From: Minisyncoccia bacterium
GTDB taxonomy: Bacteria; Patescibacteriota; Minisyncoccia; UBA6257; 2-01-FULL-56-20
Length of the DNA stretch: 64,000 nt
Assembly: GCA_049997875.1 (NCBI GenBank)
Contig: JBEKRC010000001.1
Coordinates: 14,775-78,774 of the forward strand
Reading direction: 5' to 3'
Shown here: one piece after another, positions 1 through 64,000 of the stretch
How the letters are laid out: every line of letters starts with the position of its first letter
Position numbering within the stretch: position 1 is the first letter of the stretch
The notes under the pieces: model-generated
What the model was told of the DNA's origin: nothing
What the model saw: only the letters and a program-made list of their open reading frames with translations
Databases searched by the model: none
Made by a program: the position numbers and the translations under genes

Positions 1-619
1 TCCATTTTCTGACCTCGATGATTTTTTCAGGAAAATCGGCAAGACTGCGAAAGCGAGAGGTAGAAAGTTTATTTCAGCCTATTGGGACCGACTGGATGCT
101 TTAAGCCATGCCGAAGGAACGGAAAGCGAACGCACAATCCGACATTTCAGAGAGTTGGACAAGAAAATATCTGAACTGGCGAAATCGCTAAAAGATACCA
201 ATACAACCATCATCGTGACGGCAGATCATGGATTGGTTAATCGCAGCAAGGACAAAATCATCGATTTGAAAAATCATCCCAAACTCCAAGACATGCTTGT
301 CGTGCCGCTCACCGGGGATGCCCGCACCGTCTATTGTTACGTAAGGCCAGACGCAACAAAACAATTTGAGAAGTACGTGAAAACGAAGCTTAGAAAGTTC
401 TGTGAACTTTACAAGAGCGATGATCTTATAGAAAGAGGTTTTTTCGGCTTATACAAACCACATAAAAAGTTAAAGGACAGAGTTGGAGATTACACCATCA
501 TCATGAAGGAAAACTATATCATTCAAGACCATGTTCCCGGCGCAGAAAAGAAAAATCATATCGGCCGGCATGGAGGTATAAGCAAAGAGGAGATGTATGT
601 TCCGTTAATCGTCATCTGA
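1..619 (+). CDS. 5'-partial alkaline-phosphatase-superfamily metalloenzyme, C-terminal part (cofactor-independent phosphoglycerate mutase / phosphopentomutase-like)
   Basis: The frame is open from the window start, and the listed ORF begins at a TTG. It carries TADHG and HGG..S.EE..VPL motifs typical of AlkP-core metalloenzymes. Confidence 0.5.
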   Translation, partial: PFSDLDDFFRKIGKTAKARGRKFISAYWDRLDALSHAEGTESERTIRHFRELDKKISELAKSLKDTNTTIIVTADHGLVNRSKDKIIDLKNHPKLQDMLVVPLTGDARTVYCYVRPDATKQFEKYVKTKLRKFCELYKSDDLIERGFFGLYKPHKKLKDRVGDYTIIMKENYIIQDHVPGAEKKNHIGRHGGISKEEMYVPLIVI

Positions 620-702
620 AGGATACGGAAAGATAACTTCCTTGTGCAGATTTTACGATACTAAACCAGATCGGTGACTTTTCGAAAGTAATAGCTTATA
701 TT

Positions 703-1527
703 TCACAACGCAACCCTCTTCAATTTTGCGGCTTTCCCAAACCACCTGTGGGACAACCGCACATACGCCGGCGTGATGTCCGTAACAAGGAATTCCCTTT
801 TGCGCTTCCTGCTCAACTGCGAATTTATCTCCGGGTGTCGCTTTAAATAATCTTTTAACTTGTGAGGGATGATCTCGTCCTGCGAAATGACGGCAACGCC
901 TGAGATTTTTCTAATCATTGTTTTGAGTGCTGGATAATGGGTGCACCCGAGGATTATTTTTTCTACTTTTTTCTTGGCAAGCGGCGCGAGATACGCCCGC
1001 ACGATGGGCTCTGCCCAGCGCAGTCCGTCATTCTCAATTAGGGGAACGAGTAGTGGCGCGGCACTTTGGAAAACTTTCACGTGCGGGTTCAGCTTGTGCG
1101 TCTCGCGTACATATGTCCCCGACCGGACCGTGCCGTTGGTGGCGAGCACGCCGAGCCGCTTTATCTCTGGGGCATGCCTGATATTGCCCTTACCGCCAAC
1201 CGCGAGCGCTTCTTCTACGGTCGGGATTATCACGCCGAGGACTCGCCGCTTTGGATAATGATGGGGGAGATGTTGCCGCTGAATCTTCCGGAGCGCCTCC
1301 GCGGAAGCCGTGTTGCACGCAACGACAATAAGCCCGCAATTTTTTTCGCGGAAAAGATATCCCACTGCCTCTTTTAAAAATTGATGTACCGTCTCCGGCG
1401 AACGATTGCCATACGGCACCCGTTGCGTGTCGCCGAGATAGACGTAATCATATCGCGGAAGCTCGCGCGCCAAAGCCCGCATGATGAACAATCCGCCGAG
1501 GCCCGAGTCAAATACCCCGATCTTCAT
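703..1527 (-). CDS. murI: glutamate racemase
   Basis: The 274-aa product has GVFDSGLGG and ACNTAS motifs. It overlaps the serS stop by 4 nt. Confidence 0.9.
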   Translation of the reverse strand: MKIGVFDSGLGGLFIMRALARELPRYDYVYLGDTQRVPYGNRSPETVHQFLKEAVGYLFREKNCGLIVVACNTASAEALRKIQRQHLPHHYPKRRVLGVIIPTVEEALAVGGKGNIRHAPEIKRLGVLATNGTVRSGTYVRETHKLNPHVKVFQSAAPLLVPLIENDGLRWAEPIVRAYLAPLAKKKVEKIILGCTHYPALKTMIRKISGVAVISQDEIIPHKLKDYLKRHPEINSQLSRKRKREFLVTDITPAYVRLSHRWFGKAAKLKRVAL

Positions 1528-2798
1528 CCAATCACGTTCTTACCAACATACTTCTGTAACACCTTCGGCACTTCAATCTTCCCATCCTTCGTCTGGTAGT
1601 TTTCCAAAATCGCCATGAAGATCCGCGGGCTCGGGAGCGCAGTGTTATTCAGTAGATACACAAACTTTTTATTTCCCGCAGCATCAACATACTTCACATT
1701 CAGCCGACGCGCCTGCCAGTCCAAAAAGTCGCTCGCAGAACCGGTTTCCGCCCAGCGCTTCCCCACTGGAAGCCATGCTTCCAGATCAAATGCGCGATAC
1801 TTCCCCGGACTCATGTCGCCCGAACAGAGCTGTATGCGCCGATAGGGCAGCCCAAGCTCCTCGTGCATCTCACCGGAAATCGCCGTCATCTCATCCTGTA
1901 GCTTGTTCGCCTTTGAAATATCGGCTTCGGCAACCACCACCTGCTCTACTTTCATAAATTCGTGAACACGGTACATTCCTTTCACATCCTTCCCATAACT
2001 GCCTATCTCGCTCCGGTAGCACTGGCTGTAACCGCATATTTTTATCGGAAGATCTTCCACCTTGAGCGTCTCGTCGGCAAAGTATGCGAGGAGTGACGGT
2101 TCCGCCGTCCCCACAAGAAACTTTTTCTCGTGGCTCAATTCTCCGCTTGCCTCCCTGTCCGAGGTTGCTATCTGGTAAATTTCATCCACCGCGGGGTCAT
2201 ATTCAAATCCCTTGAAATAACCGCTGCCGAAGAGCGCGGAGCCCTTCACGAGCGTTGGCGGGATCATCGGCTTGTATCCCTTCTCCACCATTTTTTGGAG
2301 CGCGTACATCATAATGCCCATCATCAAAAGCGCCCCGTCGCCCTTCACGTAATAGCCGCGAAAGCCCGCGACCTTCGTCCCCCGCTCAAAATCCAGAATG
2401 TTGAGCGCCGTGCCGAGCTCTATGTGGTCTTTCGGCGTGAAATCAAATTCCTTTTGCTTCCCCCAACGATAGATCTCGGGGTTGTCCTCGCCGCTCTTTC
2501 CAACTGGCGTATCGGGAGAAATGATGTTCGGCACGAGCGCCATCAGTTCATTGAACTCCCGCTCTCTTGTTTTCAGTTCCTCTTCTTCACTCTTGAACTG
2601 CTCTTTTAATTTTTTTGCCTCGTCGCGATCCTTGGTCGCCTTTTGCTTCGCGCGCAATCCCTCCGCGGCCTGGATGCGCTCCCGCCGCGCCTTGTCCACG
2701 CGGAGAAGCTCGTCGATCACCTTCGGATCCAAATTCTTTTTCGCCGCAACGTCCTTCAGAAGTTCCGCATTCTCGCGGATAAATTTGATGTCCAACAT
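1524..2798 (-). CDS. serS: seryl-tRNA synthetase
   Basis: The 424-aa product starts MLDIKFIREN, has an N-terminal coiled-coil arm and a class II core. The ORF track extends upstream without a stop; an internal ATG at 2796-2798 was chosen, and 2810 is an alternative start. Confidence 0.9.
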   Translation of the reverse strand: MLDIKFIRENAELLKDVAAKKNLDPKVIDELLRVDKARRERIQAAEGLRAKQKATKDRDEAKKLKEQFKSEEEELKTREREFNELMALVPNIISPDTPVGKSGEDNPEIYRWGKQKEFDFTPKDHIELGTALNILDFERGTKVAGFRGYYVKGDGALLMMGIMMYALQKMVEKGYKPMIPPTLVKGSALFGSGYFKGFEYDPAVDEIYQIATSDREASGELSHEKKFLVGTAEPSLLAYFADETLKVEDLPIKICGYSQCYRSEIGSYGKDVKGMYRVHEFMKVEQVVVAEADISKANKLQDEMTAISGEMHEELGLPYRRIQLCSGDMSPGKYRAFDLEAWLPVGKRWAETGSASDFLDWQARRLNVKYVDAAGNKKFVYLLNNTALPSPRIFMAILENYQTKDGKIEVPKVLQKYVGKNVIG

Positions 2799-2886
2799 AT
2801 TGATTTTCATTCTATACCATTGAACGCGAAAGGTGAAGCGTGGTATGCTTTTTATGGATAGCAATTTGTCACAAAGGAGGGCGGGA

Positions 2887-3138
2887 ATGAAACGAGCCGC
2901 GTTCACGGTATTATTGTTGCTATTTGTTCTATTCTCCTTTCTACCGCTGTTTGCAAGCGCGAATGGCGGAATAATGGTGAATGGACAAACCGTTGTGATC
3001 GCAAAAGAAGGGCTGCCGCCGATGGTCCAGAAAAAAGTCCCCAACCAAAAGAAGTTGAAAAGGATGGGGAGGCGGCTCATAAACCATGGAAAAGTACATG
3101 TCGGGAGAATAGGACACAAAGACAACCTTCTGCATTGA
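2887..3138 (+). CDS. small secreted/membrane protein (83 aa), hypothetical
   Basis: An ATG lies 6 nt after an AAGGAGG Shine-Dalgarno site. The N-terminus is hydrophobic and signal-like (AAFTVLLLLFVLFSFLPLFASA). Confidence 0.4.
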   Translation: MKRAAFTVLLLLFVLFSFLPLFASANGGIMVNGQTVVIAKEGLPPMVQKKVPNQKKLKRMGRRLINHGKVHVGRIGHKDNLLH

Positions 3139-3221
3139 TCGGCAATCCTTGCAAGCACCTCCGCGGAGCGTTCACGGCCAGCGCCGGCGCCTCCGCGGAG
3201 GATTTTTATTTCAATGAAATC

Positions 3222-3250
3222 TTGAAAATGCGTGACTTTCGGCTTACAAT
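3222..3250 (+). promoter_or_regulatory. sigma70-like promoter (TTGAAA-17-TACAAT) upstream of thrS
   Basis: The -35 TTGAAA is at 3222-3227, a 17-nt spacer follows, and the -10 TACAAT is at 3245-3250. The predicted TSS lies 1-2 nt before the thrS ATG, suggesting a leaderless mRNA. Confidence 0.35.
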
Positions 3251-3258
3251 ATGTATAT

Positions 3259-5010
3259 ATGGGTAAATCCGAATCTGTTCCGCTTGACGCCATCCGCCAC
3301 TCGCTCGCGCACTTGCTCGCGGCGGCGGTTTTGAAAGAATTCCCGGAGGCGAAACTCGGCATCGGCCCCACGATCGAGAACGGCTTTTATTATGACTTTC
3401 TCCTTCCACGGACGCTCATACCGGACGACTTGAAGACACTTGAAAAAGCAATGCGCGAGCTCGCGAAAAAGAACCTGCCGTTTGCGGGCGAGGAAATTTC
3501 TGCTGCCGAAGCAAAGAAATTATTTGCAAAACAACCATTTAAACTGGAGCTTATCAAGGAACTCGCGGATGCCCATGAGAAGATCGGTATCTACCGCACG
3601 GGCGAGGTTTTTCTGGATCTCTGCCGCGGTGGCCACGTCACGAACACGAAGGAAATCCCGCTTGATGGATTCAAGCTGGACAAAATTGCGGGCGCTTACT
3701 GGCGCGGCGACGAGAAAAATCCGATGCTCCAGCGTATCTACGGCCTCGCGTTCGGAAGCAAAAAAGAATTGGACGACTTTTTGAAGCTCCGCGAGGAAGC
3801 CGAGAAGCGCGACCACAAAAAGCTCGGTGAGCGGCTGGATCTTTTTACGTTTTCTGACCTCGTGGGGCCGGGACTTCCTCTTTGGACCCCGAAGGGCACG
3901 CTCCTCCGCAATCTCTTGGACGACTTTGTTTGGGAACTCCGTAAAAAGCGCGGCTATGTGCAGGTGGACATTCCCCACCTCGCGAAAAAAGAACTTTATG
4001 AAACAAGCGGCCACTGGGAAAAATTCAAAGACGATCTTTTCAAGATAACGACGCGCGAGGGGCACCTCTTCGCGATGAAGCCGATGAACTGCCCGCATCA
4101 CGCACAGATCTACGCGCGGCGGCAATGGAGCTACCGTGAACTCCCCCAGCGGTATGCCACGACGACCAAAGTGTATCGCGACGAGCAGTCGGGAGAACTC
4201 GCGGGAATCACGCGCGTGCTCGCAATCACGCAAGACGATGCGCACGTGTTCTGCCGCGAGTCGCAGGCCAAAGAGGAATTCGGGAAAATCTGGGATATTG
4301 TGCACGAGTTCTACGGCGTGTTCGGTTTTTCGCTTCGCGTGCGGCTCTCGCTCCACGATCCCATGCATCCCGAAAAATACCTTGGCGACGCGAAGCATTG
4401 GAAACGGGCGGAAACCATGCTCCGCGAGATCGCTGCGGAGAAAAAAGCGGCCGCGTTCGAGGGCGCTGGCGAGGCGGCGTTCTACGGCCCGAAACTGGAC
4501 TTCATGGCAAAGGACGCGCTCGGCCGTGAACACCAAGTGGCGACCATCCAACTAGATATGAACATGCCGGAGCGTTTTGACCTTTTCTGCGTAAACGAGA
4601 AAGGCGAACGCGAGCGGATCGTAATGATCCACGCCGCCATCATGGGCTCCATTGAACGGTTCCTCGGCGTGCTTATCGAACATTTTGCCGGCGCATTTCC
4701 GGTCTGGCTCGCGCCCGTGCAGGCAACCGTACTCCCCATAAGCGAAAAATTTTCGGGATATGCGCACGAGGTTTATGAAAAACTTACGACTGCCGGCGTC
4801 CGCGCCGAACTTTCCGAAGCGAACGAATCGCTCAGCAAGCGCATCCGCGAGGCCGAACTCATGAAGATTCCCTACGTGCTCGTGGTTGGCGAGAAAGAAC
4901 AAAAAAACGGCACGGTGGCCGCACGGACAAGAAAAGGAGACGAGGGCTCGCAGAATTTGGATGATTTTCTGAAGAATATCAGAGAAAATATTGAGAGAAA
5001 AAAGCTGTAA
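3259..5010 (+). CDS. thrS: threonyl-tRNA synthetase lacking the N-terminal TGS domain
   Basis: The product starts at an HSLAHLL-type N2 region, followed by a class II core and anticodon-binding domain. The ATG at 3259 is preferred over the upstream GTG at 3232. Confidence 0.9.
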   Translation: MGKSESVPLDAIRHSLAHLLAAAVLKEFPEAKLGIGPTIENGFYYDFLLPRTLIPDDLKTLEKAMRELAKKNLPFAGEEISAAEAKKLFAKQPFKLELIKELADAHEKIGIYRTGEVFLDLCRGGHVTNTKEIPLDGFKLDKIAGAYWRGDEKNPMLQRIYGLAFGSKKELDDFLKLREEAEKRDHKKLGERLDLFTFSDLVGPGLPLWTPKGTLLRNLLDDFVWELRKKRGYVQVDIPHLAKKELYETSGHWEKFKDDLFKITTREGHLFAMKPMNCPHHAQIYARRQWSYRELPQRYATTTKVYRDEQSGELAGITRVLAITQDDAHVFCRESQAKEEFGKIWDIVHEFYGVFGFSLRVRLSLHDPMHPEKYLGDAKHWKRAETMLREIAAEKKAAAFEGAGEAAFYGPKLDFMAKDALGREHQVATIQLDMNMPERFDLFCVNEKGERERIVMIHAAIMGSIERFLGVLIEHFAGAFPVWLAPVQATVLPISEKFSGYAHEVYEKLTTAGVRAELSEANESLSKRIREAELMKIPYVLVVGEKEQKNGTVAARTRKGDEGSQNLDDFLKNIRENIERKKL

Positions 5011-5176
5011 AAAGGAAAGAAGCCTGGATGGCATGTGGTCGGGTGGGTCCGGGTGAGCGCAAGGGTGCGATAGGCCACAATACTCTCCAGGCTGAAAGAT
5101 CCGAGGGGTCCATCCTCGGATGGCTAACCATGATACTCAGGCGGGGAAACTTACCTAGAAGGAATAATACCATCTT

Positions 5177-6118
5177 ATGAAACCGCTGTCAAGTGCACGC
5201 CCTCGCTTGAAATTAGTGGCTATCGTTGGCCCAACAGCAAGCGGAAAAACCACCCTCGCGGCCGCCCTAGCCAAAAAGTTCAATAGTGAAATCGTCTCCG
5301 CCGATTCGCGACAGATCTACCGCGGGATGGACATCGGTACGGCAAAGCCGACAAAGCAGGAGCGGCGCGCCGTCCCCCATCATCTTATTGATATAAAAAA
5401 TCCGGACGAGCATTATACGGTCGCAGAGTACAAGGCGGATGCCATTGCCGCGATCAAAAACATTTTGCGGAGAAAAAAACTGCCCATTCTTGTCGGCGGC
5501 ACGGGACTGTACGTAAGGGCGGTACTGGACAACCTTGACATCCCAAAAGTAAGCGCGGACCCAACGCTACGCGCCGCGATTGAAGGCGAAATCAAGAAAA
5601 AAGGGCTCGCCGCAGTCGCGAAAAAACTTGTGGCGCTTGATCCCGAAGCAGCGGACATCGTAGATCTGAAAAATCCGCGGCGCGTCGTGCGGGCGCTTGA
5701 GGTCGCGCTCGCGACCGGGAAACCATTCACCGCCCAGCGCAAAATGCGCCCGCCGCTTTTTGACACGCTCAAAATCGGCCTCGATCCCCCGCCAGACGAA
5801 CTCCGCAAGCGCATCAACGCCCGCGTGGACCGGATGATGCGCGCCGGACTCCTCACGGAAGTCAAGCATCTCTTGAAAAAATATAGTGCCGATTGCGAGG
5901 CGTTGAGCGCCATCGGCTACCGCGAGCTTGTAAACCACCTCCAAGGAAAAATTTCCCTCAAAGATGCGGTGGCGCGCATCAAAATCAACACGTGGCGCTA
6001 CGCCAAACGCCAGTTAACGTGGTTCGGGAAAGATAAAGACCTTCACTGGATCCGGCAACCTCGCGAGGCCATAGTGTCCTTCAAGCGCCATTCAGGTGCC
6101 GTTCAAAAAGTTCTTTGA
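5177..6118 (+). CDS. miaA: tRNA dimethylallyltransferase
   Basis: VAIVGPTASGKT P-loop followed by ADSRQIYRGMDIGTAKP. Confidence 0.9.
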   Translation: MKPLSSARPRLKLVAIVGPTASGKTTLAAALAKKFNSEIVSADSRQIYRGMDIGTAKPTKQERRAVPHHLIDIKNPDEHYTVAEYKADAIAAIKNILRRKKLPILVGGTGLYVRAVLDNLDIPKVSADPTLRAAIEGEIKKKGLAAVAKKLVALDPEAADIVDLKNPRRVVRALEVALATGKPFTAQRKMRPPLFDTLKIGLDPPPDELRKRINARVDRMMRAGLLTEVKHLLKKYSADCEALSAIGYRELVNHLQGKISLKDAVARIKINTWRYAKRQLTWFGKDKDLHWIRQPREAIVSFKRHSGAVQKVL

Positions 6119-7505
6119 GCGTCGTGGGCTGCGCGCGGCCCTTCAATTTCCCCATCGCCTTGCCGATCAGAAACTGCAGACTGGCGGTCTTGCCCTTTTT
6201 ATAGTCGGCAACGGCGGTTGGATTTTCCGCAACGACCGCGCGCACGACCGCCGCTATCTCGCCCTCATCAGAGACCACGCCAATGCCCTCGCTTGCGGCG
6301 ATCTCCTCCGGATCATCGCCGGTCGCAAACATTTTCGCGAGCATATCCTTCGCCTGGCGACTTGTTATTTTCTTTTCTTCAATGAGCGCCGCGAGGTGCG
6401 CGAGGTGCTCCGGTGCCACTTTCAATTCCGAGAATGCCACATTATCCTCGTTCATCAAACCGCGCAAGTCGCTCGTAAGATAATTATAGAGCGTCGCAAC
6501 GGCGGTGGCGGACAAACGTTCACCCGGCAACTGCTCGCGAAGCTCCGACGCCGCTTCTTCAAAATAATTTGCGGCGAAAAGGTCAGAGACCAAAATTTCC
6601 ACCTGCGGCGCAGCGAGGCCGTATTCATGCGCGAATCGCACTCGCTTTTGCGCGGGAAGTTCGGGCAGCGTCTCGCGCAACCTTTCGGGCTCAAACGCAG
6701 CCGTCTCAAACGGCGGGATATCCGGCTCGGGGAAATAGCGGTAATCGTGCGCCTCCTCTTTTGATCGCTGTGACGCGGTTTTTTGTTTCGTATCGTCCCA
6801 CCCGCGCGTTTCTTGCGTCAACTTCTCCCCGCGCACGAGCACCTCTTCCTGCCGTGCGAGTTCATATTCCACCGCATCATGCACCGCCTTGAACGAATTA
6901 ATGTTTTTGAGCTCCACTTTCGTGCCCATATCCAGGCTCACGTTCACCTCAATGCGCATCTCCCCTTTTTCCATGTCGGCGTCCGAAACGCCAAGATAGC
7001 GCACTATGAGCTGAAGCTCACGCGCGAAAGCAGCCGTGTCGTCCGCACTATGCAAGTCCGGCTCCGTCACAAGTTCCATCAAAGGCACGCCGGAACGGTT
7101 GTAATCCACGAGCGAGGCACCCTCCGCGTGCACGAGCGTCCCCGTGTCTTCTTCCAGGTGGACCCGCCGGATGCGGACGCCCATCAATTCGCCGCCGTGG
7201 ATGAGCGGCCTGTCGTACTGCGAAATCTGATAACCCTTCGGGAGGTCGGGATAGAAATAATTTTTGCGGTCAAACTTGGTAACCGCGTTCACGTGTCCGC
7301 CAAGCGCGAGTCCGGTTTTCAGCACGTACGCTATCGCTTGTTTGTTTGGAACAGGCAATGTCCCCGGATGCCCGAGGCACACCGGGCAGACGTTCGTGTT
7401 TGGACGCTTTTCCCCGGGATTATTCAGTGAATCGCAGAACATCTTCGTCCGCGTTTTCAATTCCGCGTGGATCTCCAAGCCAATGGTCGGTTGATGCCCT
7501 GCCAT
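6081..7505 (-). CDS. gatB: Asp-tRNA(Asn)/Glu-tRNA(Gln) amidotransferase subunit B
   Basis: PTIGLEIHAEL, CPVCLGHPGTLP and a GatB/YqeY C-terminal domain. The ATG at 7503-7505 is preferred over the TTG at 7523. The 3' end overlaps miaA convergently. Confidence 0.9.
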   Translation of the reverse strand: MAGHQPTIGLEIHAELKTRTKMFCDSLNNPGEKRPNTNVCPVCLGHPGTLPVPNKQAIAYVLKTGLALGGHVNAVTKFDRKNYFYPDLPKGYQISQYDRPLIHGGELMGVRIRRVHLEEDTGTLVHAEGASLVDYNRSGVPLMELVTEPDLHSADDTAAFARELQLIVRYLGVSDADMEKGEMRIEVNVSLDMGTKVELKNINSFKAVHDAVEYELARQEEVLVRGEKLTQETRGWDDTKQKTASQRSKEEAHDYRYFPEPDIPPFETAAFEPERLRETLPELPAQKRVRFAHEYGLAAPQVEILVSDLFAANYFEEAASELREQLPGERLSATAVATLYNYLTSDLRGLMNEDNVAFSELKVAPEHLAHLAALIEEKKITSRQAKDMLAKMFATGDDPEEIAASEGIGVVSDEGEIAAVVRAVVAENPTAVADYKKGKTASLQFLIGKAMGKLKGRAQPTTLKELFERHLNGA

Positions 7506-7538
7506 TGGCTTGATTATCCACAATTCGCGCGATGCATG

Positions 7539-8222
7539 TCAACCCAAAACTTTTTGGACGACTTGCCACACAAGGGCATGGATCTCGTCCGGTGAAAGAA
7601 GGACGCCTCCCGGCGCGCATTCAATCACTTCAAATTCCGCGGGAAAAAGCGCGGCGATTTCCAGGTATACTTCCTCCGCACGCTTCTGGTACGCGAAGTC
7701 CGCCTCGTGGAGGTCGCGTGCTTCGTTCCCACCTCCTCGGTGCTCCCGCACATGACTTTTTCCCGCAAGCTTGTAGGAAATTTCCGCGGGCACATGGAGC
7801 ACGATAGTCATGTCCGGCTTTGGAACGCCGAAGGTTCCAAATTCCAGCTCATGGAGCCAACGGTAAAATTTTTCGCGCTCTCCCCTGTGAGCAATCTTTG
7901 CTCCTTGATACGCCATGTTGGATGCGACGTAGCGGTTCGCGAGAATGATCCTTTCCTCTCCCAACCACTGAAGGATTTTCAATTTGACGTCAAAGCGATC
8001 CACGGCGAAAAGGATAGACGCCGCATGCGGTCCGAGCTCACCGCCGTATTTCCCGGTGAGATATTTCTCCACGAAATAGGAAGACGGCTCGCCGTACTGC
8101 GGGAAGTCCAGCGTCCCCAGCTTCGTGCCTTCTGGCAACGCGAGCACCAGCCGCTCAAACTGCACGGTCTTCCCCGAGCCGTCCGTTCCCTCTATCACGA
8201 TGAATTTGCCCCTTGCCGCCAT
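7539..8222 (-). CDS. tmk: thymidylate kinase
   Basis: FIVIEGTDGSGKT P-loop. Confidence 0.9.
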   Translation of the reverse strand: MAARGKFIVIEGTDGSGKTVQFERLVLALPEGTKLGTLDFPQYGEPSSYFVEKYLTGKYGGELGPHAASILFAVDRFDVKLKILQWLGEERIILANRYVASNMAYQGAKIAHRGEREKFYRWLHELEFGTFGVPKPDMTIVLHVPAEISYKLAGKSHVREHRGGGNEARDLHEADFAYQKRAEEVYLEIAALFPAEFEVIECAPGGVLLSPDEIHALVWQVVQKVLG

Positions 8223-8298
8223 GGCGATTCACCTCATTATATACCTTTTCGCCCTGAAAACATTTCTCCAGGCCCCGCCGCTCACAATAGCAATGCAG

Positions 8299-8724
8299 TC
8301 ACTCTACCACCTCAATTCCCATGTTCCGCGCGGTGCCGCGGATAATTTTTTCCGCCGCGTCCAAGTTGTCGGTGTTCAAGTCCGGCAGCTTCTTTTCTGC
8401 AATCTTCCGCACGTCTGCTTTTGTCACCTTTCCCACTTTCGTCGTAAGCGGATTCCCGGAACCCTTTTCAATGCCGGCAGCTTTTTTCAAGAGCGCTGCG
8501 GCCGGCGGGGTTTTTAAAATAAACTTGAAGCTGCGGTCTTCATAAATGGTAATAAGCGCCGGCACGACATCTCCCTTCATGTCCTTGGTCGCGTCGTTGA
8601 ACTGCTTGCAGAATTCTTGCAGATTGATGCCCTGCGGGCCCAACACCGTGCCCACCGGAGGCGCCGGATTCGCCGCTCCCGCCGGAAGCTGCAGCTTCAA
8701 AGTTGTTTTGATCTTCTTGGCCAT
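8299..8724 (-). CDS. rplK: 50S ribosomal protein L11
   Basis: [16 protein letters not shown]...[13 protein letters not shown]. The start is placed at the internal ATG at 8722-8724. Confidence 0.9.
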
Positions 8725-8769
8725 GTGAGAAATAGAATACAAAACTATCCCATAAAAATCAAATGTGGT

Positions 8770-9548
<779 letters not shown>

Positions 9549-9598
9549 CTACCACACGTGCCATTAAAAACATCTTAAAGAAAACTTGACAGCGGCCT

Positions 9599-9662
9599 GG
9601 GTGCGCTACTCGTGTTTGGGCGACTTCGTCTTCGCAGGAACCCAAACACGAGTAGCGCACCC
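9599..9662 (-). repeat. perfect 22-bp-stem hairpin with a 20-nt loop (element H1) between rpsF and ssb
   Basis: 9599-9620 is the exact reverse complement of 9641-9662. The loop cgacttcgtcttcgcaggaa matches the loop of the hairpin at 42633-42700 in 19 of 20 positions, in the same orientation relative to transcription. Confidence 0.6.
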
Positions 9663-9666
9663 TCGG

Positions 9667-10110
9667 TCACCCCAAGATTTCTTCTATCTTCTTCTCCAGC
9701 GCTTCGTTAGAAAGCGGGCGGGGCGCCGCCGAAGGCCGAGGTTCAGAAAGTGCTCTCCCGCGTTTTGGCGCGCGGAACGGGAACGAAGGCATGGCGGTGG
9801 GTTCCCGCTGTACGGCGACGGGAGATGCCACGGTAATCATTGAACGAATCACGTCTGGCTGCGTGCGGAGGTCATGTTCAAGGTTTTTTGCGTCTTCCCC
9901 CAACGCCGCAAATACACAGGAAACAAAGACTGCCTCCATGTTTCCTTTAATCTTGTATGCAAGCGCTATTTTTTTTGCGCGCGGTTCCGCGACTACCTCG
10001 CCGTTATGCTGACGGACAAGCTCCATCATGCGCGCAGCGTCGTCCTCGCTTTTGAGGAGAAGCGCAAGCTCATAGGTCTTTGTATCCGTTTCCATTTCTG
10101 CGTCGTCCAT
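9667..10110 (-). CDS. rpsF: 30S ribosomal protein S6
   Basis: YELALLL...LAYKI...VIRSMI S6 pattern. It lies upstream of ssb, as in the canonical rpsF-ssb order. The start could also be the Met at 10095. Confidence 0.75.
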   Translation of the reverse strand: MDDAEMETDTKTYELALLLKSEDDAARMMELVRQHNGEVVAEPRAKKIALAYKIKGNMEAVFVSCVFAALGEDAKNLEHDLRTQPDVIRSMITVASPVAVQREPTAMPSFPFRAPKRGRALSEPRPSAAPRPLSNEALEKKIEEILG

Positions 10111-10149
10111 GGCGTGGTCAGTATAATGGAAGCGCTGTGGTCTGTCCAG

Positions 10150-16881
<6,732 letters not shown>

Positions 16882-16928
16882 TACACACAAAAACGGTGCC
16901 ACTCTTTATTCCAAGAGGTCCCGTTGGC

Positions 16929-17897
16929 TCACTGTTCTAAATATTTAACTGTATTTTGGTGTTGTTCGTCAATGGTACGCGCAAAGATGGTTTTCCCCGT
17001 CTTCGGGTCGCTTATATAAAACCAATAGGGAGAGCTTGTGGGCGTGAGCGCTGCTTGGATCGCCGAAATGCCGGGATTTCCAATGGGGCCGGGGGGGAGC
17101 CCCTTGTATAAGTAGGTATTATAGGGGGAATCAATTTTCAAGTCAAGGGCGGCGCAGTCCGGAGCAGTAAACGGTTCTGCGGCCTGCAACGCGTAGCACG
17201 CTGTCGCGTCGGCCTGGAGCGGCATGTGGGCCTCAAGGCGCTTCCAAAGAATTCCCGCCACAATCTTTTGATCGGCGGGGTCTGCCACTTCTTTTTCTAC
17301 GATAGACGCCACAATAAGATCGCTCGTTGCATTCGCTTCGTCCCCCTGGAGGAGCGGCGCGGCTTTCACGTTAAAATCATCGGTCATTTTCTGCACCACA
17401 TCGCTCACCTCGGCATCGGTATAAAAGCGGTAGGTGTCGGGGAACAATGTTCCTTCCAAATCCTTCCCGCGCGCGAACGCAATGAGATCGCCGCGATGGA
17501 TCACAAGCGCATTGCCGAGGACCGCATCAATTTGATAAAGATTTGATCCTTCAGGAATAGTGACCGTTGTTTCCCTTCCTGACCCGATCGCGATCTCGCG
17601 AAGAATTTCCGGCGCCGACATCCCCGTATCCAATTTATACAAGCCCGGCTGCATGGAAAGCGCCGAACCATTGAGGAGAGAAAACGCTTCGGTCGCAAAC
17701 GCCGACCGCACGACGCCTGCATCGTGAAGCCGCCCGATGATCGTGCGGAACCCTTCTCCGGGCTTTATTTCAAAAACGACCGTGCCGTGAGCAGCGCTCG
17801 CTGGCCGCAGCTCGTACAAGAAAAATCCCAGTGCGGCGACGAGGAAGAAAAGCGCAAGTGAGCCAATAAAAAATTTTTTGGTGAGAAATGGCGGCAT
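16929..17897 (-). CDS. mltG: endolytic murein transglycosylase (YceG/MltG family)
   Basis: An N-terminal TM segment and the YNTYLYKGLPPGPIGNPG signature. Confidence 0.85.
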   Translation of the reverse strand: MPPFLTKKFFIGSLALFFLVAALGFFLYELRPASAAHGTVVFEIKPGEGFRTIIGRLHDAGVVRSAFATEAFSLLNGSALSMQPGLYKLDTGMSAPEILREIAIGSGRETTVTIPEGSNLYQIDAVLGNALVIHRGDLIAFARGKDLEGTLFPDTYRFYTDAEVSDVVQKMTDDFNVKAAPLLQGDEANATSDLIVASIVEKEVADPADQKIVAGILWKRLEAHMPLQADATACYALQAAEPFTAPDCAALDLKIDSPYNTYLYKGLPPGPIGNPGISAIQAALTPTSSPYWFYISDPKTGKTIFARTIDEQHQNTVKYLEQ

Positions 17898-17906
17898 GTT
17901 TCAGAA

Positions 17907-18953
17907 CTAGGATCGCTTGCGGATGGAATTTACCACGGCCAGCAGGAAAAAATTCGCGAACATACTGGAACCGCCGTAGCTTACGAAAGGGAGCGTGACG
18001 CCCACGACCGGCGTAAGCCCCGTCGCCGACCCCGCATTCAGGAGAAACTGCACCCCGAGCATCATCGCGGTGCCGAGGCAGATGAATTTCTCAAAATTCT
18101 CGTCAGCGAGCGAGCCGACCTTCAAAATCTGGAACACCAAAAAGAACATGGCGCCGATGACGACGAGCCCTCCCGCAACCCCCCATTCCTCCACGATGCC
18201 CGCAAAGATGAAATCCTGCGAAGGCTCCGACAGGAATCCGAGCTCCGTCTGCGTCCCCTGCCCGTAGCCCTTGCCGAAAAATCCCGCCGAACCCACGGCT
18301 ATCTTCGCTTGTGTGGAACTGTAATTGATCCCCAGGAGGTCCTGCGCAGGATAGAGGAATCCGACGATCCGTGCGCGGTGATAATCCTTGAGAACGTAGA
18401 ACCACACCGCAGTGGCGGCGAGCGCAAATACGAGCACCGCGACCGCGAGGCGCCGGAGCGGAAGGCCGGAGAGAAGAAGAAATCCGAACCAGATTGCAAA
18501 AAAGATGACCGCCGAACCCATGTCCGGCAGGCGTACCGCTATGGCCGCGGGGATCAGAAAAAACACGAAAGAGGTGATAATATGCCTCCACCGCGCGACC
18601 GCCAAATGTCTTCGGCTGAAATACCACGCATAAAGGAAAATAAGGGCCACTTTCATCAGCTCAACCGGTTGGAAGCTGAACGGACCTACGAAAATCCAAC
18701 TCTTCACGTTTCTTATGGCAGGGCTAAATAAATACGTAAAAACAATGAGGAAAAGCGCAAGAAGATAAATCGCCCACACGACCCATCGCGCATTGAACAC
18801 CATCCGCCAATCCACGTAAAGAAACAGGGCGACAAGCCCTGCGCCTATTGCAACCCAGGCGATTTGAAAATAAAAAAGGTGGGGTGAAACGGCGGAAAGA
18901 AGCGTGAGGCCCGCCGCGATCAAAATGCCGAGAGGAATGAAAAGTGCAAGCAT
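17907..18953 (-). CDS. SEDS-family peptidoglycan glycosyltransferase (RodA/FtsW)
   Basis: Polytopic membrane protein with GLTPVVGVTLPFVSYGGSS. The start is placed at the ATG at 18951-18953 (MLALFIPL). Confidence 0.8.
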   Translation of the reverse strand: MLALFIPLGILIAAGLTLLSAVSPHLFYFQIAWVAIGAGLVALFLYVDWRMVFNARWVVWAIYLLALFLIVFTYLFSPAIRNVKSWIFVGPFSFQPVELMKVALIFLYAWYFSRRHLAVARWRHIITSFVFFLIPAAIAVRLPDMGSAVIFFAIWFGFLLLSGLPLRRLAVAVLVFALAATAVWFYVLKDYHRARIVGFLYPAQDLLGINYSSTQAKIAVGSAGFFGKGYGQGTQTELGFLSEPSQDFIFAGIVEEWGVAGGLVVIGAMFFLVFQILKVGSLADENFEKFICLGTAMMLGVQFLLNAGSATGLTPVVGVTLPFVSYGGSSMFANFFLLAVVNSIRKRS

Positions 18954-18972
18954 GCAAGAAATGCGCCACGGG

Positions 18973-19746
18973 CTACGACCGAAGCGCGTAGGCAAACATT
19001 TTCGTGAGAGCTGGCTCAATCGTGACGCCGGGCGTCGCAGGATACATGACGGAGAAATCCACCGTTTGGTTCGGCGCAATGGTATCAATCACGGTCTGCG
19101 AAGCCCCGACTGGTTCTCCCGCAACGCTGTAAAAAATGGCGACAATGAGCACGTGGCTGAACGACGCCACCTCTCCGTTCGTGAGGCGTCCCATGACCGT
19201 AATGGTGCTTGAGGACATCTCGCTCCCCGTGACCGGCAGCGGATTCCCGAACCGCGGCGCAAGACCCATCGCCGAGGCGGTTACCCAGTCCGGATTCTTC
19301 GCCGCGAGCACCGCGTGGTCCACGGTCGTCGTCTCCGCGACATTGGCGAGCAATAGATATTTCACCTCGCCCGCATAGACGAAGGAATGGTCCGGAAACG
19401 ATTGGAGAAGTGTCCCCGACGCATCGTAAAGATCAAATGAGTAGTCAAAGTAGCCTGCCGCGAAGCCGGTATTGTGATTTTCTATCTGCGCAAGAAATGT
19501 ATAGTACCCGGGATTCGGGATAAATACGGAGACATTGTCCGTGATAAGGCCGTCGGTACCCGCGGGGATGCATACCTTGGCGCACGGGCCGCCGCAGTCA
19601 ATACCGGCCTCTCCCTGGTTTTGGATGTTGTCAAAACAAGACGGTGCCTTCCGTATGAACGCAAAATAAACGCCGGCGATAATGCCGATGAAAACAATGA
19701 GATATGCCACGCCGTAAACCGCCTGTTTCGTCCTCCGCGAGGCCAT
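18973..19746 (-). CDS. hypothetical membrane-anchored protein
   Basis: The 257-aa product has an N-terminal TM segment and no recognisable domain. Confidence 0.5.
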   Translation of the reverse strand: MASRRTKQAVYGVAYLIVFIGIIAGVYFAFIRKAPSCFDNIQNQGEAGIDCGGPCAKVCIPAGTDGLITDNVSVFIPNPGYYTFLAQIENHNTGFAAGYFDYSFDLYDASGTLLQSFPDHSFVYAGEVKYLLLANVAETTTVDHAVLAAKNPDWVTASAMGLAPRFGNPLPVTGSEMSSSTITVMGRLTNGEVASFSHVLIVAIFYSVAGEPVGASQTVIDTIAPNQTVDFSVMYPATPGVTIEPALTKMFAYALRS

Positions 19747-19793
19747 GCATCTATTGTACCGCCTTTTCGTTGTTACGTGCAGACAGATGAGCT

Positions 19794-20582
19794 TCAGCGA
19801 TTGTCTCGCTCCTTTCCCTTTTCAAGCTCCATCAGTTTCATGATTTCATCAACTCCTTCTTCAACCGTCTTTTCAATTTGATGAATCTCTGGATAATAAT
19901 CACCCCCAAATTCAACCCCTGGTTTTTTTTCTAGCTGCTGACCCATTTGCAATTTCAACTCGATATTAGAAATCTGTAATTGAATCTTTTGATCAATCTT
20001 ATTAAGGCGCTCAAACTCTTTCTCACGTTCTGCGGCTACCGCTTTTTCCTCTCTGCGTTCGACATATCTTTTTGAAACAGCACCTATCAATCCAGAAATA
20101 CTCATAAGCAAGGCCAGGGTGAGCGAAAGACGCATACGTCTTTCTTTTTTATACCTCCCGTGTTCGGTCTCAGCTCTTTTTATAAATCCCAGAAGATCCT
20201 TATTGATCTGAACTTTTTCTTCGGTGATATCTGGTGTTTCCCACCTTTTCCCTATCTCCGAGTTTATAACCTGGATGATGGTTTGCCGACGCTCTTCGGT
20301 CTCGCTGGGATCGATCAAAAGATCCAACGCATATTGGCGCTCCTTGACCCGCCTCCCATGGTGAAAATAGCCAGCCTCAATGGGCTCTATGCTGAACCCA
20401 CTAACAAATCCTTTTGAATGCAACTCGTCAGCAATTTTTTCCAACGCCTTCTGGTCCGTAAAAACCGTCCGAATCCTTACGGCTTCCACCATTTCAATTT
20501 CTTTCTTTTCCGGCGTGCCCATGTTCTCCGGCTCGCCCGGAACGCGTTCAGGCAGTTCCTCTTTGCTCATTGACTCCAACAT
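19794..20582 (-). CDS. hypothetical protein with a central TM segment and a coiled-coil C-terminus
   Basis: The 262-aa product is Glu/Lys-rich with no recognisable domain. Confidence 0.45.
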   Translation of the reverse strand: MLESMSKEELPERVPGEPENMGTPEKKEIEMVEAVRIRTVFTDQKALEKIADELHSKGFVSGFSIEPIEAGYFHHGRRVKERQYALDLLIDPSETEERRQTIIQVINSEIGKRWETPDITEEKVQINKDLLGFIKRAETEHGRYKKERRMRLSLTLALLMSISGLIGAVSKRYVERREEKAVAAEREKEFERLNKIDQKIQLQISNIELKLQMGQQLEKKPGVEFGGDYYPEIHQIEKTVEEGVDEIMKLMELEKGKERDNR

Positions 20583-20631
20583 ACCAAATCTTATCCAAGG
20601 TTACAAATATGCTGCAAAAAAACGGCCCTTT

Positions 20632-20752
20632 GATGTCGGCACATCCTACTTTCCCCGCAGGCGAACCCGCAAGTATCATGGGATCGGGGCGCTTTCACTT
20701 CTCTGTTCGGAATGGGAAGAGGTGGGACACGCCCGGATAGAGCACCGACATC
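20632..20752 (-). rRNA. rrf: 5S rRNA
   Basis: The reverse complement reads GAUGUCGGUGCUC...CCCACCUCUUCCCAUUCCGAACAGAGAAGUGAAAGCGCC...GUGCCGACAUC. Helix I terminal pairing is present. Confidence 0.85.
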
Positions 20753-21057
20753 AAAAGGTCGTTTTGCATGATGAGCGTGCATTTTGCAGACAGTACTCAG
20801 AAGGGCCGTCTGCAAAACGCACACTCACCATGTTCAACTCCATTTGTAGAAAATGGAACGAGCGCTTGCAAAATAGCTTTTGGACGAGAGCCCTTCCGAG
20901 TACTCTCGGACAAAAGCTATTTTGCAAGCACGAAGTCAGCATTGGGATGGTTGGCGGGATTATTAGTACTCCTCGGCTGAAACCCTCGCGGGCCTTACAC
21001 CTGGAGCCTATCAACGTGGTAGTCTTCCACGAAATCACACACACCTAATCTTGGGGT

Positions 21058-21091
<34 letters not shown>

Positions 21092-21231
21092 CTTCCCTAC
21101 ATAGCTACCCGGCAGTTCAGTTGGTACCAAAGCCGGTAGACCAGAGGTAGGTTCAGCAAAGTCCTCTCGTACTAATGCCAACTCCCCTCAAGTGTAAACG
21201 CCTGCAGCAGATAGAGACCGACCTGTCTCAC

Positions 21232-21892
21232 GCAATATATTACTTCACGTCATTACTGACGGTTTGGACTATACCACTATCTCGATCCGCATCGAGATAA
21301 TCGACGTTTTATGGAATTTTTCTTCCATCCAATCTTTTAGATTGAGTCTCTACGGGGTCAATGTATATAATTTTCGCTTCTTTGAATGATTTAATTCTCT
21401 GAAACGATCTACGGTCTTCATCAGCAGGTGAAAATCGTTTCGATCTTTCACCTCAGCTTTCTTATCTAAGATTTCCAGCATAAGCATTGCCTGTTCCTTT
21501 TTCAAAATGAGATATGGCTGGACCATTACGAGGAATGCGCGGATAGCGTCTTCTCTCGCGATGGTATATTCAACCATGCCGTCATTTCTCTCTCGGATAT
21601 ATCCGAGATCAATAAGAGAACAAATCTGCTCGAACTTTTTCAGTTCTTTCCAGAAATCCTGCAATATATGCTTTTTGTGCTGACGAAAGACTTTTACACA
21701 TGACTTCCCTCGGTATTATCCTATAACCATTCAGCGCATCAAAATACTTTTTAATATATTTTTAATGGTCATTATGGTATGCACGTCCACAGGTCATGGA
21801 CGATAGGACTTCACCGATATGAGTCAATTTTTTTCAATCCGCATTACTGCGAAAAGCCGCCGTGTTCGATCATCGTAAAGGGTTCTTTCGTT
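21232..21892 (-). mobile_element. group I intron in 23S rRNA at the E. coli L2593 (I-CreI/I-CeuI) site
   Basis: The exon reads ...GGGUUCAGACCGU | intron | CGUGAGACAGGUCGG. The 5' exon ends in U and the intron ends in G. Confidence 0.7.
21350..21664 (-). pseudogene. N-terminally truncated LAGLIDADG homing endonuclease remnant inside the L2593 intron
   Basis: The 104-aa frame matches the C-terminal half of single-motif LAGLIDADG enzymes. It has no ATG and no LAGLIDADG motif, and an in-frame stop lies 17 codons upstream. Confidence 0.5.
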
Positions 21893-22547
21893 GACGGTCT
21901 GAACCCAGCTCACGTGGGCTTTTAAATGGCGAACAGCCATACGCTTGGGAGCTTCTTCACCCCCGCGCTAGCCCGAGCCGACATCGAGGTGCCGAGCGAA
22001 GTCGTCGATAGGAACTCTCGGACTTCACCAGCCTGTTATCCCCGGAGTAGCTTTTATCCGGTGTCTCCGGCCTTTCTATCAAGAATGCCGTCGGGTCACT
22101 AACTTCTGCTTTCGCACCTGCTCGTCTTGTAGGACTCGCAGTCAAGCCGGCTTTTGCGTTTGCACGTCCTGCCCGATTTCCATCCGGGCTAAGCCGACCT
22201 TAATAAACTCCTCCGTTACTCTTTTGGAGGAAAACGCCCCATTTAAACTGCCTACCAAGCACTGTCTCGGTCGGGTTTATGCTTGCGCACTCCCCAATCG
22301 GTTAGACGTTAAAGTTTTAAAGATGGCTGTTTCATTGTCGGATCCACGATGCCCGAGAGCACCGCTTCAAATCCTCACCACTACGCTACGCAGTAAAACT
22401 CTAAAATCAATACCAAGCTGCAGTAAAGCTTCCGGGGTCTTTTCGTCCCGCTGCAGGTATCCCGCGTCTTCACGGGAATCGCATTTTCACCGAGCTTGCC
22501 TCTGAGACAGTTCTCCAGTCGTTACGCCTTTCGTGCGCTTCGGAACT

Positions 22548-22746
22548 TCATTCCTGTTGTCTTCGATTTCTCGAAGTGTCGGACTATATATTCATCCCGC
22601 CCATGCGGGAGCTTGCGTGTAGTCTCTACGGAGTCCCTGATCGAATCGGGGTTCCCTCGGTATTGCCCTATTTGCCTGTGCAAACGTAGGTTTCACCGAT
22701 ACAGCAAGTGCTTCAAGATCAATCACTTGATCAAGGGGCAAGTTTC
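22548..22746 (-). mobile_element. roughly 200-nt ORF-less insertion in 23S rRNA at about L1951 (possible small or degenerate group I intron)
   Basis: The exon reads ...UUUUCGGGU | about 197 nt | AAGUUCCGAAGCGCACGAA. The insertion ends in G. Confidence 0.45.
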
Positions 22747-22769
22747 CTTACCCGAAAAGGAATTGCGCT

Positions 22770-23517
22770 CAATTGTGTTAATCTGCATGTCGCCATGCAG
22801 TTCGGACCATATCTTCCCGCGATGCGGGTTCGGCATATGGTCTCTGAGGATTCTAGAAACGGATTTTCTTTCGATTCGTTTTTGAAGCAATGGTAAGAAT
22901 TTTATTCCATCCATCTTCTTTGAGATGGAGTTTTTTACTCATCATTTCCACTACCTTTTTGAACAAAACAAAATCGTTTTGCTTATAGGTCTTTAATGGA
23001 AATTGATCAAAAAATGGAATAATTATTTCTTTCAATTCCGAAATTGATCTCACGCAGTATCGATAAAGATGTTCGTTGTGATTATCGCATCGTTTATTAA
23101 GGACGATACTGCCACACCCGAAGAACTCTTTTATCGCTACGAGGGCGTTTAAACTTTTTGCGCCTTGCGTGATAACAAATTCCGGGAATAGTTGCTTTCC
23201 GAATCGAGTGGTTGAATTTTTGATCACCGAAATAACGAAGCTACCTTCGCCGTCGGTAAATCCAGATATCCAACTTGCCGTTTTTAGTCTTTCCTGCTGA
23301 TTGTCTGCACCGATCATATTTTCACTATACTCATGAAACATTAAATTTCTCTAAAGTTTTCATGAAATACAGTAATGTCGGATGCTCAGATGTTCCAGCA
23401 TATAGCCGATTAAAGGATATTCTGCAGGGCAGAATAGGCTGCGCTTTTATTTTGTTGTACCAAAGCCATAATCGTTCCAATCCTCGCCAGCACCTTTAAT
23501 AAATAAAGACGCGGGCG
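22770..23517 (-). mobile_element. group I intron in 23S rRNA at about L1931
   Basis: The exon reads ...AACUAUAAUCGUUCUAAGGU | intron | AGCGCAAUUCCUUUUCGGGUAAG. The intron ends in G and contains an intact homing endonuclease ORF. Confidence 0.7.
22853..23341 (-). CDS. LAGLIDADG homing endonuclease (intron-encoded)
   Basis: The 162-aa product has an N-terminal WISGFTDGEGSF (LAGLIDADG-type) motif, is AT-rich, and is on the same strand as the rRNA. Confidence 0.85.
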   Translation of the reverse strand: MFHEYSENMIGADNQQERLKTASWISGFTDGEGSFVISVIKNSTTRFGKQLFPEFVITQGAKSLNALVAIKEFFGCGSIVLNKRCDNHNEHLYRYCVRSISELKEIIIPFFDQFPLKTYKQNDFVLFKKVVEMMSKKLHLKEDGWNKILTIASKTNRKKIRF

Positions 23518-25132
23518 ACCTTAGAACGATTATAGTTATCGCTGACATTGACGAGGGCTTGAGTCAGTGAGCAATACATATTACTACATATCACCCCCAA
23601 CCTTGACCTTCTCGCATCGGTCAGGCGTCACCCCCTATACATCCTCTTGCGAGTTAGCAGGGAGCTGTGTTTTTGGTAAACAGTCGCCAGAGAAACTTTC
23701 GCTGCGGCTCCATCGAGACTGAAAGAAGGAAGGGAGGGGATCCTCCCTGAAGAATAATTTGGCCGGGCGGTGCACGACGCAGTAAAAACAAGGAGAGCCT
23801 AATCTCTTCATTCCTACTTGCAGTGAAACCGCGCACCACCCGATATGCCGTTTCCTTCTTTCAGCCCCGATAGAGCAGGCCATATTGCTAACGTACGGCC
23901 GCTTTTTTGCCGAGTTCCTTAGAGGCAAATCACTCGTTCCCCTTGGGCTTCTCGCCCTATCCACCTGTGTCGGTTTACGGTACGGATCCTTTGCAACGTA
24001 ACCGCCGCGCTTTTCTCGGAAGGCTCTTCGTGCGTGTTGATGAGGTAAATTCCTCACCTTCCGCCGATCCTTGTTGAACTTCGGACCAGCGATACCAAAC
24101 CAATAAGGCATACGCACCTATTTCCTTCGCACACGACGGATAATCACAAAGGAGGGCTGGAATATTAACCAGCATTCCATCAGCTGCGGCTTTCGCCATC
24201 GCCTTAGGATCGCCTAACCCGTGGTTGATTGCCAGTGCCACGGAAACCTTGGATTTTCGGGGTTCCAATTTCTCATTGGGATTGTGGTTACTCATACCAA
24301 CATTTTCTCTTCGTATCGCTCCACTCGCCCTCACGGGTCGGGCTTCACTGCAATACGAATGCTCTCCTACCACTCACCGATCCCGAAGGATCGGCGAATC
24401 CGTATCTTCGGTACCATGCTTAGCCCCGGTACATTTTCGGCGCCACCACCCGTCGAATAGTGAGTTGTTACACACTCTTTAAAGGATGGCTACCTCTAAG
24501 CCAACCTCCTATCTGTCTATGGGTGATGACTACCTTTAACACTTAGCATGGATTTGGGGACCTTAGATAACGGTCTGGGCTCTTCCCCTCGCGACCACGG
24601 AGCTTAGCCCCCGCAGTCTGACTAGTGCGGGATCCGCCTGCGGTATTCGGAGTTTGATTGATCGATCGGCCTTTCGGCCTTTACCGATCATCCAGTGCTC
24701 TACCCCCGCAGGATTTTCCGCACCGCTAGTCCTAAAACTATTTCGGAGAGAACCAGCTATTACCGAATTCGATTAGCTTTTCACTCCTTACCTCAGCTCA
24801 TCCGAGAGTTTTGAACAACTCACCAGTTCGGGCCTCCCCTTCGATTTCTCGAAGGTTCACCCTGGCCAAGGCAAGCTCATCCGGCTTCGGGTCTACCTTG
24901 TGCTGCGATCCCACTCAATAAATTGAGTGGGATGTACGCCCTATTAAGACTCGCTTTCGCTATGCCTGCACGCTATGCGCGTTTAGACAAGCAACACAAG
25001 ATAAGTCGTTGGCTCATTCTTCAATAGGCACATTGTCGCACCGCGCGGACACATTGCTGCGTCCACGCTTAGTGCTTCAATTCCTTGTAGACAAATGGTT
25101 TCAGGTTCTATTTCAACGGCCTCACCGGCCTG

Positions 25133-25169
<37 letters not shown>

Positions 25170-25859
25170 ATCTAGAAAAGTATTTAGCCTTACCTGATAG
25201 TACAGGCAAATTCCTTCGGGACTTATTTACCCCGAAGTACTCAAGTTGAAAAACTAAGGAGATCGTAAGTTTTCGCCTACGGGACTATCACCCTCTTTGG
25301 CCCCGCCTTTCCAGGCGGCTTCGGCTAACCAACGATTTTTTTACTCCTCCTTATTTCACCAATCGCCGAATCCCCGGGACGTGCCCGGAAACTCGGCGAC
25401 CAGTAAAACAGCGTCTCTCTCTTATAACCCCAAGGTCCGATCTTGCGATCAGAACCTTAGTTTAGGCTCTTCCCTGTTCTCTCGCCGATACTAAGGGAAT
25501 AAACTGATTTGTTCTATGTTCCTTTGGCTACTGAAATGTTTTACTTCGCCAAGTACGCGAATCGGCTTGCGCCGAAACAATTACGGTTTACGTAATTAGG
25601 TTTCCCCATTCGGACATCCCCGGATCACAGGTTGCTACGCACCTCCCCGAGGCGTATCGTCGCTACGCCACGTCCTTCATCGCCTTTTCTAGTCAAGGCA
25701 TCCACCATTCGCCCTTATTGAGATCCGTCTTGCGACGGAAATGCCAACCATCCCAATGCTGACTTTTACTTATTGAGACTGAGAGAAGGAGCGGAAAAGT
25801 TTGGTGATGGTTACCATTCCTCCGCTACTTTCAATATGTTGTTCTCCTGAGCCTGAGTT

Positions 25860-25935
25860 TGGAGCGCGAGACGGGATTTGAACCCGCGACTTCTGCCTTG
25901 GCAAGGCAGCACTCTACCGCTGAGTTACTCGCGCT
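25860..25935 (-). tRNA. tRNA-Gly (GCC)
   Basis: Canonical cloverleaf GCGCGAG...CUGCCUUGCCAAGGCAG...GGGUUCAAAUCCC...CUCGCGCUCCA with CCA encoded. It lies just upstream of the 23S 5' end. Confidence 0.85.
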
Positions 25936-25970
25936 CACGACTCATGAGAAAAAAGAACCTTTCGAAGGCT

Positions 25971-26047
25971 GGCTGGCCCGACGGGATTCGAACCCGTGTT
26001 TCCACCTTGAACGGGTGACGTCTTAGCCGCTAAGACGACGGGCCAGC
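25971..26047 (-). tRNA. atypical tRNA-like gene (9-bp acceptor stem; anticodon UUC if the 7-nt loop CGUUCAA is used)
   Basis: GCUGGCCCG...CGGGCCAGC forms a 9-bp acceptor stem. The T-arm ACGGG-UUCGAAU-CCCGU is canonical. The D region is a self-complementary CGUCUUAGC-GG-GCUAAGACG. G sits at position 33. Confidence 0.45.
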
Positions 26048-26454
26048 ATAACATTCCTTCTCTCAGTCTCAATAAGACATACTCTGCTCGCCACGAGAAA
26101 TTGCCACGGAAAACAAAATTTAAAAATGCGATTATATTTTCCGGGGATCCCAACTCGCGCTGGGGTTAAGATGTGACGCAGAGCTTCTGCTATTACGCAC
26201 CTCCGACTCTACAATTCGGAGCCGCCCGATAGTTCATCCAGGCGAATGATGTTAAATTGCTCTTTTCATACGAATCCCAAGTAAAAAATCAGCCGCACAC
26301 GGCGGCTTATCCAGTGCGCAAAAACGCGCGGTTCAGCCGCTGTGATTTGAAAGATTTAATGCCTTGTCCATTCGTATCAGTCCATTATACGCAGGCCCAA
26401 AAGCATGTCAAGTGCCGTTTTCCTGACCACTTCCCTGTTCAATTCCCTAATCAA

Positions 26455-26612
26455 AAAGAATGTAAGCAGGGGTTTACAGCGGACCGCGCAGCCCCGATTG
26501 GCTAGGTCCGAAATGCCATTGCGTGCATTTCGGCAATCGGGGCGAGCGACAAGAAAAAATTCTCGCAGGAAGAATTTTATTCTGGCGCTGTAAACCCCTG
26601 CTTACATTCTTT
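26455..26612. repeat. MITE-like palindromic element with perfect 27-bp terminal inverted repeats abutting the tRNA-Pro 3' end
   Basis: 26455-26481 (aaagaatgtaagcaggggtttacagcg) is the exact reverse complement of 26586-26612. The 104-nt interior has nested hairpins (gccccgattg/caatcggggc, ccgaaatgc/gcatttcgg) and contains tcgcaggaa, which is shared with hairpin H1. Confidence 0.6.
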
Positions 26613-26613
26613 G

Positions 26614-26684
26614 TCGGGCCGCTGGGAATCGAACCCAGACCGCACGCACCCGAAGCGTGTATACTGCCACTATACGACGGCCCG
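26614..26684 (-). tRNA. tRNA-Pro (CGG)
   Basis: CGGGCCG...CACGCUUCGGGUGCGUG...CUGGGUUCGAUUCCCAG...CGGCCCGA. The anticodon loop is UUCGGGU. Confidence 0.85.
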
Positions 26685-26725
26685 TTATCTAAAGTATTTA
26701 ACCTTCTTTCCGGAAATAATTCAAC

Positions 26726-27121
26726 CTACCCCCTCCGCCGCCTCCGGTGAAGCTGTTTTGATTTTTGCGTGATGGCAAAAACGGAAAGCACCATGATGTA
26801 ATCCGCAACGACCTCGGAATCAAGGACGTAGCCCCTGCCGCCGAAGAAAAGGGCGACAATGGCAAGCACAAAAATGAGCACGGTCCATGCAATGATAAAA
26901 AGTTCGCCAGGGTGGCGGCTGTCGTGGATGTCATACCAACGGTCAAACTCCTTCGTGCCCGCGTAGAGGGTAAGGACGCCGGCGTACACCGCGCTCAAAG
27001 GAAGAATAAACGGCTCGTACCGGTTGAATAAGAAAAAGTTCGCGACCACGAAGACCATAAAAACGACGGTCCATGACGTGCAAAGGGTGCTCCATAGCTG
27101 CTCGCCGCTGAAAGCTTTCAT
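26726..27121 (-). CDS. small polytopic membrane protein, hypothetical
   Basis: The 131-aa product has three or four predicted TM helices. Confidence 0.45.
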   Translation of the reverse strand: MKAFSGEQLWSTLCTSWTVVFMVFVVANFFLFNRYEPFILPLSAVYAGVLTLYAGTKEFDRWYDIHDSRHPGELFIIAWTVLIFVLAIVALFFGGRGYVLDSEVVADYIMVLSVFAITQKSKQLHRRRRRG

Positions 27122-28578
27122 TACTTCACAAAATACTTCTTTTTTATCTCTTCTTCCAGTCCTTCCTCAAATTCGTCTTTTGTAGTGCGGGCTTTTTCGG
27201 CAAGCTTTTTCAACGCCGCGTCGGAGAGTTTCCCCAACTCCGTGACGCGCACTGTCAAGTTTTCTTTAACATTCTTTTTAGGATCATCCAGCACCTCTTC
27301 AAGCAATATGGCAAGCACCCACCCCACGCGCTGTCCGGGCGGGATTTTTAAAATTTCCATCACATCGTCGCCGTTCACTTTGAGCATCTTCGGCGAGACC
27401 GGATCGTTCTTCACTTTCTCAATCATGAACATCAGGTGGCGGTTCTTATATGGCGTTGCTTTCGGCGCACCGGAGCCGATACGGTCTGCCTCGCGCACTT
27501 TGAAAAGATCCGGCACGGTTTCCGGTCCCACGCGCGCGAGGAACCGCCGCACGCCGCGCTCGGAGACCTCGCCCACGTTGTAATAGAACATATGGTAGCG
27601 CACGAGATGGGTCACTTGTTCTATGAATTCCTTTGAGAACCGCAAGCGATCCAGTGCTTTTGTTGTCATCTTCGCACTGATGAATTCGTGCTGATAGAAC
27701 GTGGAGTTGCGGCCCTCGCCCTGTTTCGCACGCGGCTTCCCGACATCATGCAAGAGCGCCGCCATGCGGATCACGAGCGGATAATCCTGCTTCGCAGCAT
27801 AGTCCAGCGACCGAACGCTGTGCTCAAACACGGTATAAATATGATGGAGATTCTGCCCGACGCCCAGTCCCTCGCGCAGTTCCGGCAAAACGTACTGCAG
27901 CAAACCAAGTTCTTCCAAAAGAATCATCCCCTTCGCCGCCTGCGGTGTCTCCAATATCTTTACAAGCTCGTCACGGACGCGCTCTTTTGCGATCATTTCA
28001 AGCTCGTGCGAAAGCTTTTCTATCGCGCGGCGCGTGTCCATTTCAATCTCAAAATCCAATTCCACCGCAAACCGCACCGCCCGCATAAGGCGCAATGCGT
28101 CTTCGCTGAACCGTTCCGCGGGACTCCCCACGGTGCGAATCACCTTTTTCTCCAAATCACCCTTACCCCCAAACGGATCATACACTTCCCCTTTCAGGTT
28201 CATCGCGAGCGCGTTCACCGTAAAATCCCGGCGGGACAAATCTTCCTGAATCGTTTTGGCGAATTTCACTTCGTCCGGATGCCGCTTATCCGTATACCTC
28301 CCTTCAATCCGGTACGTGGTCACTTCAATCACTTTCAGCTTCGGATCCTCCGATTCGGTTTTCACTCCCACCGTGCCGAACGCATTTTCATACACGCTCT
28401 CCGGAAAAAATTTCTGGATATCCTCTGGCAACGCGCTCGTCGCAATGTCCCAATCTTTTGGCTCCCGGCCCAAAAGCATGTCCCGCACGCAACCGCCCAC
28501 CAAATACGCTTCAAATCCCGCCTTTGCGAGCGCCAAGGCGACTTCGGAAACTTCCTTTGGTACGAGAAGTTTTGCCAT
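27121..28578 (-). CDS. cca: CCA-adding enzyme (tRNA nucleotidyltransferase with HD domain)
   Basis: GGCVRD nucleotidyltransferase motif, LLHDVGKP HD motif, and a strong SD site (GTTAAGGAG) before the ATG at 28578. Confidence 0.85.
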   Translation of the reverse strand: MAKLLVPKEVSEVALALAKAGFEAYLVGGCVRDMLLGREPKDWDIATSALPEDIQKFFPESVYENAFGTVGVKTESEDPKLKVIEVTTYRIEGRYTDKRHPDEVKFAKTIQEDLSRRDFTVNALAMNLKGEVYDPFGGKGDLEKKVIRTVGSPAERFSEDALRLMRAVRFAVELDFEIEMDTRRAIEKLSHELEMIAKERVRDELVKILETPQAAKGMILLEELGLLQYVLPELREGLGVGQNLHHIYTVFEHSVRSLDYAAKQDYPLVIRMAALLHDVGKPRAKQGEGRNSTFYQHEFISAKMTTKALDRLRFSKEFIEQVTHLVRYHMFYYNVGEVSERGVRRFLARVGPETVPDLFKVREADRIGSGAPKATPYKNRHLMFMIEKVKNDPVSPKMLKVNGDDVMEILKIPPGQRVGWVLAILLEEVLDDPKKNVKENLTVRVTELGKLSDAALKKLAEKARTTKDEFEEGLEEEIKKKYFVK

Positions 28579-28600
28579 CTCCTTAACTATAACGGAATTA

Positions 28601-29737
28601 CTACCGCACCGTTCCGCCGAACTCCCCGGCAGTCTTTTTTTCAAGCGCGTGATGCATCACGTCCACCTCTGCGTTTGTAAGCGTCCGCTCGTTGCTCCGA
28701 TAGACCACGCGGAAGGTGTAGCTTGTTTTCCCCGCGCCGAACTTTTCCGGATTTTCATACTTATCAAGCAATGCAACCTCCTCCACAAGGTCGCCGCCGA
28801 TATCGCGGATCACGTCAAAATAATTGTTCGGCACAAAGTCCGCACCGACGACAAAAGAGATGTCGCGAGTGACAGGCGGGTACTTGCTTACTTCTTTATA
28901 AGCATTGCCTAAGCGGAGCTGGCGCGTCACGCGCGAATCCGCAGACCACAAAAGCCGGATGTCGGGAAGCTGCATGCTCAAGATTGCGAGCCGCTCCAGG
29001 CCAAAGCCGAACGCCCAACCGTTCCAGATGCGCGAATCAATACCGAAGTTATCCAAAACTTTTGATTGCACGACGCCGCTTCCCAAGACCTCCACCCAGC
29101 GCCCGCCTACTTCTATCACCATCTCCAAGCTCGGGTCCGTGTACGGGAACGTATCTTTATTGAAACGATACTTGATGCCCGGCCCGTAAATCGCCTGCGC
29201 GATTGTTACCAAAACGGCTTTCAGATCTTCCAAGCCGATTTCTTTTTCCTCCCGGCGGCAAAGATACCAACCATCCATCTGGTGGAATACGTTCATGTGC
29301 TCGCGGTCTATTTCATCCTTGCGGTACACCTTGCCATAGCACAGCGCGCCAACCGCTTTCCCCTGCCGTATTTTTTCTTTCACCGCAGAAAGGCCGAGCC
29401 AGTAGTACCACATGATCGTGGTGTGCGTGCGCAAAATGTAGTCGTCGTTCACGTAGTACGTATCGGAGCGGCTGCGGGCGGGATGGTCGGGCGGGAAATT
29501 AAAAAGGTCAAAACTCTCCCGCGCCGGCACGATCTCCGGCACCTGCACAACGTCAAACGCCTTGAAATCCGGGAGCGCCACGATGCGCCGCACAATCTCA
29601 TAAATCGGGCTCCCCTTCGTACGCGAAAGGTCCGGCATCCGCATGAACCGCAGCATGCGCGCCGCTTCCGCGTCGCTCCGTTTTTCTATCTCCGCGCGGA
29701 GCCGCTTTTCCTCCGGTGCCGCGATAACAAGTTCCAT
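28601..29737 (-). CDS. phenylalanyl-tRNA synthetase, monomeric mitochondrial-type (PheS-like catalytic core plus C-terminal FDX-ACB anticodon-binding domain)
   Basis: FNFPPDHPARSRSDTYY (motif 2), GWAFGFGLERLAIL (motif 3), then SKYPPVTRDISFVV...FDVIRDIGGDLVEEVALLDKY...KTSYTFRVVYRSNERTLTNAEV, which is collinear with the human FARS2 C-terminus. There is no bacterial N-terminal coiled coil. Confidence 0.8.
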   Translation of the reverse strand: MELVIAAPEEKRLRAEIEKRSDAEAARMLRFMRMPDLSRTKGSPIYEIVRRIVALPDFKAFDVVQVPEIVPARESFDLFNFPPDHPARSRSDTYYVNDDYILRTHTTIMWYYWLGLSAVKEKIRQGKAVGALCYGKVYRKDEIDREHMNVFHQMDGWYLCRREEKEIGLEDLKAVLVTIAQAIYGPGIKYRFNKDTFPYTDPSLEMVIEVGGRWVEVLGSGVVQSKVLDNFGIDSRIWNGWAFGFGLERLAILSMQLPDIRLLWSADSRVTRQLRLGNAYKEVSKYPPVTRDISFVVGADFVPNNYFDVIRDIGGDLVEEVALLDKYENPEKFGAGKTSYTFRVVYRSNERTLTNAEVDVMHHALEKKTAGEFGGTVR

Positions 29738-29842
29738 TCTTCTGATGGTAGCAAGATTGCAAAACCCGTGCAACCAAAACGAATGATAACTTTTTAATCT
29801 GTGCGCGGGCCTGGACGATCTTCGAACGATGCTTCCGCGAGA

Positions 29843-30331
29843 CTATTTCTCAACAAACCGTCCGTCTGCTCGTTTCTGGCACTTATCCCATTCATAAACC
29901 CTGCCGTTCATAGCAATGTAAACACCCTTATTCAAAACATTCAGCGCACCGATCGCTACGCCGATGTTAAATTCCGCGTCTGAATCCTTGAAGCGGAATG
30001 GTTGAGAAGCACCAGTTAGCACGATCGCCTTGTCACGAATATCGCTCAATGCTTTTGCTGTTTCGATCATAGTGTCCGTCCCATGCGTGATCAGAATTTT
30101 ATCGGCGATGGATCCTTCGCAAGCCCTCTTGATAAGCTGCCTATCCTCGTCATTCATGTCTAAGCTATCTTTTGCCAAAAGCCGCTCAATATCATACTCG
30201 AAGTTCAATTTGACCTTCTCCTCGCCCATGACCCGTATCGCTTGCTTCCCAAATGAAAAGTTAAGCGTGCCCTTTTCTTCTGAATAGATCTTATCGATTG
30301 TGCCGCCAGCCGTAAAAACCTTGATTTTCAT
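29843..30331 (-). CDS. asparaginase-family N-terminal domain protein (163 aa, stand-alone)
   Basis: VFTAGGTIDK, ITHGTDTM and VLTGASQP motifs of L-asparaginase/GatD domain 1. The C-terminal domain is absent. Confidence 0.6.
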   Translation of the reverse strand: MKIKVFTAGGTIDKIYSEEKGTLNFSFGKQAIRVMGEEKVKLNFEYDIERLLAKDSLDMNDEDRQLIKRACEGSIADKILITHGTDTMIETAKALSDIRDKAIVLTGASQPFRFKDSDAEFNIGVAIGALNVLNKGVYIAMNGRVYEWDKCQKRADGRFVEK

Positions 30332-30389
30332 AGTTTTGATTCTAACTGAATTTAAAGATGAACTCAAATGTATCTATTCTAGATTTTTG

Positions 30390-30462
30390 TGCCGGCGGCA
30401 GGATTCGAACCTGCGACCTCGGCCTTATGAAAGCCTCGCTCTGCCACTGAGCTACGCCGGCT
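30390..30462 (-). tRNA. tRNA-Met/Ile2 (CAU)
   Basis: GCCGGCGUAGCUCAGUGGCAGAGC...GGCUUUCAUAAGGCC...GCAGGUUCGAAUCCUGC...CGCCGGCA. G1-C72 is paired, so it is not an initiator. Confidence 0.8.
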
Positions 30463-30770
30463 CAAGCACTACTATAATGCGAAGGTTTTCTTTTCTCAAG
30501 GGCATCTCGGAGCCACGGCGGCTTGAGGCGACCTTCAGGTCGCCTGCCGTGGCGAGAGCGAGGCGTCGCTCGCCCGCCGGAGCGAGCGACGCCGTCCCTT
30601 TCGGGAGGAAGACCGTAGCTTGTTGCGGGGGCCGGAATCGGACCGGCTTCGGGAGCTTATGGGGCTCCCCGGAAAACCATTCCCAACCCTCCCGCGCGAT
30701 TGACACAAAACGCCCGTCAACCAATTCTAAATAACTTTTTAATACATTGTCAAAAAAGGCGAAGGGTGTG

Positions 30771-32060
30771 ATGATAACAATAATGAAGGTTGGGCTTCTT
30801 GGTTTTGGCCGTGAGGGACAATCGCTCTTGAAGTTTATAAAAGCCAAGCGCGGGTTCCACGGCGCAGAAATTTGGGTGCTGGACCGGAACAAAGCCACGA
30901 AGGTTCCGAAGGGAGTTCACGCGCGGCTCGGCAGGAATTATCTTGCGCACCTTGAGGATTTTGACCTTGTGTTGCGCTCTCCGGGCGTCCCCTATATGCT
31001 CCCCGCGCTCGTGCGTGCGCGGCGAATGGGCGTGCCGCTTTCCAGCTTGACGGCGCTCTTTTTTAAATACTGCCCGGCGAAGATCATCAGCATCACGGGG
31101 ACCAAGGGCAAGGGCACCGCGGCGACGCTGCTCTATAAAATACTCAAAGCCGCCCGCCGCGATGCCTATCTTGCAGGCAACGTGGGCACGCCGGCGCTTC
31201 TCGTCCTGCCGAAGCTTAAAAAAACTTCACTTGTCATCCTTGAACTTTCCAGCTTCCAGCTTCAGGACCTAAAAATTTCCCCGCCCATCGCCGTTATTCT
31301 TGACGTGTTCCCCGACCATCAGGATGCACACAAAAATCTCAAGGAATATTACGAGGCGAAGACCAACATTGCGCGATTCCAGTCGCCGCGTGACAGAATT
31401 TTTTTCTTCAAGAACGACCGTATGAGTGCGTGGACGGCGCGCCATGGGCGCGGCAAAAAGACCGCCGTGGACGAAAAGCGTTTCAAGCTTTTCGCACCGG
31501 AAGACCTTGCGATGCCCGGCTACCATAATTTCAAAAACGCCGTAATGGCGGCAATCATCGCACGCGCCCTCGGCGTCCCGAACCGCGCAATCACGCACAT
31601 TGTAAAATCGTTCCCGGGCAACGAGCACCGCCTTGAATTTGTGCGAAAGGTCAATGGCATCGCGTTCTATAACGATTCCGCCTCAACGAACCCGCAAACG
31701 ACCGCCGCCGCCGTGCGCGCATTCCCCGGCCAGCCCGCGGTTCTCATTGCGGGCGGGAAGGACAAAAATCTGGACTATGCACCCCTTGCGCATGCGCTCA
31801 AGAAAGCGCACGTGGTTCGCGCGGTGCTTTTCGGAGAAAACAAGAAAAAGATACGGCACGCCATCCGCGCCGCAAATGTCGGGCTCGCGCCGAGTCTTCG
31901 CGCTGCCGTACGCATCGCCTATCATGCAGCCCGATCAATGCCTCGCACCGACAAATCGCCGGTTGTTCTTTTCTCTCCCGGCGCAGCGAGCTTTGACCAA
32001 TTCGCGAATTATGCCGACCGCGGCGAACAATTTAAAACGCTCGTCCGAAAATTGAAATAA
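30771..32060 (+). CDS. murD: UDP-N-acetylmuramoylalanine--D-glutamate ligase
   Basis: VGLLGFGREG Rossmann N-terminus, ITGTKGKGT Mur-ligase P-loop and a C-terminal Mur ligase domain. The ORF opens at a TTG at 30747; the ATG at 30771 is preferred. Confidence 0.85.
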   Translation: MITIMKVGLLGFGREGQSLLKFIKAKRGFHGAEIWVLDRNKATKVPKGVHARLGRNYLAHLEDFDLVLRSPGVPYMLPALVRARRMGVPLSSLTALFFKYCPAKIISITGTKGKGTAATLLYKILKAARRDAYLAGNVGTPALLVLPKLKKTSLVILELSSFQLQDLKISPPIAVILDVFPDHQDAHKNLKEYYEAKTNIARFQSPRDRIFFFKNDRMSAWTARHGRGKKTAVDEKRFKLFAPEDLAMPGYHNFKNAVMAAIIARALGVPNRAITHIVKSFPGNEHRLEFVRKVNGIAFYNDSASTNPQTTAAAVRAFPGQPAVLIAGGKDKNLDYAPLAHALKKAHVVRAVLFGENKKKIRHAIRAANVGLAPSLRAAVRIAYHAARSMPRTDKSPVVLFSPGAASFDQFANYADRGEQFKTLVRKLK

Positions 32061-32087
32061 TCCTGCGTTCGGGCTAGAATGCAAAGC

Positions 32088-32381
32088 ATGGCATCCGCAA
32101 TTACCAAGCGCGAACTGGAACACTTGGCGAAGCTCGCACGCCTATCGCTTGATCCGAGGGAAGAGGAAAAACTTTTGAAAGACCTGGGCAGGATCCTGGA
32201 TTATTTCAAAGAACTGCAGGAGCTTGACACAGCGAACGTCGCGCCAATGACCGGCGGGACGGATCTGCGCAACGTGTTCCGCGACGACAAGGAGCGCGAG
32301 AACACAAACCGCGGTGCGGGCACGGAGGCGTTCCCCGAGAAAAAAGACGGCTACCTCAAAGTGCCGCCAGTGTTTGAATAG
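32088..32381 (+). CDS. gatC: Asp/Glu-tRNA amidotransferase subunit C
   Basis: The roughly 97-aa product (ELEHLAKLARLSL...EEKLLKDL) lies immediately upstream of gatA. Confidence 0.8.
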   Translation: MASAITKRELEHLAKLARLSLDPREEEKLLKDLGRILDYFKELQELDTANVAPMTGGTDLRNVFRDDKERENTNRGAGTEAFPEKKDGYLKVPPVFE

Positions 32382-32397
32382 CACAGCCAATTACGCC

Positions 32398-33861
32398 ATG
32401 GAACTCCTCCGCGATCTCACCATCAAAAAATTCCACGAAGGGTTGCTCAATAAAGAATTTTCCGCGCTTGAAATCACGCAAGCGTACCTCAAGCAGATCA
32501 AAGAGCGGGACAAAAAGATCGGCGCCTATCTGAGCTTGGCGGAAGAATCGGCGCTGCGGCAGGCGGAAGCGGCGGATATCGCACTCGCAAAGAACGAGGA
32601 GTTTGGCGCGCTCGCGGGCGTCCCTCTCGCAATCAAAGACGTCATTTTGATCAAGGGCCAACCGGCGACCGCGGCATCAAAGATCCTTGAAAATTACGTA
32701 GCCTCTTACGACGCGGGCGTCGTTCAAAAATTAAAAAAAGAACGGGTAGTGTTCCTCGGAAAAACAAATCTGGATGAATTTGCGATGGGGGCCTCCACCG
32801 AAAATTCCGCGTTCCAGATCACCCATAACCCGCACGATCTCGAACGCGTCCCGGGAGGCTCTTCCGGCGGCTCCGCGGCGGCGGTCGCAGCGCATCTTGC
32901 CATAGCTGCGCTCGGGTCCGACACCGGTGGTTCCATCCGGCAGCCCGCCTCGTTCTGCGGCGTCGTGGGTCTCAAACCAACTTATGGCACTGTCTCGCGC
33001 TCCGGTCTTATGGCGATGACCTCAAGTCTGGACCAAATCGGGCCGCTCGCAAAGACCGTAGAAGATGCTGCAACCCTCTTTAAGGCAATCGCGGGCCAAG
33101 ATCCGATGGACGCCACGAGTGCCCCCGTCCGGTACGGCGACGAACTCACGCATCCGAACTTTGAAAAAATAAAATCGCTCACGATCGGACTGCCGGATGA
33201 ATATTTCGTAGGCGGCATTTCGCCGGAAGTGCGCCGCGCGATGGAATCCGCCATTCAAAAACTGAAGGGCCTTGGTCTGCAATTCAAAAATATTTCTCTC
33301 CCGTACACAAAATACGGCCTGGCGTGCTATTACATCATTTGCCCCGCCGAGGTGAGTTCCAACCTCGCGCGTTTTGACGGCATCCGCTATGCCCGGAGCG
33401 TAAAAAACGCTGGCGCGAAAGAAGAATCCTTGAATGAACTTTATCTCCGACAAAAGGGAATGGGCTTCGGGCCAGAAGCCAAACGACGGATCATTCTCGG
33501 AACTTTCGTGCTCTCCTCGGGATACTACGACGCCTACTACGAGAAAGCCCAAAGAGTGCGGACGCTCATCAAGCAGGATTTTGATGAAGCATTCAAGACA
33601 GTGGATGTCATTCTTACTCCGGTCGCTCCGACGCCAGCGTTCAAAATCGGCGAAAAAGTTGATGATCCCCTCACCATGTATCTTTCGGATATTTTCACCG
33701 TTCCCGTGAACTTGGCGGGACTCCCCAGCCTCTCGATGCCCGTCAAGCCCTATCCGTACCCCGATCCATCAAAAGAACTGCCGATCGGCTTCCAACTTAT
33801 TGGAAAAAAATGGCGCGAGGAAGACATCCTCGGCCTCGGCCAGCTTTACGAAAGAAGTTGA
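32398..33861 (+). CDS. gatA: Asp/Glu-tRNA amidotransferase subunit A (amidase signature)
   Basis: GGSSGGSAAAVAA...GSDTGGSIRQPA amidase signature. The ATG at 32398 follows the gatC stop by 16 nt. Confidence 0.9.
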   Translation: MELLRDLTIKKFHEGLLNKEFSALEITQAYLKQIKERDKKIGAYLSLAEESALRQAEAADIALAKNEEFGALAGVPLAIKDVILIKGQPATAASKILENYVASYDAGVVQKLKKERVVFLGKTNLDEFAMGASTENSAFQITHNPHDLERVPGGSSGGSAAAVAAHLAIAALGSDTGGSIRQPASFCGVVGLKPTYGTVSRSGLMAMTSSLDQIGPLAKTVEDAATLFKAIAGQDPMDATSAPVRYGDELTHPNFEKIKSLTIGLPDEYFVGGISPEVRRAMESAIQKLKGLGLQFKNISLPYTKYGLACYYIICPAEVSSNLARFDGIRYARSVKNAGAKEESLNELYLRQKGMGFGPEAKRRIILGTFVLSSGYYDAYYEKAQRVRTLIKQDFDEAFKTVDVILTPVAPTPAFKIGEKVDDPLTMYLSDIFTVPVNLAGLPSLSMPVKPYPYPDPSKELPIGFQLIGKKWREEDILGLGQLYERS

Positions 33862-33896
33862 TGCTTACCGCTACGCGGGGGCGCGAATACGGGGCG

Positions 33897-34913
33897 CTAA
33901 GGGGCGGTGGAACTGCTTGTGGTGGTAGTGCTGGTGTTCACTGTGACGATGGCGGAACCATTGACCGCAGTCACTGTCATATATGGCGAACCAGGCACAT
34001 GGGTTCCCACGAGTGACACCGTACTCGTACCGTTAAGGAGCGGCTTCAGCGCCGCGGTAACATTAGCATCTGTCGCATTTTTCACATAGACGACAACGCC
34101 GTACTGCGTCGTAAGAGCATATGATGATTTTCCTCCCGTGAGCGTACCGCTCACTGAAACGGTCTCACTCGCGGGCGTGCTGGAAGAAAGCGGTGGCACC
34201 GCGGCGAACGAAAGATTGGTGAGGAGGTTGGCGTTCTCTCCCGTGAGCGACGCCACCTGCGCCGTGAGCGCGGTGTTTGAGGCGTCAAACGTTTGAACCT
34301 GGGCATTCAAAGAAGAAATGCGCGATGCCACATCGGCACTTTGAGCACCAAGCGATGCAACCTGCGCCGCAAGACCATTGTTTTGGAAGTAAAGATATCC
34401 CGCGAGGGCGCCGAGGACAACGATGATGATTATGCCGATGATCATCATAACGATAACGCGACCGCTTTTGGACACTCCTCCGGTGCGCGTGGGATCAATC
34501 GGGGAATTTTTCTGAACGGCACTCTTCGTCGAGCGGGCGGCAGGAATCGTGGCCGCACTCACGCTCGCGGAAACCAAATCGCTCATTCGTATAGTCTGCG
34601 GCTCCACACCCTTCGCCGCACCGCCGCCCGCCACAGACGGGGAAAGGCCGGCCGGGGTGGTAGATGACATCGGCTTTGGCGAAGTCCCCGTTGATATCAC
34701 GCTTGACGGCGTTGCAGTCGCAGGTGTCGTACTTGCAATCACGGTGGGCTTGCCCGCGCCCTCCACCTTTTTAAAGGTATCCTCCACGTCCGCTACCGCC
34801 CATCCGGCACCGATGAGCGCCGCCTTGATCGTCTCGCGCGAAACCCCAAGCTTCATCTGTGACAAAATGTACTCAACAAGCTGGTCCTGAACCATGCTCT
34901 CATTATACAACAT
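33897..34913 (-). CDS. hypothetical membrane protein with a Ser/Thr/Ala-rich extracellular region
   Basis: Globular N-terminus, central TM segment and a low-complexity S/T-rich C-terminal half. The start is uncertain (34913 or 34895). Confidence 0.45.
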   Translation of the reverse strand: MLYNESMVQDQLVEYILSQMKLGVSRETIKAALIGAGWAVADVEDTFKKVEGAGKPTVIASTTPATATPSSVISTGTSPKPMSSTTPAGLSPSVAGGGAAKGVEPQTIRMSDLVSASVSAATIPAARSTKSAVQKNSPIDPTRTGGVSKSGRVIVMMIIGIIIIVVLGALAGYLYFQNNGLAAQVASLGAQSADVASRISSLNAQVQTFDASNTALTAQVASLTGENANLLTNLSFAAVPPLSSSTPASETVSVSGTLTGGKSSYALTTQYGVVVYVKNATDANVTAALKPLLNGTSTVSLVGTHVPGSPYMTVTAVNGSAIVTVNTSTTTTSSSTAP

Positions 34914-35188
34914 CAAAACGCGCGCAAGGACGAGCAATCCACAGGGCAAGCAAACGCAAAACCAATCGCGACCATCCCGATCTCCCAAACTGCTGTCCGC
35001 CCCTTTGCACTACAATGTGCACCACTATCCGCGACGTTCGAACTTTTTTCAGGACGGAACCCTTGATAGAGATCTCATGCCTGCCTGAAATATCCCTTGC
35101 CCACTGAGCGGGATTGTTACTATCTTACTCTCAGAACTCAGTTTGAAAAGGTAGGGTTATTTGCCGTGGGGGCGGCTTCTCGACGAAT

Positions 35189-36304
35189 TTGAGTAATTTG
35201 TTACAATATAATAAACGTGTGGAACAAGATTTAACCATCCAAACGCCACCACCTGCGGTGGAACCTCCGGAAATCAATCGGTGGAATTGGGGAGCTTTTT
35301 TTCTTACTGCGCTGTGGGGCATCGCACACAGGGTTTGGTTCCCCTTGCTCGCGGTTTTGCCTGTGGTGGGTATACAACTTGCTTACCGGATGGCCTCCGG
35401 CACCACCGAAATCATGCTGGTTGTTTTGTTTGTTGTCTTGGAATTGATCATCGCCCTTGTCTCCGGCCATTATGGCAATCATTGGGCATGGCAAAAGAAG
35501 CATTGGCTGGACGTTGCAACATTTCAGAGTACTCAAAAGAAATGGGCAAAAGGAGGATTAATTTGCTTCATCATCGGCCTCATTGGGATTGGCGCAAATT
35601 TAACCCTGTCTTATTCCCTCTCTCGGACGCTCTCACAAAATGAGGGGTTGATTCCCAGCCAACAAGCAGTGCTGCCGGCAGATTTCCCCAAGGCTCTTAT
35701 TTTGGATAGCGCGTTCCAGCTGATAAATGCCGGTTCTGATGCCAGCGGGCAGGGTTCGGCAGTTATATTCGTGAGCACGCGAAGCTTGAGCGACCTACAA
35801 GACCTCTACCAGAGTTATTTTAAAAACGAAGGGTACTATCTATATGACCTTTTGGGCGGTGGATATCTGAGCGAGTTCTATGGAGTTGACCAAAAAGACA
35901 ACAAGACTATAGACATCATACTTGAGGATGTGTCCGGCAATCAAACCAGGCTCACGATAGACATCAGGCCCTCACTCATTGATAGTTTCCCTAAGGCTCT
36001 GTTATTAGATCCAGGCGCGGTCATCATACAGTCAGAGTATCAGCCGGACGAACCCTTATATTCTGTCCAGTTCAAACCATCATTGGATGATCAACAGTTA
36101 TACAATGCATACATAAATTACTTTACTAACCATCAGGTAAATTGTTCGCCGCTCCCACCGCAACCGCTTTCGGCGAACTGGACATTGACCTGTTTGGTTA
36201 ACCGATCATTCAACTCGTATTTCATCCACGTGAATAAGGAAAGTGACGGTACTGTTTGGGTCACAAGCGAAACTGCCGACATCAGCTCGCCATCTCTGCA
36301 ATAA
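35189..36304 (+). CDS. hypothetical membrane protein (lower-GC gene)
   Basis: The 371-aa product has an N-terminal NWGAFFLTALWGIAH TM pair. TTG/GTG are the only candidate starts. The sequence is noticeably AT-richer than its neighbours. Confidence 0.45.
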   Translation: MSNLLQYNKRVEQDLTIQTPPPAVEPPEINRWNWGAFFLTALWGIAHRVWFPLLAVLPVVGIQLAYRMASGTTEIMLVVLFVVLELIIALVSGHYGNHWAWQKKHWLDVATFQSTQKKWAKGGLICFIIGLIGIGANLTLSYSLSRTLSQNEGLIPSQQAVLPADFPKALILDSAFQLINAGSDASGQGSAVIFVSTRSLSDLQDLYQSYFKNEGYYLYDLLGGGYLSEFYGVDQKDNKTIDIILEDVSGNQTRLTIDIRPSLIDSFPKALLLDPGAVIIQSEYQPDEPLYSVQFKPSLDDQQLYNAYINYFTNHQVNCSPLPPQPLSANWTLTCLVNRSFNSYFIHVNKESDGTVWVTSETADISSPSLQ

Positions 36305-36368
36305 GTTTGTGCCCAGAACGCAACCAAAAAATCGAAGAATGCTATGCGGCGACAACTCTTGCATGAAG

Positions 36369-36395
36369 AACCCCACCCTCACGGGTGGGGTTGAA
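36369..36395 (+). terminator. stem-loop terminator candidate (ccccaccc-tcac-gggtgggg) downstream of the 35189-36304 gene
   Basis: An 8-bp GC stem followed by ttgaaatcat. The U-tract is weak. Confidence 0.4.
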
Positions 36396-36828
36396 ATCAT
36401 AATGATTCGACCTTTGCCGACCATGCTATCGTAAAAGTACTCAATTTATCTATCCTTCCTTAGTTCGAATCCACTCCCCTCGCACGTCAATTTGGATCGA
36501 ACCCCATTCCACGCAAACAAAAAATGGCCATTATATGGACATTTCTAGGATGGAAAAGTTGCCGAAAGCGGCAACTTCTTAGTGCACAGGCCAGGATTCG
36601 AACGCCTCAGATTGCGTCGGAACTGCAAGATAAAATGGATGTAGCCCCGCCTGCGGCAGATATGTTTTCGAAGAACCTAGCGGAGGCGAGGAAAGAGCGC
36701 TCTCCAAGTGAGTAGAAAATTTGACGGGACCCCCGCCGAAGGCGAGAGGGTGGCAAATTTTCGTAAGCGAGCGAGGAGAGCGCCCGAGCTGAAGCGGGTT
36801 CAAGAAAACATAATTGCCGCAGGCGGAG

Positions 36829-38550
36829 CTATGCCTCTTCCGTTTCCCGTATCACTTGCTCCATGGACGTTATCCCGTCAAGCGCCTTCATGACGCCGTC
36901 CTCGCGCAACGTGACCATCCCCTGATCCTTCGCTTCCTTCGCAATCTTCTGGGTAGTAGCGCCGCTCGCAATGATTTCTTCAAGCGCCGGCGTCATCCGG
37001 AAAACTTCGTAGATCGGGGTTCTCCCCACGATGCCCTTGCCCTTGCAGGTGGCGCATCCTTTCGTATGCCAAATCTTGTACGGCTCCGAATATTTCGCCT
37101 TGAACTCCGGGCGCACGCTTTCCAACGCCCGCCGGATGACTTTCTGCAGTTCCGGCAACGCTTCCTCCTGGAACTTGCAATCGGGGCAGAGTTCCCCCAC
37201 CAAGCGCTGCGCCATCATCACATTGAGGGAAACCGGGAGAAGGAACGGTTCAACCTTCATGTCAATAAGCCGGGGAATCACGCCCGCAGCATTATTCGTG
37301 TGAAGCGTGGAGAGTACGACGTGGCCGGTAAGCGCCGCCTGTACCGCGAGCCCTGCCGTCTCGTTGTCGCGGATCTCGCCCACCATGATAATGTCCGGAT
37401 CCTGCCGCAGAATCTGGCGCAAGCCCGACGCGAAATCATAACCGATCTCCGGACGCACCTGAGATTGGTTGACGCCCGCGATGAAATATTCCACCGGATC
37501 TTCCAGGCTTACGATGTTCACATTTTCCTGGTTCAGCGCCTGGAGGAAAGCGTAGAGCGTCGTGGTTTTTCCCGAGCCGGTCGGACCCGTGATGAGCACC
37601 ATTCCGAACGGTTTTTCAAGTCCCGCCTTTATGGCCTCAAGATTGCCGTAGCGAAACGGAAGACTTTCAAAGCTTTTGAGTCCCATAGTCGGGTCAAGAA
37701 CGCGGATCGCGACCTTCTCGCCGAGCGGCGTGGGAAACGTCGCCACGCGGAAATCAACGTCGCGGTCAAAAATCTTCGCGCGGAAACGGCCGTCCTGCGG
37801 GATCCTTGTCTCGTCTATTTTTAAATTAGAAATGACCTTGACGCGTGAAACGATCGGCTGCGCAAGCTGCGCGGGCAATGATGCCACCTGATGAAGATCG
37901 CCGTTATTGCGGAGGCGAATGCGAAGAAATCCCTGTTGCGGTTCAATATGAATGTCCGACGCCTTGCTCTCCACCGCCTCGCGGAAGGTGTCGGCCACGA
38001 TCTTAATGACAGGGGCATCTTCGCTGCCTCCCGCCTCTTCCAAGCCCACGACCCGCTGCACGCTTCCCCCTTCCTCCCCCGTGAGCGATTCAACTGCCTT
38101 TGCGATATCCGTCCGATAGGGGGAATATCTCCGAAGCACCGCTTCCCAATCGCCGTACGCGACGAGGTAGATGCCGAGATTCATATGATTCTCACGCGCA
38201 ATGAATCTTAACGCTTCCTGGGATTTCGGATCGTCGGGATGCAGCATGCCGACCACAAGAAGATTATCCTGGAGCGCGATGGGGATCACCTCGTAGCTCC
38301 TCGCGGTCTCTTCCGAAATCATTTGAAAAAGCTTTGCGTCAACGTCCGCGGGAGAAACTTTTTTATAAGGGATTTTAAGCAGCTCACTCTTGAGCTCCGC
38401 GATCTTTACGTCGTCAACCGCCCGTTGCTTCGCAATAACCGTTTCAACGGACTCTCCGCTTATGAGCGCGTCGCGCTTGATCCGGTTCGCAAGCGCAGCG
38501 TCAACGATCCCTTTCGCCTGCAGTTGCGTGAGTAGTTCGTCGGAGGTCAT
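36829..38550 (-). CDS. pilB: type IV pilus assembly / type II secretion ATPase (GspE/PilB family)
   Basis: Walker A LITGPTGSGKTTTLYA, Asp box, His box (VLSTLHTNNAAG) and a C-terminal CPDCK zinc motif. Confidence 0.85.
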   Translation of the reverse strand: MTSDELLTQLQAKGIVDAALANRIKRDALISGESVETVIAKQRAVDDVKIAELKSELLKIPYKKVSPADVDAKLFQMISEETARSYEVIPIALQDNLLVVGMLHPDDPKSQEALRFIARENHMNLGIYLVAYGDWEAVLRRYSPYRTDIAKAVESLTGEEGGSVQRVVGLEEAGGSEDAPVIKIVADTFREAVESKASDIHIEPQQGFLRIRLRNNGDLHQVASLPAQLAQPIVSRVKVISNLKIDETRIPQDGRFRAKIFDRDVDFRVATFPTPLGEKVAIRVLDPTMGLKSFESLPFRYGNLEAIKAGLEKPFGMVLITGPTGSGKTTTLYAFLQALNQENVNIVSLEDPVEYFIAGVNQSQVRPEIGYDFASGLRQILRQDPDIIMVGEIRDNETAGLAVQAALTGHVVLSTLHTNNAAGVIPRLIDMKVEPFLLPVSLNVMMAQRLVGELCPDCKFQEEALPELQKVIRRALESVRPEFKAKYSEPYKIWHTKGCATCKGKGIVGRTPIYEVFRMTPALEEIIASGATTQKIAKEAKDQGMVTLREDGVMKALDGITSMEQVIRETEEA

Positions 38551-38645
38551 TGCTTGTATTTTAACACATCCGTGAAACCATAATTTCGCCTGACGAAACT
38601 GCTGCTGGATGGACTACCTCGTCCGATAAAAACTGCTACGGCGCG

Positions 38646-38951
38646 CTAGGGCAGGATGAATGGATTCGGGCGGCCTGTGGCAGGGGAGGTCTGCGGACCG
38701 GGCAGCGGGAACGACGGGGGCTTTAACGCCTGGAAGGCAGGGCTATTGAGTACGTCTTGCGGACGTAAGGTGGCTTGCGAGATCGGTGTGATGTTTTGAA
38801 GGCTCGCGGGCGGTGAAATGACCACGAGTCCCGGTTCGGCGAAAAAGACATAATAGACCGCGACGCCGACGACCACAAGGAAGGCAAACCATCCAAGAAA
38901 GCTCATAAGATTCACCCTGCTCTTTTTCTCTTCTTCAATAATGACGGCCAT
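38646..38951 (-). CDS. small membrane protein, hypothetical (pilus-cluster associated)
   Basis: The 101-aa product has one TM segment and a Pro-rich tail. Confidence 0.4.
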   Translation of the reverse strand: MAVIIEEEKKSRVNLMSFLGWFAFLVVVGVAVYYVFFAEPGLVVISPPASLQNITPISQATLRPQDVLNSPAFQALKPPSFPLPGPQTSPATGRPNPFILP

Positions 38952-38956
38952 GGATG

Positions 38957-39586
38957 TTAGGGGAGTTCGTAATACGTTGCGACGGTGAAATTATACGTGA
39001 AAAGGTCAGGCGAAACCGCAGGGCCTTTTCCGTTCAAAGCGCCGCTCGGAGGGGGCTGGATTGAAAGCGCCGTAAGGTCGAAGATGCGGATATTCATTTC
39101 AAGCTGCGACAAAAAACTCTTGAAATTTTCATAGCTTCCGACGGCGGCGATTTGAAGGGAAAACGTTCCCATCTGCTTCGTACCCTGGCCTGCGGCGAGT
39201 CCCGCGGAGGCGCCTCCTTGCTGCGCTTGGTTCTGAAGCTCTACCATCGGCGACGTAAGGCCCATGCTCTGGATCACCACGTTGTTATTCAGGGCGATGC
39301 CGTATACTTGGGCAAGCGCCGATGCCATGTTCGGCCCCGAGGGCATAGCCAAGGCAAGGCTATCCTGCACCGCACCTTCATTTTTGTATTGGCTGATCAA
39401 TGTCTTTGCCTGGCCCACGATTTGCTGCTCATTGCTCAAAAAATTCTCGCTGCTCAATTCCGTTCCTTTTTTCGCCTGGAGATTGCCATAGGTCGGCTGG
39501 ATAAGATCAAAGAAAATCAAAAGCGCGGCCACAAGAAACACGAGGGCGATGAGCATGCTGGCGAGTCGTTTTGAGCTTTGTCTCAT
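38957..39586 (-). CDS. PilO-like type IV pilus assembly protein
   Basis: N-terminal TM, a coiled-coil region, and position within the pilM-N-O order. Confidence 0.5.
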   Translation of the reverse strand: MRQSSKRLASMLIALVFLVAALLIFFDLIQPTYGNLQAKKGTELSSENFLSNEQQIVGQAKTLISQYKNEGAVQDSLALAMPSGPNMASALAQVYGIALNNNVVIQSMGLTSPMVELQNQAQQGGASAGLAAGQGTKQMGTFSLQIAAVGSYENFKSFLSQLEMNIRIFDLTALSIQPPPSGALNGKGPAVSPDLFTYNFTVATYYELP

Positions 39587-39598
39587 GGCGTGAGTATG

Positions 39599-40156
39599 CT
39601 ACTGCGGTTCCCGCAACACCGACGGCGGATCCACGATGAGTGTCACGGTGAATTGCCACTGCCCGCCCGTGGGGGAAAGGGAAACCGCCGAAAGATTCAC
39701 GGACTTCACCTCGGGAGCAGCCTCAAAGATAGCGACTTGCTGATTCACGTCGGCCTCGGTCGGCGCGATTGCCGAAAGCACGATTTGATTCCCGGAAGAG
39801 AAGGTGAAGCGTGAATAATAAACATTCGCTTCGGTATTTTTTTCAAGCCACAGAAGAAAGCGGGAAAACACAACGTGAGTCCCGAGCGCCGCTTTCAGGT
39901 TCGTGATTTCGGAATAGAAGGCCGTGAACTGCGCCATATCGCCGGCAGATATGGACTTTGCAAGCGTATCCATTTGCGCATCGAGCTGTGCGATGCGCGA
40001 GTCCAAGTACGGCTCGTAGCCAAAGGCAAGACCGAAATAAATGAGCAGGGCGATAAGGAGAATGCCGCCGGAAAAGGCAAGCAAGCCGACTGACCAACCC
40101 GGCGTCTGGGGGGACTCCTTACTCAAGCGTTCAATAACCTGTTCTGGAAGAGCCAT
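39599..40156 (-). CDS. PilN-like type IV pilus assembly protein
   Basis: A short cytoplasmic N-terminus, TM and a periplasmic domain. Position immediately after pilM. Confidence 0.5.
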   Translation of the reverse strand: MALPEQVIERLSKESPQTPGWSVGLLAFSGGILLIALLIYFGLAFGYEPYLDSRIAQLDAQMDTLAKSISAGDMAQFTAFYSEITNLKAALGTHVVFSRFLLWLEKNTEANVYYSRFTFSSGNQIVLSAIAPTEADVNQQVAIFEAAPEVKSVNLSAVSLSPTGGQWQFTVTLIVDPPSVLREPQ

Positions 40157-40169
40157 GATAATGATTGTT

Positions 40170-41225
40170 TTATACGAATTCCTTCATCCCGAGCCCAAGC
40201 GCCACGCTCATCACGGGGTTGAGCTCCGCGACGAGCGGCGAAAGTTCAGGGGCATACTCAAATCGCAGGAAGGGCGTCGCTCGGACGACCGGCATCCCAA
40301 ACTCGCGCTCAAAATACTTTTCAATGCCCAAAAGGTTTGCCCCGCCCCCCGAAAGCACAAGCCGCTCCGTTTTTCGCGCCATGGGAAACTGCTGCGCATA
40401 GACAAATTGCGCCTTCTTCACCTCGTTAATTATAGCATCCAAAAGCGGAAGCATTATTGTGGACAATTCGTAGCTCGGGCCCGTTCCTATGATACCACGC
40501 TCTTTTTTGAGTTCCTCGGCGCGCGCCGGATTGATGCTCAAGCTTGTGGCAAGAGCCTTTGTGAGCGAGGCCGAGGCGAAATCGCTGCTCTGGGCATTCC
40601 ACACAAGTTGCCCCCCGTCAAGAAAAACGATATTCGTTGAGTGGCTGCCGATATCCACGACCATGGTAGGCGTCGGATCGCCGCCAAAAATCCGCGCAAT
40701 GCTCACGCTCTCAATCTCAAGCGCGTGGAGCGTGAGCCCCGCGGCCCCGAACATCCTTTGGTACTTTTTAACCTGCTCCTTGGGAACCGAGATGAGAAGG
40801 ATTTTCTGATGGACAAGGCCTTTGTCGTCTTCGTACTCCGCAACCTTCAGCCAGTCAAGCGCAATTTCGGAAAGCGGCATTGGCACGTATTGCCTCGCCT
40901 GATAGACCATCGCTTTTTTCATCTCTTCCGGACTCATCTGCGGAAAATCAATGACGGTGGTAAACACGGAGAATGGCGGCAGGGACGCAAAGGCGACCTT
41001 TGCCTGCGTGCCCATTTCTCGTATGATCACCTTTAAAAATTCAACGATGTCTGACTCGAAAATTCGGAGACTGCTTGTCTGCAATGCTTGGTTCGCACGC
41101 GAAAGATATCCGCCCGATTCTAAGACGCCGTAGTTTGTGACCTGCGGCCGCGTTCCGCCCTTTTTCACCTCAACGATCTTGATGGAGGTGGTGCCGATAT
41201 CCACGCCGAGACACGAGTTCGCCAT
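40170..41225 (-). CDS. pilM: type IV pilus assembly protein PilM (actin-like ATPase)
   Basis: CLGVDIGTTSIKIVEV actin-fold phosphate-1 motif. The internal ATG at 41223-41225 is preferred over 41303. Confidence 0.8.
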   Translation of the reverse strand: MANSCLGVDIGTTSIKIVEVKKGGTRPQVTNYGVLESGGYLSRANQALQTSSLRIFESDIVEFLKVIIREMGTQAKVAFASLPPFSVFTTVIDFPQMSPEEMKKAMVYQARQYVPMPLSEIALDWLKVAEYEDDKGLVHQKILLISVPKEQVKKYQRMFGAAGLTLHALEIESVSIARIFGGDPTPTMVVDIGSHSTNIVFLDGGQLVWNAQSSDFASASLTKALATSLSINPARAEELKKERGIIGTGPSYELSTIMLPLLDAIINEVKKAQFVYAQQFPMARKTERLVLSGGGANLLGIEKYFEREFGMPVVRATPFLRFEYAPELSPLVAELNPVMSVALGLGMKEFV

Positions 41226-41266
41226 TGTTAACCTGCTTTTAATCTGCCGATGCTTATTATCATACC

Positions 41267-41968
41267 ATGAGTTTTGACTTTCTGGTTTCTCTTTTTTTTC
41301 CACGCCGCTGCCTTGCCTGCGGGAAAACCCTGCGGGCGGGCGCGCTCTGTCCCGCGTGCCGCGGGAAGATAACGACCGCGCGCACGTTCTTCTGCGGCCG
41401 ATGCGGCTCGCCGCTTCCCGGTCCGAAGCTCCATGACCCCCGCCGCACCTGCCATCCTGACTTCCCCTACGTGCTCGGCGCCGCGGGAAGCTACAAGGAC
41501 GAAACCCTAAGGGCGCTCGTCCACGCCCTCAAGTTCCGCGGCGTGAGAGCGGCGGCGGAACCGCTCGCATCCATCATGGCGGAGTACGCCCTGCCATTCA
41601 AAACGGATCTGTTGCGTTACGTCGCGATGCCAATCCCGCTTTCGCGTGAGCGCTTCCGCATCCGCGGTTTCAATCAATCGGAACGCATTGCAACGCGATT
41701 CGCGGAATATTTCGGACTTCCCGTGGCAACGAAGTGCCTTGTGCGGATCAAGCACGCAAAACCACAGAGTGAAACGACGAGCGTGGCGGAGCGGAGAGAG
41801 AACATCCGCGGATGTTTTGCGGTTGCCGATGCCGCCGCCGCGTGCGGGAAAAACGTTCTCCTTGTTGACGACGTGAGCACCTCCGGCGCGACGTTTCTTG
41901 AAGCTGCGCGCGCGCTCAAGGACGCCCACGCGGCGGACATTATCGCGCTTGCGGCAGCCAAGGCATAG
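41267..41968 (+). CDS. comF: competence protein ComF (phosphoribosyltransferase domain)
   Basis: An N-terminal Cys4 zinc finger (CLACG...CPACRG...CGRCG) and a C-terminal PRTase motif (VLLVDDVSTSGATF). Confidence 0.8.
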   Translation: MSFDFLVSLFFPRRCLACGKTLRAGALCPACRGKITTARTFFCGRCGSPLPGPKLHDPRRTCHPDFPYVLGAAGSYKDETLRALVHALKFRGVRAAAEPLASIMAEYALPFKTDLLRYVAMPIPLSRERFRIRGFNQSERIATRFAEYFGLPVATKCLVRIKHAKPQSETTSVAERRENIRGCFAVADAAAACGKNVLLVDDVSTSGATFLEAARALKDAHAADIIALAAAKA

Positions 41969-42148
41969 AACCCATCTCCAAAATAGGCGCACGAGGATCA
42001 TGAACCATTTTCGAGCGAGAAACGTGAATCCCGACAAAGGAATACCTCGTGGCATTGCGAGGAGGGATTCGCGTTTCGCAGCCGAAAATGGCCATAAGAG
42101 TCGTGTGGCCTATTTTGGAGATGGGTTCTCACGTGGTAAAATAGCCAC

Positions 42149-42616
42149 ATGGCATCATTTGAAATGAAATGGGAAGCGCCGGAGTACGAGTACCGCGAGA
42201 AAGGCGTGTCGTGGTACTGGATTTCCATCATCATCGCGGCCGTCATCATCGCATTCTCCGTCTGGGAAAGGAACTTCCTCTTCGGACTTTTCGTCGTCAT
42301 CGCGGAGATGCTTTTCATCGTATGGGGCAACCGCGCGCCGCGCACGGTGCGCTTCGCGCTCACCGAAAACGGCGTAGCGATAGAAGGAGGAAAATCCCAT
42401 TCGCTCAAGGACTTTGAGAGCGTGAGTGCGACGGCAGCGAACGACGGCTGGGTTGAACTTACATTTACCTTCCGCGCAAAACTCAAAACGCCTTTAAAGA
42501 TTTTCCTCCCGGAGGCGCGGCTCACCGAATTCCGCAACAACATGAAGCTGATCCTCAGGGAAGTGCCCCACGAACCGACGCTGCTTGACTCCATTGAAAA
42601 GCTCGTCGGGTTTTAG
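42149..42616 (+). CDS. hypothetical membrane protein
   Basis: The 155-aa product has two TM helices followed by a soluble domain. Confidence 0.45.
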   Translation: MASFEMKWEAPEYEYREKGVSWYWISIIIAAVIIAFSVWERNFLFGLFVVIAEMLFIVWGNRAPRTVRFALTENGVAIEGGKSHSLKDFESVSATAANDGWVELTFTFRAKLKTPLKIFLPEARLTEFRNNMKLILREVPHEPTLLDSIEKLVGF

Positions 42617-42632
42617 TAAGGTGAAAGCGTCG

Positions 42633-42700
42633 GCATGCGCTCCCGCTGTGTGCGCCCTCCTGCGCAGACGAAGTCGGTCGCACACAGCGGGAGCGCATGC
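42633..42700 (+). repeat. perfect 22-bp-stem hairpin with a 24-nt loop (element H2), 3 nt upstream of tRNA-Arg
   Basis: 42633-42654 is the exact reverse complement of 42679-42700. The loop ccctcctgcgcagacgaagtcggt is near-identical to the reverse complement of the H1 loop. Confidence 0.6.
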
Positions 42701-42703
42701 TAC

Positions 42704-42775
42704 GCCCTCGTCGTTCAACGGACAGGACGCAAGATTGCGGATCTTGTAATAGAGGTTCGATTCCTCTCGAGGGCA
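42704..42775 (+). tRNA. tRNA-Arg (GCG)
   Basis: GCCCUCG/CGAGGGC acceptor, GUUC/GGAC D-stem, anticodon arm CAAGA-UUGCGGA-UCUUG, T-arm AGAGG-UUCGAUU-CCUCU and discriminator A. Confidence 0.8.
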
Positions 42776-42857
42776 CCTTGCACAAAACGGCAGAAAACGG
42801 TTAAATTAGGGCATAGGCGAAAAACGCCAAAGGTCTAACTAATTCTTTAACAAAAAT

Positions 42858-43616
42858 ATGAGCATTTTCTCGACCCTAAAACAAGACGCCATAAACTTCC
42901 TCGAACCGTACAAGACCAAAGAGCCAGCCACGTATGCAGCAGCGGAACAAGCAATCGGAGCCATCCTGATAACCGACGGCTTTGTAGGCATAAGCAATCC
43001 GTTCGGACGCAAAAAGCGTTCGGGCATATTCGGCACGATTGGGGGAATGGTTTTGGGAATCATCTTTATATTCATCCCGACCATAACTAACAACGTAACG
43101 GGGATTAACTCGATGACCGCAACGACTTCGGCGACCGTCGTTTCGATCGGTGCACCAAGTTATACGACCAGCAGCAATGGCAACAGGAGTGCCGCATGTC
43201 CCTTGACCGTGAGCTACTCGGTTAACGGCCAAACCTATACGCAGCAATCATCCATCTCCTCCTCGGATTACTGCTCCTTATCGCAAGGCCAGAGCATCGT
43301 TATAAATTACAACCCAACCAGCCCCGGCTCTTGGGTCTATGGGGCAAAGACGATCGGCTATATTCTCGAAATATTCTTTTGGGCGGGATGGCTCGTCTTG
43401 CTTTCCAGCATTATCACCTTCTTCATCCGGCTGTTCAGCATCATCTTCGGCTGGAAATTGGTAAGGGACGGTCGGAAGAACGCAGCCGCCCTGCCTCCGG
43501 GAACGAATCTTCAAACTATGATCGAAGAAATCAAAAAGAACTTTATAAGCAGTACATTTGGATTTGGAGGCGCAGCGAATCCACCTCTCAATGGTATTGG
43601 CGGAACCCAACTGTAA
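42858..43616 (+). CDS. hypothetical membrane protein
   Basis: The 252-aa product has TM segments flanking a Ser/Thr-rich extracellular domain. Confidence 0.45.
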   Translation: MSIFSTLKQDAINFLEPYKTKEPATYAAAEQAIGAILITDGFVGISNPFGRKKRSGIFGTIGGMVLGIIFIFIPTITNNVTGINSMTATTSATVVSIGAPSYTTSSNGNRSAACPLTVSYSVNGQTYTQQSSISSSDYCSLSQGQSIVINYNPTSPGSWVYGAKTIGYILEIFFWAGWLVLLSSIITFFIRLFSIIFGWKLVRDGRKNAAALPPGTNLQTMIEEIKKNFISSTFGFGGAANPPLNGIGGTQL

Positions 43617-44080
43617 TGATAAAAGATTTCATACGGAAAGGAACTTGCGCCGCGGTCGTGGCATGCGCGCTATTGGCTAGCGGTGTGATACTTGCGAACG
43701 GGCAAACTTATCCATCGGATACAACCACCACCATTGCAACTTCCACCTCCTCCTGCACGGTGAACGGACAGCCCGTCCCTTGCGGCCAACTATTTAAGTC
43801 TATTGGATGGTTTGCGGGGATAGGATTTGGCCTTATTATTCTTTTTATCGTCATATCCATTCTCTGCCTTATCTTTTGGATATTTATGCTAGTGGATGCA
43901 ATCAAAAAACCGATTCAGCATAAACCCCTTTGGATAATTATCCTTCTTCTTTTCGGTATTGTAGGTGCGATTGTATATTATTTCGCGGTAAAACGGAGTG
44001 CCGATCCGTTGGTGAATGGGAACATTCAGAAAAATAATATTGCTACACCAACCAGCACGCCTCCTCCAGCCGTAGGCTAA
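43616..44080 (+). CDS. small membrane protein, hypothetical
   Basis: The start overlaps the upstream stop (TAATG). It has a signal/TM segment, a Thr-rich stretch and a C-terminal PLWIIILLLFGIVGAIVYYF helix. Confidence 0.45.
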   Translation: MIKDFIRKGTCAAVVACALLASGVILANGQTYPSDTTTTIATSTSSCTVNGQPVPCGQLFKSIGWFAGIGFGLIILFIVISILCLIFWIFMLVDAIKKPIQHKPLWIIILLLFGIVGAIVYYFAVKRSADPLVNGNIQKNNIATPTSTPPPAVG

Positions 44081-44196
44081 TAGTAAACACCCGCTTTATA
44101 TATAGGTATAAAAATAGCCGCTATTCATAGGCGACCAGGTAACCCGCGGATCCTTTCTTTACTAATTTTTGCGAAGATTCTATATTGTAAACAACA

Positions 44197-44928
44197 ATGC
44201 CCTTGGAAAAATTTGACCAAGAATCTGTTTCCACCAACGGTGCAGAACAAGAAAGGGACAAAGAGATAGAAAGCGCCCTAGAGAAAATCCCCAATGCGGA
44301 CGCCGTCGTTGTTTTGGGAGAATGGTTTGAGATGAATAAGAATGGGAAAGCCGTTCCTTCTCTTGAATCAAAAATGAGAGCCATTGGGGCGCTTGAACTT
44401 TTTGAGAGGGGAAAAGTAAAAAAGATCATTATCAGCGGGAGCGGTCATCGGAAGGGCGTTTCCACCGAGGCAACAGTTGCGGAGGCGATGAAAGAGTATT
44501 TGCTCTCGCGGGGTATCCCCGAAAATGCTGTCTTTACGGAAGGAACATCTATCAATACTGCCGAGGGCCTCGAAAACGTTCTTGGCTTACTAGAGCAGGA
44601 AGACATCAGAAAAGTGCTTCTTGAGACGAACGAATACCATCTGCCACGCGCTAGACAACTTTTCGAAAATATTCTTAGGAAGCATGGCTTGGATATCAAC
44701 CTTGCAAATTCTGTTTCTGCGGAAGAGTTATTAAAGGAGCGCTCCCCGCATTACGAGAAGCTCACTTCTCATTTCGAATTTCCATCGTCCTTAAAAAACG
44801 CACCGAGAGAAGCTCTCCAGAAGGGACTGCGAGAATTTCTGCGCCGCGTACTTATTTATGTTGACCGCGACGATAAAATTGCAAAATTTCTTGCCGGGAA
44901 AATACGTGGCTCCAGAACCAGAGAATAA
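44197..44928 (+). CDS. DUF218 (YdcF/ElyC/SanA-like) domain protein
   Basis: VVVLGEW...AIGALELFERGKVKKIIISGSGH pattern of the DUF218 family. Confidence 0.55.
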   Translation: MPLEKFDQESVSTNGAEQERDKEIESALEKIPNADAVVVLGEWFEMNKNGKAVPSLESKMRAIGALELFERGKVKKIIISGSGHRKGVSTEATVAEAMKEYLLSRGIPENAVFTEGTSINTAEGLENVLGLLEQEDIRKVLLETNEYHLPRARQLFENILRKHGLDINLANSVSAEELLKERSPHYEKLTSHFEFPSSLKNAPREALQKGLREFLRRVLIYVDRDDKIAKFLAGKIRGSRTRE

Positions 44929-45071
44929 CCGCAGATCGGGGGCTTCGGCAACGATCTAAAAACAATCCTAAAAAATGTTTGTGGGGCTTTCCTCGCAAAC
45001 TTTGGAGATTCTGGAGGGACACAGGAAAGATGCAATGGCGCTTTGGAGGGATAGGGTAACTACTCTTCCGT

Positions 45072-45611
45072 TCATCCTTTTTCATCAATTCGGAAACCGA
45101 ATTGTCCCTTGTCGTCCAGTTTTTCCCGGGGCGGTTCCATAAGCTTTTTAATCGCCCTAAAGACCACCATGAATTGCCCATCATATCTCCTTTCCATGGC
45201 CTCAATCTTCCGCGCAAGTTCTTTATGCGCAGCAAGTAAAGACCGGAACCTTACGAATGCCCGCATAATGGCGACGTTTACTTGCGCTGCGCGCTCGCCC
45301 GTGAGCACACTTGAAAGCATTGCCACTCCATGTTCCGTAAAAGCATACGGGAGAAATCCGCCCAAACTGCGTTTGGAAGGTATCACATTTTGTGATACCA
45401 AAGTTTTCGCCTCTTCCCGTGAAATCTGAAACATGAAATCTTCAGGAAAGCGGTTTTTGTTCCGCCTTACTTGCTGCCGCAGCGCGATTGCCCTAACGCC
45501 ATAGAGCACCGCGAGATCTCTATCCAACATCACGCGGCATCCCCGCACCAGCAGTATCTTACTTTCAATACCCTCCGTTTTTAGGATCGCCGGAGCGATG
45601 GTTCGTTTCAT
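45072..45611 (-). CDS. ORF6N (KilA-N-related) domain DNA-binding protein, paralog 1
   Basis: ILLVRGCRVMLDRDLAVLYGV...RRNKNRFPEDFMFQ...FTEHG. About 60% identical to the 47662-48333 product. Confidence 0.7.
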   Translation of the reverse strand: MKRTIAPAILKTEGIESKILLVRGCRVMLDRDLAVLYGVRAIALRQQVRRNKNRFPEDFMFQISREEAKTLVSQNVIPSKRSLGGFLPYAFTEHGVAMLSSVLTGERAAQVNVAIMRAFVRFRSLLAAHKELARKIEAMERRYDGQFMVVFRAIKKLMEPPREKLDDKGQFGFRIDEKG

Positions 45612-45718
45612 GATTACCATACTACAGGTTGATGATTAAATTTTCTTAAAATTTTCCAATTAAAATGCCGACTTGGATTGATATTCTTTTAAAAACGTAT
45701 ACAATGAAATCCAATAGC

Positions 45719-45793
45719 GCGGGTATCGTATAGCGGCTATTATGCGACCTTGCCAAGGTCGAGATACGGGTCCGACTCCCGTTACCCGCTCCA
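45719..45793 (+). tRNA. tRNA-Gly (GCC), second copy with a noncanonical T-loop
   Basis: GCGGGUA...CGACCUUGCCAAGGUCG...ACGGGUCCGACUCCCGU...UACCCGCUCCA. The T-loop is UCCGACU instead of UUCGAAU. CCA is encoded. Confidence 0.7.
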
Positions 45794-45923
45794 GTTTTGA
45801 CCCCGGCGGCGCAACGGTATATAATGAAAACAATAGCAAAATGCCCTTATGGAGAGGGCGTTTTGCTTGAAAAGGGCGTGCGTTGCGCCCCGCGTAACGA
45901 GACCACGGCATATTACGTTCCCT

Positions 45924-46460
45924 ATGTTAGACAGCGAGCCAAAACTGATCAAGGAAGCTGTCGCCGGGAAATCCTCGGCGTTCGGCCCTCTTTACGATCA
46001 TTATCAACCGATGATCTATCGGTTCGTGCTCGTGAAGGTCGGCCGGCGTGAGGACGCCGAGGATATCACCCATCAGGTCTTCCTCTCGGCATGGCAGAAC
46101 ATCAGGAGCTACAAGCACCGCGGGTATCCTTTCTCAAGCTGGCTCTATCAGATCGCGCGGAATCAGATCGTTGATCACTACCGCGCAAAGAAAAACGAGA
46201 CGAGTCTTGAGAAAATGGATCCCGAACGCTTCGCCATTCCCGCCACGGCGCAGTTTGACCTTTCTACGAAGCTTGAGGCGGAGAGAGTGCTCGCGGTTCT
46301 CGCCACGCTTAAGCCGGAATACCAGGACGTCATCATCCTCCGATTTATTGAGGAACTCCCCATCAAGGAAACCGCCGGGGCGATGGAGAAGACCGAAGGG
46401 GCGGTAAAACTCATGCAACATCGGGCGATCAAAGAGCTGCAACGGATACTCACCGCATAA
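45924..46460 (+). CDS. ECF-type RNA polymerase sigma factor (sigma-70 regions 2 and 4)
   Basis: YRFVLVKVGRREDAEDITHQVFLSAW (region 2) and DVIILRFIEELPIKETAGAM (region 4 HTH). The ATG at 45924 is preferred over 45849. Confidence 0.85.
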   Translation: MLDSEPKLIKEAVAGKSSAFGPLYDHYQPMIYRFVLVKVGRREDAEDITHQVFLSAWQNIRSYKHRGYPFSSWLYQIARNQIVDHYRAKKNETSLEKMDPERFAIPATAQFDLSTKLEAERVLAVLATLKPEYQDVIILRFIEELPIKETAGAMEKTEGAVKLMQHRAIKELQRILTA

Positions 46461-46467
46461 TGAAACC

Positions 46468-46941
46468 ATGACCCTTTTTGAAATTCTCAAACAATTTAAA
46501 AATATAGAACCGGATGCCGCGTTCAAGGAAACTTCCAAGCGGGCGATTTTGGCTATGGAGCCGAAGGCGGCCGGATGGAGCGCGCAGCGGACTTTTTGGA
46601 AAATCATTGAAACCGGGGTGGCAGTGGCGCTTACTGGATTTTTCATATTGCTCATCACGGGCGCGTTCCCCGGATCAGAATTCTCCCCCGCCCGATATTC
46701 GGCCATTGACCCCCAGAGTCTCCGTGCGGAAGCGCAGGCGATTGATATCCAAATTCAGCTCGCCAATTTGAGCTACCGTTCGCCGGCGGCGGTTTCCACG
46801 GCGGCGGTCGCGGGAACAAAGCCCGGCAGCGCCATAACGGCGCCCACGGGCACGCTTCCCGCAGCGAATGGCACGGAGGCCACCTCAAGCGCCACTTCAA
46901 GCGTGAGCATTGATGATGCGCTCCGCAGCCTCTCTAAATAA
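46468..46941 (+). CDS. putative anti-sigma factor (single-pass membrane protein)
   Basis: It lies immediately downstream of the ECF sigma gene. It has a roughly 50-aa cytoplasmic N-domain, a TM segment and an Ala/Ser/Thr-rich extracytoplasmic tail. Confidence 0.45.
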   Translation: MTLFEILKQFKNIEPDAAFKETSKRAILAMEPKAAGWSAQRTFWKIIETGVAVALTGFFILLITGAFPGSEFSPARYSAIDPQSLRAEAQAIDIQIQLANLSYRSPAAVSTAAVAGTKPGSAITAPTGTLPAANGTEATSSATSSVSIDDALRSLSK

Positions 46942-46948
46942 CATCGGC

Positions 46949-47731
46949 GTGAAAACCTTATCCGTCAAAACCATCGTGTTTTTGATCACGCTCCCAGTCG
47001 CCCTGGGAATTTTCCTTCTTGTGTCGCGGACGGCGCGCGCTGACGCAAGCGCTCGCGCATCCTGCGTCATCATGCCCGCCGACCTTGATGCCGTAACGGC
47101 AGCCGAAGCGCAGGGGCTTCTGGCCGAACTTGCGGCCCGGAAAGCGCTCCTCGCGAAAACAATCACGTGCGCCAAGGCCGACGTGCAAACGCTTGAGGAC
47201 GACCTGACGAGCGTCTCGTCAACGAGCGACGACGCAAAAACACTCCAGTCGCAACTTTTGGGAAGGCTCGGCGATGCGATGAACTATTACGACATTGAAC
47301 TTGTGAAAGTGAACGGTGCGGGCGTCGCGGGAACGCAGGCAGTCGCAAAAGAAGTGCTCGCGTGGCGGGCTTCCCATTACGATCCTCTCGCCGGGCAGGT
47401 GGCGAATTTCATACTTTGGTCAAAGAACCAGGATCTTTGGAGCGCCGCGGAGAGCCGGCTTCAGGGAATAGGAAACCTTATTTCGCTCCTCACGCAGGCG
47501 GCGCCGAACAATGACCTCCAAAGCGATTTTGCGAACGCCCAAGTGCTCGTCCAAACCGCGAGCGATGAAAACCAGGCGGCGAGAGATTCCCTCCTCCGTT
47601 CGCTGCCCCCCGACCAGTCGCTCTCAATCATCCAGCGATCGCTCCAATCGCTTTCCGGCGCCTACCAAAAGTTTTTTGACATCAGCACGATTGCGCAGAC
47701 GCTCCTGCCCACTGAAAAGACGGGCCAGTAG
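46949..47731 (+). CDS. secreted hypothetical protein
   Basis: A GTG start 8 nt after the upstream stop gives a signal peptide (VKTLSVKTIVFLITLPVALGIFLLVSRTARADA). The ORF track's ATG at 46910 would overlap the upstream gene. Confidence 0.45.
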   Translation: MKTLSVKTIVFLITLPVALGIFLLVSRTARADASARASCVIMPADLDAVTAAEAQGLLAELAARKALLAKTITCAKADVQTLEDDLTSVSSTSDDAKTLQSQLLGRLGDAMNYYDIELVKVNGAGVAGTQAVAKEVLAWRASHYDPLAGQVANFILWSKNQDLWSAAESRLQGIGNLISLLTQAAPNNDLQSDFANAQVLVQTASDENQAARDSLLRSLPPDQSLSIIQRSLQSLSGAYQKFFDISTIAQTLLPTEKTGQ

Positions 47732-48333
47732 ATATCCTCCGCACCCGCCTTGAGGTCACAATTTACAACCTCATTTTTTTCGCCCGCTTGAAAACCAAAT
47801 GGTTCTTTGCCTGAATCGGTTTCTGGTAGCGGCTTCATAAGCTCTCTGATCGCCTCAAAAACGGCGTGGAACCTTTTATCATATCTCCTTTCCATATCTT
47901 CAACCTTTCGCGCAAGTTCCTTGTGCGCGGCGAGGAGAGTATGAAGGCGAACAAACGCCCTCACCACAAGGATGCTTGCCTCAACCGCCACGCGACTTTG
48001 CAAAACGCTCGCCAACATTACTGCGCCATGCTCGGTGAAAACATAAGGTGAATAACGAACGTTCCTTTTTGATGCGGTCGCAATTTGCGACCGCATCAAT
48101 TTTGGCAAATTTTCCGCCTCTTCTCCGGTCAACTGGAACATAAAATCCTCGGGAAAGCGACTCTTGTTCCGCTTCACTTGCTCATTGAGCCGCTTTGTGC
48201 CCACTTGATATATCGCAGCGAGATCCGCATCCAGCATGACGCGGCATCCCCGTACCATCAGTATTTTACTTTCTATGTTGCCCGTTCCGATGCCTCCCTT
48301 TTGAGTAATCGCCGCTGCAACTTGTTTCTTCAT
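47662..48333 (-). CDS. ORF6N (KilA-N-related) domain DNA-binding protein, paralog 2
   Basis: ILMVRGCRVMLDADLAAIYQV...KRNKSRFPEDFMFQ...FTEHG. The 3' end overlaps the secreted-protein gene convergently. Confidence 0.7.
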   Translation of the reverse strand: MKKQVAAAITQKGGIGTGNIESKILMVRGCRVMLDADLAAIYQVGTKRLNEQVKRNKSRFPEDFMFQLTGEEAENLPKLMRSQIATASKRNVRYSPYVFTEHGAVMLASVLQSRVAVEASILVVRAFVRLHTLLAAHKELARKVEDMERRYDKRFHAVFEAIRELMKPLPETDSGKEPFGFQAGEKNEVVNCDLKAGAEDIYWPVFSVGRSVCAIVLMSKNFW

Positions 48334-48453
48334 GCCACAATTATACGCACCGGACATTAAATCATTCTAAATTTGGTTCGTGCGCAGAAACGCGAAGGGC
48401 CCCGCGCGTGCAGGGGCCCTTCCGGCTAAACAGAACAAAGGATCCTTTGTTCG

Positions 48454-48729
48454 CTACAATACCGCTTCTTTGAGAAGCTTGCCGGCCCGGAACTTCGGCT
48501 TCGTGGAGGCCTTGATCTGGATCTTCTCGCCCGTCTTCGGATTCCGGCCCTCGCGCGCGGCGCGCTTCGCAACGCGGAATGTCCCGAAGCCCGTGACCGC
48601 CACTTCCTCGCCGTGGCTCATGGTCTTCACAATCGTGTCAAACACGGCATCCACCGCCCGCTCCGCCGCCGCTTTCGTCTCAATCTCCGCGGCTTTCATC
48701 ACCTCCTCAACCAATCCTTTTTTGTTCAT
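48454..48729 (-). CDS. hup: DNA-binding protein HU
   Basis: The 91-aa product has the GFGTFRV...R.GRNPKTGE HU/IHF arm. Confidence 0.85.
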   Translation of the reverse strand: MNKKGLVEEVMKAAEIETKAAAERAVDAVFDTIVKTMSHGEEVAVTGFGTFRVAKRAAREGRNPKTGEKIQIKASTKPKFRAGKLLKEAVL

Positions 48730-48806
48730 TGATGATGGTTACTGTTTCCGACCTTTATTTGGTTCCCCATAAGTATAGCAAATACAAGGGGGAATGGCGA
48801 CAACGC

Positions 48807-48832
48807 AAAAGGCCCCCTTGCGGGGGCCTTTT
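48807..48832 (-). terminator. rho-independent terminator (aaaaggccccc-ttgc-gggggcctttt) after the giant surface-protein gene
   Basis: A 7-bp GC stem flanked by A4/T4 runs. It lies about 45 nt beyond the stop at 48875 in minus sense. Confidence 0.6.
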
Positions 48833-48874
48833 GGCATTCCCGTCCGTCACAAGCGGAGAGGTCAGATCAAACAA

Positions 48875-51800
48875 CTACGAGTTCTGTTGGAACTGGACGT
48901 TGAAGACCTGGAGCGGAGTGGTGATTGCCGGCGTCAGAGTGACACCAGTCACAGTCGTGCTGTTGGAATTCGTGCCATCCGTGTACTGGATAGACGTTGC
49001 AGCACTGACCGTACCGGCCAGACTGACGGAGTTGTTGCTTCCCGCCACTACCGTGTTGTCCTGGTCGTCAGCATACAACTGGAAGGTAACCGGGCTGCCA
49101 TTGACCTGGAAGCCGTTGATGCCGACACCGAAACTCCACGTTATCGTGCAGCTCTGGCTGGCACAACTCGTTGTCGCGGGCGTGTACTTCGTCCCGTTCA
49201 GGTAGAGGTACGTGCTCGTCGCAAACGCGGTCGCAACGGCGCTCGTCGCCGAGATCGCCGATCCCGAGAGGGTGATCGTCGTCGTATTGACGGCGACTGA
49301 CCCGCTGTTAATCGGCGTAAATGTTACCGTCGCAAGCTGGTCAGACGTGCTCTTCGGACGGCTGCTAACGCTGCCGTTAACCGCGCCCGAGAAGCTCAAG
49401 ACGTTCTGCAAGACCGTTTGCTGCGTGCCCGCCGCGCTGGAGAGCGTGACGCCCGTAGAAATGTTGGACGTATTGCCCAACGCAACGACCGTAGCAATCG
49501 CAGTCGCTTGAGCCGTCGAAGTCGCGACTTCAAACGTGTGGATTGCGCCATCCGTAACATTTCCCGCTGAGTACGAATTCACGCCGCCCTTAAGGGTAAG
49601 CGCGAGCGTACCATTCTGCGGGATGACGAACGGACTGGGAGTGCCGCCAAACGAGAAGTGGTAGAGGAAGGCATTCTGGCCACTAACCACAGTTGCGCCG
49701 ACATACGTAGCCGCGTTGCCGACCTGTGTTGAACCGTTCCACAGGGTCAGGGTACCGAACGACGGCAAGACGTTCGCCGTGTTCGTCGCCACGCCCAAGG
49801 TAGACGTCGTCAAGGCATCAGCCACATATAAGTCGGTCACTCTCACAGGCTCAATGTTCTTCGTTTCCTGGAAGTTGAACGCTGCGAGTGTGTTGTTGTT
49901 CGTACCCATCGAAAGCTGGCTAACCGAAGGATTGTATCCTTGGTTAGTCGAAACCGTGATGGAAGTCCCGCTGGTTGCAACTGTCAAGGACTGCCCCCTC
50001 GTAATACCGCTGCACGAAAGAGCGCTGTATGAAACAACACTCGTCCCGGAACAGCCGGTAAGAGAAGAGGCGGGAGACTGGCTAGATGCTCCAGAAAGGA
50101 TATCGGCATAGACATCCACGTTCGTTGTCTGTCCTGCGGCAATCGTGAATGGCGAGCCGGAGAACGTATATGTTCCCGCGTCAGCCACAACGCCCTGCGT
50201 CGTGCCGAACTGCGTGCCGCCAATCATGACCTTCATGTTCTGGATGTCGCCAGAGCCAGTGCTGCTCGGTGCCGGCTTGAGGCTTATCGTATTGATCTGC
50301 ACGCCGCTCGCGGACGAAGCCGTGAACGAGTAGGAGCCGATGTGAACGCCAGTGCTGTTTGGCGTAACGGTCTGATTGCCGTAGGCAGAGTTCGCGGCAA
50401 TCGAGAGCAAGCTGGACTGCAGCGAGAGCGCGCTGCCCGATGCGCCGGACGAAGAACCCGGCTGGCTTGAGGTCAAGCCCTGCAGGTTGCTGGCGGTCTC
50501 GGCCAAGAGGGAAGCCGCTATCGTGAGGAAGCTTGCCGTGGACTGGATGTCGGCCTTCAAGGACAACACCCGGGTTGTGTTCGCCGGAATGATGTAGTTG
50601 ATCGGCGAATTGTTCGTGCCGAAGCAGTCAACGTAGTTACCGCTGGTTGCCTTAAAGGTACCGTCCGTGGCGCTGTTTATGATGGTATTCGTACCAGTGT
50701 CACAAGTGTTGCCCGACGGAGGCGTGTTGATGGTGGTACCCACCTGACCGCCTGCATCGTCAACGAGCGATATGTTCTTGAGCATGTTGCTCAACGCAAG
50801 CACGCCGGAACTCGTCGTCACGCTAGTGAGCGCGATCTGGAAGCCGAGGAATTTCACCTTGACCGGCTCGCCAGCCGCGTAGATGTCAAACTTCGCGAGC
50901 ACGACGCCGGACTGGCCGACCGCAATGTTGCCGGTCGGGGTCGCGGAGTCCTGCGAGACCGTGATCTGGCCCTGCTGGATGCCTACCTGCGTGCCCGCAC
51001 CACCCACCACCGATACCGAGATCGGGACGTTGTACTGCGAGTCAACCGCGTAGACGTCGTAGGAGTTCAAGATCTCGAACGCGAAGTTCTTTGAAGGAGA
51101 ACCCATGACATCCGCAAACACCTGGACGTTGTTGCTCCCGGTGTTTATGCTCGCCGGAGAGGACGAGAGGTCAAAGTAGGCCACCCCGTTCGCGCCGACG
51201 GTCGCCAAGGCGGAACCCACCTGCGCGCCGTTCACATTAAGCTTCACGTTCCGGATGTCGGCGTTGTTTGCCGAACCGATGACCGTGAACTTGATGCCTT
51301 TGAGGTACGTCAGGCTGTTCTGGCCCGTGAATGTCCAGGCGCCGACGATGTTATTCTGCGTACCCGCCGTAACCTGCGTCGCGATGGACGAAGACGCCGT
51401 CGTCAACGACGCAAGGGACGGGTTGCTGACCGTCGTTACTGTGAAGATGCTGCCGGTGAGCGGGAACGCGCCGGACGGCGTGATCGCGTTGTTGGACGCG
51501 TCAACCGCCGTGATGTCCGAGGCCGCGCTTACCGCAAATCCCACCGTGTTGCCGGAGGCAAGATTCGTTGAGGGGTCAATCGCCACCCAGAGGGTCTGCG
51601 TCTGGCCGGCTGAGACCGAAAGGGCCAAGCCGGAGAAGTCAATGACGCCTTTGTTAAGCGACGTGTACTGGTAGAGCACCTGGCCGTTCTGGACCAAGTA
51701 CGCGCCAGCGATAGAGCTGTCCGAAAGGACGCCCGTCTTGTGGACTTTAACGTCCGTTACCGTCACCGCGCCCGAGTTGGACGCCGTAAGGTTAATGGCC

Positions 51801-52429
51801 AAGACCGGAACGCGCGCCGCTGCCGCCGATTGGGAAGAGACGAGCGAACCAGCCGCCGGATTGGACGAACTAAGAGAAACCGCGAGGCCGGTCGCCGGCG
51901 GAGTCACCGTCGTCGTCGTGGTACCCGAAGCACACGACTGACCAGTCGTCGGGCTGTAACCGGACGACGAAGTGCAACCAGCTGGATAGCTAGTCGTCGT
52001 GGTAGTCGTGCCAACGGTCATAGAATTCACGAATGCTCTGGTTATAGGACCAAAGTATCCGGCTGCAGGAGAAATACCGTTCGCCGCCTGGAACTTTCCG
52101 AGGGCTGCCTGGGTTAGAGAACCAAAGTAGCCTGTCGGAGCCGAGACCGCGGTAAGGTATCCCTTGTTAATCAGGAGCTGCTGGAGCGCGGTCACGTCAG
52201 CACCCCTTGAACCAACGGTGAGGTCGCTGGTGAAGGAGTACGAAGATCCCGTGCCCTGCGTGCTTCCCAATTGTGCCTGCAACTGTTGGATCTGCGCGAG
52301 CAAAGCCGTGATCTGAGCCTGAAGGCCAGATGCGGTCTGTGCGTTCGCGAGAGGAAGGGCGGCAATCCCCAGCGCCCACACCACTGTGGTCGCCGTGAGT
52401 GCCACCGAAATCAATTTTTTACTATTCAT
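48875..52429 (-). CDS. large secreted surface protein with two peptidoglycan-binding (PG_binding_1-like) domains and long Ser/Thr-rich beta-repeat regions
   Basis: The 1184-aa product has a signal peptide, a Gln-rich coiled coil, two LQQLLINKGYL...GYFG...AALGKFQAANGI repeats, then low-complexity T/S/G/A/V repeats. Confidence 0.7.
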   Translation of the reverse strand: MNSKKLISVALTATTVVWALGIAALPLANAQTASGLQAQITALLAQIQQLQAQLGSTQGTGSSYSFTSDLTVGSRGADVTALQQLLINKGYLTAVSAPTGYFGSLTQAALGKFQAANGISPAAGYFGPITRAFVNSMTVGTTTTTTSYPAGCTSSSGYSPTTGQSCASGTTTTTVTPPATGLAVSLSSSNPAAGSLVSSQSAAAARVPVLAINLTASNSGAVTVTDVKVHKTGVLSDSSIAGAYLVQNGQVLYQYTSLNKGVIDFSGLALSVSAGQTQTLWVAIDPSTNLASGNTVGFAVSAASDITAVDASNNAITPSGAFPLTGSIFTVTTVSNPSLASLTTASSSIATQVTAGTQNNIVGAWTFTGQNSLTYLKGIKFTVIGSANNADIRNVKLNVNGAQVGSALATVGANGVAYFDLSSSPASINTGSNNVQVFADVMGSPSKNFAFEILNSYDVYAVDSQYNVPISVSVVGGAGTQVGIQQGQITVSQDSATPTGNIAVGQSGVVLAKFDIYAAGEPVKVKFLGFQIALTSVTTSSGVLALSNMLKNISLVDDAGGQVGTTINTPPSGNTCDTGTNTIINSATDGTFKATSGNYVDCFGTNNSPINYIIPANTTRVLSLKADIQSTASFLTIAASLLAETASNLQGLTSSQPGSSSGASGSALSLQSSLLSIAANSAYGNQTVTPNSTGVHIGSYSFTASSASGVQINTISLKPAPSSTGSGDIQNMKVMIGGTQFGTTQGVVADAGTYTFSGSPFTIAAGQTTNVDVYADILSGASSQSPASSLTGCSGTSVVSYSALSCSGITRGQSLTVATSGTSITVSTNQGYNPSVSQLSMGTNNNTLAAFNFQETKNIEPVRVTDLYVADALTTSTLGVATNTANVLPSFGTLTLWNGSTQVGNAATYVGATVVSGQNAFLYHFSFGGTPSPFVIPQNGTLALTLKGGVNSYSAGNVTDGAIHTFEVATSTAQATAIATVVALGNTSNISTGVTLSSAAGTQQTVLQNVLSFSGAVNGSVSSRPKSTSDQLATVTFTPINSGSVAVNTTTITLSGSAISATSAVATAFATSTYLYLNGTKYTPATTSCASQSCTITWSFGVGINGFQVNGSPVTFQLYADDQDNTVVAGSNNSVSLAGTVSAATSIQYTDGTNSNSTTVTGVTLTPAITTPLQVFNVQFQQNS

Positions 52430-52589
52430 TGAGTAATTTGTTTTTCGACTGTTTATCTGATATCGGCCATTTGGCCGTCGACCTTTCTGTTGTTTTGCTT
52501 ATGTCTGGACCGTTTTCCCCACCCTTGTCCGCGATCGCTGTGAGGTTGCGACAGCGGGAAGAATGAAGAAAACGGGGTCGTAGCTATAA

Positions 52590-52616
52590 AAATGAAAAAA
52601 CTCGCTTTTAGCGAGG
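52590..52616 (-). terminator. rho-independent terminator for the 52734-53384 gene (cucgc-uaaaa-gcgag followed by U6 in minus sense)
   Basis: The plus strand reads aaaaaactcgcttttagcgaggccgg. Confidence 0.55.
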
Positions 52617-52625
52617 CCGGTTGTT

Positions 52626-52704
52626 CTAGTAAACCTAGTTTCTAGGAAACCTAATTTCCAGCGCACCAGAAACTAAGTTTCCTGGGGTTCCCAGTTACTA
52701 GGGG
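52626..52704. promoter_or_regulatory. cluster of short palindromes/direct repeats (cctagTTTctagg, ggaaaCCTAAtttcc, gaaacTAAgtttc, ctgggGTTCcccag) upstream of the giant surface-protein gene
   Basis: The GAAAC/GTTTC and CTAG half-sites repeat three or four times within 80 nt between a regulator-like gene and the surface-protein 5'UTR. Confidence 0.4.
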
Positions 52705-52733
52705 TCCAGCCTCACACTGAACCGTTACTCATA

Positions 52734-53384
52734 TTATAACGCGTCTACAGGGGAAAGGTTACCACTTTCTTGCCGAATCCGGTACAACATGGCAGGCCCT
52801 CCGCCCCCGACCCTTTCTATGCGATTTTGCTCAAGAAGGGATTGGAGGTCGTATCGGATCGTTCTTTCGCTGCAACCCGACAAAAGTTCCTGTATATCCT
52901 TAATCCGGCAATTGCCGGATTGCCGGATTTTTTCGAGAATTGCCGATTGTCGCATCGCGGCTTTTGCATTGTTTGCCGAATTATGTGCATTTTCAGCTTC
53001 TTCGCTGTGTTGCCGCTTTGCCGGAAACAAAACATCTTGCTCGTCAAAAATATCTCCAAGCGGAACCTCGCTGATTTCTGCCGGTTTCTCCGATCCGGCA
53101 ATTGCCGCATTCAACACGCCGACCTGAAAAGCCAACGTCTCTCCGTTCGCTTTATGGATCAAGCCTACATCGCTCCCAAATCGTACGAGATGCTCAATGA
53201 CGCCAGAAATCGTCGCCATGAGGCCATAATTTCCGACCACGGCAGCATCCAAAAGGGACAGCGCTTGCCTTTCCAGAGATTCCTTGAGGGCCGCACTTGT
53301 AGATCTTGAACATACGCGGAAGATCGCGTAGCTGATTTCATATGCTTTCTTGAGCGCGAGCTTATTTTTGCCGGTTTCTTCCAT
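52734..53384 (-). CDS. putative transcriptional regulator with a C-terminal DeoR-like HTH
   Basis: AILEKIRQSGNCRIKDIQELLSGCSERTIRYDLQSLLEQNRIERVG HTH. The Met at 53384 is preferred over 53414. Confidence 0.5.
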   Translation of the reverse strand: MEETGKNKLALKKAYEISYAIFRVCSRSTSAALKESLERQALSLLDAAVVGNYGLMATISGVIEHLVRFGSDVGLIHKANGETLAFQVGVLNAAIAGSEKPAEISEVPLGDIFDEQDVLFPAKRQHSEEAENAHNSANNAKAAMRQSAILEKIRQSGNCRIKDIQELLSGCSERTIRYDLQSLLEQNRIERVGGGGPAMLYRIRQESGNLSPVDAL

Positions 53385-53456
53385 ACGGCAAAGCATAATC
53401 CGGCAATGTGGCAACCGTCAAGAGGCAACGGAGGCGAAAATACTTTAACCAAAGGC

Positions 53457-54512
53457 TCATTTTTGCGTTACATAGTTATAATAGTTATATACGAGACTAG
53501 AGATACCTTTTAGGATAGAAGTTAGTTTTGTGAGATCGTTTCCCTTGGTCATAATACAGAGCGCATAAGGGTCGTTCGGAGCGTACACGATGCCGCAGTC
53601 ATGCAATTCGATTGCTTGGATAGTAGTGCTTGAAGCGTCAACGCGCTCACCGTACTTTTGGGCCACTTCTGTCCCTTGGGGAACGCCCGCCGATATACCA
53701 TCGTGATAAGTGGATTGACTCATGAGCGAGAGGGATATTTCAGAGTACCGTTCAGATAAATAGGTGGCATTATATAGAATCCTTAAGAAATTGATGTATT
53801 GGGCCGGTGAGAGCGTATAATCCCCGGTCACGGTGTCGGGACTTCGTATGCCTAAGTCAATGTATGCCTGATCTAGTATCGTATGGTCGACATTGTCAAT
53901 GAGCAGGGTTTCCGCACCATTATCGGAATTGGCGATCATGCTTTGCATCAATTGATTAATGGGATAATAAGTCCCAACTTTCAAGTTTGTGGGAAGATCG
54001 AAGGCTAAGGAATTTACTTGTTGGTTGACCGCATTATTGTAGAGCAGGGTGCTGTTTAGAATAGGGGGGTTCAACTCGGCCTCTCTGAAATACGCCATCA
54101 TGATCAAAACTTTAAGCAGGCTTCCTGGATGATATTGAACATCTTGACTCTCTTGGGCCCATGTAGCTTGAGAAAAATTTCTAACAGCGACCGAAATGCT
54201 TTGAGCGTTTCGGCTCTGGTACTGGGTTTCCACATAGTTATGGATCGCCGTTTCTAAACCATGGTCTTCAAAAAATTGTTTTACATCTCCCAAATCATAG
54301 TAAAGCAAAGGATAAATGAAATGGTATTCTTGATTATTCTCACGGATCGGCTTTATGGTCAGGATCTCTTGCTTCATCAAATTCGTTGTGTGCATGTATG
54401 CTATCGCGTAGCCCAAACTAAAAGTGATAATAAAAAAAAGCCCCAAGGACACCACCATCTTTTTAAGGGAGAGCTTATATAACCTTCTTGCTTTCTTATC
54501 TGGGGACGGCAT
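53457..54512 (-). CDS. class A beta-lactamase / penicillin-binding-protein family serine hydrolase (lower-GC gene)
   Basis: N-terminal TM anchor, SLLK (SxxK) and ANSDNGA (SDN) motifs. Markedly AT-richer than its surroundings. Confidence 0.6.
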   Translation of the reverse strand: MPSPDKKARRLYKLSLKKMVVSLGLFFIITFSLGYAIAYMHTTNLMKQEILTIKPIRENNQEYHFIYPLLYYDLGDVKQFFEDHGLETAIHNYVETQYQSRNAQSISVAVRNFSQATWAQESQDVQYHPGSLLKVLIMMAYFREAELNPPILNSTLLYNNAVNQQVNSLAFDLPTNLKVGTYYPINQLMQSMIANSDNGAETLLIDNVDHTILDQAYIDLGIRSPDTVTGDYTLSPAQYINFLRILYNATYLSERYSEISLSLMSQSTYHDGISAGVPQGTEVAQKYGERVDASSTTIQAIELHDCGIVYAPNDPYALCIMTKGNDLTKLTSILKGISSLVYNYYNYVTQK

Positions 54513-54546
54513 AGATAGATCTTTGATGCGTTTATTCTAACAAAAA

Positions 54547-55380
54547 TCAAGTCAGATTTCCATCTCTGGTCGCCCACGATTTTGGTTTTTTCTTGAGGAA
54601 CTCTTCGGCTTCCCGAAGTTTTTCAAGGGTGCCGCAATCCAGGCGCCGGCCGGGGAACTCCCAGCCGTAAAGTTTGTTCTTCAGAATAAGGTCTATCTGC
54701 AACGCGACCGCGAGCGGCAAGGCGTCGTCCGCAACGACGGGAAGGGTATCCGCCACCATCCTAAGATTTCTCAAAATCTCCGGCGTAAGAACATATCCCC
54801 CCACGATGATGAGATTGGAGGGCGCTTCCTCCCTTTTCGGCTTCTCCACGATTTTGTTCAACCGGTACACCTTTCCGCCTTGGAAAACAGGGAGCTTCCT
54901 CGCCTCTTCAAATCCCACGACCCCGAACCGCGAAACTTTGCTCTTGGGAACGCGCTCAAGAAGCAGCACGGACGCTTTGTACTTGTGAAAAAGGTCCAAT
55001 AGGCCGCCGAGAACCGGCGGATCGCCCAGGACGATATCATCGCAGAAACGAACAGCGAACGGTTCGTCCCTAAGAATGTCGTAGGCCTTTGCGATAGCAT
55101 GCCCGTTCCCCCCGGGCGTTTCCTGGATCCTCGCATGGAATGTGAGTGTGGGGAACCTCTTCCGATTTTTCCGCACATATGCGGCGAAATCCCCGCGGTG
55201 CTTCGGGTTTATCACCAATATGACGTCTTGTATCCCGCAGGAAACCGCCTCGTCCAGCACGTACTCCAAAAGAGGCCTCCCGTTCACGGGAATAAGGTTC
55301 TTGGGCATGTGTCTGGTGAGGGGCAAAAGCCGCTTCCCAACTCCCGCAATGGGCAGTACCAGCTTCGTTACCTTTCTCAT
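54547..55380 (-). CDS. galU: UTP--glucose-1-phosphate uridylyltransferase / sugar nucleotidyltransferase
   Basis: KLVLPIAGVGKRLLPLTRHMPKNLIPV nucleotidyltransferase N-terminal motif. The ATG at 55380 is preferred. Confidence 0.8.
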   Translation of the reverse strand: MRKVTKLVLPIAGVGKRLLPLTRHMPKNLIPVNGRPLLEYVLDEAVSCGIQDVILVINPKHRGDFAAYVRKNRKRFPTLTFHARIQETPGGNGHAIAKAYDILRDEPFAVRFCDDIVLGDPPVLGGLLDLFHKYKASVLLLERVPKSKVSRFGVVGFEEARKLPVFQGGKVYRLNKIVEKPKREEAPSNLIIVGGYVLTPEILRNLRMVADTLPVVADDALPLAVALQIDLILKNKLYGWEFPGRRLDCGTLEKLREAEEFLKKKPKSWATRDGNLT

Positions 55381-55409
55381 GGCAACAATGGTTCCATTAT
55401 ACTCTATTT

Positions 55410-56114
55410 CTATAATCCCCATTGCGCCGAGCCCACGACGATTGTGAGGAGTGCAAAAAGGACCATTGCCGTGACAAGGATTTTCTTTCTTGAAATCCCG
55501 CCCGCAAGATGCTCGGGAACCGTATCAACAAGAAAAAAGGCGATCAGGAACACGAGGAGCGATTGGGCAATAAAATCAAGGGGAAGAAAAAGACCCACGA
55601 TGATCGCCTGCACAAGGAGCACGAAGGAGAGGAAAAGGGCAACCGGCTCCTCGCGGGACGCCATGCCGCCGGAAGCGCGCACCAAGCTGCGCAGGAGGAG
55701 AACGATCGCCGCGGCCACGAGGAATGCGTACCAAAGCGCCACGCCTTGGGCTCCTTCATCAAACCGCACGTACAGGGCGCGCAGGAGGAGAAAGGACAAC
55801 ACAAGCACGAGAAGCTCGTACAGGGACCGGCGATCAATGACCAAGAGATCTTTGATGAGGAAAATAACATAGAGCGCCGCACCGAACACAACCGCGAAAA
55901 ATGGCGTGGGCGGTTGGACGTACGCGAGCACAAGGAGCACAAAAAAAGGGAATGCCAGCTTTCCGGACTGGAACGGCGGCACAAAATAAAGATACAGCGC
56001 GACCAAAAAGAAAAGCGGGAACGGGAGCCAGAGCCACGCGAGCGCGAAAACCGCGGCCTTAAGAACTAAAGACCAGTGAATCCGCCTTAAAATTGACTTT
56101 AACTTTGCCGCCAT
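55410..56114 (-). CDS. hypothetical polytopic membrane protein
   Basis: Five or six predicted TM helices. Both candidate ATGs (56114, 56156) overlap the clpB 3' end, so the start is uncertain. Confidence 0.4.
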   Translation of the reverse strand: MAAKLKSILRRIHWSLVLKAAVFALAWLWLPFPLFFLVALYLYFVPPFQSGKLAFPFFVLLVLAYVQPPTPFFAVVFGAALYVIFLIKDLLVIDRRSLYELLVLVLSFLLLRALYVRFDEGAQGVALWYAFLVAAAIVLLLRSLVRASGGMASREEPVALFLSFVLLVQAIIVGLFLPLDFIAQSLLVFLIAFFLVDTVPEHLAGGISRKKILVTAMVLFALLTIVVGSAQWGL

Positions 56115-58716
56115 CCTTGAATTCGCCGCGGATGATCTTGTCCGCCAACTTATCAAGGATAACTTTCTGGATGAGCCGCTTCAAGGGCCGGGCGCCGAAC
56201 TCCGCGCTGAATCCTTCCTTCGCAAGATATTCGCGCGCCGCCGGTTCTATGGTGAGCGCAATGCCCCGCTCTTTCAGGCGTTTTTCTATGAGCGCGATCT
56301 GCAAATCCACGATCTTTTGGATTTCCTTCTTGTGCAGCGGATTGAAAATGACGATGTCGTCAATGCGGTTCAGGAACTCCGGCCGGAAGTTGCTTTTAAG
56401 GGCATCCATCACTTTGTCGCGGTAGTCCCCTTCTTCTGCCGAGGACTCCTCCGCACTTGGCGCACTGAACCCGATCCGCGACATCGCCTTCAGATATTGG
56501 CTGCCGACGTTGGACGTCATAATGATGATTGTGTTTTTGAAATTCACCGTTTTCCCTTTGCTGTCCGTGAGCCGGCCGTTGTCCAGCACTTGGAGGAGCA
56601 GGTTGAATACCTCCGGATGCGCCTTTTCTATTTCGTCAAAGAGGATCAAGCTGTACGGCCGGTGGCGCAGCATCTCCGTGAGCTGGCCGCCCTCCTCGTG
56701 GCCGACGTAGCCCGGCGGCGAACCGATGAGGCGGGAGGTGGCGTGGCGCTCCATGTATTCCGACATGTCTATGCGCACGAGCGCCTTTTCGTCGTTGAAC
56801 ATGAATTCCGCAAGCGCCTTCGCAAGCTCGGTCTTCCCTACTCCCGTGGGACCGAGGAACATGAATGAGCCGATGGGACGGTTTTCGTCCGAAAGTCCCG
56901 CCCGCGACCGGCGCAAGGCCGATGCCACGGCGCCGATGGCCTCATCCTGGCCCACCACCCGCTCGTGGAGCACCTCTTCTATTTTTATGAGCTTCTCCGA
57001 ATCCGTCTCAAGCATCCTCCGCAAAGGAATGCCGGTCCAAACCGAAACCACCGCCGCGACGTCTTCCTTGTCCACCGACTCCTTGAGGAAGCGGTCGCCT
57101 GCCGCGTTGGTGCCCGCTTTTCCTTTTTTGCCGCCCTTCGGTCCGCCGAAGTTCTTCTTCTCAAAGCTCGCAAAGTCCTTCTCGGCCTGCGGGAGCTCGC
57201 CGTACGTGATCTGCGCCACGCGCTCCAGGTTTCCCTCCCGTTCGGCGATCTCCGCCTCGCGCTTCAAATTGTCCACTTTCTGCCGCAGCTGATGCAGCGT
57301 TTCAAATTTTATTTTCTCCGAATGCCACTTGGCGGAAAGTTCGTCATTTTGCTCTCGGAGCTTCGCGACCTCTTTGTCTATTTCTTTTACGCGATCGCCC
57401 GTCTTCCCGTTTTCCTTGGTGAGCGCTTGCTTTTCTATCTCAAGCTTCGTGATCTCGCGGCGGATCGTGTCAATTTCTTTCGGCAGGCTCTCCGATTCCA
57501 ATCGCCGCGCCGCCATCGCCTCGTCAATCAGGTCCACTGCCTTATCCGGAAGGAACCGATCCGTGATGTAGCGCGCGGACAAATTGACCGCTTCTATAAT
57601 TGCCTCATCGCTGATCCGCATCCCATGATGAATCTCATACTTTTCTTTGAGCCCGCGCAAGATCGCAATGGAGTCGTCTATGGACGGCTCCTCAACCACG
57701 ATCGGCTGGAAGCGCCGTTCCAAAGCAGCGTCTTTCTCTATGTATTTTTGATATTCGCGGATAGTCGTCGCGCCGACGGCATGGAGTTCGCCGCGCGAAA
57801 GCGCCGGCTTCAATAAATTGGAGGCGTCAATCGCGCCCTCTGCCGCGCCCGCGCCCACGATCGTGTGTATCTCGTCAATGAAAAGAATGATCTGCCCCGC
57901 GGCGTTCTTTATTTCTTTCATGAATGCCTTCAGGCGGTCTTCAAATTCACCGCGGAACTTTGTGCCCGCAATGAGCGATCCGAGATCAAGCATCAAAACC
58001 TGTTTGCCCTTCAAGGGCTCCGGGACGTCCCCCGAGGCTATGCGCTGCGCCAAACCCTCTACAATGGCCGTTTTTCCTACGCCCGGCTCGCCGATCAGGC
58101 ACGGATTGTTCTTCGTGCGCCGTGAGAGCACCTGCATCACGCGGCGCAATTCTTCCTCGCGGCCGATCACGGGATCCAGCTGCCCTGCCTTCGCCTTGTC
58201 ACTCAAATTAATGGCGTATTTTTCCAAAACCTGGAATTTGCTCTCCGGCATCTCGTCCGTCACGCGCATGGAACCGCGGAGTTGCGCCAAGACGCGGAAC
58301 GCCGTCTCGCGCCGCACGCCAAATTTTTCCAAAATGCTTTTTGCGCTGCCCGCCACGTCCAAAAGCGCGAGTAATAAATGTTCGCACGAAACGAATTCAT
58401 CCTTCTGCTGCGCCGCGATCTTCGCCGACTGATCGAGCGCCTTCATCAATTCCTGCGAGAGGTAAAGCTGCCCGACGTTTGAGTTCGCAAGAATCGGCGG
58501 AATGCGGTCCAGTTCAAGTTCTATGTGCTCATGAAGTTTCTCCAGATTCACGCCCGAGCGCTCCAAGACGGGGACGACAAGGGACTGCTCGTCTTCCAAA
58601 AGCGCGGCGAGAAGATGAAGCCCTTTGAGCTCGCCGTGATTTTTCTTCGCGGCGATCTCCTGCGCGTTCTGCAATGCCTCCTGGGCTTTTATGGTGAAAC
58701 GATGAAAATTCGGCAT
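56059..58716 (-). CDS. clpB: ATP-dependent chaperone ClpB (two AAA+ modules plus coiled-coil middle domain)
   Basis: Clp_N repeats, Walker A GEPGVGKT and GPTGVGKT, and a middle coiled coil (...[17 protein letters not shown]...). The ATG at 58716 is preferred. Confidence 0.9.
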
Positions 58717-58893
58717 GGTTTGTATAGTAATTATACCGCGATAGGACCATTTTAGTTTCAAAAACGCCGATTGTCAATCTCAGGGGGAGATTGCTAATGG
58801 CAGTGTATACAAACCTCATCTTATCTGTTCGAAAATCGTCCACGCCGTGCACGGAAATTCGCTGGAAATTAGATTTGATATATACTGAGGACA

Positions 58894-59508
58894 ATGAATA
58901 GATTCAAAGCCGTTGTGTTTGATTTCGGCGGTGTCATTGAATTGAACAAGAACGGTTCAAGCGTGAAGTACGTTGCGGACGCCCTTTCGATCCCCGTGGA
59001 CGAGCTTCGGAAGGTGTATTTTCAATACAACCACCTCGCGAACGTGCATAACATGACGTATGAAGACGTGATGGTCAAAGCTGTCCGTACCTTTGATAAG
59101 AGCGAAGCAACCGCGGACCGCGTTCGCGAATTGATGCGGTCGCATAAGGAGGGCCATACTATCAACACGAATCTTTTCCCTTTGTTCTCGGCATTGCGAC
59201 GCTCGGGCTATAAGGTAGCTATTTTGAGCAACAACCGGACCGACCTGCGGCAGCGGTTGGAAAAGCAGCACATTCTGCCCTTGGTGGACGAAGTGGTAAT
59301 TTCCGTCGAAATCGGCCATCAGAAACCGGACAAAGAAGCATTCGACGCGGTATTCAGGAAACTGGGCGTCCGCCCGGAAGAAGTCGTCTTTGTGGACGAC
59401 ATTCCGAAAAGTTTGGAAAAGGCTTCCGAGATTGGTTATCATCCGATTCTTTTCAGCAACAACGACCAGCTTAGAGCCGACCTTGAGAAACTTGGGATAT
59501 GGACTTAA
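58894..59508 (+). CDS. HAD-superfamily hydrolase (subfamily IA)
   Basis: VVFDFGGVI (motif I DxG), ILSNN (motif II) and VFVDDI (motif IV). Confidence 0.8.
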   Translation: MNRFKAVVFDFGGVIELNKNGSSVKYVADALSIPVDELRKVYFQYNHLANVHNMTYEDVMVKAVRTFDKSEATADRVRELMRSHKEGHTINTNLFPLFSALRRSGYKVAILSNNRTDLRQRLEKQHILPLVDEVVISVEIGHQKPDKEAFDAVFRKLGVRPEEVVFVDDIPKSLEKASEIGYHPILFSNNDQLRADLEKLGIWT

Positions 59509-59550
59509 TGAATTTGGCTAAAGCTGTTCGATCGTCCAAGCCCGCGCACT

Positions 59551-60009
59551 TTGTTTTATAATGAAGTTGTGGAGAAGGTTTCCAACAATTTAGTTCTTGA
59601 ACTTCATATTCCCGATTTTGAAAAAGCCCGGTCTTTTTATGCGATTTTCGGTTTCAGCCAGTTGAAATACGATCCAACCTCGGGAGGAGGCAGTAATCTC
59701 GGCTATATGATACTGAGGCGGAGCGACGCTTTGGGAGAAACCCACATCAACTTTTATGGTGATAAAGAGAAGGTATCCCAGCATTCTCACTTCAAGGATT
59801 TTCCGCCCAATACTCCTCGGGGATATGAGGTGGAAATCACTATCCCGGTTTCTAATGTCGAGGAACTTTGGAATGAGACGAAGAGTAAAATTCCAGACTC
59901 CCAGATCGCTCAGCCTCTCACACTTAAGCGCTGGGGTAAAAAGGATTTCAGAGTGACCGACCCTTTCGGTTTTTATGTACGTTTTACAGAACTTGTCGAT
60001 TGGTATTGA
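59551..60009 (+). CDS. VOC/glyoxalase-bleomycin-resistance family protein
   Basis: 152 aa with a beta-alpha-beta-beta-beta-module-like pattern; the call is based on overall length and the HINFYG ... EVEI pattern. Confidence 0.6.
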   Translation: MFYNEVVEKVSNNLVLELHIPDFEKARSFYAIFGFSQLKYDPTSGGGSNLGYMILRRSDALGETHINFYGDKEKVSQHSHFKDFPPNTPRGYEVEITIPVSNVEELWNETKSKIPDSQIAQPLTLKRWGKKDFRVTDPFGFYVRFTELVDWY

Positions 60010-60169
60010 GATATCTTAAGGCTATTCGAAAGTCGTCCACTCCCATGCGCAAAAAATCATTAAAGAAATATTAAACGGTGTTTGACTTTCCATGCGGTGG
60101 CATTACCATAAAACCATGCCTGCGGGGCGGCAGCCCCTAACCGGCCTTCGGGCTGGTAGCAGGCATGTT

Positions 60170-60198
60170 AAAAAACCTCTCCGCGTGAGAGGTTTTTT
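60170..60198. terminator. bidirectional rho-independent terminator (aaaaaacctctc-cgcgt-gagaggtttttt)
   Basis: An 8-bp stem flanked by A5 and T6 between convergent genes (59551-60009 on plus, 60197-60613 on minus). Confidence 0.7.
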
Positions 60199-60613
60199 AA
60201 TAAATACTGAAAAAATGCTTTTGTCCCTTTTTGAGTTGCCTCACTAATAAAGTAACCGAGTGATTTGTACGTTGACTTTTTATCGCCCAGAAGTCAGCTT
60301 TGGTAGTTTTTCCAGCTTTCTTGCCGTGCCACTTACTCACCATGAATGTTTCTTTCTCCCTATGGATGAAGGTGGCTTTTGGATCAGCGACTATGTTTTT
60401 CGCATGCACTAAAAGGGCAAAGCGTCTCATTTGCTCGTCTTCTCGACGGCGCTTCCCTCTTTTTCTCATAAGATGGCGGAATCCGATGCTATTAAAAATA
60501 ACGAAGTCCTTAAGTGTGGGGCACCAAACCCGCCCCAGCTTTAAGTAGAGCAGCTTTGCATTCTGCAGTGCTTCTTCGCAGCTGGCGCTGTCGCGAGAAA
60601 CCGGATATTCCAT
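60197..60613 (-). CDS. hypothetical protein (138 aa)
   Basis: Basic and AT-rich, with no recognisable domain. Confidence 0.4.
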   Translation of the reverse strand: MEYPVSRDSASCEEALQNAKLLYLKLGRVWCPTLKDFVIFNSIGFRHLMRKRGKRRREDEQMRRFALLVHAKNIVADPKATFIHREKETFMVSKWHGKKAGKTTKADFWAIKSQRTNHSVTLLVRQLKKGQKHFFSIY

Positions 60614-60662
60614 CCGGTTATCATGACAAATCCCTGATTAAAAAATTTTAAAATAATATCTC

Positions 60663-61964
60663 CTACTGGCTTGTGGGACGTTGAGCAAGCGTCGCCGTGA
60701 GCGTAACTTGCTGCCCGCCGCGATTCGCGACGATTGTTACGGTATCGCCCACGTTGAATTGCGAGATCACCGTGCCGAGGTCGTGGCTGCTGTCAATTTT
60801 TTGGCCGTTGACGGAAAGGATAATATCCTCCGCCTGGATTCCCGCTTTTGCCGCGGGGGAATTCGACTCCACGGCCGGCCCTGTTTCGCTCCCGCGCACG
60901 AGCGCGCCATAGCCAACGGGAAGTTTCTGCTGCGTTGCAACGTCCGGGGTAATCGTGAGATACCGAACGCCGAGATAGGGCGTTTGCAGTTGCCCCGTGG
61001 CCTGCACCGAGCTGATGTCATGCTTCGCCCGATTCACGGGGATCGCAAAGCCGATGTTCTCCGCATTGGATGCGATTGCGGTGTTGATGCCAATCACCTC
61101 CCCGCGCAGATTGAGGAGCGGACCGCCGGAATTGCCCGGATTGATCGCGGCATCGGTTTGGATAACGCCCTGGATGGTCTCCTGCGCTCCCGTATCGGGT
61201 GCGGAAGCGGTCACCGTCCGCGCGAGTCCGGAGATCACGCCGACGGAAACCGTGTTGGAAAATTCGCCGAGCGCATTCCCGATCGCAATCGCCGTCTCAC
61301 CGAGCTCCAAACTGTCCGAATCGCCCAGAGTAACGGTTGGCAATCCCGTCGCCTTGATTTTCACGACCGTCAAATCCTGGTTCGGGTCGCGAGCGAGCAC
61401 CGTCGCATTGTATTTTGTACCATCGTTCGTAATCACCGTATAGGATGCGCTGGTATCGGATACGACATGTTTATTGGTAAGAATCAAACCGTCTGAAGAA
61501 ATGATGAAACCGCTGCCGCCGCCCACTTCCTGAAGTTGCGTTTTCCCCGTATCGCACGGCTGGGTCAGCCTTTGGGAATCGTTGCCGAAAAATTGCTGGA
61601 ACTCCGGCGGAAGGTTGCTGAAAGGATTGTAGGGACACTGCTCAACAATAGGAACGTTTTTGGAAATCACGATGGAAACCACCGCGGGCGACGCTTTTTT
61701 CACGGCACCGACCACCGCCTGCTCGTAATCAATGACCGGCTGATACAAGGGAACCGTGGAAGATGCGCCGGCGCCCATGGTGGCGTTCGTGGAAGAACTC
61801 GCGGACGGCGACCGCCCCGCAAACGGCGAAAACAGCTTGCTGAAAAAGTCGGTGAATACGTTCGCCCGCGCCTGCGGCGCGCTGATTGCGACGCCCAAAA
61901 GAAGCCCTACCACAAGGACGCCTACGAGGGCCGCTAGTATCCTTTTATTGTTGCCGCTGTCCAT
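60663..61964 (-). CDS. htrA: HtrA/DegP-family serine protease with a PDZ domain
   Basis: N-terminal TM segment, GSGFIISSDGLILTNKHVV (His), D, GNSGGPLLNLRGEVIGINTAI (Ser) and a C-terminal PDZ domain. Confidence 0.85.
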   Translation of the reverse strand: MDSGNNKRILAALVGVLVVGLLLGVAISAPQARANVFTDFFSKLFSPFAGRSPSASSSTNATMGAGASSTVPLYQPVIDYEQAVVGAVKKASPAVVSIVISKNVPIVEQCPYNPFSNLPPEFQQFFGNDSQRLTQPCDTGKTQLQEVGGGSGFIISSDGLILTNKHVVSDTSASYTVITNDGTKYNATVLARDPNQDLTVVKIKATGLPTVTLGDSDSLELGETAIAIGNALGEFSNTVSVGVISGLARTVTASAPDTGAQETIQGVIQTDAAINPGNSGGPLLNLRGEVIGINTAIASNAENIGFAIPVNRAKHDISSVQATGQLQTPYLGVRYLTITPDVATQQKLPVGYGALVRGSETGPAVESNSPAAKAGIQAEDIILSVNGQKIDSSHDLGTVISQFNVGDTVTIVANRGGQQVTLTATLAQRPTSQ

Positions 61965-62090
61965 TGGCTTTCTTATTCTTTATTTTATAGTACGAGGCCG
62001 GCGGAGGAAAGTTTCGCAACAGTATGCACACGCTTATTACTACTCGCAAAGCCCCATTTTTGTTTCATGTATTCCAGCCCGCCAAAGGTT

Positions 62091-63296
62091 TTATAACGCG
62101 CCTTTTACTATTTTTAACGCTTCTGCTACTTCCTTTTCTGTCGTCGGGCGGCCTAGGCTGAAGCGAATACTCTCCTTTGCGCGCTCTTTTGAGTGGCCGA
62201 GCGCCTGGACGACATACGAGGACTCCATCGCGCGCGAGCGACAAGCGGAACCAGAGGACGCGGAGAGACCGCGCAGATCAAATTTGGTGAGCAGGTCCTG
62301 CGCCGCGTGTCCGGGGAAATATACATTGAGGATATTCGGCAATCTTTCTCCGTTATTTTCTGATCCGTTCGTCTCCGCCTCGGGAAAAATATCTTTTAGT
62401 CCGCTCCACAGGCGATCGCGGAGCGCCGCGATGCGCTTTGCCTCGCTTTCCCGCCGCGCCGTTACAAGCTCAACCGCCTTTGCGAAACCGACGATCGCGG
62501 GAACATTCTCCGTACCCGAGCGAAGGCCGAATTCCTGCCCGCCGCCCGCAACGATCGGCAGAAGCATGTCCGCATCGCGCACAAAAAGCGCACCCGCGCC
62601 TTTCGGACCATACATTTTATGCGAAGAGATAGTCATAAAATCCACGCCAAGCGCATTCGCGTCACAATCCAAGAACTGGAACGCCTGCGCAGCATCAGTG
62701 TGGAATGCCGGAAACCGATTGTCGGCAGTTGATTCTTTGCTGCGAACCTGTTTTCTGAAATCTTCAATTATCTTCCCAATCTCCGTGATCGGCTGCATCG
62801 TCCCGATTTCGTTGTTGGCATACATGACCGATACGAGCGCGGTTTCCGGTGTCAAGCTTTCTTTAATCTTTTTTAAATCTGCGATTCCGTGCGCGCCTAC
62901 CGGCACATACGTCACGCGGACATTCTCGCGCGCAAGGTCGCGCGCGGCTTCCAAAACCGACTCGTGCTCAATCGCAGAAACAATGAGGTGCGGCGCCGCA
63001 CGCCTCGCGCGCGCGCCCGACAGATCGTGCGCCATCTGAAATCGCCGCACGACGCCACGAAGGACTAGATTGTTTGCTTCCGTCGCAGAGGCGATGAAAA
63101 CTATCTGCCGGAAATCGGCGCCGAGCGCCCTCGCGATTGTTTCGCGCGAACGATCCACCGCCGCAATCGCTTCCTGCCCGAATGCATGGAGCGAACCGGG
63201 ATTGCCGAACCGCTCGGAAAAATATGGCGCGATCGCGCGCAGAACCGTGGGATCAACCGGCGTGGACGCCGCGTAGTCAAGATAAATCCTCTTCAT
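62091..63296 (-). CDS. cysteine desulfurase (class V aminotransferase; IscS/NifS family)
   Basis: IYLDYAASTP, SSHKMYGPKGAGALFVR (PLP lysine) and SGSACRS catalytic Cys loop. The ATG at 63294-63296 is preferred. Confidence 0.85.
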   Translation of the reverse strand: MKRIYLDYAASTPVDPTVLRAIAPYFSERFGNPGSLHAFGQEAIAAVDRSRETIARALGADFRQIVFIASATEANNLVLRGVVRRFQMAHDLSGARARRAAPHLIVSAIEHESVLEAARDLARENVRVTYVPVGAHGIADLKKIKESLTPETALVSVMYANNEIGTMQPITEIGKIIEDFRKQVRSKESTADNRFPAFHTDAAQAFQFLDCDANALGVDFMTISSHKMYGPKGAGALFVRDADMLLPIVAGGGQEFGLRSGTENVPAIVGFAKAVELVTARRESEAKRIAALRDRLWSGLKDIFPEAETNGSENNGERLPNILNVYFPGHAAQDLLTKFDLRGLSASSGSACRSRAMESSYVVQALGHSKERAKESIRFSLGRPTTEKEVAEALKIVKGAL

Positions 63297-63315
63297 GGTC
63301 CGCCGCACAGTACGG

Positions 63316-63894
63316 CTAAAAAAGCCCCGCGGCCGCAAGCGGTTTCGCAAACGATACTTTCACAATCTCGCCCGTTTGTTTGTCTGGCATCAAAAAATAA
63401 TTTTGCTTCTGATACAGGTCGTAGAGCGCCTTTGTGAGCTCCACGTCCTTCAGGCAATATGCCTTGAGCTCGTCCATCTTGCCTTCCCGATACAGGCCGA
63501 TCGCCTCCGAACCGTGAAGGTCTTTTTTCACGCCAAGGTTCACTTCGGCGAGCCGGCTCAAACTCACCCGCTGCTTCGCCGCCATCTCAATCTCTTCCAA
63601 AAGGTCCACGCGCTCCTTTTCCCAAAGGCGCGGTGCTGAAGCACCGAGTTTCTGGAAATAATGATTCAGCACCGGCACGTCGTAGCGGTTCATGCTGAAT
63701 CCGACGATCCGCCGCGCTCCCGCAAAGAGCTCGGCAAGCTTGTCCATCTCGTGCTCCTCAAAGACGAAATACTTGTCGCGCAAATAGGAATAGACGCCGA
63801 CGACCGATATCTTGAGTGCCGCGAAATTGTCCCGCCCCACGTCCGGATCGGTGAAAAAATTCTGCGTTTCAATGTCAAAAACCAGCGTGTCCAT
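63316..63894 (-). CDS. DEDD-family 3'-5' exonuclease-like protein
   Basis: LVFDIETQNF (Exo I motif) and a later YCLKDVELTKALYD (Exo III-like) motif. Confidence 0.55.
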   Translation of the reverse strand: MDTLVFDIETQNFFTDPDVGRDNFAALKISVVGVYSYLRDKYFVFEEHEMDKLAELFAGARRIVGFSMNRYDVPVLNHYFQKLGASAPRLWEKERVDLLEEIEMAAKQRVSLSRLAEVNLGVKKDLHGSEAIGLYREGKMDELKAYCLKDVELTKALYDLYQKQNYFLMPDKQTGEIVKVSFAKPLAAAGLF

Positions 63895-64000
63895 TATACG
63901 TGCCGGTCGGCGACGCTGGACGCCGCATAGCTCTCTGGCTTCGTCTTCGCCTGAAAATTGTTCGCCCGGATCATCGCCACGACCTCATGGATCATCGCCT

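Follow-up and report, generated by a model that had tools for sequence, protein, structure and literature searches.

The hairpin described here, H1, lies at positions 9599-9662 of the window, by which we mean the whole 64,000-nt stretch of DNA analysed. It fills the gap from the stop codon of rpsF to a conserved promoter block in front of ssb, and the local gene order on the - strand is rpoB-rpoC, rpsF, H1, ssb, rplK. A second hairpin, H2, lies some 33 kb away between a gene for a conserved hypothetical membrane protein (protein X) and a tRNA gene. The window belongs to a CPR/Patescibacteria lineage (Paceibacteria/Minisyncoccia) from peat and soil metagenomes, as judged by its fused rpoBC gene, by a 23S rRNA of 3918 nt, compared with 2925 nt for the model, and by the names of the closest proteins, such as 'Minisyncoccia bacterium' and 'Candidatus Paceibacterota'. 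The features that matter for what follows are these:

8299-8796, - strand: rplK
9045-9539, - strand: ssb (PF00436)
9546-9591, - strand: conserved ssb promoter block, TGTCAAGTTTTCTTTAAGA..TTTTAATG..TGgTAGAAT, with an extended -10; conserved among relatives, with putative promoter activity
9599-9662, - strand: hairpin H1, 22 Watson-Crick pairs, found by inverted-repeat calling and folding (5' arm 9662-9641, apex 9640-9621, 3' arm 9620-9599)
9621-9639, - strand: conserved type-A apex core of H1, TCCTGCGAAGACGAAGTCG
9667-10110, - strand: rpsF (ribosomal protein S6, PF01250), stop codon 9667-9669, 4 nt upstream of H1
10120-10148, - strand: promoter-like site just upstream of rpsF, TGGACA-17-TATACT, by consensus match
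10150-16902, - strand: fused rpoB-rpoC ORF
42149-42616, + strand: protein X, stop codon 16 nt upstream of H2
42633-42700, + strand: hairpin H2, a paralogue of H1, 22-bp perfect stem, 24-nt apex
42658-42676, + strand: apex core of H2, TCCTGCGCAGACGAAGTCG
42704-42777, + strand: tRNA-Arg(GCG), beginning 3 nt past H2

The perfect 22-bp stem and 20-nt loop reported for H1 in the initial annotation are borne out: the arms, 9599-9620 and 9641-9662, complement each other at all 22 positions and enclose 20 nt. The distance to rpsF had been given as 5 nt; the stop codon at 9667-9669 and a stem that begins at 9662 leave 4. Ten independent assemblies (ENA, JGI, Logan) agree at 100% over the rpsF-ssb spacer, and H1 is therefore not an assembly artefact. 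Folding, which had been proposed as a check, gave -60.7 kcal/mol for the H1 region and -64.7 kcal/mol for that of H2, strong folds with z = -8.4 and -8.0 against shuffles. The loop 19-mer, TCCTGCG[A/C]AGACGAAGTCG, matches the window twice, at 9621-9639 (-) and 42658-42676 (+), where 0.04 matches are expected by chance with three mismatches allowed; two matches were seen in 0 of 100 shuffles. The likeness of the two loops is real, although it amounts to 18 of the 19 positions of the common core and not to 19 of 20. Their stems had been called unrelated, but 14 of 22 positions are identical in register (z = 3.5 against shuffles) and TGCGCT is common to both, which makes the hairpins paralogues. 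Beyond the two arms, no copies of the H1 or H2 stem sequences were found elsewhere in the window.

The rpsF promoter-like site lies ~10 nt ahead of the rpsF ATG. The ssb ATG stands 6 nt past the extended -10 and, judged from this spacing, ssb is therefore probably leaderless. No promoter signal for tRNA-Arg(GCG) was found in the 3-nt gap after H2, which leaves no room for one. As had been observed before, rpsR is absent from the rpsF-ssb-rplK cluster; a crude motif search, itself weak evidence, found no S18 in the window.

H1 is indeed far from the form of an intrinsic terminator. Such terminators have G+C-rich stems of about 5-14 bp, loops of 3-8 nt and a U-tract 0-2 nt past the stem; H1 has a 22-bp stem, a 20-nt loop and, directly past the stem, AGGCCGCTGTCAAGTTTTC. 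The weak T-run previously placed 12 nt away is distant, as was said, but lies ~15 nt downstream, within the ssb promoter block. A terminator scan did not call H1, and the canonical terminators elsewhere in the window look quite different from it. Nine loci (H1, H2 and seven relatives) were run against Rfam 15, both at the gathering threshold and with permissive E-values. None reached that threshold, so that H1 belongs to none of the Rfam families; the only matches were generic miRNA-precursor hairpins at 13-31 bits, against thresholds of 53-100. The long relatives described below likewise had no match in Rfam.

An exact-loop scan of one genome per species (596 Gb) and of the JGI metagenomes returned ~48 matches, and a long flanking stem was found only in related CPR genomes. 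Some 45 matches outside the CPR, mostly in G+C-rich soil bacteria, have stems of only 2-7 bp, and we consider them chance matches because the long stem is lacking. The initial annotation had H1 down as a member of a conserved-loop hairpin family, and this was correct: besides H1 and H2, related CPR genomes, and only they, contain about six further hairpins in which the exact type-A loop tops a different perfect stem:

L034 (= L011), H1 orthologue on chromosome OY970382.1 (888 kb): most of the 3' arm deleted, 5 bp of stem left
L041b, also on OY970382.1, between rplL and tRNA-Val: 18-bp stem
L026, between an ORF and tRNA-Ser: 25-bp stem, A+T-rich, with one G.T
L057, between a 16S/group I intron region and tRNA-Leu: 20-bp stem
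L063, past a stop codon: ~19-bp stem with one C.A
L064, past a stop codon: 16-bp stem with one C.A

H1, H2, L041b, L026, L057, L063 and L064 carry a common 19-mer apex on differing stems, and stems range from 15 to 25 bp across the family. Other members have variant apexes, of type B in L015, L066a and L066b, type C in L011b and type D in L070. The complete chromosome OY970382.1 holds an exact-loop copy at 47 kb and another at 454 kb, the two of them on the + strand. The family is rare, with ~2 exact copies per 0.9-Mb genome, and is not a dispersed repeat. H1 is one copy of a previously undescribed palindrome family restricted to one clade of the Paceibacteria (CPR); we found no description of it in the literature on CPR hairpins, tRNA, RNase III or palindromic repeats. 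Our comparison covered ~64 kb of the window genome and ~20-kb pieces of its relatives. L011-L015 and L066 come from a long-read assembly, the contigs of L013 and L015 have frameshifted genes, and single-base details there, and possibly also the arm deletion in L011, may be assembly errors.

The predicted tip of H1 consists of a UC/UC internal loop, a C-G and a U-A pair, a G.A mismatch, a C-G and a G-C pair, and an AAGA loop. Short-type apexes follow the same plan from the stem inward: a 2x2 UC/UC internal loop, two covarying pairs, a purine.A mismatch, CG/CG, and an A-rich loop with an invariant AGA (AAGA, CAGA, AGAGA or UAAGA). The two-pair helix is CU/AG in type A, GC/GU in type B and AU/AU in type C, and the G.U pair of type B exists on one strand only. 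Because the variants keep the architecture by compensatory changes, we regard the tip as a conserved small structure and not as a mere string. The apex core is conserved at 19 of 19 positions across different genomes, and if a protein maintains or uses the hairpins, the apex is most likely what it recognises. There is also a loose inner 'TTTG...CAAA' tendency among the copies.

We compared eight genomes at the site upstream of ssb. In all eight, whose S6 proteins are 54-100% identical, a long palindrome lies directly upstream of the conserved ssb promoter block, at a distance of 0-25 nt. The block reads (GTCAAG)yTTTCTTTAAGA...TTTTAATG...TGnTAGAAT and ends in the extended -10, 6 nt before the ssb ATG. 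The palindromes themselves differ:

Window and L011 (S6 100% and 89%): type-A hairpin
L012 and L013 (S6 87% and 81%): ~30-bp stem round a 50-110-nt three-way-junction core (L1)
L015 (S6 68%): 21-bp perfect stem, type-B apex TCGCACGAGAGACGAGTTCG
L070 (S6 63%): 25-bp perfect stem, 30-nt apex (type D)
L072 (S6 60%): 16-bp stem round a 105-nt core (L2)
L073 (S6 54%): L1-type palindrome immediately upstream of ssb, with ssb away from rpsF

The apex at this site thus varies completely among genomes (types A, B, D, L1 and L2), and the L015 stem is homologous to that of H1 (z = 3.7-5.2), with compensated substitutions. L073 has an ordinary terminator past rpsF, with a stem of 17 bp, a loop of 5 nt and a T-run, an indication that a signal for the 3' end is in use downstream of this gene; the palindrome that precedes ssb in that genome lies in a divergent intergenic region, at no gene's 3' end. 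Since the same block trails the palindrome in all eight genomes, the comparison suggests a linkage of the palindrome with the ssb promoter that is no weaker than its linkage with rpsF.

The site between protein X and tRNA-Arg behaves differently from genome to genome:

Window (X 100%): H2 present
L065 (X 90%): 11-nt spacer only, no H2
L074 (X 87%): 11-nt spacer only, no H2
L066 (X 73%): 24-bp hairpin with an inverted type-B apex, and a second type-B hairpin right after the tRNA
L068 (X 72%): nothing at this site

The outer stem in L066 is homologous to that of H2 (GCGTGCCTTCCC versus GCATGCGCTCCC). A 163-nt palindromic element at 41967-42129 of the window is cleanly missing in L074, stem included. 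Hairpins of the family are therefore dispensable at some sites, H2 being absent in L065, L074 and L068 and the 3' arm of the H1 orthologue being deleted in L011. We had considered that the apex might be a small insert in a pre-existing terminator hairpin; this was rejected, as L074 lacks the whole of the 41967-42129 element and has just an 11-nt spacer at the H2 site. Comparison with empty sites disclosed no target-site duplications flanking H1, H2, L041b, L057, L066a/b or the 41967-42129 element.

Elements start -2 to +19 nt from the stop codon or tRNA 3' end upstream of them, with the exception of L073c and of an L1 copy at 30487-30606 of the window, both in divergent promoter regions. A tRNA lies within ~110 nt of five of the seven loop-pattern copies, where ~10% would be expected (p about 2e-4). 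Only 3-24 nt separate H2, L041b, L026 and L066a from the tRNA downstream, and no promoter signal is found in these gaps. Transcription must pass through the four hairpins to reach the tRNA, so that they cannot be efficient terminators; being read through, they end beside the RNase P cut. The loop had been thought always to read along local transcription. This does not hold: 8 of 11 short-type apexes are in the sense orientation, and the other three (L041b, L026 and L066a) are antisense with apex and stem intact, which makes an apex-sequence-dependent RNA function doubtful. Both orientations of the tip exist in the family, and of two close relatives one may have a whole hairpin at a site where the other has none. 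Adjacent inverted pairs are also seen, L066a and L066b round tRNA-Arg and, in the window, 20864-20929 with 20754-20845.

A functional hairpin and a mobile foldback element were the two possibilities put forward at the outset, and they remain the two live readings. We favour, tentatively, the view that H1 is a REP-like palindromic element that would form, once transcribed, a barrier or insulator hairpin at a 3' end. H1 would be transcribed from the rpsF promoter at the end of a short rpsF unit, and we infer that the resulting RNA hairpin, very stable at ~-49 kcal/mol, would serve as a barrier at the 3' end. Such a barrier may stop or slow read-through into the ssb promoter, with ssb driven by a promoter of its own; the hairpin would also block 3'-exonucleases and might provide a cleavage site in double-stranded RNA. 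Where a copy stands in front of a tRNA, excision of the tRNA by RNase P could leave the hairpin as a protective 3' end on the upstream mRNA. At the DNA level, the elements behave like REP or Correia sequences, coming and going at orthologous sites, with apexes that flip and apex types that are swapped inside persistent stems. We prefer the barrier reading because the elements start at gene ends, because rpsF and ssb have promoter-like sites of their own, and because the long L1 relatives are sense-oriented (7 of 7 copies) and covary as RNAs do, with 13 of 41 pairs compensated. The palindrome in front of the ssb block in eight genomes, the terminator that follows rpsF in L073, the read-through copies before tRNAs and the excess of copies near tRNAs also speak for it. 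Against it stand the missing U-tract, the copies before tRNAs that cannot terminate efficiently, the three intact antisense copies, the sites where the element is dispensable, the L073 palindrome away from any gene's 3' end and the scarcity of G.U pairs in the stems.

The likeness to REP/BIME and REPIN sequences is that of intergenic, gene-3'-end palindromes that are transcribed (as we propose for the H1 family), occur in either orientation, are gained and lost and are specific to a genome; REPs can stabilise the upstream mRNA or attenuate transcription, as H1 and its relatives may do. However, in REPs the stem is conserved and the loop varies, and the H1 family is the reverse: its stems are site-specific, similar only among orthologues and between H1 and H2. 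REPs also number tens to hundreds of copies and have a RAYT transposase. The H1 family has ~2-6 copies per 0.9-Mb genome, with two copies in the 64 kb of the window, and there is no RAYT (TnpA-REP) gene among the genes called in the window and in the ~20-kb pieces of its relatives. Correia elements (CREE) of Neisseria and MITE-like hairpins also fold into long hairpins; they are co-transcribed with adjacent genes, serve as RNase III substrates and alter transcript stability. A Correia element, however, ends in conserved inverted repeats of 26 bp, is flanked by a TA target duplication and is present in hundreds of copies; the H1 family has none of these, and its outer stems differ among copies, unlike the terminal repeats of a MITE. 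The intervening sequences of 23S rRNA are sporadic extended stem-loops in stable-RNA transcripts, present or absent between relatives and removed by RNase III. Relatives of H1 do occur beside tRNAs and in a 23S-5S spacer, the latter with the same UC/UC internal loop; intervening sequences, however, replace helix tips inside mature rRNA, and H1 lies between protein-coding genes.

The main alternative to the barrier, possible though somewhat less likely, is that the palindromes are a purely DNA-level phenomenon, selfish or neutral. Inter-arm copying, by template switching or hairpin-directed repair, would keep the arms identical, recombination or repair would exchange and flip the tips, and the elements would simply be tolerated in the few intergenic gaps of a compact genome, any effect on RNA being incidental. 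The stems speak for this. Direct counting in 12 elements gave 254 Watson-Crick pairs, one G.U and two C.A among 257, so that G.U is no commoner than C.A; the initial annotation took the pairing of the stems as a covariation pattern expected of a functional RNA hairpin or of a mobile foldback element, but helices selected as RNA normally accumulate G.U, and these are strictly Watson-Crick. The internal helices of the L1 cores have 8 G.U in 168 pairs and are richer in it than the short-type stems (Fisher p = 0.003). The scarcity of G.U leaves three explanations: folding is required of both DNA strands, one arm is a copy of the other, or the substrate has to be a perfect duplex. Because G.U is so scarce in the stems by comparison with the L1 core, we think that the evidence points to a constraint on the DNA or to copying between the arms. 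Pairs were counted directly as RNAalifold, run on a MAFFT alignment of the short hairpins, returned no structure, a null result that we ascribe to apex linkers of differing length, which shift the stems out of register.

Other observations also fit a DNA-level origin. L074 and L065, at 87-90% identity in X, lack whole elements that the window has, the L011 orthologue has apparently lost its 3' arm, and apexes occur in both orientations, including the adjacent inverted pairs. L072a and L072b, in one genome, have cores that are 92% identical inside unrelated stems; L013a resembles a hybrid, its 5' arm being like that of H1 and its 3' arm like that of L012; and the compensated differences between orthologous stems include several transversions. 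In our opinion a DNA-level process best explains why the stems are free of wobble pairs, why tips flip and why entire elements are inserted and deleted, as well as the L072a/b cores and the L013a arms. It fails on the tip, conserved at 19 of 19 positions across genomes and covarying in structure down to a G.U pair that exists on one strand, and on the persistence of a palindrome upstream of ssb over S6 identities of 54-100%. Very low copy number and unshared stems argue against a recent burst of copying and pasting, and no target-site duplications are seen. Moreover, a DNA-level origin calls for a new stem in each new copy, and we know of no mechanism that would provide one.

It is unlikely, in our estimation, that H1 is instead a processing site for an RNase III or Mini-III type enzyme, with the apex as recognition element and the helix as measured substrate, that splits mRNAs from tRNAs and rRNAs. 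RNase III needs roughly two helical turns of duplex, ~20 bp or more, and the family's stems of 18-25 bp, including the 22 uninterrupted Watson-Crick pairs of H1, are long enough. The enrichment beside tRNAs, the relatives in the 23S-5S spacer with their UC/UC internal loop, and the invariant AGA are all consistent with such a site, and the apex type is genome-specific, as if it co-evolved with the enzyme. Yeast Rnt1p, which reads AGNN tetraloops, offers an analogy for a tip-reading RNase III. However, flipped copies would offer the enzyme another loop, elements are dispensable at the X-tRNA-Arg site, and the enzyme does not require helices free of G.U. A search for RNase III signature motifs found none in our sequence, which covers only a small part of any genome.

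Two bolder proposals give the tip a dedicated reader, and both seem to us rather improbable. The apex could be the handle of a DNA system in which a structure-specific nuclease or recombinase reads the folded tip of the hairpin or cruciform, flips and moves tips between palindromes and keeps the arms complementary; it might do so by nick-primed fold-back synthesis or tip-directed repair, a long shot that would amount to a chromosomal analogue of rolling-hairpin transfer with a conserved loop and a stem of any sequence. A related and similarly speculative idea is that CPR bacteria would have a 'ruler' nuclease that cuts double-stranded RNA and is anchored on the loop.

The suggestion that the hairpin sets the balance of S6 and SSB, or otherwise regulates ssb, appears very doubtful, whether as a cruciform or hairpin that senses SSB or supercoiling or as an RNA site bound by S6 or SSB. 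It would account for a palindrome that stays immediately upstream of the ssb block in eight of eight genomes, including L073. The same apex, however, is found at X/tRNA-Arg, rplL/tRNA-Val, tRNA-Ser and 16S/tRNA-Leu, the differing apexes at the ssb site mean that no specific sequence is kept there, and an ssb that is apparently leaderless would have no 5' UTR for translational control.

Still less probable is a single-stranded-DNA signal, be it an sso/ssi site, a priming or nicking hairpin of an HUH nuclease, or parvovirus-like flip/flop transfer. A conserved loop on a variable stem is typical of such signals, and flip/flop orientations, strictly Watson-Crick stems and the T-shaped three-way-junction form of the long relatives would all suit one. 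The likeness to ssoA of rolling-circle plasmids and to parvovirus terminal hairpins is the same: a conserved loop on a variable long stem, T-shapes and flip/flop. Those belong to plasmid or viral replicons with Rep proteins, however, and the H1 family is chromosomal and sits at gene ends, with no nuclease or Rep gene seen at any examined locus. Viral contigs, searched with the type-A loop, the type-B loop, the long-core motif and both stems, gave one stemless chance match to the loop. As no viral contig matched the stems, we also rejected the idea that these were copied, like spacers, from phages. Nothing on replication polarity can be read from GC skew in the window, and the two + copies in OY970382.1 lack a consistent leading or lagging polarity if its origin, which is unmapped, lies near position 0.

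An ordinary Rho-independent terminator of rpsF is highly improbable: H1 is a stable hairpin just past the stop codon, where L073 has a canonical terminator, but its stem is about twice as long, its 20-nt loop is structured, there is no T-run within 14 nt, family members stand directly before tRNAs into which they are read through, and the canonical terminators of the window have another appearance.

Several further classes do not fit. Integron attC sites have conserved R''/R' ends (RYYYAAC/GTTRRRY), imperfect stems with extrahelical bases and gene cassettes around them; they are unlike H1, which has a perfect, bulge-free stem, unconserved ends and a housekeeping-gene context. A leader of the kind bound by S6:S18 would precede rpsF, and H1 is downstream of it; tandem arrays and CRISPRs do not match H1 and H2, which are single copies 33 kb apart. 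A SECIS element or read-through signal was rejected because the stop codon varies among orthologues (TGA or TAG).

Very little of the tiny genome of a CPR bacterium is non-coding, and to our knowledge almost nothing is known of how CPR transcripts end and are processed. The H1 family is a kind of intergenic palindromic element, distinguished by a conserved tip and a free stem. What is unusual is the combination of wobble-free long palindromes, a structured tip, a fixed position at the ssb promoter, a link to tRNAs, and gains, losses and flips. If the barrier reading or another action through RNA is true, the family would be a lineage-specific signal for 3' ends or processing and would point to a protein that reads the tip. 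If the elements act as DNA, they would constitute a rare palindrome whose loop is the conserved mobile part, and this requires a mechanism that has not yet been described. The main interest of the family lies in the coupling of perfect, site-specific stems to shared tips, which is unexplained.

We also considered mimicry of rRNA by the loop, and rejected it. Local alignment to the 23S and 5S rRNAs of the window gave only chance matches of the 12/14 type, and pairing of the loop or its complement with 23S, 5S, related 16S and the tRNAs of the window was within the range of shuffled loops; the best pairing score (z about -2.5, with one tRNA) is unconvincing after multiple tests.

The motif that we call L1, a long-core relative of the short hairpin H1 between rpsF and ssb, occurs in the window and recurs in related CPR genomes, whose loci carry L numbers here:

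window 30487-30606, minus strand: L1 motif
L012 10446-10556 and 11130-11275: L1 motifs
L013 10441-10606 and 11159-11291: L1 motifs
L041 1626-1769: L1 motif
L073 11254-11375: L1 motif

It spans about 100 nt and has the form of a three-way junction, with TCCGAG invariant at the 3' junction, and comparison of five sequences gave compensated pairs at 13 of the 41 predicted pairs. All copies read in the sense direction, and most are enclosed by a long perfect outer stem. We found no Rfam match for L1 and therefore consider it a candidate for a new structured motif, of RNA or DNA, in Paceibacteria. The second long-core family, L2, is represented by two copies in one genome (L072 10436-10600 and 11098-11254), which share 92% core identity over 111 nt and have unrelated outer stems.

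The window also holds two further long palindromic elements and a pair of long hairpins in the 23S-5S spacer:

41967-42129: 163-nt palindromic element, 22-bp perfect stem around a structured 119-nt core
26455-26612, minus strand: palindromic element, 27-bp perfect stem around a branched 104-nt core
20864-20929, minus strand: long hairpin, 23S-5S spacer
20754-20845, minus strand: long hairpin, 23S-5S spacer

The 163-nt element is flanked by a ComFC-like gene on one side and, on the other, by the promoter of gene X, a conserved hypothetical membrane protein gene. In L074 the entire element is cleanly missing, and CGTGGTAAAAT comes straight after the stop codon. The element at 26455-26612 adjoins the 3' end of tRNA-Pro and has a T-run at its end; one of its inner hairpins has the loop TTCCTGCGA, the 9 nt with which the H1 apex begins. 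Both spacer hairpins have the apex AGTACTC[G/A]GAAGGGC, in opposite orientations, and their loops are therefore complementary. The hairpin at 20864-20929 also has the 2x2 UC/UC internal loop found at the base of H1-type tips. Likewise, tRNA-Arg in L066 is flanked, one on each side, by two mutually inverted hairpins of type B, a diverged variant of the H1-type short apex.

Several genes in the window were also noted:

10150-16902, minus strand: fused rpoB and rpoC, a single 2250-aa ORF
21811-25728, minus strand: 23S rRNA, 3918 nt
42704-42777: tRNA-Arg, anticodon GCG, no encoded CCA
8617-9048, plus strand: small membrane-protein-like ORF, antisense, between ssb and rplK

The rpoB-rpoC fusion is also present in most relatives (L001, L002, L011, L012, L069, L070, L072 and L073). 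The length of the 23S rRNA, against a 2925-nt model, implies that it contains insertions or introns; the related 16S of L057 (within L057 2002-5284) has a 2516-nt span, with a group I intron match at its 3' end. The usual bacterial tRNA-Arg anticodon is ACG. Where relatives lack H2, the hairpin at 42633-42700 just before this tRNA, the stop region of gene X is followed immediately by tRNA-Arg.

From its sequence, ssb appears to be leaderless (window 9540-9591, minus strand): a putative extended -10, TGgTAGAAT, ends 6 nt upstream of the ATG, within a putative promoter block of about 45 nt kept in all eight relatives examined. Some assemblies (L002, L005) annotate the small antisense ORF as a gene; in relatives the ssb-rplK spacer is occupied instead by palindromic elements, by a PQ-loop gene or, in L015, by an IS with an rve transposase.

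Follow-up and report, generated by a model that had tools for sequence, protein, structure and literature searches.

The 748-nt insert that interrupts the 23S rRNA gene in the 64,000-nt stretch of bacterial DNA analyzed here (the window) is very probably a mobile group I intron that belongs to the classical L1931 family of 23S introns and encodes its own LAGLIDADG homing endonuclease of the homodimer type. This is a known kind of element and an ordinary one for a 23S gene of CPR bacteria. The present analysis adds a secondary structure tested by covariation, a description of the overlap between coding sequence and ribozyme, and a leader variant with a long P1. By itself the window intron matters little; its value is that of a clean worked example.

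The 23S rRNA gene is on the minus strand of the window, in a region covered by Rfam RF02541 (LSU_rRNA_bacteria). The whole-window Rfam match misplaces the 3′ end of the gene at 21811, and a regional Rfam scan puts it near 20956. A direct reading of the junction shows that the insert, at positions 22770..23517 (−) and extending from C23517 to G22770, interrupts the 23S exon ...CGUUCUAAGGU | AGCGCAAUUCC... The 5′ exon, ...AUAAUCGUUCUAAGGU, has its last base at 23518 (−), i.e. it ends in ...GUCAGCGAUAACUAUAAUCGUUCUAAGGU, and the exon AGCGCAAUUCC restarts at 22769. The break falls after E. coli U1931 (numbering from helix 69), which defines the site as L1931. Anchors for the numbering are U1911, U1915, U1917, U1939 and C1962, which we take to coincide with known modified 23S residues. 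The base of helix 69, where L1931 is located, is part of the subunit interface. The junction has U at position −1 of the 5′ exon and G at the omega position (ωG, 22770).

The initial annotation had proposed a 748-nt interruption of the 23S gene at about L1931, and its coordinates and both exon strings are exact. The feature is, however, to be placed on the minus strand. The intron had also been counted as the second in the 23S gene, and the gene has three insertions and not two, at L1931, L1951 and L2593. An ORF-less intron at L1951 (22549..22749; RF00028, 53.6 bits) is situated 20 nt downstream of the L1931 intron, and the two are separated by a mini-exon of 20 nt (22750..22769 (−), 23S positions 1932–1951). 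The L2593 insert (21233..21893), with U at −1 and G at its end, contains a frameshifted remnant of an I-CreI-like endonuclease, whose motif has decayed to AGFLERTEK.

A search of the L1931 insert with the Rfam group I model RF00028 (Intron_gpI) gives 21.7 bits (E = 0.0048), below the curated threshold of 50, and the J8/7-P7-P9 end is the sole well-aligned part. Because of this low score, the core was examined by comparison of homologous introns instead. ORF-deleted “mini-introns” were constructed from anchors that are independent of complementarity, and 33 introns were aligned, gap-free except for the P8 loop, with pairs counted for an explicit 43-pair model. The proposed pairs are formed in 96.5% of 1419 cells, versus 31%–39% when the strands are slid by 1–3 columns. 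Changes on both sides are found in 24 of the 43 pairs, and none of 500 shuffles reached the observed values. Covarying pairs are present in P3 (5 of 6), P5a (7 of 7), P8 (4 of 4), P9 (5 of 7) and P7 (2 of 5). P4, P5 and P6 are invariant (pairable at 100%, 87% and 99%, respectively) and are constrained also as codons; since they never vary, covariation cannot test these helices. RNAalifold, which was run blind on the same 33-intron alignment and cannot draw the P7 pseudoknot, recovered P3, P4, P5, P5a, P6, P8 and P9 and added P6a. In P6a the Leu19 codon (CUA/UUA) pairs with the stop codon (UAG/UAA), with C–G in 19 sequences and U–A in 12. P9.0 consists of two pairs that join J7/9 to the dinucleotide preceding the final base of the intron; these pairs are formed in 84.8% of cases versus 29%–36% when slid, which fixes the 3′ splice site. 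Thus the group I identity given in the initial annotation is borne out by a complete catalytic core that has covariation support.

All helices of the window copy are on the minus strand. P3 is formed by UCGGC (23405..23409) and GCCGA (22830..22834), which pair by covariation. The 5′ strand of P4, UGCUGG (23395..23400), represents the P element and pairs with 23295..23300; the same strands are paired in the Rfam alignment of an ORF-less relative. The 5′ strand of P5, UCUG (23387..23390), pairs with 23304..23307. The 3′ strands of P5 (CAGA) and P4 (UCAGCA), at 23295..23307, are inside codons Ala12–Gln16. In P5a, CCGACAU (23375..23381) pairs with AUGAUCGG (23310..23317), which includes the Met9 AUG (23315..23317). 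The P5b hairpin (23325..23372) has a CUAUGG..CCAUAG stem that is kept in relatives and is extended here, and its 3′ strand contains the first AUG (23339..23341). P6 and P6a begin at 23285..23294, with GGA (23292..23294) for P6 and the Leu19 codon CUA (23285..23287) for P6a, as drawn by RNAalifold; they close at 22848..22855, where the UAG stop codon (22853..22855) is the 3′ strand of P6a and UCC (22848..22850) that of P6. A different P4, in which UGCUGG pairs with CCGACA, was considered and rejected: covariation pairs CCGACAU with AUGAUCGG (P5a) and places P4′ at UCAGCA in the ORF.

P7 of the window copy is G[A]GACC/GGUCC, with the 5′ strand at 22839..22844, including the bulged A22843, pairing with 22804..22808. 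The purine of the guanosine-binding site is G22842, which pairs with C22805. By alignment of the R and S elements, the G22842–C22805 pair is presumably the equivalent of Tetrahymena G264–C311, the guanosine-binding pair. J8/7 (AAGAUAU) and the 3′ strand of P7 are at 22804..22815, and the P8 hairpin, CCCGC AUC GCGGG, supported by covariation, is at 22816..22828. The 5′ strand of P9.0 (AA, 22801..22802) and a P9 hairpin with a GCGA tetraloop are at 22783..22802, and the 3′ strand of P9.0 (UU) with ωG is at 22770..22772. By inspection, the homologous introns display conserved P-, R- and S-like elements, and GCAGACAAUCAGCAGGAAAG, a coding segment that is conserved at the N-terminus, is similar to the Q element.

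The low Rfam score of this copy can be explained, as L6 holds about 430 nt of ORF sequence and the strands P4′, P5′ and P6 also serve as codons. A close relative (L082, RodA 91% identical) has an ORF-less L1931 intron of 237 nt (6536..6772) which is 75% identical to the window core. This intron scores 64.5 bits with RF00028 (E = 2.5e-16) and has the same helix assignment; in addition, Rfam's own alignment of it places AAUCAGCAGG at P4′, matching the 43-pair model. Since the ORF-less homologue passes the threshold, the shortfall of the window copy is attributable to the ORF insertion and not to a missing core. The Infernal classification that the initial annotation had suggested thus holds for the homologue, and for the window copy itself it stays below the threshold. 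The intron is an example of under-calling by Rfam, with the ORF in L6 and three core strands coding.

Two types of 5′ leader are found among L1931 introns, short (~30 nt) and long, and the window copy has the long type, with 116 nt. Short-leader relatives have a guide of the textbook form, CGCU|GCCUUAG, which makes P10 with the 3′ exon and P1, including a U–G, with CUAAGGU. In the window copy, the exon sequence AAUCGUUCUAA pairs with intron sequence UUGGAACGAUU, and GGCG is the partner of CGCC at intron nt 1–4. Across more than 20 relatives with long leaders, the two pairings follow the changes in sequence, with 10–11 of the 11 exon pairs formed, and the MFE fold (−46.2 kcal/mol, z = −5.45) contains the long P1 as well. 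The extended P1 comprises the 5′ exon strand AAUCGUUCUAAGGU at 23518..23531 (−), in which U1931 is 23518, paired with intron positions 23470..23480. The intron strand, which consists of GGCG, an AGGA loop and UUGGAACGAUU, is at 23470..23488 (−), with the conserved loop opposite exon GGU. Within this purine-rich internal loop (GGU/AGGA) the partner of U1931 may be A34, which the MFE fold selects, or G35, through a wobble pair. A P2-like hairpin, UAUUCUGC/GCAGAAUA (23418..23436 (−)), is predicted by the MFE fold; it is confined to long-leader forms, and analogous hairpins are present in long-leader relatives. A “classical” guide, GGCUUUGG (23460..23467), pairing with CUAAGGU was also considered and was rejected, as it is not conserved among long-leader relatives and the long P1 covaries.

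The LAGLIDADG open reading frame is at 22853..23341 (−) and has 162 codons plus a stop codon from the first AUG, or 154 codons from Met9. It displays a full match to Pfam LAGLIDADG_1 (PF00961; E = 3.9e-25, 89.1 bits versus a cut-off of 23.1, profile positions 1–102 of 102) and has a single motif, WISGFTDGEGSF, at residues 24–35 (23237..23272 (−)). The intact single-motif ORF described in the initial annotation is therefore confirmed. The 162-aa length assigned to it holds as the longest reading, but for most of the homologues the start is called at the position corresponding to Met9 (154 aa), both AUGs are buried in helices, and no obvious Shine-Dalgarno sequence was seen for either candidate start, so that either AUG may be the true one. 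The catalytic acidic residue is Glu32 (codon 23246..23248) in GFTDGEG, and D30, G31, E32 and G33 are all invariant in an alignment of 30 homologues. In alignment, Glu32 also coincides with the motif in each of the two I-PanMI domains. The dN/dS ratio is 0.11–0.13 with respect to the two nearest relatives (Nei-Gojobori).

The ORF starts in the P5a/P5b region, its codons A-D-N-Q-Q-E-R form the P5′, P4′ and P6 strands, it then fills L6, and its stop codon is in P6a. The overlap of coding sequence and catalytic RNA is thus tight, with a start codon in P5a and with codons 12–19 representing P5′, P4′, P6 and P6a.

An AF2 model of the protein (pLDDT 83.9) has one domain with the order alpha-beta-beta-alpha-beta-beta-alpha and two C-terminal helices. 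In a Foldseek comparison with the PDB, I-TnaI (5gkk) ranks first, with 39% identity, an rmsd of 2.1 Å, TM scores of 0.74/0.81 and a probability of 1.00. Judging by its name, I-TnaI is presumably the Thermotoga naphthophila enzyme. The I-OnuI family is also matched with a probability of 1.00. The whole ORF can be aligned to either half of I-PanMI, I-LtrI, I-SmaMI and I-OnuI (E down to 2e-43). From the family to which the protein belongs and from relatives in CPR bacteria it would be expected to be an active endonuclease, and its single-domain architecture, together with the behavior of the CPR enzyme I-ShaI, suggests that it acts as a homodimer and cleaves site-specifically. A search for a pseudo-palindrome in the L1931 target site gave 6 of 11 positions at best, too few to be informative.

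Homologues of the protein are numerous (829 at E < 1e-5), and those with names are from Parcubacteria-type CPR lineages. A metagenome scan with the alignment of 30 homologues gave 80 loci, and the endonuclease gene is at L1931 in at least 59 of these (counted where an insert of 613–959 nt was present at the same junction, or where the conserved R element and the AGCG exon came after the gene); the remaining loci were without usable flanks. In all, 48 distinct introns were obtained. A search of genome contigs with the single protein gave one locus, a 44% relative labelled Elusimicrobia. The host of the window intron is itself a CPR bacterium: the GatB encoded in the window has 100% identity to one from the MAG of a “Minisyncoccia bacterium”, which belongs to the phylum Minisyncoccota (Patescibacteria/CPR).

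The presence or absence of introns was compared in close relatives, as the initial annotation had recommended. These were picked via RodA homologues, and their common gene order is CCA enzyme, tRNAs, 23S, 5S, RodA, YceG, RpoBC. In five syntenic relatives the 23S gene is in range; one has an ORF-less copy at L1931 and four are empty there. In the window, L1917 is empty, L1931 has the intron with an intact ORF, L1951 has an intron, and L2593 has an intron with a decayed ORF. L082 has an intron with an ORF at L1917 and the ORF-less intron at L1931, and is empty at L1951 and L2593. L083 is empty at L1917, L1931 and L1951 and has an intron with an ORF at L2593. L086 and L088 are empty at all four sites. 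In L085, L1931, L1951 and L2593 are empty and about 240 nt are inserted at L1917, between TAACTAT and CTAAGGT. At L1931, the empty alleles in L083, L086 and L088 match the window exon junction without a difference over 45 nt, but in L085 the upstream flank differs, as another insertion is present just upstream. Because of the identical empty alleles, intact targets exist in sister populations. The patchy distribution of L1931 introns among close relatives is what the homing cycle predicts (PMC1995217). The window and its syntenic relatives together display stages of this cycle: an empty site, an intact element, an ORF-less intron and a decayed endonuclease gene.

The alternative that survives best, itself unlikely, is that the protein now functions mainly as a maturase, i.e. 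as an RNA-folding cofactor for its own intron, and not as a DNA endonuclease. The genome probably has a single rRNA operon, so that there would be no internal target, and a maturase role would explain why the gene is retained. The strong purifying selection on the ORF, a match of the ORF product to the bI3 maturase structure (2ab5, E = 2e-10) and the atypical long P1 with an ambiguous U–G, which could need help from a protein, are consistent with this, and LAGLIDADG proteins with an established maturase activity are known (PMC11270868). However, none of the 30 homologues departs from the catalytic Glu32 or from any other part of the DGEG motif, identical empty targets are present in sister genomes, the intron is patchy in close relatives as expected of homing, and DNA cleavage has been found for a related CPR enzyme (PMC11270868). 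One protein could moreover have both roles, and a homing endonuclease is the preferred reading of the protein.

Less probable again is that the element is in decay, with a ribozyme still needed for rRNA maturation and an endonuclease gene that is already non-functional. The homing cycle does predict degeneration once an element is fixed (PMC1995217), the L2593 intron of the same gene has a frameshifted endonuclease remnant, and the L1931 intron of the close relative L082 is without an ORF; against this, the window ORF is full-length with its motif intact, its dN/dS is about 0.11, and its AF2 model is confident and I-TnaI-like. It is hardly credible that the insert is unspliced, and either stays in the mature 23S rRNA or is cut out without ligation to give a fragmented 23S. 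In favor of this reading, the RF00028 score of this copy is below threshold, the Simkania L1931 intron has been reported as unspliced (Everett 1999, as cited in PMC11270868), and fragmenting IVSs occur in CPR 23S genes (PMC11270868). Against it, all catalytic elements are conserved with compensatory changes, among them the G-binding pair, P9.0 and ωG, which are of use only in splicing; 748 nt at the base of helix 69 and the subunit interface would be unlikely to be tolerated; and CPR rRNA insertions are reported to be removed from transcripts (PMC11270868).

For the mobile intron the following mechanism can be proposed; the core structure is demonstrated by comparison, and the splicing chemistry would be that of the family. 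The pre-23S transcript folds into a group I ribozyme with an unusually long P1, in which 11 bp involve the 3′ strand of helix 69 in the exon and 4 bp the first intron bases. The ribozyme is without a classical P2 and has a complex P5 region (P5, P5a, P5b), followed by the P3 and P7 pseudoknot and by P8, P9.0 and P9. Exogenous guanosine would bind at G22842–C22805 of P7 and attack after U1931; ωG 22770 would then replace it in the pocket, and ligation of the exons would restore the base of helix 69. The protein product of 154–162 aa would form a dimer and cleave 23S rDNA that is without the intron at the L1931 junction (putative target GCGATAACTATAATCGTTCTAAGGTAGCGCAATTCCTTTTCGGGTAAG), and repair from an intron-bearing copy would spread the element (homing).

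The terminal base and the guanosine-binding pair vary across the L1931 family. The omega base is G in ~30 loci, A in ~14 and U in 13. All 13 U-ending introns display A–U at the G-binding pair of P7, together with three further changes in the P7 region; the ~14 A-ending introns all keep G–C at this site. Independently, P9.0 covariation sets the 3′ splice register of these variants, and P1 sets the 5′ register. The two non-G states are intermixed within one clade of the endonuclease protein tree, which was used for relationships, as the short RNA alignment gave an NJ tree with too much noise. A reading of the U-ending relatives as ωA introns, with both splice sites shifted by one base, is rejected by the P9.0 and P1 registers. 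A reading of the A-ending relatives as L1933 introns is likewise rejected, as it works only for those that begin with AG.

G264:C311 has been described as the only pair of P7 that is strictly conserved (PMC2860135), and no report of natural A–U or ωU group I introns was found in the literature searched. It is conceivable, and on balance doubtful, that the nucleoside pocket has been re-specified in some natural group I ribozymes of the L1931 clade. A U·A–U triple that replaces G·G–C is one possibility for such a pocket, and these ribozymes might use a cofactor other than guanosine. If this is true, the window intron is a matched G-type reference for the re-specified pocket, and the A–U/ωU variants, if functional, could interest ribozyme specialists. 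This sole potentially surprising point concerns the relatives and not the window intron, which is canonical.

The window intron closely resembles the bacterial L1931 introns described in PMC1995217. It is inserted at the same site and is of similar size (748 nt versus 654–700 nt), and these introns likewise lack a classical P2, have a P5 that is complex, and carry ORFs reaching into the ribozyme core. Their endonucleases are also similar in size (143–167 aa), and one of 162 aa is listed for Thermotoga naphthophila (PMC1995217). Unlike these introns, the window copy has a 5′ leader that is ~85 nt longer, in which a P1 of 15 bp ties up the helix-69 strand and a P2-like hairpin is present, and its host is a CPR bacterium. 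In the literature, organellar L1931 introns carry the subgroup label IB4 (PMC11019260), and the label “IC1-like” is also found (PMC1995217).

In CPR bacteria, insertions are present in 82% of 23S genes (Tsurumaki et al. 2024, PMC11270868), which agrees with the statement in the initial annotation that intron-laden rRNA genes are typical of this group. CPR LAGLIDADG_1 proteins are concentrated at 23S positions 1917, 1931, 1952, 2593, 2604 and 2657 (PMC11270868). The insertions at position 1931 in that study are like the window intron in host clade, gene, site class, Pfam domain and the single-domain form of their proteins; the introns, however, were classified there by Rfam only and their RNA structure was not dissected. 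The CPR enzyme I-ShaI cleaves its site and dimerises (PMC11270868). It is 33% identical to the window protein and shares with it an N-terminal NQQER segment, which here encodes P4′/P6, but it belongs to another sub-family, with 42% identity to I-CeuI (PMC11270868). From the published 30+30-nt oligonucleotides, the insertion point of I-ShaI looks like L1923 and that of I-KazI like L1931.

The enzymes of the I-OnuI family (I-PanMI, I-LtrI, I-SmaMI and I-OnuI, from fungal mitochondria) are alike in that each half is 30%–40% identical to the whole window protein, including the GF(V/T)DGEG motif. They differ in being fused pseudo-dimers of ~300 aa with asymmetric sites, whereas the window protein has a single domain and would have to dimerise.

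With respect to the arrangement of introns, a comparable gene is the 23S gene of Coxiella burnetii, in which two group I introns flank a 34-bp exon (Raghavan et al. 2007, as cited in PMC11270868). In both genes two group I introns are close together in the same 23S region; here the L1931 and L1951 introns flank an exon of 20 nt. The sites differ, as those in Coxiella are L1917 and L1951, and the window gene has a third intron, at L2593. In contrast to the Coxiella introns, the L1931 intron of the window has the canonical ωG.

The L1931 intron of the window (748 nt, inserted after U1931 of the 23S rRNA gene) displays an overlap between its LAGLIDADG endonuclease open reading frame and the ribozyme. 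The Met9 start codon (positions 23315–23317, minus strand) lies within helix P5a. Helix P6a is formed by pairing of the stop codon (22853–22855, minus strand; 3′ side) with the Leu19 codon (23285–23287, minus strand; 5′ side), and this pairing covaries, CUA/UAG versus UUA/UAA. Because of these two overlaps, translation and ribozyme folding should be mutually exclusive on one RNA molecule.

A close relative, locus L082 (RodA 91% identical), carries both an L1917 and an L1931 intron (L082 positions 5799–6772). The L1917 intron encodes a 184 amino acid LAGLIDADG protein whose N-terminal start is also ...NMISADNQQERL; this protein start suggests the same overlap of the open reading frame with P4′–P6 as in the L1931 intron of the window. 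The L1931 intron, 237 nt long and with no open reading frame, begins 14 nt downstream of this L1917 intron. The open reading frame can also be placed elsewhere. In a metagenome-assembled genome labelled Elusimicrobia, the L1931 intron (locus L001, positions 2306–2942; 637 nt) encodes an endonuclease with 44% identity, and its open reading frame is downstream of the R element (P8 region) and not in L6. Thus the pairing of intron and endonuclease exists with another placement of the open reading frame.

Two other inserts are present in the 23S gene of the window. A group I intron of 201 nt without an open reading frame (22549–22749, minus strand; RF00028 score 53.6 bits, threshold 50) is inserted after U1951, with U at position −1 and G as last base. 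It is downstream of the L1931 intron and separated from it by a 20-nt mini-exon (22750–22769, minus strand); since introns flank this mini-exon on both sides, the order of splicing may matter, or the mini-exon may be prone to skipping. The third insert (21233–21893, minus strand; 661 nt) follows U2593, which is the I-CreI site. The base at −1 is U; the insert ends in G, includes an S-like element GUAUAGUCC, and gave no Pfam match and no RF00028 match at E ≤ 1. Its open reading frame, in pieces at 21350–21664 and 21609–21701 (minus strand), is a frameshifted remnant of an I-CreI-like endonuclease, with the LAGLIDADG motif decayed to AGFLERTEK. The whole-window Rfam match places the 23S end at 21811, but when the region is scanned by itself, the alignment of model positions 2364–2912 extends down to about 20956, spanning this insert. 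By the regional alignment the 23S gene (20956–25728, minus strand, 3′ end approximate) is about 4.8 kb with three introns, and the 5S gene follows at 20633–20750.

Elsewhere in the window, a 2250-codon open reading frame (10150–16902, minus strand) is syntenic with genes of 2243–2252 aa in relatives. As the products of these genes combine Pfam domains of RNA polymerase beta (Rpb2) with those of beta′ (Rpb1), the frame is apparently a fusion of rpoB and rpoC. The syntenic region is called as many fragments in some relatives.

Thirteen homologous L1931 introns (L025, L027, L029/L030, L037, L039, L040, L044, L050, L051, L052, L054, L059 and L060; 3′ 100–120 nt of each) have A-U in place of G-C as the guanosine-binding P7 pair (R element CAGAAACCAAACG, S element AGAUAGAGUUC), and all 13 end in U instead of G (omegaU). 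This register is set by covariation of P9.0 and P1. These introns have intact open reading frames and covarying P8 and P9 helices, and their host exons are of three types. No report of natural A-U/omegaU introns was found in the literature that was searched.

About 14 other homologous L1931 introns (L015, L019, L023, L031, L035, L042, L045, L047, L049, L056, L064/66/67, L071 and L075) keep the G-C pair and end in A instead of G (omegaA). Most of those included in the endonuclease tree share a clade with the omegaU introns, and this clade has no omegaG members. One natural intron without omegaG reportedly comes from Coxiella.

Follow-up and report, generated by a model that had tools for sequence, protein, structure and literature searches.

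What is a gene that is shaped like a tRNA, is called as a tRNA-Glu, and carries unusual bases at two nearly universal tRNA positions doing in the leader of a 23S rRNA? We address this question for a locus in a 64-kb stretch of DNA, all of which we refer to as the window, from a Patescibacteria (CPR) bacterium with a tiny genome. An earlier note on the sequence had recognized a tRNA-shaped gene here, and it was right to do so. Its span, 25971-26047, hit the locus but took in two leader bases and missed the final A; the gene itself (25970..26045, minus strand) is read from 26045 to 25970 and is 76 nt long, including an encoded CCA. ARAGORN, one of the checks that the note proposed, returns a tRNA-Glu(ttc) call, i.e., tRNA-Glu(UUC). 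A covariance score below threshold, together with a normal tRNA-Glu(UUC) elsewhere, would in the note's view have made the gene a pseudogene or structural element, but the score is above threshold: the Rfam tRNA model (RF00005) gives 47.4 bits (E = 5e-7 in the 64-kb window) against a gathering threshold of 29 bits. The fold z-score is -3.1, and 0 of 200 shuffles fold equally well.

The body of the gene is that of a tRNA-Glu, with a D arm starting GUCU, a 4-nt variable loop, and a matching T arm, which is identical to that of Firmicute-type tRNA-Glu. The closest full-length annotated matches in E. coli and phage collections are tRNA-Glu genes (76-81% identity). Other tRNA-mimic families in Rfam score far below their thresholds (mascRNA, 17.5 versus 42.5; RAGATH-21, 23.6 versus 70.3), and this resemblance is generic tRNA likeness only. 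On the plus strand, the mirror image could be read as a tRNA-Phe(GAA), but it has the T loop AUUCGAA, no CCA, and only weak, sub-threshold Plastid-ycf2 matches in Rfam, and we rejected it.

In the covariance alignment, the acceptor stem has the usual 7 bp, from U1-A72 to G7-C66, and the discriminator G73 and the encoded CCA come next. The 9-bp stem described earlier instead combines these 7 bp with two leader bases, G(-2) and C(-1) (26046..26047, minus strand), which can pair with C74 and G73 of the GCCA end; GC is found here in a sister species (L016) too, and these pairs could form in the precursor only. Other parts of the earlier description hold, namely the canonical T arm (ACGGG-UUCGAAU-CCCGU), the anticodon arm (UCACC-CGUUCAA-GGUGG), the short variable region (4 nt, AAAC), and the self-complementary D region. 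The anticodon loop, CGUUCAA, has G33, the triplet UUC, and A37, and pair 11-24 is U-A. Covariance model and MAFFT alignments reveal a second deviation besides G33: U14, where A14 is near-universal. In canonical elongator tRNAs, U33 makes the U-turn 5' of the anticodon and A14 pairs with U8, and both bases are present in 19/19 other tRNAs sampled from the window and from the relatives' loci. Because of U14, the D loop can zip up, and the minimum-free-energy state of the D region is an 8-bp hairpin with a CGG loop (-33.1 kcal/mol, versus -26.4 kcal/mol with the canonical 4-bp D stem, a gain of 6.7 kcal/mol). Canonical elongators have U33, A14 with an open D loop, and a conserved anticodon; none of these is found in the window gene and its L016 orthologue. 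The D arm is palindromic, and we asked whether it recurs as a site for DNA binding, but it occurs only once in the window, and we dropped the idea.

Where does the gene lie in its transcription unit? The order on the transcribed strand is promoter, leader, 76-nt gene, tRNA-Gly, 23S, which places the gene inside the 23S leader and upstream of tRNA-Gly; the earlier placement between tRNA-Gly and the rRNA leader was imprecise. A promoter scan finds a sigma-70-type promoter (26384..26411, minus strand; TTGACA-16 nt-TATAAT, 12/12), which likely drives a leader-tRNA-23S-5S transcript, and this region is conserved in L001, L002, L004, and L016, all relatives of the window species. A terminator-like hairpin (26307-26291) lies between the promoter and the gene, upstream of the latter, and between the gene and the 23S the scan flags none. 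A reverse-complement search and duplex folding identify the 23S processing stem, whose 5' strand (25743..25765, minus strand) pairs perfectly over 23 bp with the 3' strand (20933..20955, minus strand; paired as 20955-20933). The true 3' end of the 23S thus lies in the region of the 3' strand, ∼0.9 kb past the first Rfam call, and L001, L002, and L004 likewise have a leader-trailer match of the 23S.

Just upstream of the processing stem stands an expansion hairpin that holds the gene. Its 5' arm (CUUAUUGAGACUGAGAGAAGGA; 26055..26076, minus strand) is a 22-bp perfect complement of its 3' arm, 25790-25769 (UCCUUCUCUCAGUCUCAAUAAG; 25769..25790, minus strand), which ends 3 nt before the processing stem. 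When the 346-nt region is folded, the minimum-free-energy structure (z = -8.9) contains the 22-bp stem, and the 351-nt hairpin is identical across 9 independent assemblies. The hairpin carries a second cargo, a canonical tRNA-Gly(GCC) with an encoded CCA (25860..25934, minus strand; ARAGORN; Rfam, 71.2 bits), and an alignment of both genes shows that it repeats the anticodon found in a very different tRNA-Gly(GCC) at 45719-45793. The locus thus combines a tRNA-like fold and a conserved T arm with an adjoining RNA in need of maturation and a longer putative transcript, the kind of setting in which t-elements occur. A kissing partner for the anticodon loop within the hairpin was also considered; by eye, the sole match in the window is the 5-nt UUGAA, it has no covarying partner in L016, and we regard it as chance.

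The relatives show that the hairpin and its cargo are optional. The closest of them, L001 (its cca gene is 93% identical), lacks the ∼350 nt holding the gene, and the missing segment falls between the conserved promoter/leader and the conserved 23S processing stem. The sister species L016 has the same hairpin, with a homologous gene at the same locus and without the tRNA-Gly. In a third genome, L017, the shared hairpin arms enclose unrelated cargo. Altogether, among related species (n = 8), the element is present in 2, the same hairpin with unrelated cargo in 1, and no such cargo in 5. Given this sporadic distribution, the element is not essential for 23S maturation, and it may simply be tolerated cargo obliged to stay excisable. 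We rejected a MITE-like mobile element with terminal inverted repeats: because there is no target-site duplication and the L017 cargo is unrelated, the stem is a shared expansion segment and not a pair of transposon ends. A pattern made of the D arm and T loop had 0 matches in viral contigs and 1 in 185,579 species genomes, which was the L016 genome; JGI metagenome contigs gave 2 matches of no relevance, one by chance and one in a low-GC tRNA-Gln. In the complete L016 chromosome, the D arm is matched once, at the homologous element, whose triplet is AUU. Since this is the sole D-arm match, we infer that the real L016 tRNA-Glu must differ.

How has selection acted on the gene? Our neutral proxy is the difference at four-fold sites between the window and L016, 70/202 (35%). 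In the gene body, only 2/61 positions differ (P = 3e-9 versus neutral), and both belong to pair 1-72, which is U-A in the window and A-U in L016, a compensatory swap. The patch formed by the anticodon loop, the 3' stem strand, and the variable loop differs at 7/15 positions, which is compatible with the neutral rate (P = 0.24), but not with the leader rate of 5.6% (P = 8e-6), and the patch is distinct from the body (Fisher test, P = 8.5e-5). One substitution, G43A, turns U27-G43 into U27-A43, a better stem pair. The L016 loop, CGAUUAG, has A34 and the triplet AUU and can be closed to 5 nt. L016 keeps U14 and G33; neither the D arm nor the anticodon stem's 5' strand shows any change, and the CCA end is conserved. 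The L016 copy is also called by ARAGORN and scores 42.8 bits with RF00005, above the threshold of 29, and both copies have a 7-bp acceptor stem, a 5-bp T stem, and 7-nt loops. This rate comparison rests on two species, with L016 represented by a single assembly; because only these two carry the element, the conservation of G33 is not itself significant (the chance of any site being unchanged between them is ∼0.65), and the covariation amounts to a single pair. As far as two species can tell, the pattern is that of a processing signal, with the body constrained and the anticodon not.

We put the odds at about one in two that the gene is a module derived from tRNA-Glu that largely does not decode and is retained in pre-23S RNA as a processing element. 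Our best reading is that it descends from a tRNA-Glu and is now cargo of an optional 23S-leader expansion hairpin in a narrow clade of Patescibacteria (CPR). A signal that says cut here is likelier than a reader of Glu codons because the body is strongly conserved while the anticodon drifts. Among the possibilities listed in the earlier note, a processing element in an rRNA-tRNA precursor fits best, given the hairpin cargo, the purifying selection on the body, and UUC versus AUU. The gene would be transcribed within pre-23S RNA from the promoter at 26411-26384, and, from the sequence and its predicted folding, the tRNA-like structure would form in the loop closed by the 22-bp stem, next to the 23S processing stem. 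The tRNA-end machinery could then excise it, with RNase P acting at the 5' end and the 3' end trimmed back to the encoded CCA, probably accompanied by RNase III cleavage of the long stem. Excision of this kind would have selection keep the acceptor stem, T arm, D arm, and CCA end, and the decoding end would be free to drift. G33 and U14 may have removed efficient decoding already in the common ancestor of both species, after which the triplets would have parted, the window having UUC and the sister species AUU. Neither the D arm nor the 5' strand of the anticodon stem is needed by RNase P and the 3' enzymes. The perfectly conserved zip-up D arm exceeds the needs of RNase P and hints at an extra constraint, e.g., a block to GluRS or protein binding.

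On this best reading, the gene would behave as a bacterial counterpart of the plant-mitochondrial t-elements, a case of tRNA punctuation, and not as a working tRNA-Glu. RNase P and RNase Z cleave the t-elements (Forner et al. 2007, PMC1920247). Like them, the gene folds like a tRNA within a putative longer transcript, its T arm is perfectly conserved, and its anticodon region is unconstrained; it is proposed to direct RNase P and 3' cleavage that would mature the flanking RNA. Unlike them, it belongs to a bacterium (CPR), where a long stem of the RNase III type encloses it in the 23S rRNA leader, and it has clearly arisen only recently from a tRNA-Glu, with the full cloverleaf and an encoded CCA retained. 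Bacterial 23S intervening sequences (IVS) offer a second comparison. These are extended stem-loops in a helix of the mature rRNA that RNase III presumably excises and that are present or absent among close relatives. The hairpin shares their long perfect stem and sporadic distribution, but it lies in the leader and not in mature 23S. In the literature that we searched, we found no IVS described as carrying tRNA cargo and no report of tRNA-like elements in the rRNA leaders or insertions of CPR bacteria. Among tRNA mimics excised from longer RNAs, mascRNA (from MALAT1) and the tRNA-like domain of tmRNA are also akin to the gene, in that their acceptor and T-arm mimicry is recognized by tRNA-end enzymes.

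It is tempting to take the tRNA calls at face value and see an extra tRNA-Glu(UUC) isoacceptor, working but inefficient, that rides on rRNA-operon transcription; G33 would lower its efficiency, and the L016 copy would have lost the role. The triplet in the window is still the one that suits a Glu-type body, and its CCA is intact, so charging and decoding could be possible. Both ARAGORN and Rfam call a tRNA, and UUC, A37, the 4-nt variable loop, U11-A24, and the Firmicute-type T arm all suit tRNA-Glu. The partner in the hairpin, tRNA-Gly, is fully canonical, and it fits the known class of spacer and distal tRNAs of rRNA operons, which are co-transcribed with rRNA, released by RNase P, and are canonical decoders. 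Such tRNAs sit at fixed positions, e.g., in the 16S-23S spacer or after the 5S, whereas the 76-nt gene lies in an optional 23S-leader hairpin, has U14 and G33, and differs in anticodon between sister species. A natural G33 tRNA, Candida tRNA-Ser(CAG), is aminoacylated and decodes (PMC8178436; PMC11415595), and the noncanonical tRNA-Glu of the earlier note is therefore possible for the window species, with its Glu-type body and UUC (PMC8178436). However, U14 and G33 set the gene apart from the 19 other lineage tRNAs. The zipped D arm, more stable than the cloverleaf by the 6.7 kcal/mol given above, alters the D helix, and the D helix is the main GluRS identity element in E. coli. At pair 1-72, a U-A or A-U stands in place of G-C. 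In the orthologue, a conserved body goes with AUU, which is not a Glu triplet, and this argues that selection is not acting on decoding, and since tRNA-Gly duplicates a resident anticodon, the cargo as a whole seems supplementary. We consider an extra tRNA-Glu unlikely.

The AUU orthologue raises a different option, that the excised RNA is a specialized tRNA acting in trans, either as a deliberate mistranslator or dual-identity tRNA, with a switched anticodon on a Glu-type body and its use damped by G33, or as a pseudo-tRNA outside translation, binding a protein or supplying an aminoacyl group. A base other than U33 is a reported hallmark of natural mistranslating tRNAs (PMC11415595), and L016 combines G33, A34, and AUU with a Glu-type body. 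In actinomycetes, tRNA-ProX has A33 and A34 with the anticodons AGC, AUU, and AGU; it is aminoacylated and decodes, its genes adjoin a dedicated ProRSx, and AUU is the anticodon reported for tRNA-ProN (PMC11415595). The gene resembles Candida tRNA-Ser(CAG) and tRNA-ProX in having a purine for U33 in a recognizable tRNA, and its L016 homologue shares A34 and AUU. Conservation extends to the D arm and to the anticodon stem's 5' strand, which is more than end processing needs, and the CCA is conserved. The gene differs from these tRNAs in that U14 is changed as well, the anticodon is not conserved, and there is no nearby partner enzyme. Near the gene, we found neither an aminoacyl-tRNA synthetase paralogue, GluRS included, nor an aminoacyl-tRNA-dependent transferase. 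Among the Pfam-scanned ORFs, the rest of the 64-kb window holds no synthetase paralogue either, and thus no co-encoded dedicated enzyme of the tRNA-ProX type; its SerRS, ThrRS, PheRS, GatCAB, cca, and MiaA are single housekeeping copies only. In the window, body and anticodon are both Glu, so nothing would be mistranslated; in L016 they disagree (Glu body, AUU), but the AUU variant is unlikely to be Glu-charged, as bacterial GluRS reads the anticodon. The L016 loop can be closed to 5 nt, and the loop changes fit neutral drift. All this makes a specialized trans-acting tRNA improbable. In a broader version of the idea, rRNA-operon stem-loops of this CPR clade (the 23S leader hairpin and the 23S-internal site) would be landing pads for tRNA-shaped cargo. 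The excised G33/U14 RNA would then be a re-targetable trans tRNA (UUC to AUU), either a damped mistranslator or a non-ribosomal aminoacyl carrier or decoy, resembling tRNA-ProX and Candida tRNA-Ser(CAG) without the dedicated synthetase. We regard this version as a long shot.

Could the gene simply be a pseudogene, a duplicated or horizontally acquired tRNA-Glu that decays slowly as a neutral passenger in a tolerated hairpin? The hairpin and its cargo are sporadic among relatives, the cargo is interchangeable, two universal positions have already been lost, and the anticodon loop evolves at the neutral rate. The decaying tRNA suggested earlier is nevertheless contradicted by the body, where 2/61 changes against 35% at neutral sites (P = 3e-9) and the compensatory 1-72 swap are not the marks of unconstrained evolution; a third change improves a stem pair, and the sequence is identical in 9 assemblies. 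Conservation could partly reflect cargo staying foldable and excisable, but that shades into the processing element that we favor, and not into decay. We therefore give a pseudogene little credence. Least of all do we expect an exotic tRNA like tRNA-Sec or an allo-tRNA, in which the acceptor stem would have 9 bp and the D stem would be long, and which might read stop codons through a shifted anticodon. In its favor, C74 and G73 can find partners in G(-2) and C(-1) in both species, an 8-bp D stem is possible, and loops shifted one base 3' read UCA (window) or UUA (L016). The alignment largely refutes it: the covariance model places an ordinary 7/5 acceptor/T arrangement ahead of G73 and CCA, where these types have 8/5 or 9/4. 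A 9-bp stem would use up C74 as well as the discriminator. The variable loop has 4 nt instead of forming a long arm (the earlier note was correct to reject these types on this ground), the 7-nt loop fixes the triplet at positions 34-36 (UUC, not UCA), the base preceding UUA in L016 is A and not U, and the Pfam-scanned ORFs, which are part of the window's ORFs, include no SelA, SelB, or SelD.

If the processing-element reading is correct, bacteria would use inside an rRNA precursor the same kind of tRNA-shaped cleavage signal that is known from organelles. They would do so in a group, CPR/Patescibacteria, whose rRNA genes are already known to be odd and whose RNA-processing machinery is known to be pared down. 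There is also a practical side: pipelines will annotate the gene as tRNA-Glu and its sister as tRNA-Asn(ATT), which can distort inferences about the tRNA complement and genetic code of these genomes. If the RNA is charged instead, it would be a rare bacterial G33 tRNA, with the AUU sister a candidate mistranslator. The more interesting lead may be a different one, the tRNAs and anticodon-less mimics that relatives carry nested in stems within the 23S gene, which would imply a 23S rRNA fragmented by tRNA punctuation. A second tRNA-like module that we saw by eye in the 23S insertion of L001 has an unconvincing fold (z = -1.8), and we do not count it. In L001 and L002, tRNAs are found within 19-20-bp stems inserted into the 23S itself, much as an IVS would be placed, and this gives the leader hairpin a precedent in these operons. 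L002 has, in addition, an anticodon-less module consisting of an acceptor, a T arm, and ACCA, which matches the tmRNA tRNA-like domain with 20.8 bits.

The Glu-like gene, a tRNA-shaped gene in the 23S rRNA leader, lies on the minus strand (26045→25970), and its 76 nt end in an encoded CCA. ARAGORN, a check proposed in the earlier note, calls it tRNA-Glu(ttc), and it is a clear match to the Rfam tRNA model (47.4 bits, with a gathering score of 29), although it has the lowest score among the window's six tRNAs. In the model alignment, the acceptor stem has the standard 7 bp (U1-A72 to G7-C66). U8 and C9 come next, then a GUCU/AGAC D stem around the loop UAGCGGCUA, a UCACC/GGUGG anticodon stem carrying CGUUCAA as its loop, a variable loop of 4 nt (AAAC) and a T arm (ACGGG-UUCGAAU-CCCGU) leading to G73 and CCA. 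The earlier note, working from sequence alone, is thus borne out on G33, on the T arm being perfect and on the variable region being short. The self-complementary D region also stands: in the minimum-free-energy structure it zips up into an 8-bp helix capped by a CGG loop, at a computed -33.1 kcal/mol versus -26.4 for the canonical cloverleaf. The description holds only in part, however, as the claimed 9-bp acceptor stem borrows its extra two pairs from the leader, whose G(-2) and C(-1) stand opposite C74 and G73; the tRNA itself has 7 bp. A tRNA-Sec-like or shifted-anticodon tRNA is contradicted by the same alignment and is highly improbable.

In annotated E. coli and phage collections, the closest full-length matches are tRNA-Glu genes (76-81% identity). 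Aligned with three of these, the Glu-like gene is altered at two near-universal positions, A14 to U and U33 to G, both of which have the usual base in 19/19 other tRNAs checked from the window and the relatives' loci. Together with G22A, A14U makes the pairs U13-A22, U14-A21, A15-U20a and G16-C20 possible. The anticodon loop, CGUUCAA, replaces a canonical CUUUCAC.

The host belongs to the Patescibacteria (CPR), of the Minisyncoccia/Paceibacteria type, as judged from homologues of the neighbouring CCA-adding enzyme, and its relatives have chromosomes of ~0.9 Mb. Reading along the transcribed strand, single-chain PheRS is followed by cca, a small ORF, tRNA-Pro(CGG), a consensus promoter (TTGACA-16-TATAAT, 26411-26384, minus), a conserved leader of ~300 nt, the Glu-like gene, tRNA-Gly(GCC), 23S and 5S. 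No 16S lies in these 64 kb, which means that the rRNA genes are unlinked. A perfect 23-bp processing stem (25765-25743 paired with 20955-20933) gives the 23S gene a length of ~4.8 kb (20943-25728, minus); a first Rfam pass had ended it at 21811, whereas the leader-trailer stem and homology to the closest relative, L001, place the 3' end near 20943. Within it are a group I intron (22759-22560, minus, 53.6 bits) and a LAGLIDADG_1 ORF (23341-22853, minus).

Compared with L001, whose cca is 93% identical, the window carries ~350 extra nt, placed precisely where the conserved leader gives way to the processing stem. This segment forms a stem of 22 perfect base pairs (26076-26055 with 25790-25769, minus) that encloses the Glu-like gene and tRNA-Gly and ends 3 nt from the 23S processing stem. 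The predicted fold of the region forms this stem (z = -8.9). Nine independent assemblies of this organism, made from different samples, agree at every one of the 351 nt, which rules out an assembly artefact. The enclosed tRNA-Gly(GCC) (25860-25934, minus) is fully canonical, at 71.2 bits. The window has another gene with this anticodon, tRNA-Gly(GCC) at 45719-45793 (plus, 54.9 bits), which is very different, with stems that diverge widely in alignment; the duplication suggests that the hairpin cargo supplements the resident tRNA set.

A homologue occupies the same location in a sister species, L016 (complete chromosome OY970175.1), whose cca shares 91% identity with that of the window. It is also 76 nt long, is called tRNA-Asn(att) by ARAGORN, scores 42.8 bits with Rfam, and shares the D arm, U14 and G33. 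Pair 1-72 has undergone a compensatory swap from U-A to A-U, and G43A turns the wobble pair U27-G43 into a Watson-Crick pair. The anticodon loop has become CGAUUAG, with AUU as the triplet, and C32 and G38 can pair, closing the loop to 5 nt. Between the two species, 70/202 four-fold degenerate sites in cca differ (35%). Outside linear positions 35-49, just 2 of 61 positions differ in the Glu-like gene, namely the two of the compensatory pair (P = 3e-9 if the neutral rate applied). Of the other 15 positions (the anticodon loop with the 3' strand of its stem, the variable loop, and base 49), 7 differ, which is consistent with neutrality (P = 0.24) and inconsistent with the leader's 5.6% rate (P = 8e-6). 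The contrast between body and patch (Fisher P = 8.5e-5), drawn from the only two species carrying the element, one of them a single assembly, indicates from sequence comparison that strong purifying selection is acting on the tRNA shape and not on the decoding end. With two species, retention of G33 is not statistically informative when taken alone.

The hairpin context and selection pattern favour one of three interpretations in the earlier note. We give a probability of about one half to the Glu-like gene being a largely non-decoding module, derived from tRNA-Glu and kept as a processing ("punctuation") element. To the anatomy and selection pattern, which are read directly from the genomes, we add steps of transcription and cleavage that we infer: the gene would be transcribed as part of the pre-23S RNA, its RNA would take a tRNA fold in the loop of the long stem, and RNase P, together with trimming of the 3' end back to the encoded CCA, would free it, probably alongside RNase III cleavage of the stem. 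Plant-mitochondrial t-elements offer a direct precedent for this mechanism (PMC1920247), and among relatives, the 23S operons of L001 and L002 carry tRNAs in 19-20-bp stems at one 23S site, and that of L002 also carries an anticodon-less tRNA mimic. The case for an essential processing device is weakened because cargo is sporadic across relatives. A further weakness is that conservation of the anticodon stem's 5' strand and of the D arm exceeds the requirements of RNase P, suggesting an additional constraint. The Glu-like gene may be tolerated cargo, constrained solely to stay excisable. There are precedents for processing signals that resemble tRNAs, for rRNA operons with internal tRNAs and for tRNAs lacking U33; our literature search turned up no account of a tRNA-Glu derivative with G33 and U14 in a CPR 23S leader hairpin.

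It is less probable, though still plausible, that the gene is a weak extra tRNA-Glu, the noncanonical tRNA-Glu suggested in the earlier note. The window copy retains UUC, A37 and CCA, and G33 is compatible with decoding, as in Candida tRNA-Ser(CAG) (PMC8178436). Against selection for decoding stand U14, the ability of the D arm to zip up and the lack of anticodon conservation in the orthologue. Across 185,579 species genomes, the D arm and T loop pattern matched only the AUU element of OY970175.1, in single copy. Since this is the single D-arm match in a complete chromosome, GAA and GAG there must, to judge from the sequence, be decoded by a tRNA-Glu with a different D arm; the same would apply to the window's close relative, with ~64 kb of the window genome visible.

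A trans-acting specialised or mistranslating tRNA is rather unlikely. Natural mistranslating tRNAs have G33 or A33, and tRNA-ProX combines A33 with A34 and the anticodon AGC, AUU or AGU (PMC11415595), to which the G33, A34 and AUU of L016 form a striking parallel. Yet no dedicated synthetase lies near the Glu-like gene, body and anticodon agree in the window copy, and the loop changes are consistent with neutral drift. Slightly less likely again is the decay envisaged in the earlier note, as a pseudogene is contradicted by the conservation of the body (2/61, P = 3e-9).

We sampled eight species of the lineage for cargo at the leader and inside 23S. In the window, the leader hairpin houses both tRNA-Gly and the Glu-like gene; in L016 it has the Glu-like gene only, and in L017 the same arms enclose an unrelated structured cargo of ~270 nt. 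L004 has a short hairpin stub and L025 a different hairpin, while L001, L002 and L024 have no hairpin at this site. Inside 23S, L001 carries tRNA-Lys(CUU), and L002 carries tRNA-Pro(CGG) and a tRNA mimic; no tRNA-shaped cargo was found there in the window, L017, L004, L025 or L024, or in L016 up to the locus end inside 23S.

Several other features were also recorded. The highly structured L017 cargo (L017:13530-13810) has no Rfam match at the gathering threshold, and the 351-nt stretch with its hairpin folds at -135.9 kcal/mol. Just upstream of PheRS-cca in that species, conjugative-type genes (L017:2030-7068), with TraG/TrwB-type coupling protein matches and a weak Replic_Relax match, suggest an integrated mobile element. 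Upstream of PheRS in L024, a bAvd-like gene sits beside a reverse transcriptase (RVT_1; L024:6902-8293), a pairing that suggests a diversity-generating retroelement. PheRS itself (28601-29773, minus) is a single chain of ~380 aa with a tRNA-synt_2d class II core and a C-terminal FDX-ACB anticodon-binding domain, conserved and syntenic across all relatives sampled; this is the architecture of mitochondrial PheRS, the bacterial enzyme being alpha2-beta2. A single 2,250-aa ORF (10150-16902, minus) carries all RpoB domains and then all RpoC domains, a fused beta-beta' RNA polymerase subunit also present in L025 (2,246 aa). A terminator-like hairpin (AGCCGCCGUGUGCGGCU then GAUUUUUUAC; 26291-26307, minus) lies some 80 nt beyond the rRNA promoter, in a stretch that aligns with the L001 leader; further downstream comes a CUCCGAAUUGUAGAGUCGGAG hairpin unchanged across four species, and the two may be attenuator and antitermination signals.

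The 23S insertions of L001 (14166-14536) and L002 (15055-15484) are 360-430 nt long, have 19-20-bp closing stems around tRNA genes, and share one site, corresponding to ~24380-24395 of the window, within 23S. L016 and L017 have shorter, tRNA-free insertions there, and the window almost none. The tRNA-Lys(CUU) of L001 scores 67.9 bits, and the tRNA-Pro(CGG) of L002 scores 65.2 bits and is a second copy of the CGG anticodon in its locus. Such nesting of tRNA genes within the 23S would imply a 23S fragmented via tRNA punctuation; our literature search turned up no account of it. The L002 insertion also holds an anticodon-less tRNA mimic (L002:15098-15185), in which a 6-bp acceptor stem is combined with a single long arm, a T arm and ACCA. 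It has a clean predicted fold (z = -3.3) and matches the tmRNA tRNA-like domain below gathering (20.8 bits, E = 1.6e-6). After it, an additional GGAGGGGC...GCCCCUCC-GCCA module can be seen by eye.

What the first reader, a model, noticed from the sequence alone, without database searches (positions are those of the whole stretch)
26455..26612. MITE-like 158-bp palindromic element with perfect 27-bp terminal inverted repeats fused to the 3' end of tRNA-Pro
Perfect 27-bp TIRs enclose 104 nt that itself forms nested hairpins (10-bp and 9-bp stems). The right TIR ends 1 nt from the tRNA-Pro discriminator base. The interior contains tcgcaggaa, the same 9-mer found in the H1 loop, and its reverse complement occurs in H2, which links the three elements. 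No ORF is present. It is a candidate non-autonomous mobile element or a structured RNA processed with the tRNA.
Basis: seen in the sequence. Interest (0 to 1): 0.55.

Follow-up and report, generated by a model that had tools for sequence, protein, structure and literature searches.

The report
Structured palindromic repeat behind tRNA-Pro
The 158-bp perfect palindrome after tRNA-Pro is real, but it is not a classical MITE: it is one copy of an apparently undescribed family of structured hairpin elements in a clade of ultra-small (CPR) bacteria that sit directly after tRNA, tmRNA and some protein genes.

Summary
A perfect 27-bp inverted repeat (26455-26481 / 26586-26612) encloses 104 nt with nested hairpins, and it starts 1 nt past the tRNA-Pro(CGG) discriminator on the minus strand.

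The organism is a Minisyncoccia (Patescibacteria/CPR) bacterium from peat. The element belongs to a repeated family with four helices:
- a long outer stem P1;
- P2, with loop UCCNGCG;
- P3, with bulge CCAAGC;
- P4.

Covariation is strong: 93.6% of cells pair against 63% in shuffles, and 53 of 65 pairs show double changes.

Copies lie 0-2 nt after tRNA-Pro, tRNA-Ala, a tRNA(CAU)-like gene, tmRNA and fusA. Wherever the context is unambiguous they are in gene-sense orientation. A second, diverged copy is in this window at 30476-30622.

The interior is 90-99% identical between unrelated loci, but the basal half of the "TIR" is specific to each locus. No target-site duplication flanks the palindrome. 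Close relatives carry a different module, or none, at the same slot.

Best model: a repeated, non-autonomous structured module sits in the loop of a long terminator-type hairpin, is co-transcribed with the tRNA and is removed during 3' processing. In relatives it lies inside a ~290-bp insert bounded by 18-nt repeats of the tRNA 3' end.

Rfam has no match. The function is inferred, not shown.

The parts
26613..26684 (-). tRNA-Pro(CGG), with no encoded CCA. Its 3' end abuts the element.
   Evidence: ARAGORN gives 26613-26684. Rfam RF00005 gives 55.4 bits at 26614-26684.
26586..26612 (-). The basal ~13 nt are locus-specific and A-rich. The apical ~14 nt are conserved among copies.
   Evidence: Perfect 27-bp inverted repeat. 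Comparison of stems between copies. Three compensated double changes against L013.
26552..26583 (-). P2 hairpin with the conserved loop UCCUGCG. The loop is at 26564-26570, which on the + strand reads as the 9-mer tcgcaggaa at 26563-26571.
   Evidence: RNAalifold and covariation: stems AAUUCU/AGAAUU, AAUCCC/GGGAUU and CUCGCGC/GCGCGAG pair with the loop kept.
26491..26543 (-). P3 (GCCCCGAUUG / CAAUCGGGGC) enclosing P4 (CCGAAAUGC / GCAUUUCGG), with the conserved 3'-side bulge ACCUAGC at 26501-26507.
   Evidence: P3 and P4 covary fully in the diverged subtype.
26455..26481 (-). It ends in CUUU and is followed by UUGAUU.
26415..26454 (-). Remnant of the 'tail' that follows the element in relatives (GGGAAUUGAACAGGGAAGUGGUCAGGAAAAC). 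It is an inverted, diverged copy of a tRNA T-arm and is truncated at the promoter.
   Evidence: Alignment with the L013, L095 and L088 tails. Motif scan.
26384..26411 (-). Consensus sigma-70-type promoter (TTGACA-16-TATAAT, 12 of 12) that follows the element. It lies upstream of tRNA-Glu, tRNA-Gly, 23S and 5S.
   Evidence: Promoter scan. rRNA and tRNA map. The promoter block is conserved in L011 and L012.
30476..30622 (-). Second family copy in the window (diverged 'C-prime' subtype). The P2-P4 architecture is the same, but the outer stem has decayed. It lies between a tRNA(CAU)-like gene and tRNA-Met.
   Evidence: Covariance model R1: 46.1 bits, E = 1e-6. Sequence and fold, with orthologues L011:7201-7347, L012:6767-6913 and L015:5403-5548.
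30625..30695 (-). Non-canonical tRNA-like gene with anticodon loop CCCAUAA (CAU). Its 3' end abuts the second copy.
   Evidence: Rfam tRNA-Sec model: 33 bits, E = 8e-5, below the gathering score. ARAGORN did not call it.

Best explanation
The 158-bp palindrome is one copy of a clade-restricted, repeated, non-coding element in Minisyncoccia (CPR/Patescibacteria).

**Architecture.** A long Watson-Crick outer helix P1 closes a junction that carries two hairpins. One is P2, with loop UCCNGCG. The other is P3/P4, with bulge CCAAGC.

**Shown**
- The structure covaries.
- Copies sit 0-2 nt after the 3' end of tRNA-Pro, tRNA-Ala, a tRNA(CAU)-like gene, tmRNA, fusA and other ORFs.
- They are in the sense orientation of the upstream gene wherever the context is unambiguous.
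- The interior plus the inner ~14 bp of P1 is shared between loci, while the basal part of P1 is locus-specific.
- Occupancy and module type differ between close relatives at the same slot.

**Inferred**
- The basal stem is the resident long terminator-type hairpin of the upstream gene. Such perfect 18-25-bp palindromes are common in CPR. The conserved module occupies its loop and has spread or been exchanged between such hairpins, with no enzyme of its own.
- The element is transcribed as the 3' trailer of tRNA-Pro.
- The 27-bp duplex ends or insulates the transcript just before the rRNA-operon promoter. The duplex is long enough to be an RNase III substrate, or the trailer could be cut off by RNase Z at the discriminator. 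Either way the tRNA is freed for CCA addition.
- In relatives the element lies inside a ~270-295-bp insert bounded by 18-nt direct repeats of the host tRNA/tmRNA 3' end. This points to site-specific integration at the T-loop. The window copy keeps only the proximal part of that insert.
For: **Reality and structure**
- establish the repeat and its fold.
- On 11 distinct copies, 93.6% of cells pair against 63.1% in shuffles (0 of 500 shuffles reach this). Slid controls give 36-45%. 53 of 65 pairs carry double changes.
- G.U against A.C counts in P2-P4 are 20 to 2 in gene sense. P1 has 270 Watson-Crick pairs, 3 G.U and 5 A.C.

**Repetition**
- The metagenome scan found the interior at other loci with different stems: L086, L088, L085/L090 and L089.
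- The L086 (fusA) and L088 (tmRNA) interiors differ at 1 of 104 nt.
- The covariance model finds further copies, including window 30476-30622.

**Position and polarity**
- tRNA-Pro; tmRNA; fusA stop codon +1; tRNA-Ala; tRNA(CAU)-like gene.

**Slot polymorphism**
- At the tRNA-Pro slot, L011 has no element and L012 has a different hairpin plus two-thirds of this element. L014 has a 29-bp hairpin with a 12-nt loop, and L017 has a different two-hairpin module.
- The fusA site is empty in L092.

**Stems**
- The window and L013 arms differ by three fully compensated changes.
- The inner stem is conserved between copies.
- The L088 stem includes 7 nt of tmRNA.

**Terminator context**
- Long perfect hairpins with 0-3-nt loops are common in distant CPR loci. 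Interiors of 40 nt or more occur in 14 of 25 such hairpins in this clade, against 2 of 24 in distant CPR.

**Integration signature**
- Exact 18-nt direct repeats occur in L013, L095 and L088, and a 19-nt one in L012 at tRNA-Asp. Chance expectation is about 0.001 per locus.
Against: - No expression or cleavage data exist. Co-transcription, RNase III cutting and termination are all inferred.
- Most copies have no U-tract after P1, so P1 is not a canonical intrinsic terminator.
- No clean filled-versus-empty pair shows the module entering a pre-existing hairpin. The L017/L029 stem resemblance is A-rich and could be coincidental.
- The window copy has no second direct repeat, so its link to the integrated unit rests on homology with L013.
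- The second window copy has a decayed outer stem, which argues that P1 is not always under selection.
- The covariation alignment was fitted to the model structure, which inflates pairing somewhat (caveat).
- Genome-wide copy number was not measured, because no whole genome could be scanned.
Confidence: 0.55

Rival explanations
1. Classical MITE: a deletion derivative of an insertion sequence whose 27-bp terminal inverted repeats are bound by a transposase supplied in trans, and which inserts with a target-site duplication.
For: - Perfect 27-bp inverted repeat, small size and no ORF.
- The family is repeated and polymorphic among relatives.
- A TA dinucleotide lies 17 nt from the inner end of the arm in the window and L086 copies, which is compatible with TA-targeting elements.
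Against: - The arms differ between copies except for the inner ~14 bp. In the diverged subtype only ~5 bp are shared.
- One arm runs 7 nt into tmRNA.
- No direct repeat flanks the arms in any copy.
- No other copy of the arm sequence exists in the window or the held loci.
- The orientation is always gene-sense, which cut-and-paste insertion does not predict.
- A crude motif search found no transposase-like protein.
Confidence: 0.07
2. A locus-specific terminator or processing hairpin of tRNA-Pro that is vertically inherited, not repeated and not mobile.
For: - Single copy of the exact sequence, 100% identical in ten strain-level contigs.
- The position right after the tRNA, ahead of the next promoter.
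- A U-run at the 3' foot of the stem.
- Relatives L012, L013, L014 and L017 also carry a long hairpin at this position.
Against: - The same 104-nt interior occurs at 90-99% identity behind fusA and tmRNA, with unrelated flanks.
- There is a family copy 4 kb away in the window.
- The element is absent in the closest sequenced relative, L011, whose CCA-adding enzyme is 93% identical.
- Different modules occupy the same slot in different relatives.
Confidence: 0.05
3. A trans-acting structured non-coding RNA (for example a protein-binding RNA) whose biogenesis uses tRNA-linked transcription and excision at the P1 duplex. The copies would then be paralogous genes rather than selfish insertions.
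For: - Strong covariation, with conserved single-stranded motifs (UCCNGCG loop, CCAAGC bulge, GCUCUC/CUCCGAGA junction) kept across subtypes whose helices have changed completely.
- Sense-strand G.U bias.
- Fixed polarity behind highly expressed genes.
- P3/P4 is invariant over 60 nt in copies whose P1 and P2 differ.
Against: - The element is lost from close relatives at each slot.
- Some copies are decayed or truncated (L012 partial, L095 fusA copy, window 30476).
- Unrelated module types substitute at the same slot.
- No match in Rfam.
- No partner protein has been identified.
Confidence: 0.2
4. A DNA-level site: the palindrome is the tRNA-proximal arm of a miniature integrative element. It would act as a recombinase or accessory-protein binding structure, or as a cruciform, and its RNA fold would be incidental.
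For: - 18-nt direct repeats of the host 3' end bound a ~270-295-bp unit in three loci. The repeats start at the same T-loop position and follow the same tail end..GTGA.
- The tail begins with an inverted copy of the host T-arm.
- P1 is almost purely Watson-Crick, as expected for a DNA palindrome.
- Similar short inserts with partial tRNA-Pro repeats occur across CPR.
Against: - The tail-plus-repeat unit exists without the palindromic module (L012 tRNA-Asp; L050).
- The module exists without tail or repeat (fusA, the ORF sites and the tRNA(CAU)-like slot). The two are therefore separable.
- The interior helices show RNA-type G.U asymmetry.
- No recombinase gene was found nearby.
Confidence: 0.13

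Closest known systems
Correia elements (CREE/NEMIS) of Neisseria and similar bacterial MITE-like palindromic repeats (ERIC, RUP, Rickettsia palindromic elements). Comparison drawn from my own knowledge plus the reviews listed.
   Same: - 100-160 bp and non-coding, with ~26-bp terminal inverted repeats that form a long duplex in RNA.
- They sit next to genes, are co-transcribed and are cut by RNase III.
- They are polymorphic between strains.
- RPEs also occur in RNA genes.
   Different: - In those families the terminal repeats are the conserved part and carry the transposase sites, with a TA duplication. Here the interior is conserved and the basal arms are locus-specific, with no duplication at the arms.
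- The orientation here is fixed relative to the upstream gene.
- Copies here are strongly tied to tRNA/tmRNA 3' ends.
Intervening sequences (IVS) of bacterial 23S rRNA, including the short uncharacterised inserts in CPR rRNA genes (PMC11270868).
   Same: - A long terminal duplex closes a variable interior.
- The insert sits in a transcript that is processed anyway, so it is tolerated.
- Distribution is sporadic, suggesting transfer.
- The same genomes carry such inserts in 23S (L013:14632-14788 and others).
   Different: - This element is not inside rRNA.
- The 23S inserts examined here share no motifs with it.
- RNase III excision is untested for this element.
Small or satellite tRNA-integrating elements: genomic-island remnants with attL/attR, CIMEs, and tycheposon satellites. 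Comparison from my own knowledge.
   Same: In relatives the element lies within a short insert bounded by direct repeats of the tRNA/tmRNA 3' end that start in the T-loop. These inserts form tandem arrays at tRNA-Pro in other CPR.
   Different: - The unit is only ~150-300 bp, with no gene at all.
- The palindromic module is separable from it.
- The window copy lacks the distal repeat.
Elements that target hairpins: IS1397/ISKpn1 in REP loops and class C group II introns after terminators. Comparison from my own knowledge.
   Same: The module appears to reside at the tip of a terminator-type hairpin directly after genes.
   Different: - Those are autonomous elements with known enzymes.
- No enzyme, and no clean empty-versus-filled hairpin pair, was found here.

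Membership tests
MITE (IS-derived miniature inverted-repeat transposable element) | Terminal inverted repeats are conserved among copies, because they are the transposase binding sites. | tested here: not met
   The outer arms of the window, L086, L088, L094, L095 and L092 copies differ. Only the inner ~14 bp (C type) or ~5 bp (C-prime) are shared.
MITE (IS-derived miniature inverted-repeat transposable element) | A short target-site duplication directly flanks the repeats. | tested here: not met
   The flanks of every copy were read and show no direct repeat at the arm ends. The 18-nt repeats seen in relatives bound a larger unit, not the palindrome.
MITE (IS-derived miniature inverted-repeat transposable element) | Many similar copies occur within one genome. 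| tested here: inconclusive
   Two family copies lie in the 64-kb window. Several copies occur per 20-kb locus of relatives if other module types are counted. No whole genome could be scanned, and the exact sequence is single-copy in the held DNA.
MITE (IS-derived miniature inverted-repeat transposable element) | Small size with no coding capacity. | tested here: met
   158 bp, overlapped only by a mechanical ORF.
Correia/NEMIS-type element | A family-specific 26-bp TIR sequence, a TA duplication and an IHF site. | tested here: not met
   The arm sequence is unrelated to that family's (compared from memory) and is variable between copies. TA is present at a comparable position in 2 of 3 independent copies only. 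The IHF site was not tested.
REP/REPIN (RAYT-mobilised) | 20-40-nt imperfect palindromes with a conserved GTAG/CGTC tag, in many copies, plus a RAYT gene. | tested here: not met
   There is no conserved tag at the arm ends and the arms are variable. A genome-wide search for a RAYT gene was not possible.
23S rRNA intervening sequence | Inserted in a 23S helix (for example H25 or H45) and removed by RNase III. | tested here: not met
   The element lies outside rRNA, 3' of tRNA-Pro. RNase III cleavage is not testable here.
Canonical intrinsic (Rho-independent) terminator | A G+C-rich hairpin immediately followed by a U-tract. | tested here: inconclusive
   In the window copy the stem ends CAUUCUUU and is followed by UUGAUU, and the scan tool did not call it. 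Other copies lack a U-tract. Distant CPR loci have A-tract/T-tract perfect palindromes at such positions.
tRNA-integrating island or satellite (attL/attR) | A direct repeat of the tRNA 3' end lies at the far end of the insert. | tested here: not met
   The window has no second copy of GATTCCCAGCGGCCCGAC, even allowing 3 mismatches. The feature is met in relatives L013, L095 and L088 and in L012 at tRNA-Asp.
tRNA-integrating island or satellite (attL/attR) | A tyrosine or serine recombinase encoded in the element or elsewhere in the genome. | not testable with these tools
   The insert has no ORF. Only about 7% of the genome is held, and a crude motif search found nothing.
Any Rfam RNA family | A covariance-model match at or near the gathering score. 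| tested here: not met
   There is no meaningful hit for this element or its relatives, even at E <= 1-10. The only hits are spurious miRNA-precursor matches to long hairpins.

The most novel reading that the evidence does not exclude
The element belongs to a previously undescribed class of CPR genetic element. It would be a structured RNA module that colonises the loops of terminator hairpins directly behind tRNA, tmRNA and highly expressed genes, always in sense. It would either (a) be released by tRNA-type or RNase III processing as an abundant small RNA with its own function, or (b) propagate by a new hairpin-loop or T-loop-targeted mechanism with no enzyme of its own. It travels together with CPR-wide gene-less mini-inserts (~150-300 bp) that duplicate the last 18 nt of tRNA genes.
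Probability: 0.3. Interest if true: 0.75.

Novelty: new variant of a known kind. Interest (0 to 1): 0.58.

Why it matters
CPR/Patescibacteria have tiny genomes (~0.9 Mb) and are thought to carry few repeats. Even so, these loci hold about nine long perfect hairpins per 100 kb, and more than half of them contain structured modules.

A defined, covarying family tied to tRNA and tmRNA 3' ends would matter in four ways:
- It adds an RNA/repeat family that Rfam lacks.
- It gives a handle on how CPR terminate and process stable-RNA transcripts that lack encoded CCA.
- It explains hypervariable spots next to tRNA genes that break synteny between near-identical genomes.
- It points to very small, gene-less, tRNA-integrating inserts as a hidden layer of CPR genome dynamics.

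For annotation, these elements should not be mistaken for MITEs with conserved TIRs.

Tried and rejected
- **Exact and near-exact copies of the arm or the whole element.** I searched the window and about 0.87 Mb of held loci with blastn and nhmmer. Only orthologous sites were found.
- **IMG/VR scans** for the P3/P4 core, the A-type loop pattern, the tail hairpin and the C-prime core. These gave only chance hits or nothing, so no viral parent was found.
- **Rfam** at gathering and at permissive E-values, for the element, its relatives and the tails. Nothing was found.
- **Target-site duplications** of 2-10 nt at the arm ends. None were found. TA at a fixed offset in 2 of 3 copies is not enough.
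- **Integron attC reading.** Rejected: there are no R''/R' consensus boxes, and the neighbours are core genes.
- **Known small self-cleaving ribozyme signatures** (for example the hammerhead CUGANGA...GAAA core). The only such strings lie in helices that covary away in other copies.
- **The tail as a tRNA gene on the opposite strand.** Neither ARAGORN nor Rfam calls it, although it keeps a T-arm-like motif.
- **Clean empty sites** for the tRNA-Ala and tRNA-Pro inserts. The flanks in relatives are unrelated.
- **Whether L095 overlaps the window**, which would place more copies in the same genome. There is no overlap.
- **23S-embedded hairpins** as members of the same family. They share no motifs.
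- **Regex search for RNase III, tyrosine recombinase and HUH motifs.** It found nothing useful and is not a real test.
- **Literature searches.** They found no description of such elements in CPR.

Full report
**1. The observation**

The sequence is as described. The repeat finder reports arms 26455-26481 and 26586-26612, 27 nt, 100% complementary, 104 nt apart. It also reports nested 10-bp and 9-bp stems and an A/T-rich imperfect hairpin. The arm has no other match in the window with up to 3 mismatches, and none is expected by chance.

tRNA-Pro(CGG) lies on the minus strand at 26613/26614-26684 and has no encoded CCA. The element is therefore the immediate 3' flank of the tRNA, starting one base after the discriminator+1. 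The tRNA plus element folds far better than shuffles do (z = -7.2).

**2. Context**

Reading the minus strand, the order is:
- a PheS-like gene;
- the CCA-adding enzyme;
- a 131-aa membrane ORF;
- tRNA-Pro;
- the element;
- a consensus promoter, TTGACA-16-TATAAT, at 26411-26384;
- tRNA-Glu, tRNA-Gly, an insert-rich 23S and 5S.

Exact-protein look-ups place the window in peat metagenome contigs of about 308 kb. NCBI names the organism a Minisyncoccia (Patescibacteria/CPR) bacterium. Ten strain-level contigs carry the element 100% identical.

**3. The slot behind tRNA-Pro is hypervariable**

I fetched relatives through homologues of the CCA-adding enzyme.

| Locus | CCA-enzyme identity | What follows tRNA-Pro |
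|---|---|---|
| L013 | 87% | The full element, inverted together with the tRNA. Its arms differ from the window's at three positions, each compensated on the other arm. |
| L012 | 91% | A different perfect 23-bp hairpin with loop ..GAGUACUCAGAAGGGCUC.., then only the 3' two-thirds of the window element. |
| L011 | 93% | No element; a 117-aa ORF sits there. |
| L014 | 83% | A 29-bp perfect hairpin with the 12-nt loop UACUAAGAAGGG. |
| L017 | 75% | A 28-bp perfect stem around a different 64-nt two-hairpin interior. |

I also scanned one genome per species for the tRNA-Pro 3' half. This returned 64 Patescibacteria loci, and the long hairpin is confined to this clade.

**4. The interior is a repeated module; the arms are not transposon ends**

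A metagenome scan with a 20-nt seed from P3/P4 found the module elsewhere:
- **L086.** The element starts 1 nt after the fusA stop codon. The 27-bp stem is CCTGTTTGTACTCATGGCTTTACAGAG.
- **L088.** The element abuts tmRNA. Its 32-bp perfect stem includes the last 7 nt of tmRNA.
- **L085/L090 and L089.** The same P3/P4 hairpin is joined to a different P2 and to imperfect outer stems.

The L086 and L088 interiors differ at 1 of 104 nt, although their flanks and basal stems are unrelated. Only the inner ~14 bp of the stem (..GG.TTT[AG][AC]AG[CA]G) is shared between copies. No direct repeat flanks the arms in any copy. This contradicts a MITE defined by 27-bp TIRs.

**5. A covarying four-helix family**

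A covariance model built from six copies found more members:
- L092:1927-2079;
- L094:12104-12249 and L095:12105-12228, both directly after fusA (the L095 copy has a decayed 5' arm);
- L095:8593-8738, directly after tRNA-Ala;
- L011, L012 and L015 orthologues;
- window 30476-30622.

The last is a second copy in this very window. It sits between a non-canonical tRNA(CAU)-like gene (30625-30695) and tRNA-Met. The fusA site is empty in L092, whose EF-G is 91% identical to that of L086.

On 11 distinct copies, 93.6% of cells pair against 63.1% in shuffles and 36-45% in slid controls. 53 of 65 pairs carry compensatory double changes. The alignment was fitted to the model, which inflates these figures somewhat.

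In the diverged subtype every helix has changed sequence, yet three single-stranded motifs persist: the P2 loop UCCNGCG, the P3 bulge CCAAGC and the junction strands.

In P2-P4, G.U pairs outnumber A.C by 20 to 2 when read in the sense of the upstream gene. P1 is almost purely Watson-Crick. Every copy in an unambiguous context has the same polarity relative to the upstream gene. L089, which lies between convergent genes, is ambiguous.

**6. What the outer stem is**

Long perfect hairpins of 18-25 bp with 0-3-nt loops are frequent in distant CPR loci. They have an A-rich 5' arm and a T-rich 3' arm and look like the ordinary terminator type there. In the window clade 14 of 25 such hairpins carry interiors of 40 nt or more, against 2 of 24 elsewhere.

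The window arms start AAAGAA and end UUCUUU(UU). The base of the L017 stem equals the simple hairpin behind tRNA-Pro in L029. I therefore read the basal half of the '27-bp TIR' as the resident 3'-end hairpin of tRNA-Pro. The apical part plus the 104 nt would be a module sitting in its loop.

A requirement to fold on both strands (bidirectional hairpins), or intrastrand templated repair, would explain the Watson-Crick-only, always-compensated stem. This step is inference.

**7. An integration signature in relatives**

In three loci the element is followed by a homologous ~110-125-nt 'tail' ending ..GTGA. After the tail comes an exact or near-exact 18-nt direct repeat of the host gene's 3' end, starting at the T-loop GATTCC. 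The three loci are L013 (tRNA-Pro), L095 (tRNA-Ala) and L088 (tmRNA). Chance expectation is about 0.001 per locus.

L012 tRNA-Asp has the same tail and repeat, but with only a short A/T-tract hairpin in place of the palindromic module. Partial tRNA-Pro 3'-end repeats 90-370 nt downstream occur in several distant CPR species, and L050 has a homologous tail. The tail begins with an inverted, diverged copy of the host T-arm.

So a gene-less mini-insert at tRNA T-loops appears to be CPR-wide. The palindromic module is a clade-specific occupant of the position between the restored tRNA 3' end and that tail.

The window keeps only the first ~40 nt of the tail (26454-26415) and has no second repeat. 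The rRNA-operon promoter starts at the truncation point.

**8. How it most likely works**

- **Shown:** repetition, structure, polarity, position and polymorphism.
- **Inferred, transcription:** the element is transcribed as the tRNA-Pro trailer, and P1 ends or insulates that transcript ahead of the rRNA promoter.
- **Inferred, tRNA release:** P1 is long enough for RNase III. RNase Z at the discriminator, or RNase III plus exonucleases, would free the tRNA. The CCA-adding enzyme encoded two genes upstream would then complete it.
- **Inferred, spread:** the module spreads or is exchanged among such hairpins without an enzyme of its own.
- **Still open:** whether the module is merely tolerated or has a function of its own (the conserved loops suggest a binding partner).

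**9. Comparison with known elements, and novelty**

It resembles Correia-type palindromic repeats and rRNA intervening sequences in form and likely processing. It resembles small tRNA-integrating satellites in its flanking repeats. It fails the defining tests of each (see the membership table).

No Rfam family matches. Literature searches found no description. The nearest is a note that CPR rRNA genes carry short uncharacterised inserts, probably RNase III-type IVS (PMC11270868).

I rate it a new variant of a known kind (small non-autonomous palindromic repeats), of moderate to high interest. The main gaps are expression data and a whole-genome census.

Noticed in passing
window 20864-20929 and 20754-20845; L012:11968-12033; L014:12776-12845, 8546-8611, 17953-18016; L092:6242-6311; L015:17252-17325: A second hairpin family ('A type'). 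The stems are perfect, 23-31 bp and different at each locus. They share the conserved 12-nt loop UACUNNGAAGGG and the upper stem ..UUUG..A..AG. Copies lie behind tRNA-Pro, tRNA-Lys and the tRNA(CAU)-like gene, and twice in opposite orientations in the 23S-5S spacer.
   Followed up: partly
window 9599-9662 and 42633-42700: Two perfect 22-bp hairpins with unrelated stems share a ~19-nt loop, UCCUGCG[AC]AGACGAAGUCG, in the sense of the neighbouring genes. One lies 4 nt after an ORF stop codon and the other 3 nt before tRNA-Arg. The loop begins with the same heptamer as the P2 loop of the finding.
   Followed up: partly
window 41967-42129 and 36642-36831; L094:20665-20829; L092:2973-3150: Two further families of long-stem palindromic elements with 119-134-nt structured interiors. 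The interiors are ~90% alike between loci, while the outer stems differ. They start at or overlap the stop codon of the upstream gene. In L092 one exactly fills the gap between two convergent genes.
   Followed up: partly
L016:5622-5740, L016:4334-4443, L017:6914-7021, L017:11473-11592: 'B type' modules: 56-65-nt interiors with two hairpins (loops UACU and CUNC) inside 18-28-bp perfect stems. They occupy the same slots (after tRNA-Pro and after the tRNA(CAU)-like gene) that carry C or A types in other genomes. Module type is concerted within a genome.
   Followed up: partly
L021, L024, L027, L029, L050, L051 (distant Patescibacteria); L012:2157-2336: Short gene-less inserts (~90-370 bp) sit behind tRNA-Pro or tRNA-Asp and are bounded by partial direct repeats of the tRNA 3' end, sometimes in tandem. 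Their internal 'tail' is conserved from Minisyncoccia to Brennerbacteria.
   Followed up: partly
window 30625-30695 (-): An unannotated tRNA-like gene with a CAU anticodon loop and an unusual D region. ARAGORN misses it, and it falls below the gathering score in Rfam (33 bits to the tRNA-Sec model). It is conserved in L011, L012, L014 and L015.
   Followed up: partly
window 21811-25728 (23S) and 20751-21810; L013:13855-20300: The 23S gene spans 3918 nt against a 2925-nt model, and a ~1-kb spacer lies before 5S. Relatives carry LAGLIDADG ORFs, three group I introns and at least three long A/T-rich hairpin inserts in 23S. There is no 16S next to the operon.
   Followed up: no
window 25758-25790 / 26055-26087 and 23707-23731 / 23852-23876: A 33-nt imperfect stem encloses tRNA-Glu plus tRNA-Gly ahead of 23S. 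A stem inside the 23S insert uses a very similar sequence (CUGAGAGAAGGA against CUGAAAGAAGGAA).
   Followed up: no
window 26291-26307 (-) and 26377-26285: A terminator-like hairpin with a T-run lies ~80 nt after the consensus promoter and before tRNA-Glu. It is conserved in L011 and L012. It could be a short leader transcript or an attenuator of the rRNA operon.
   Followed up: no
window 10150-16902 (-); L001, L017: A single ~2250-aa ORF carries both the RpoB and the RpoC domains (fused beta-beta' subunit).
   Followed up: no
L013:2030-7068; L015:6902-8293: Relatives carry a conjugation-type cluster (TraG/TrwB/relaxase-like) near the PheS/CCA locus. They also carry a diversity-generating retroelement (bAvd plus reverse transcriptase) next to tRNA-Met.
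   Followed up: no
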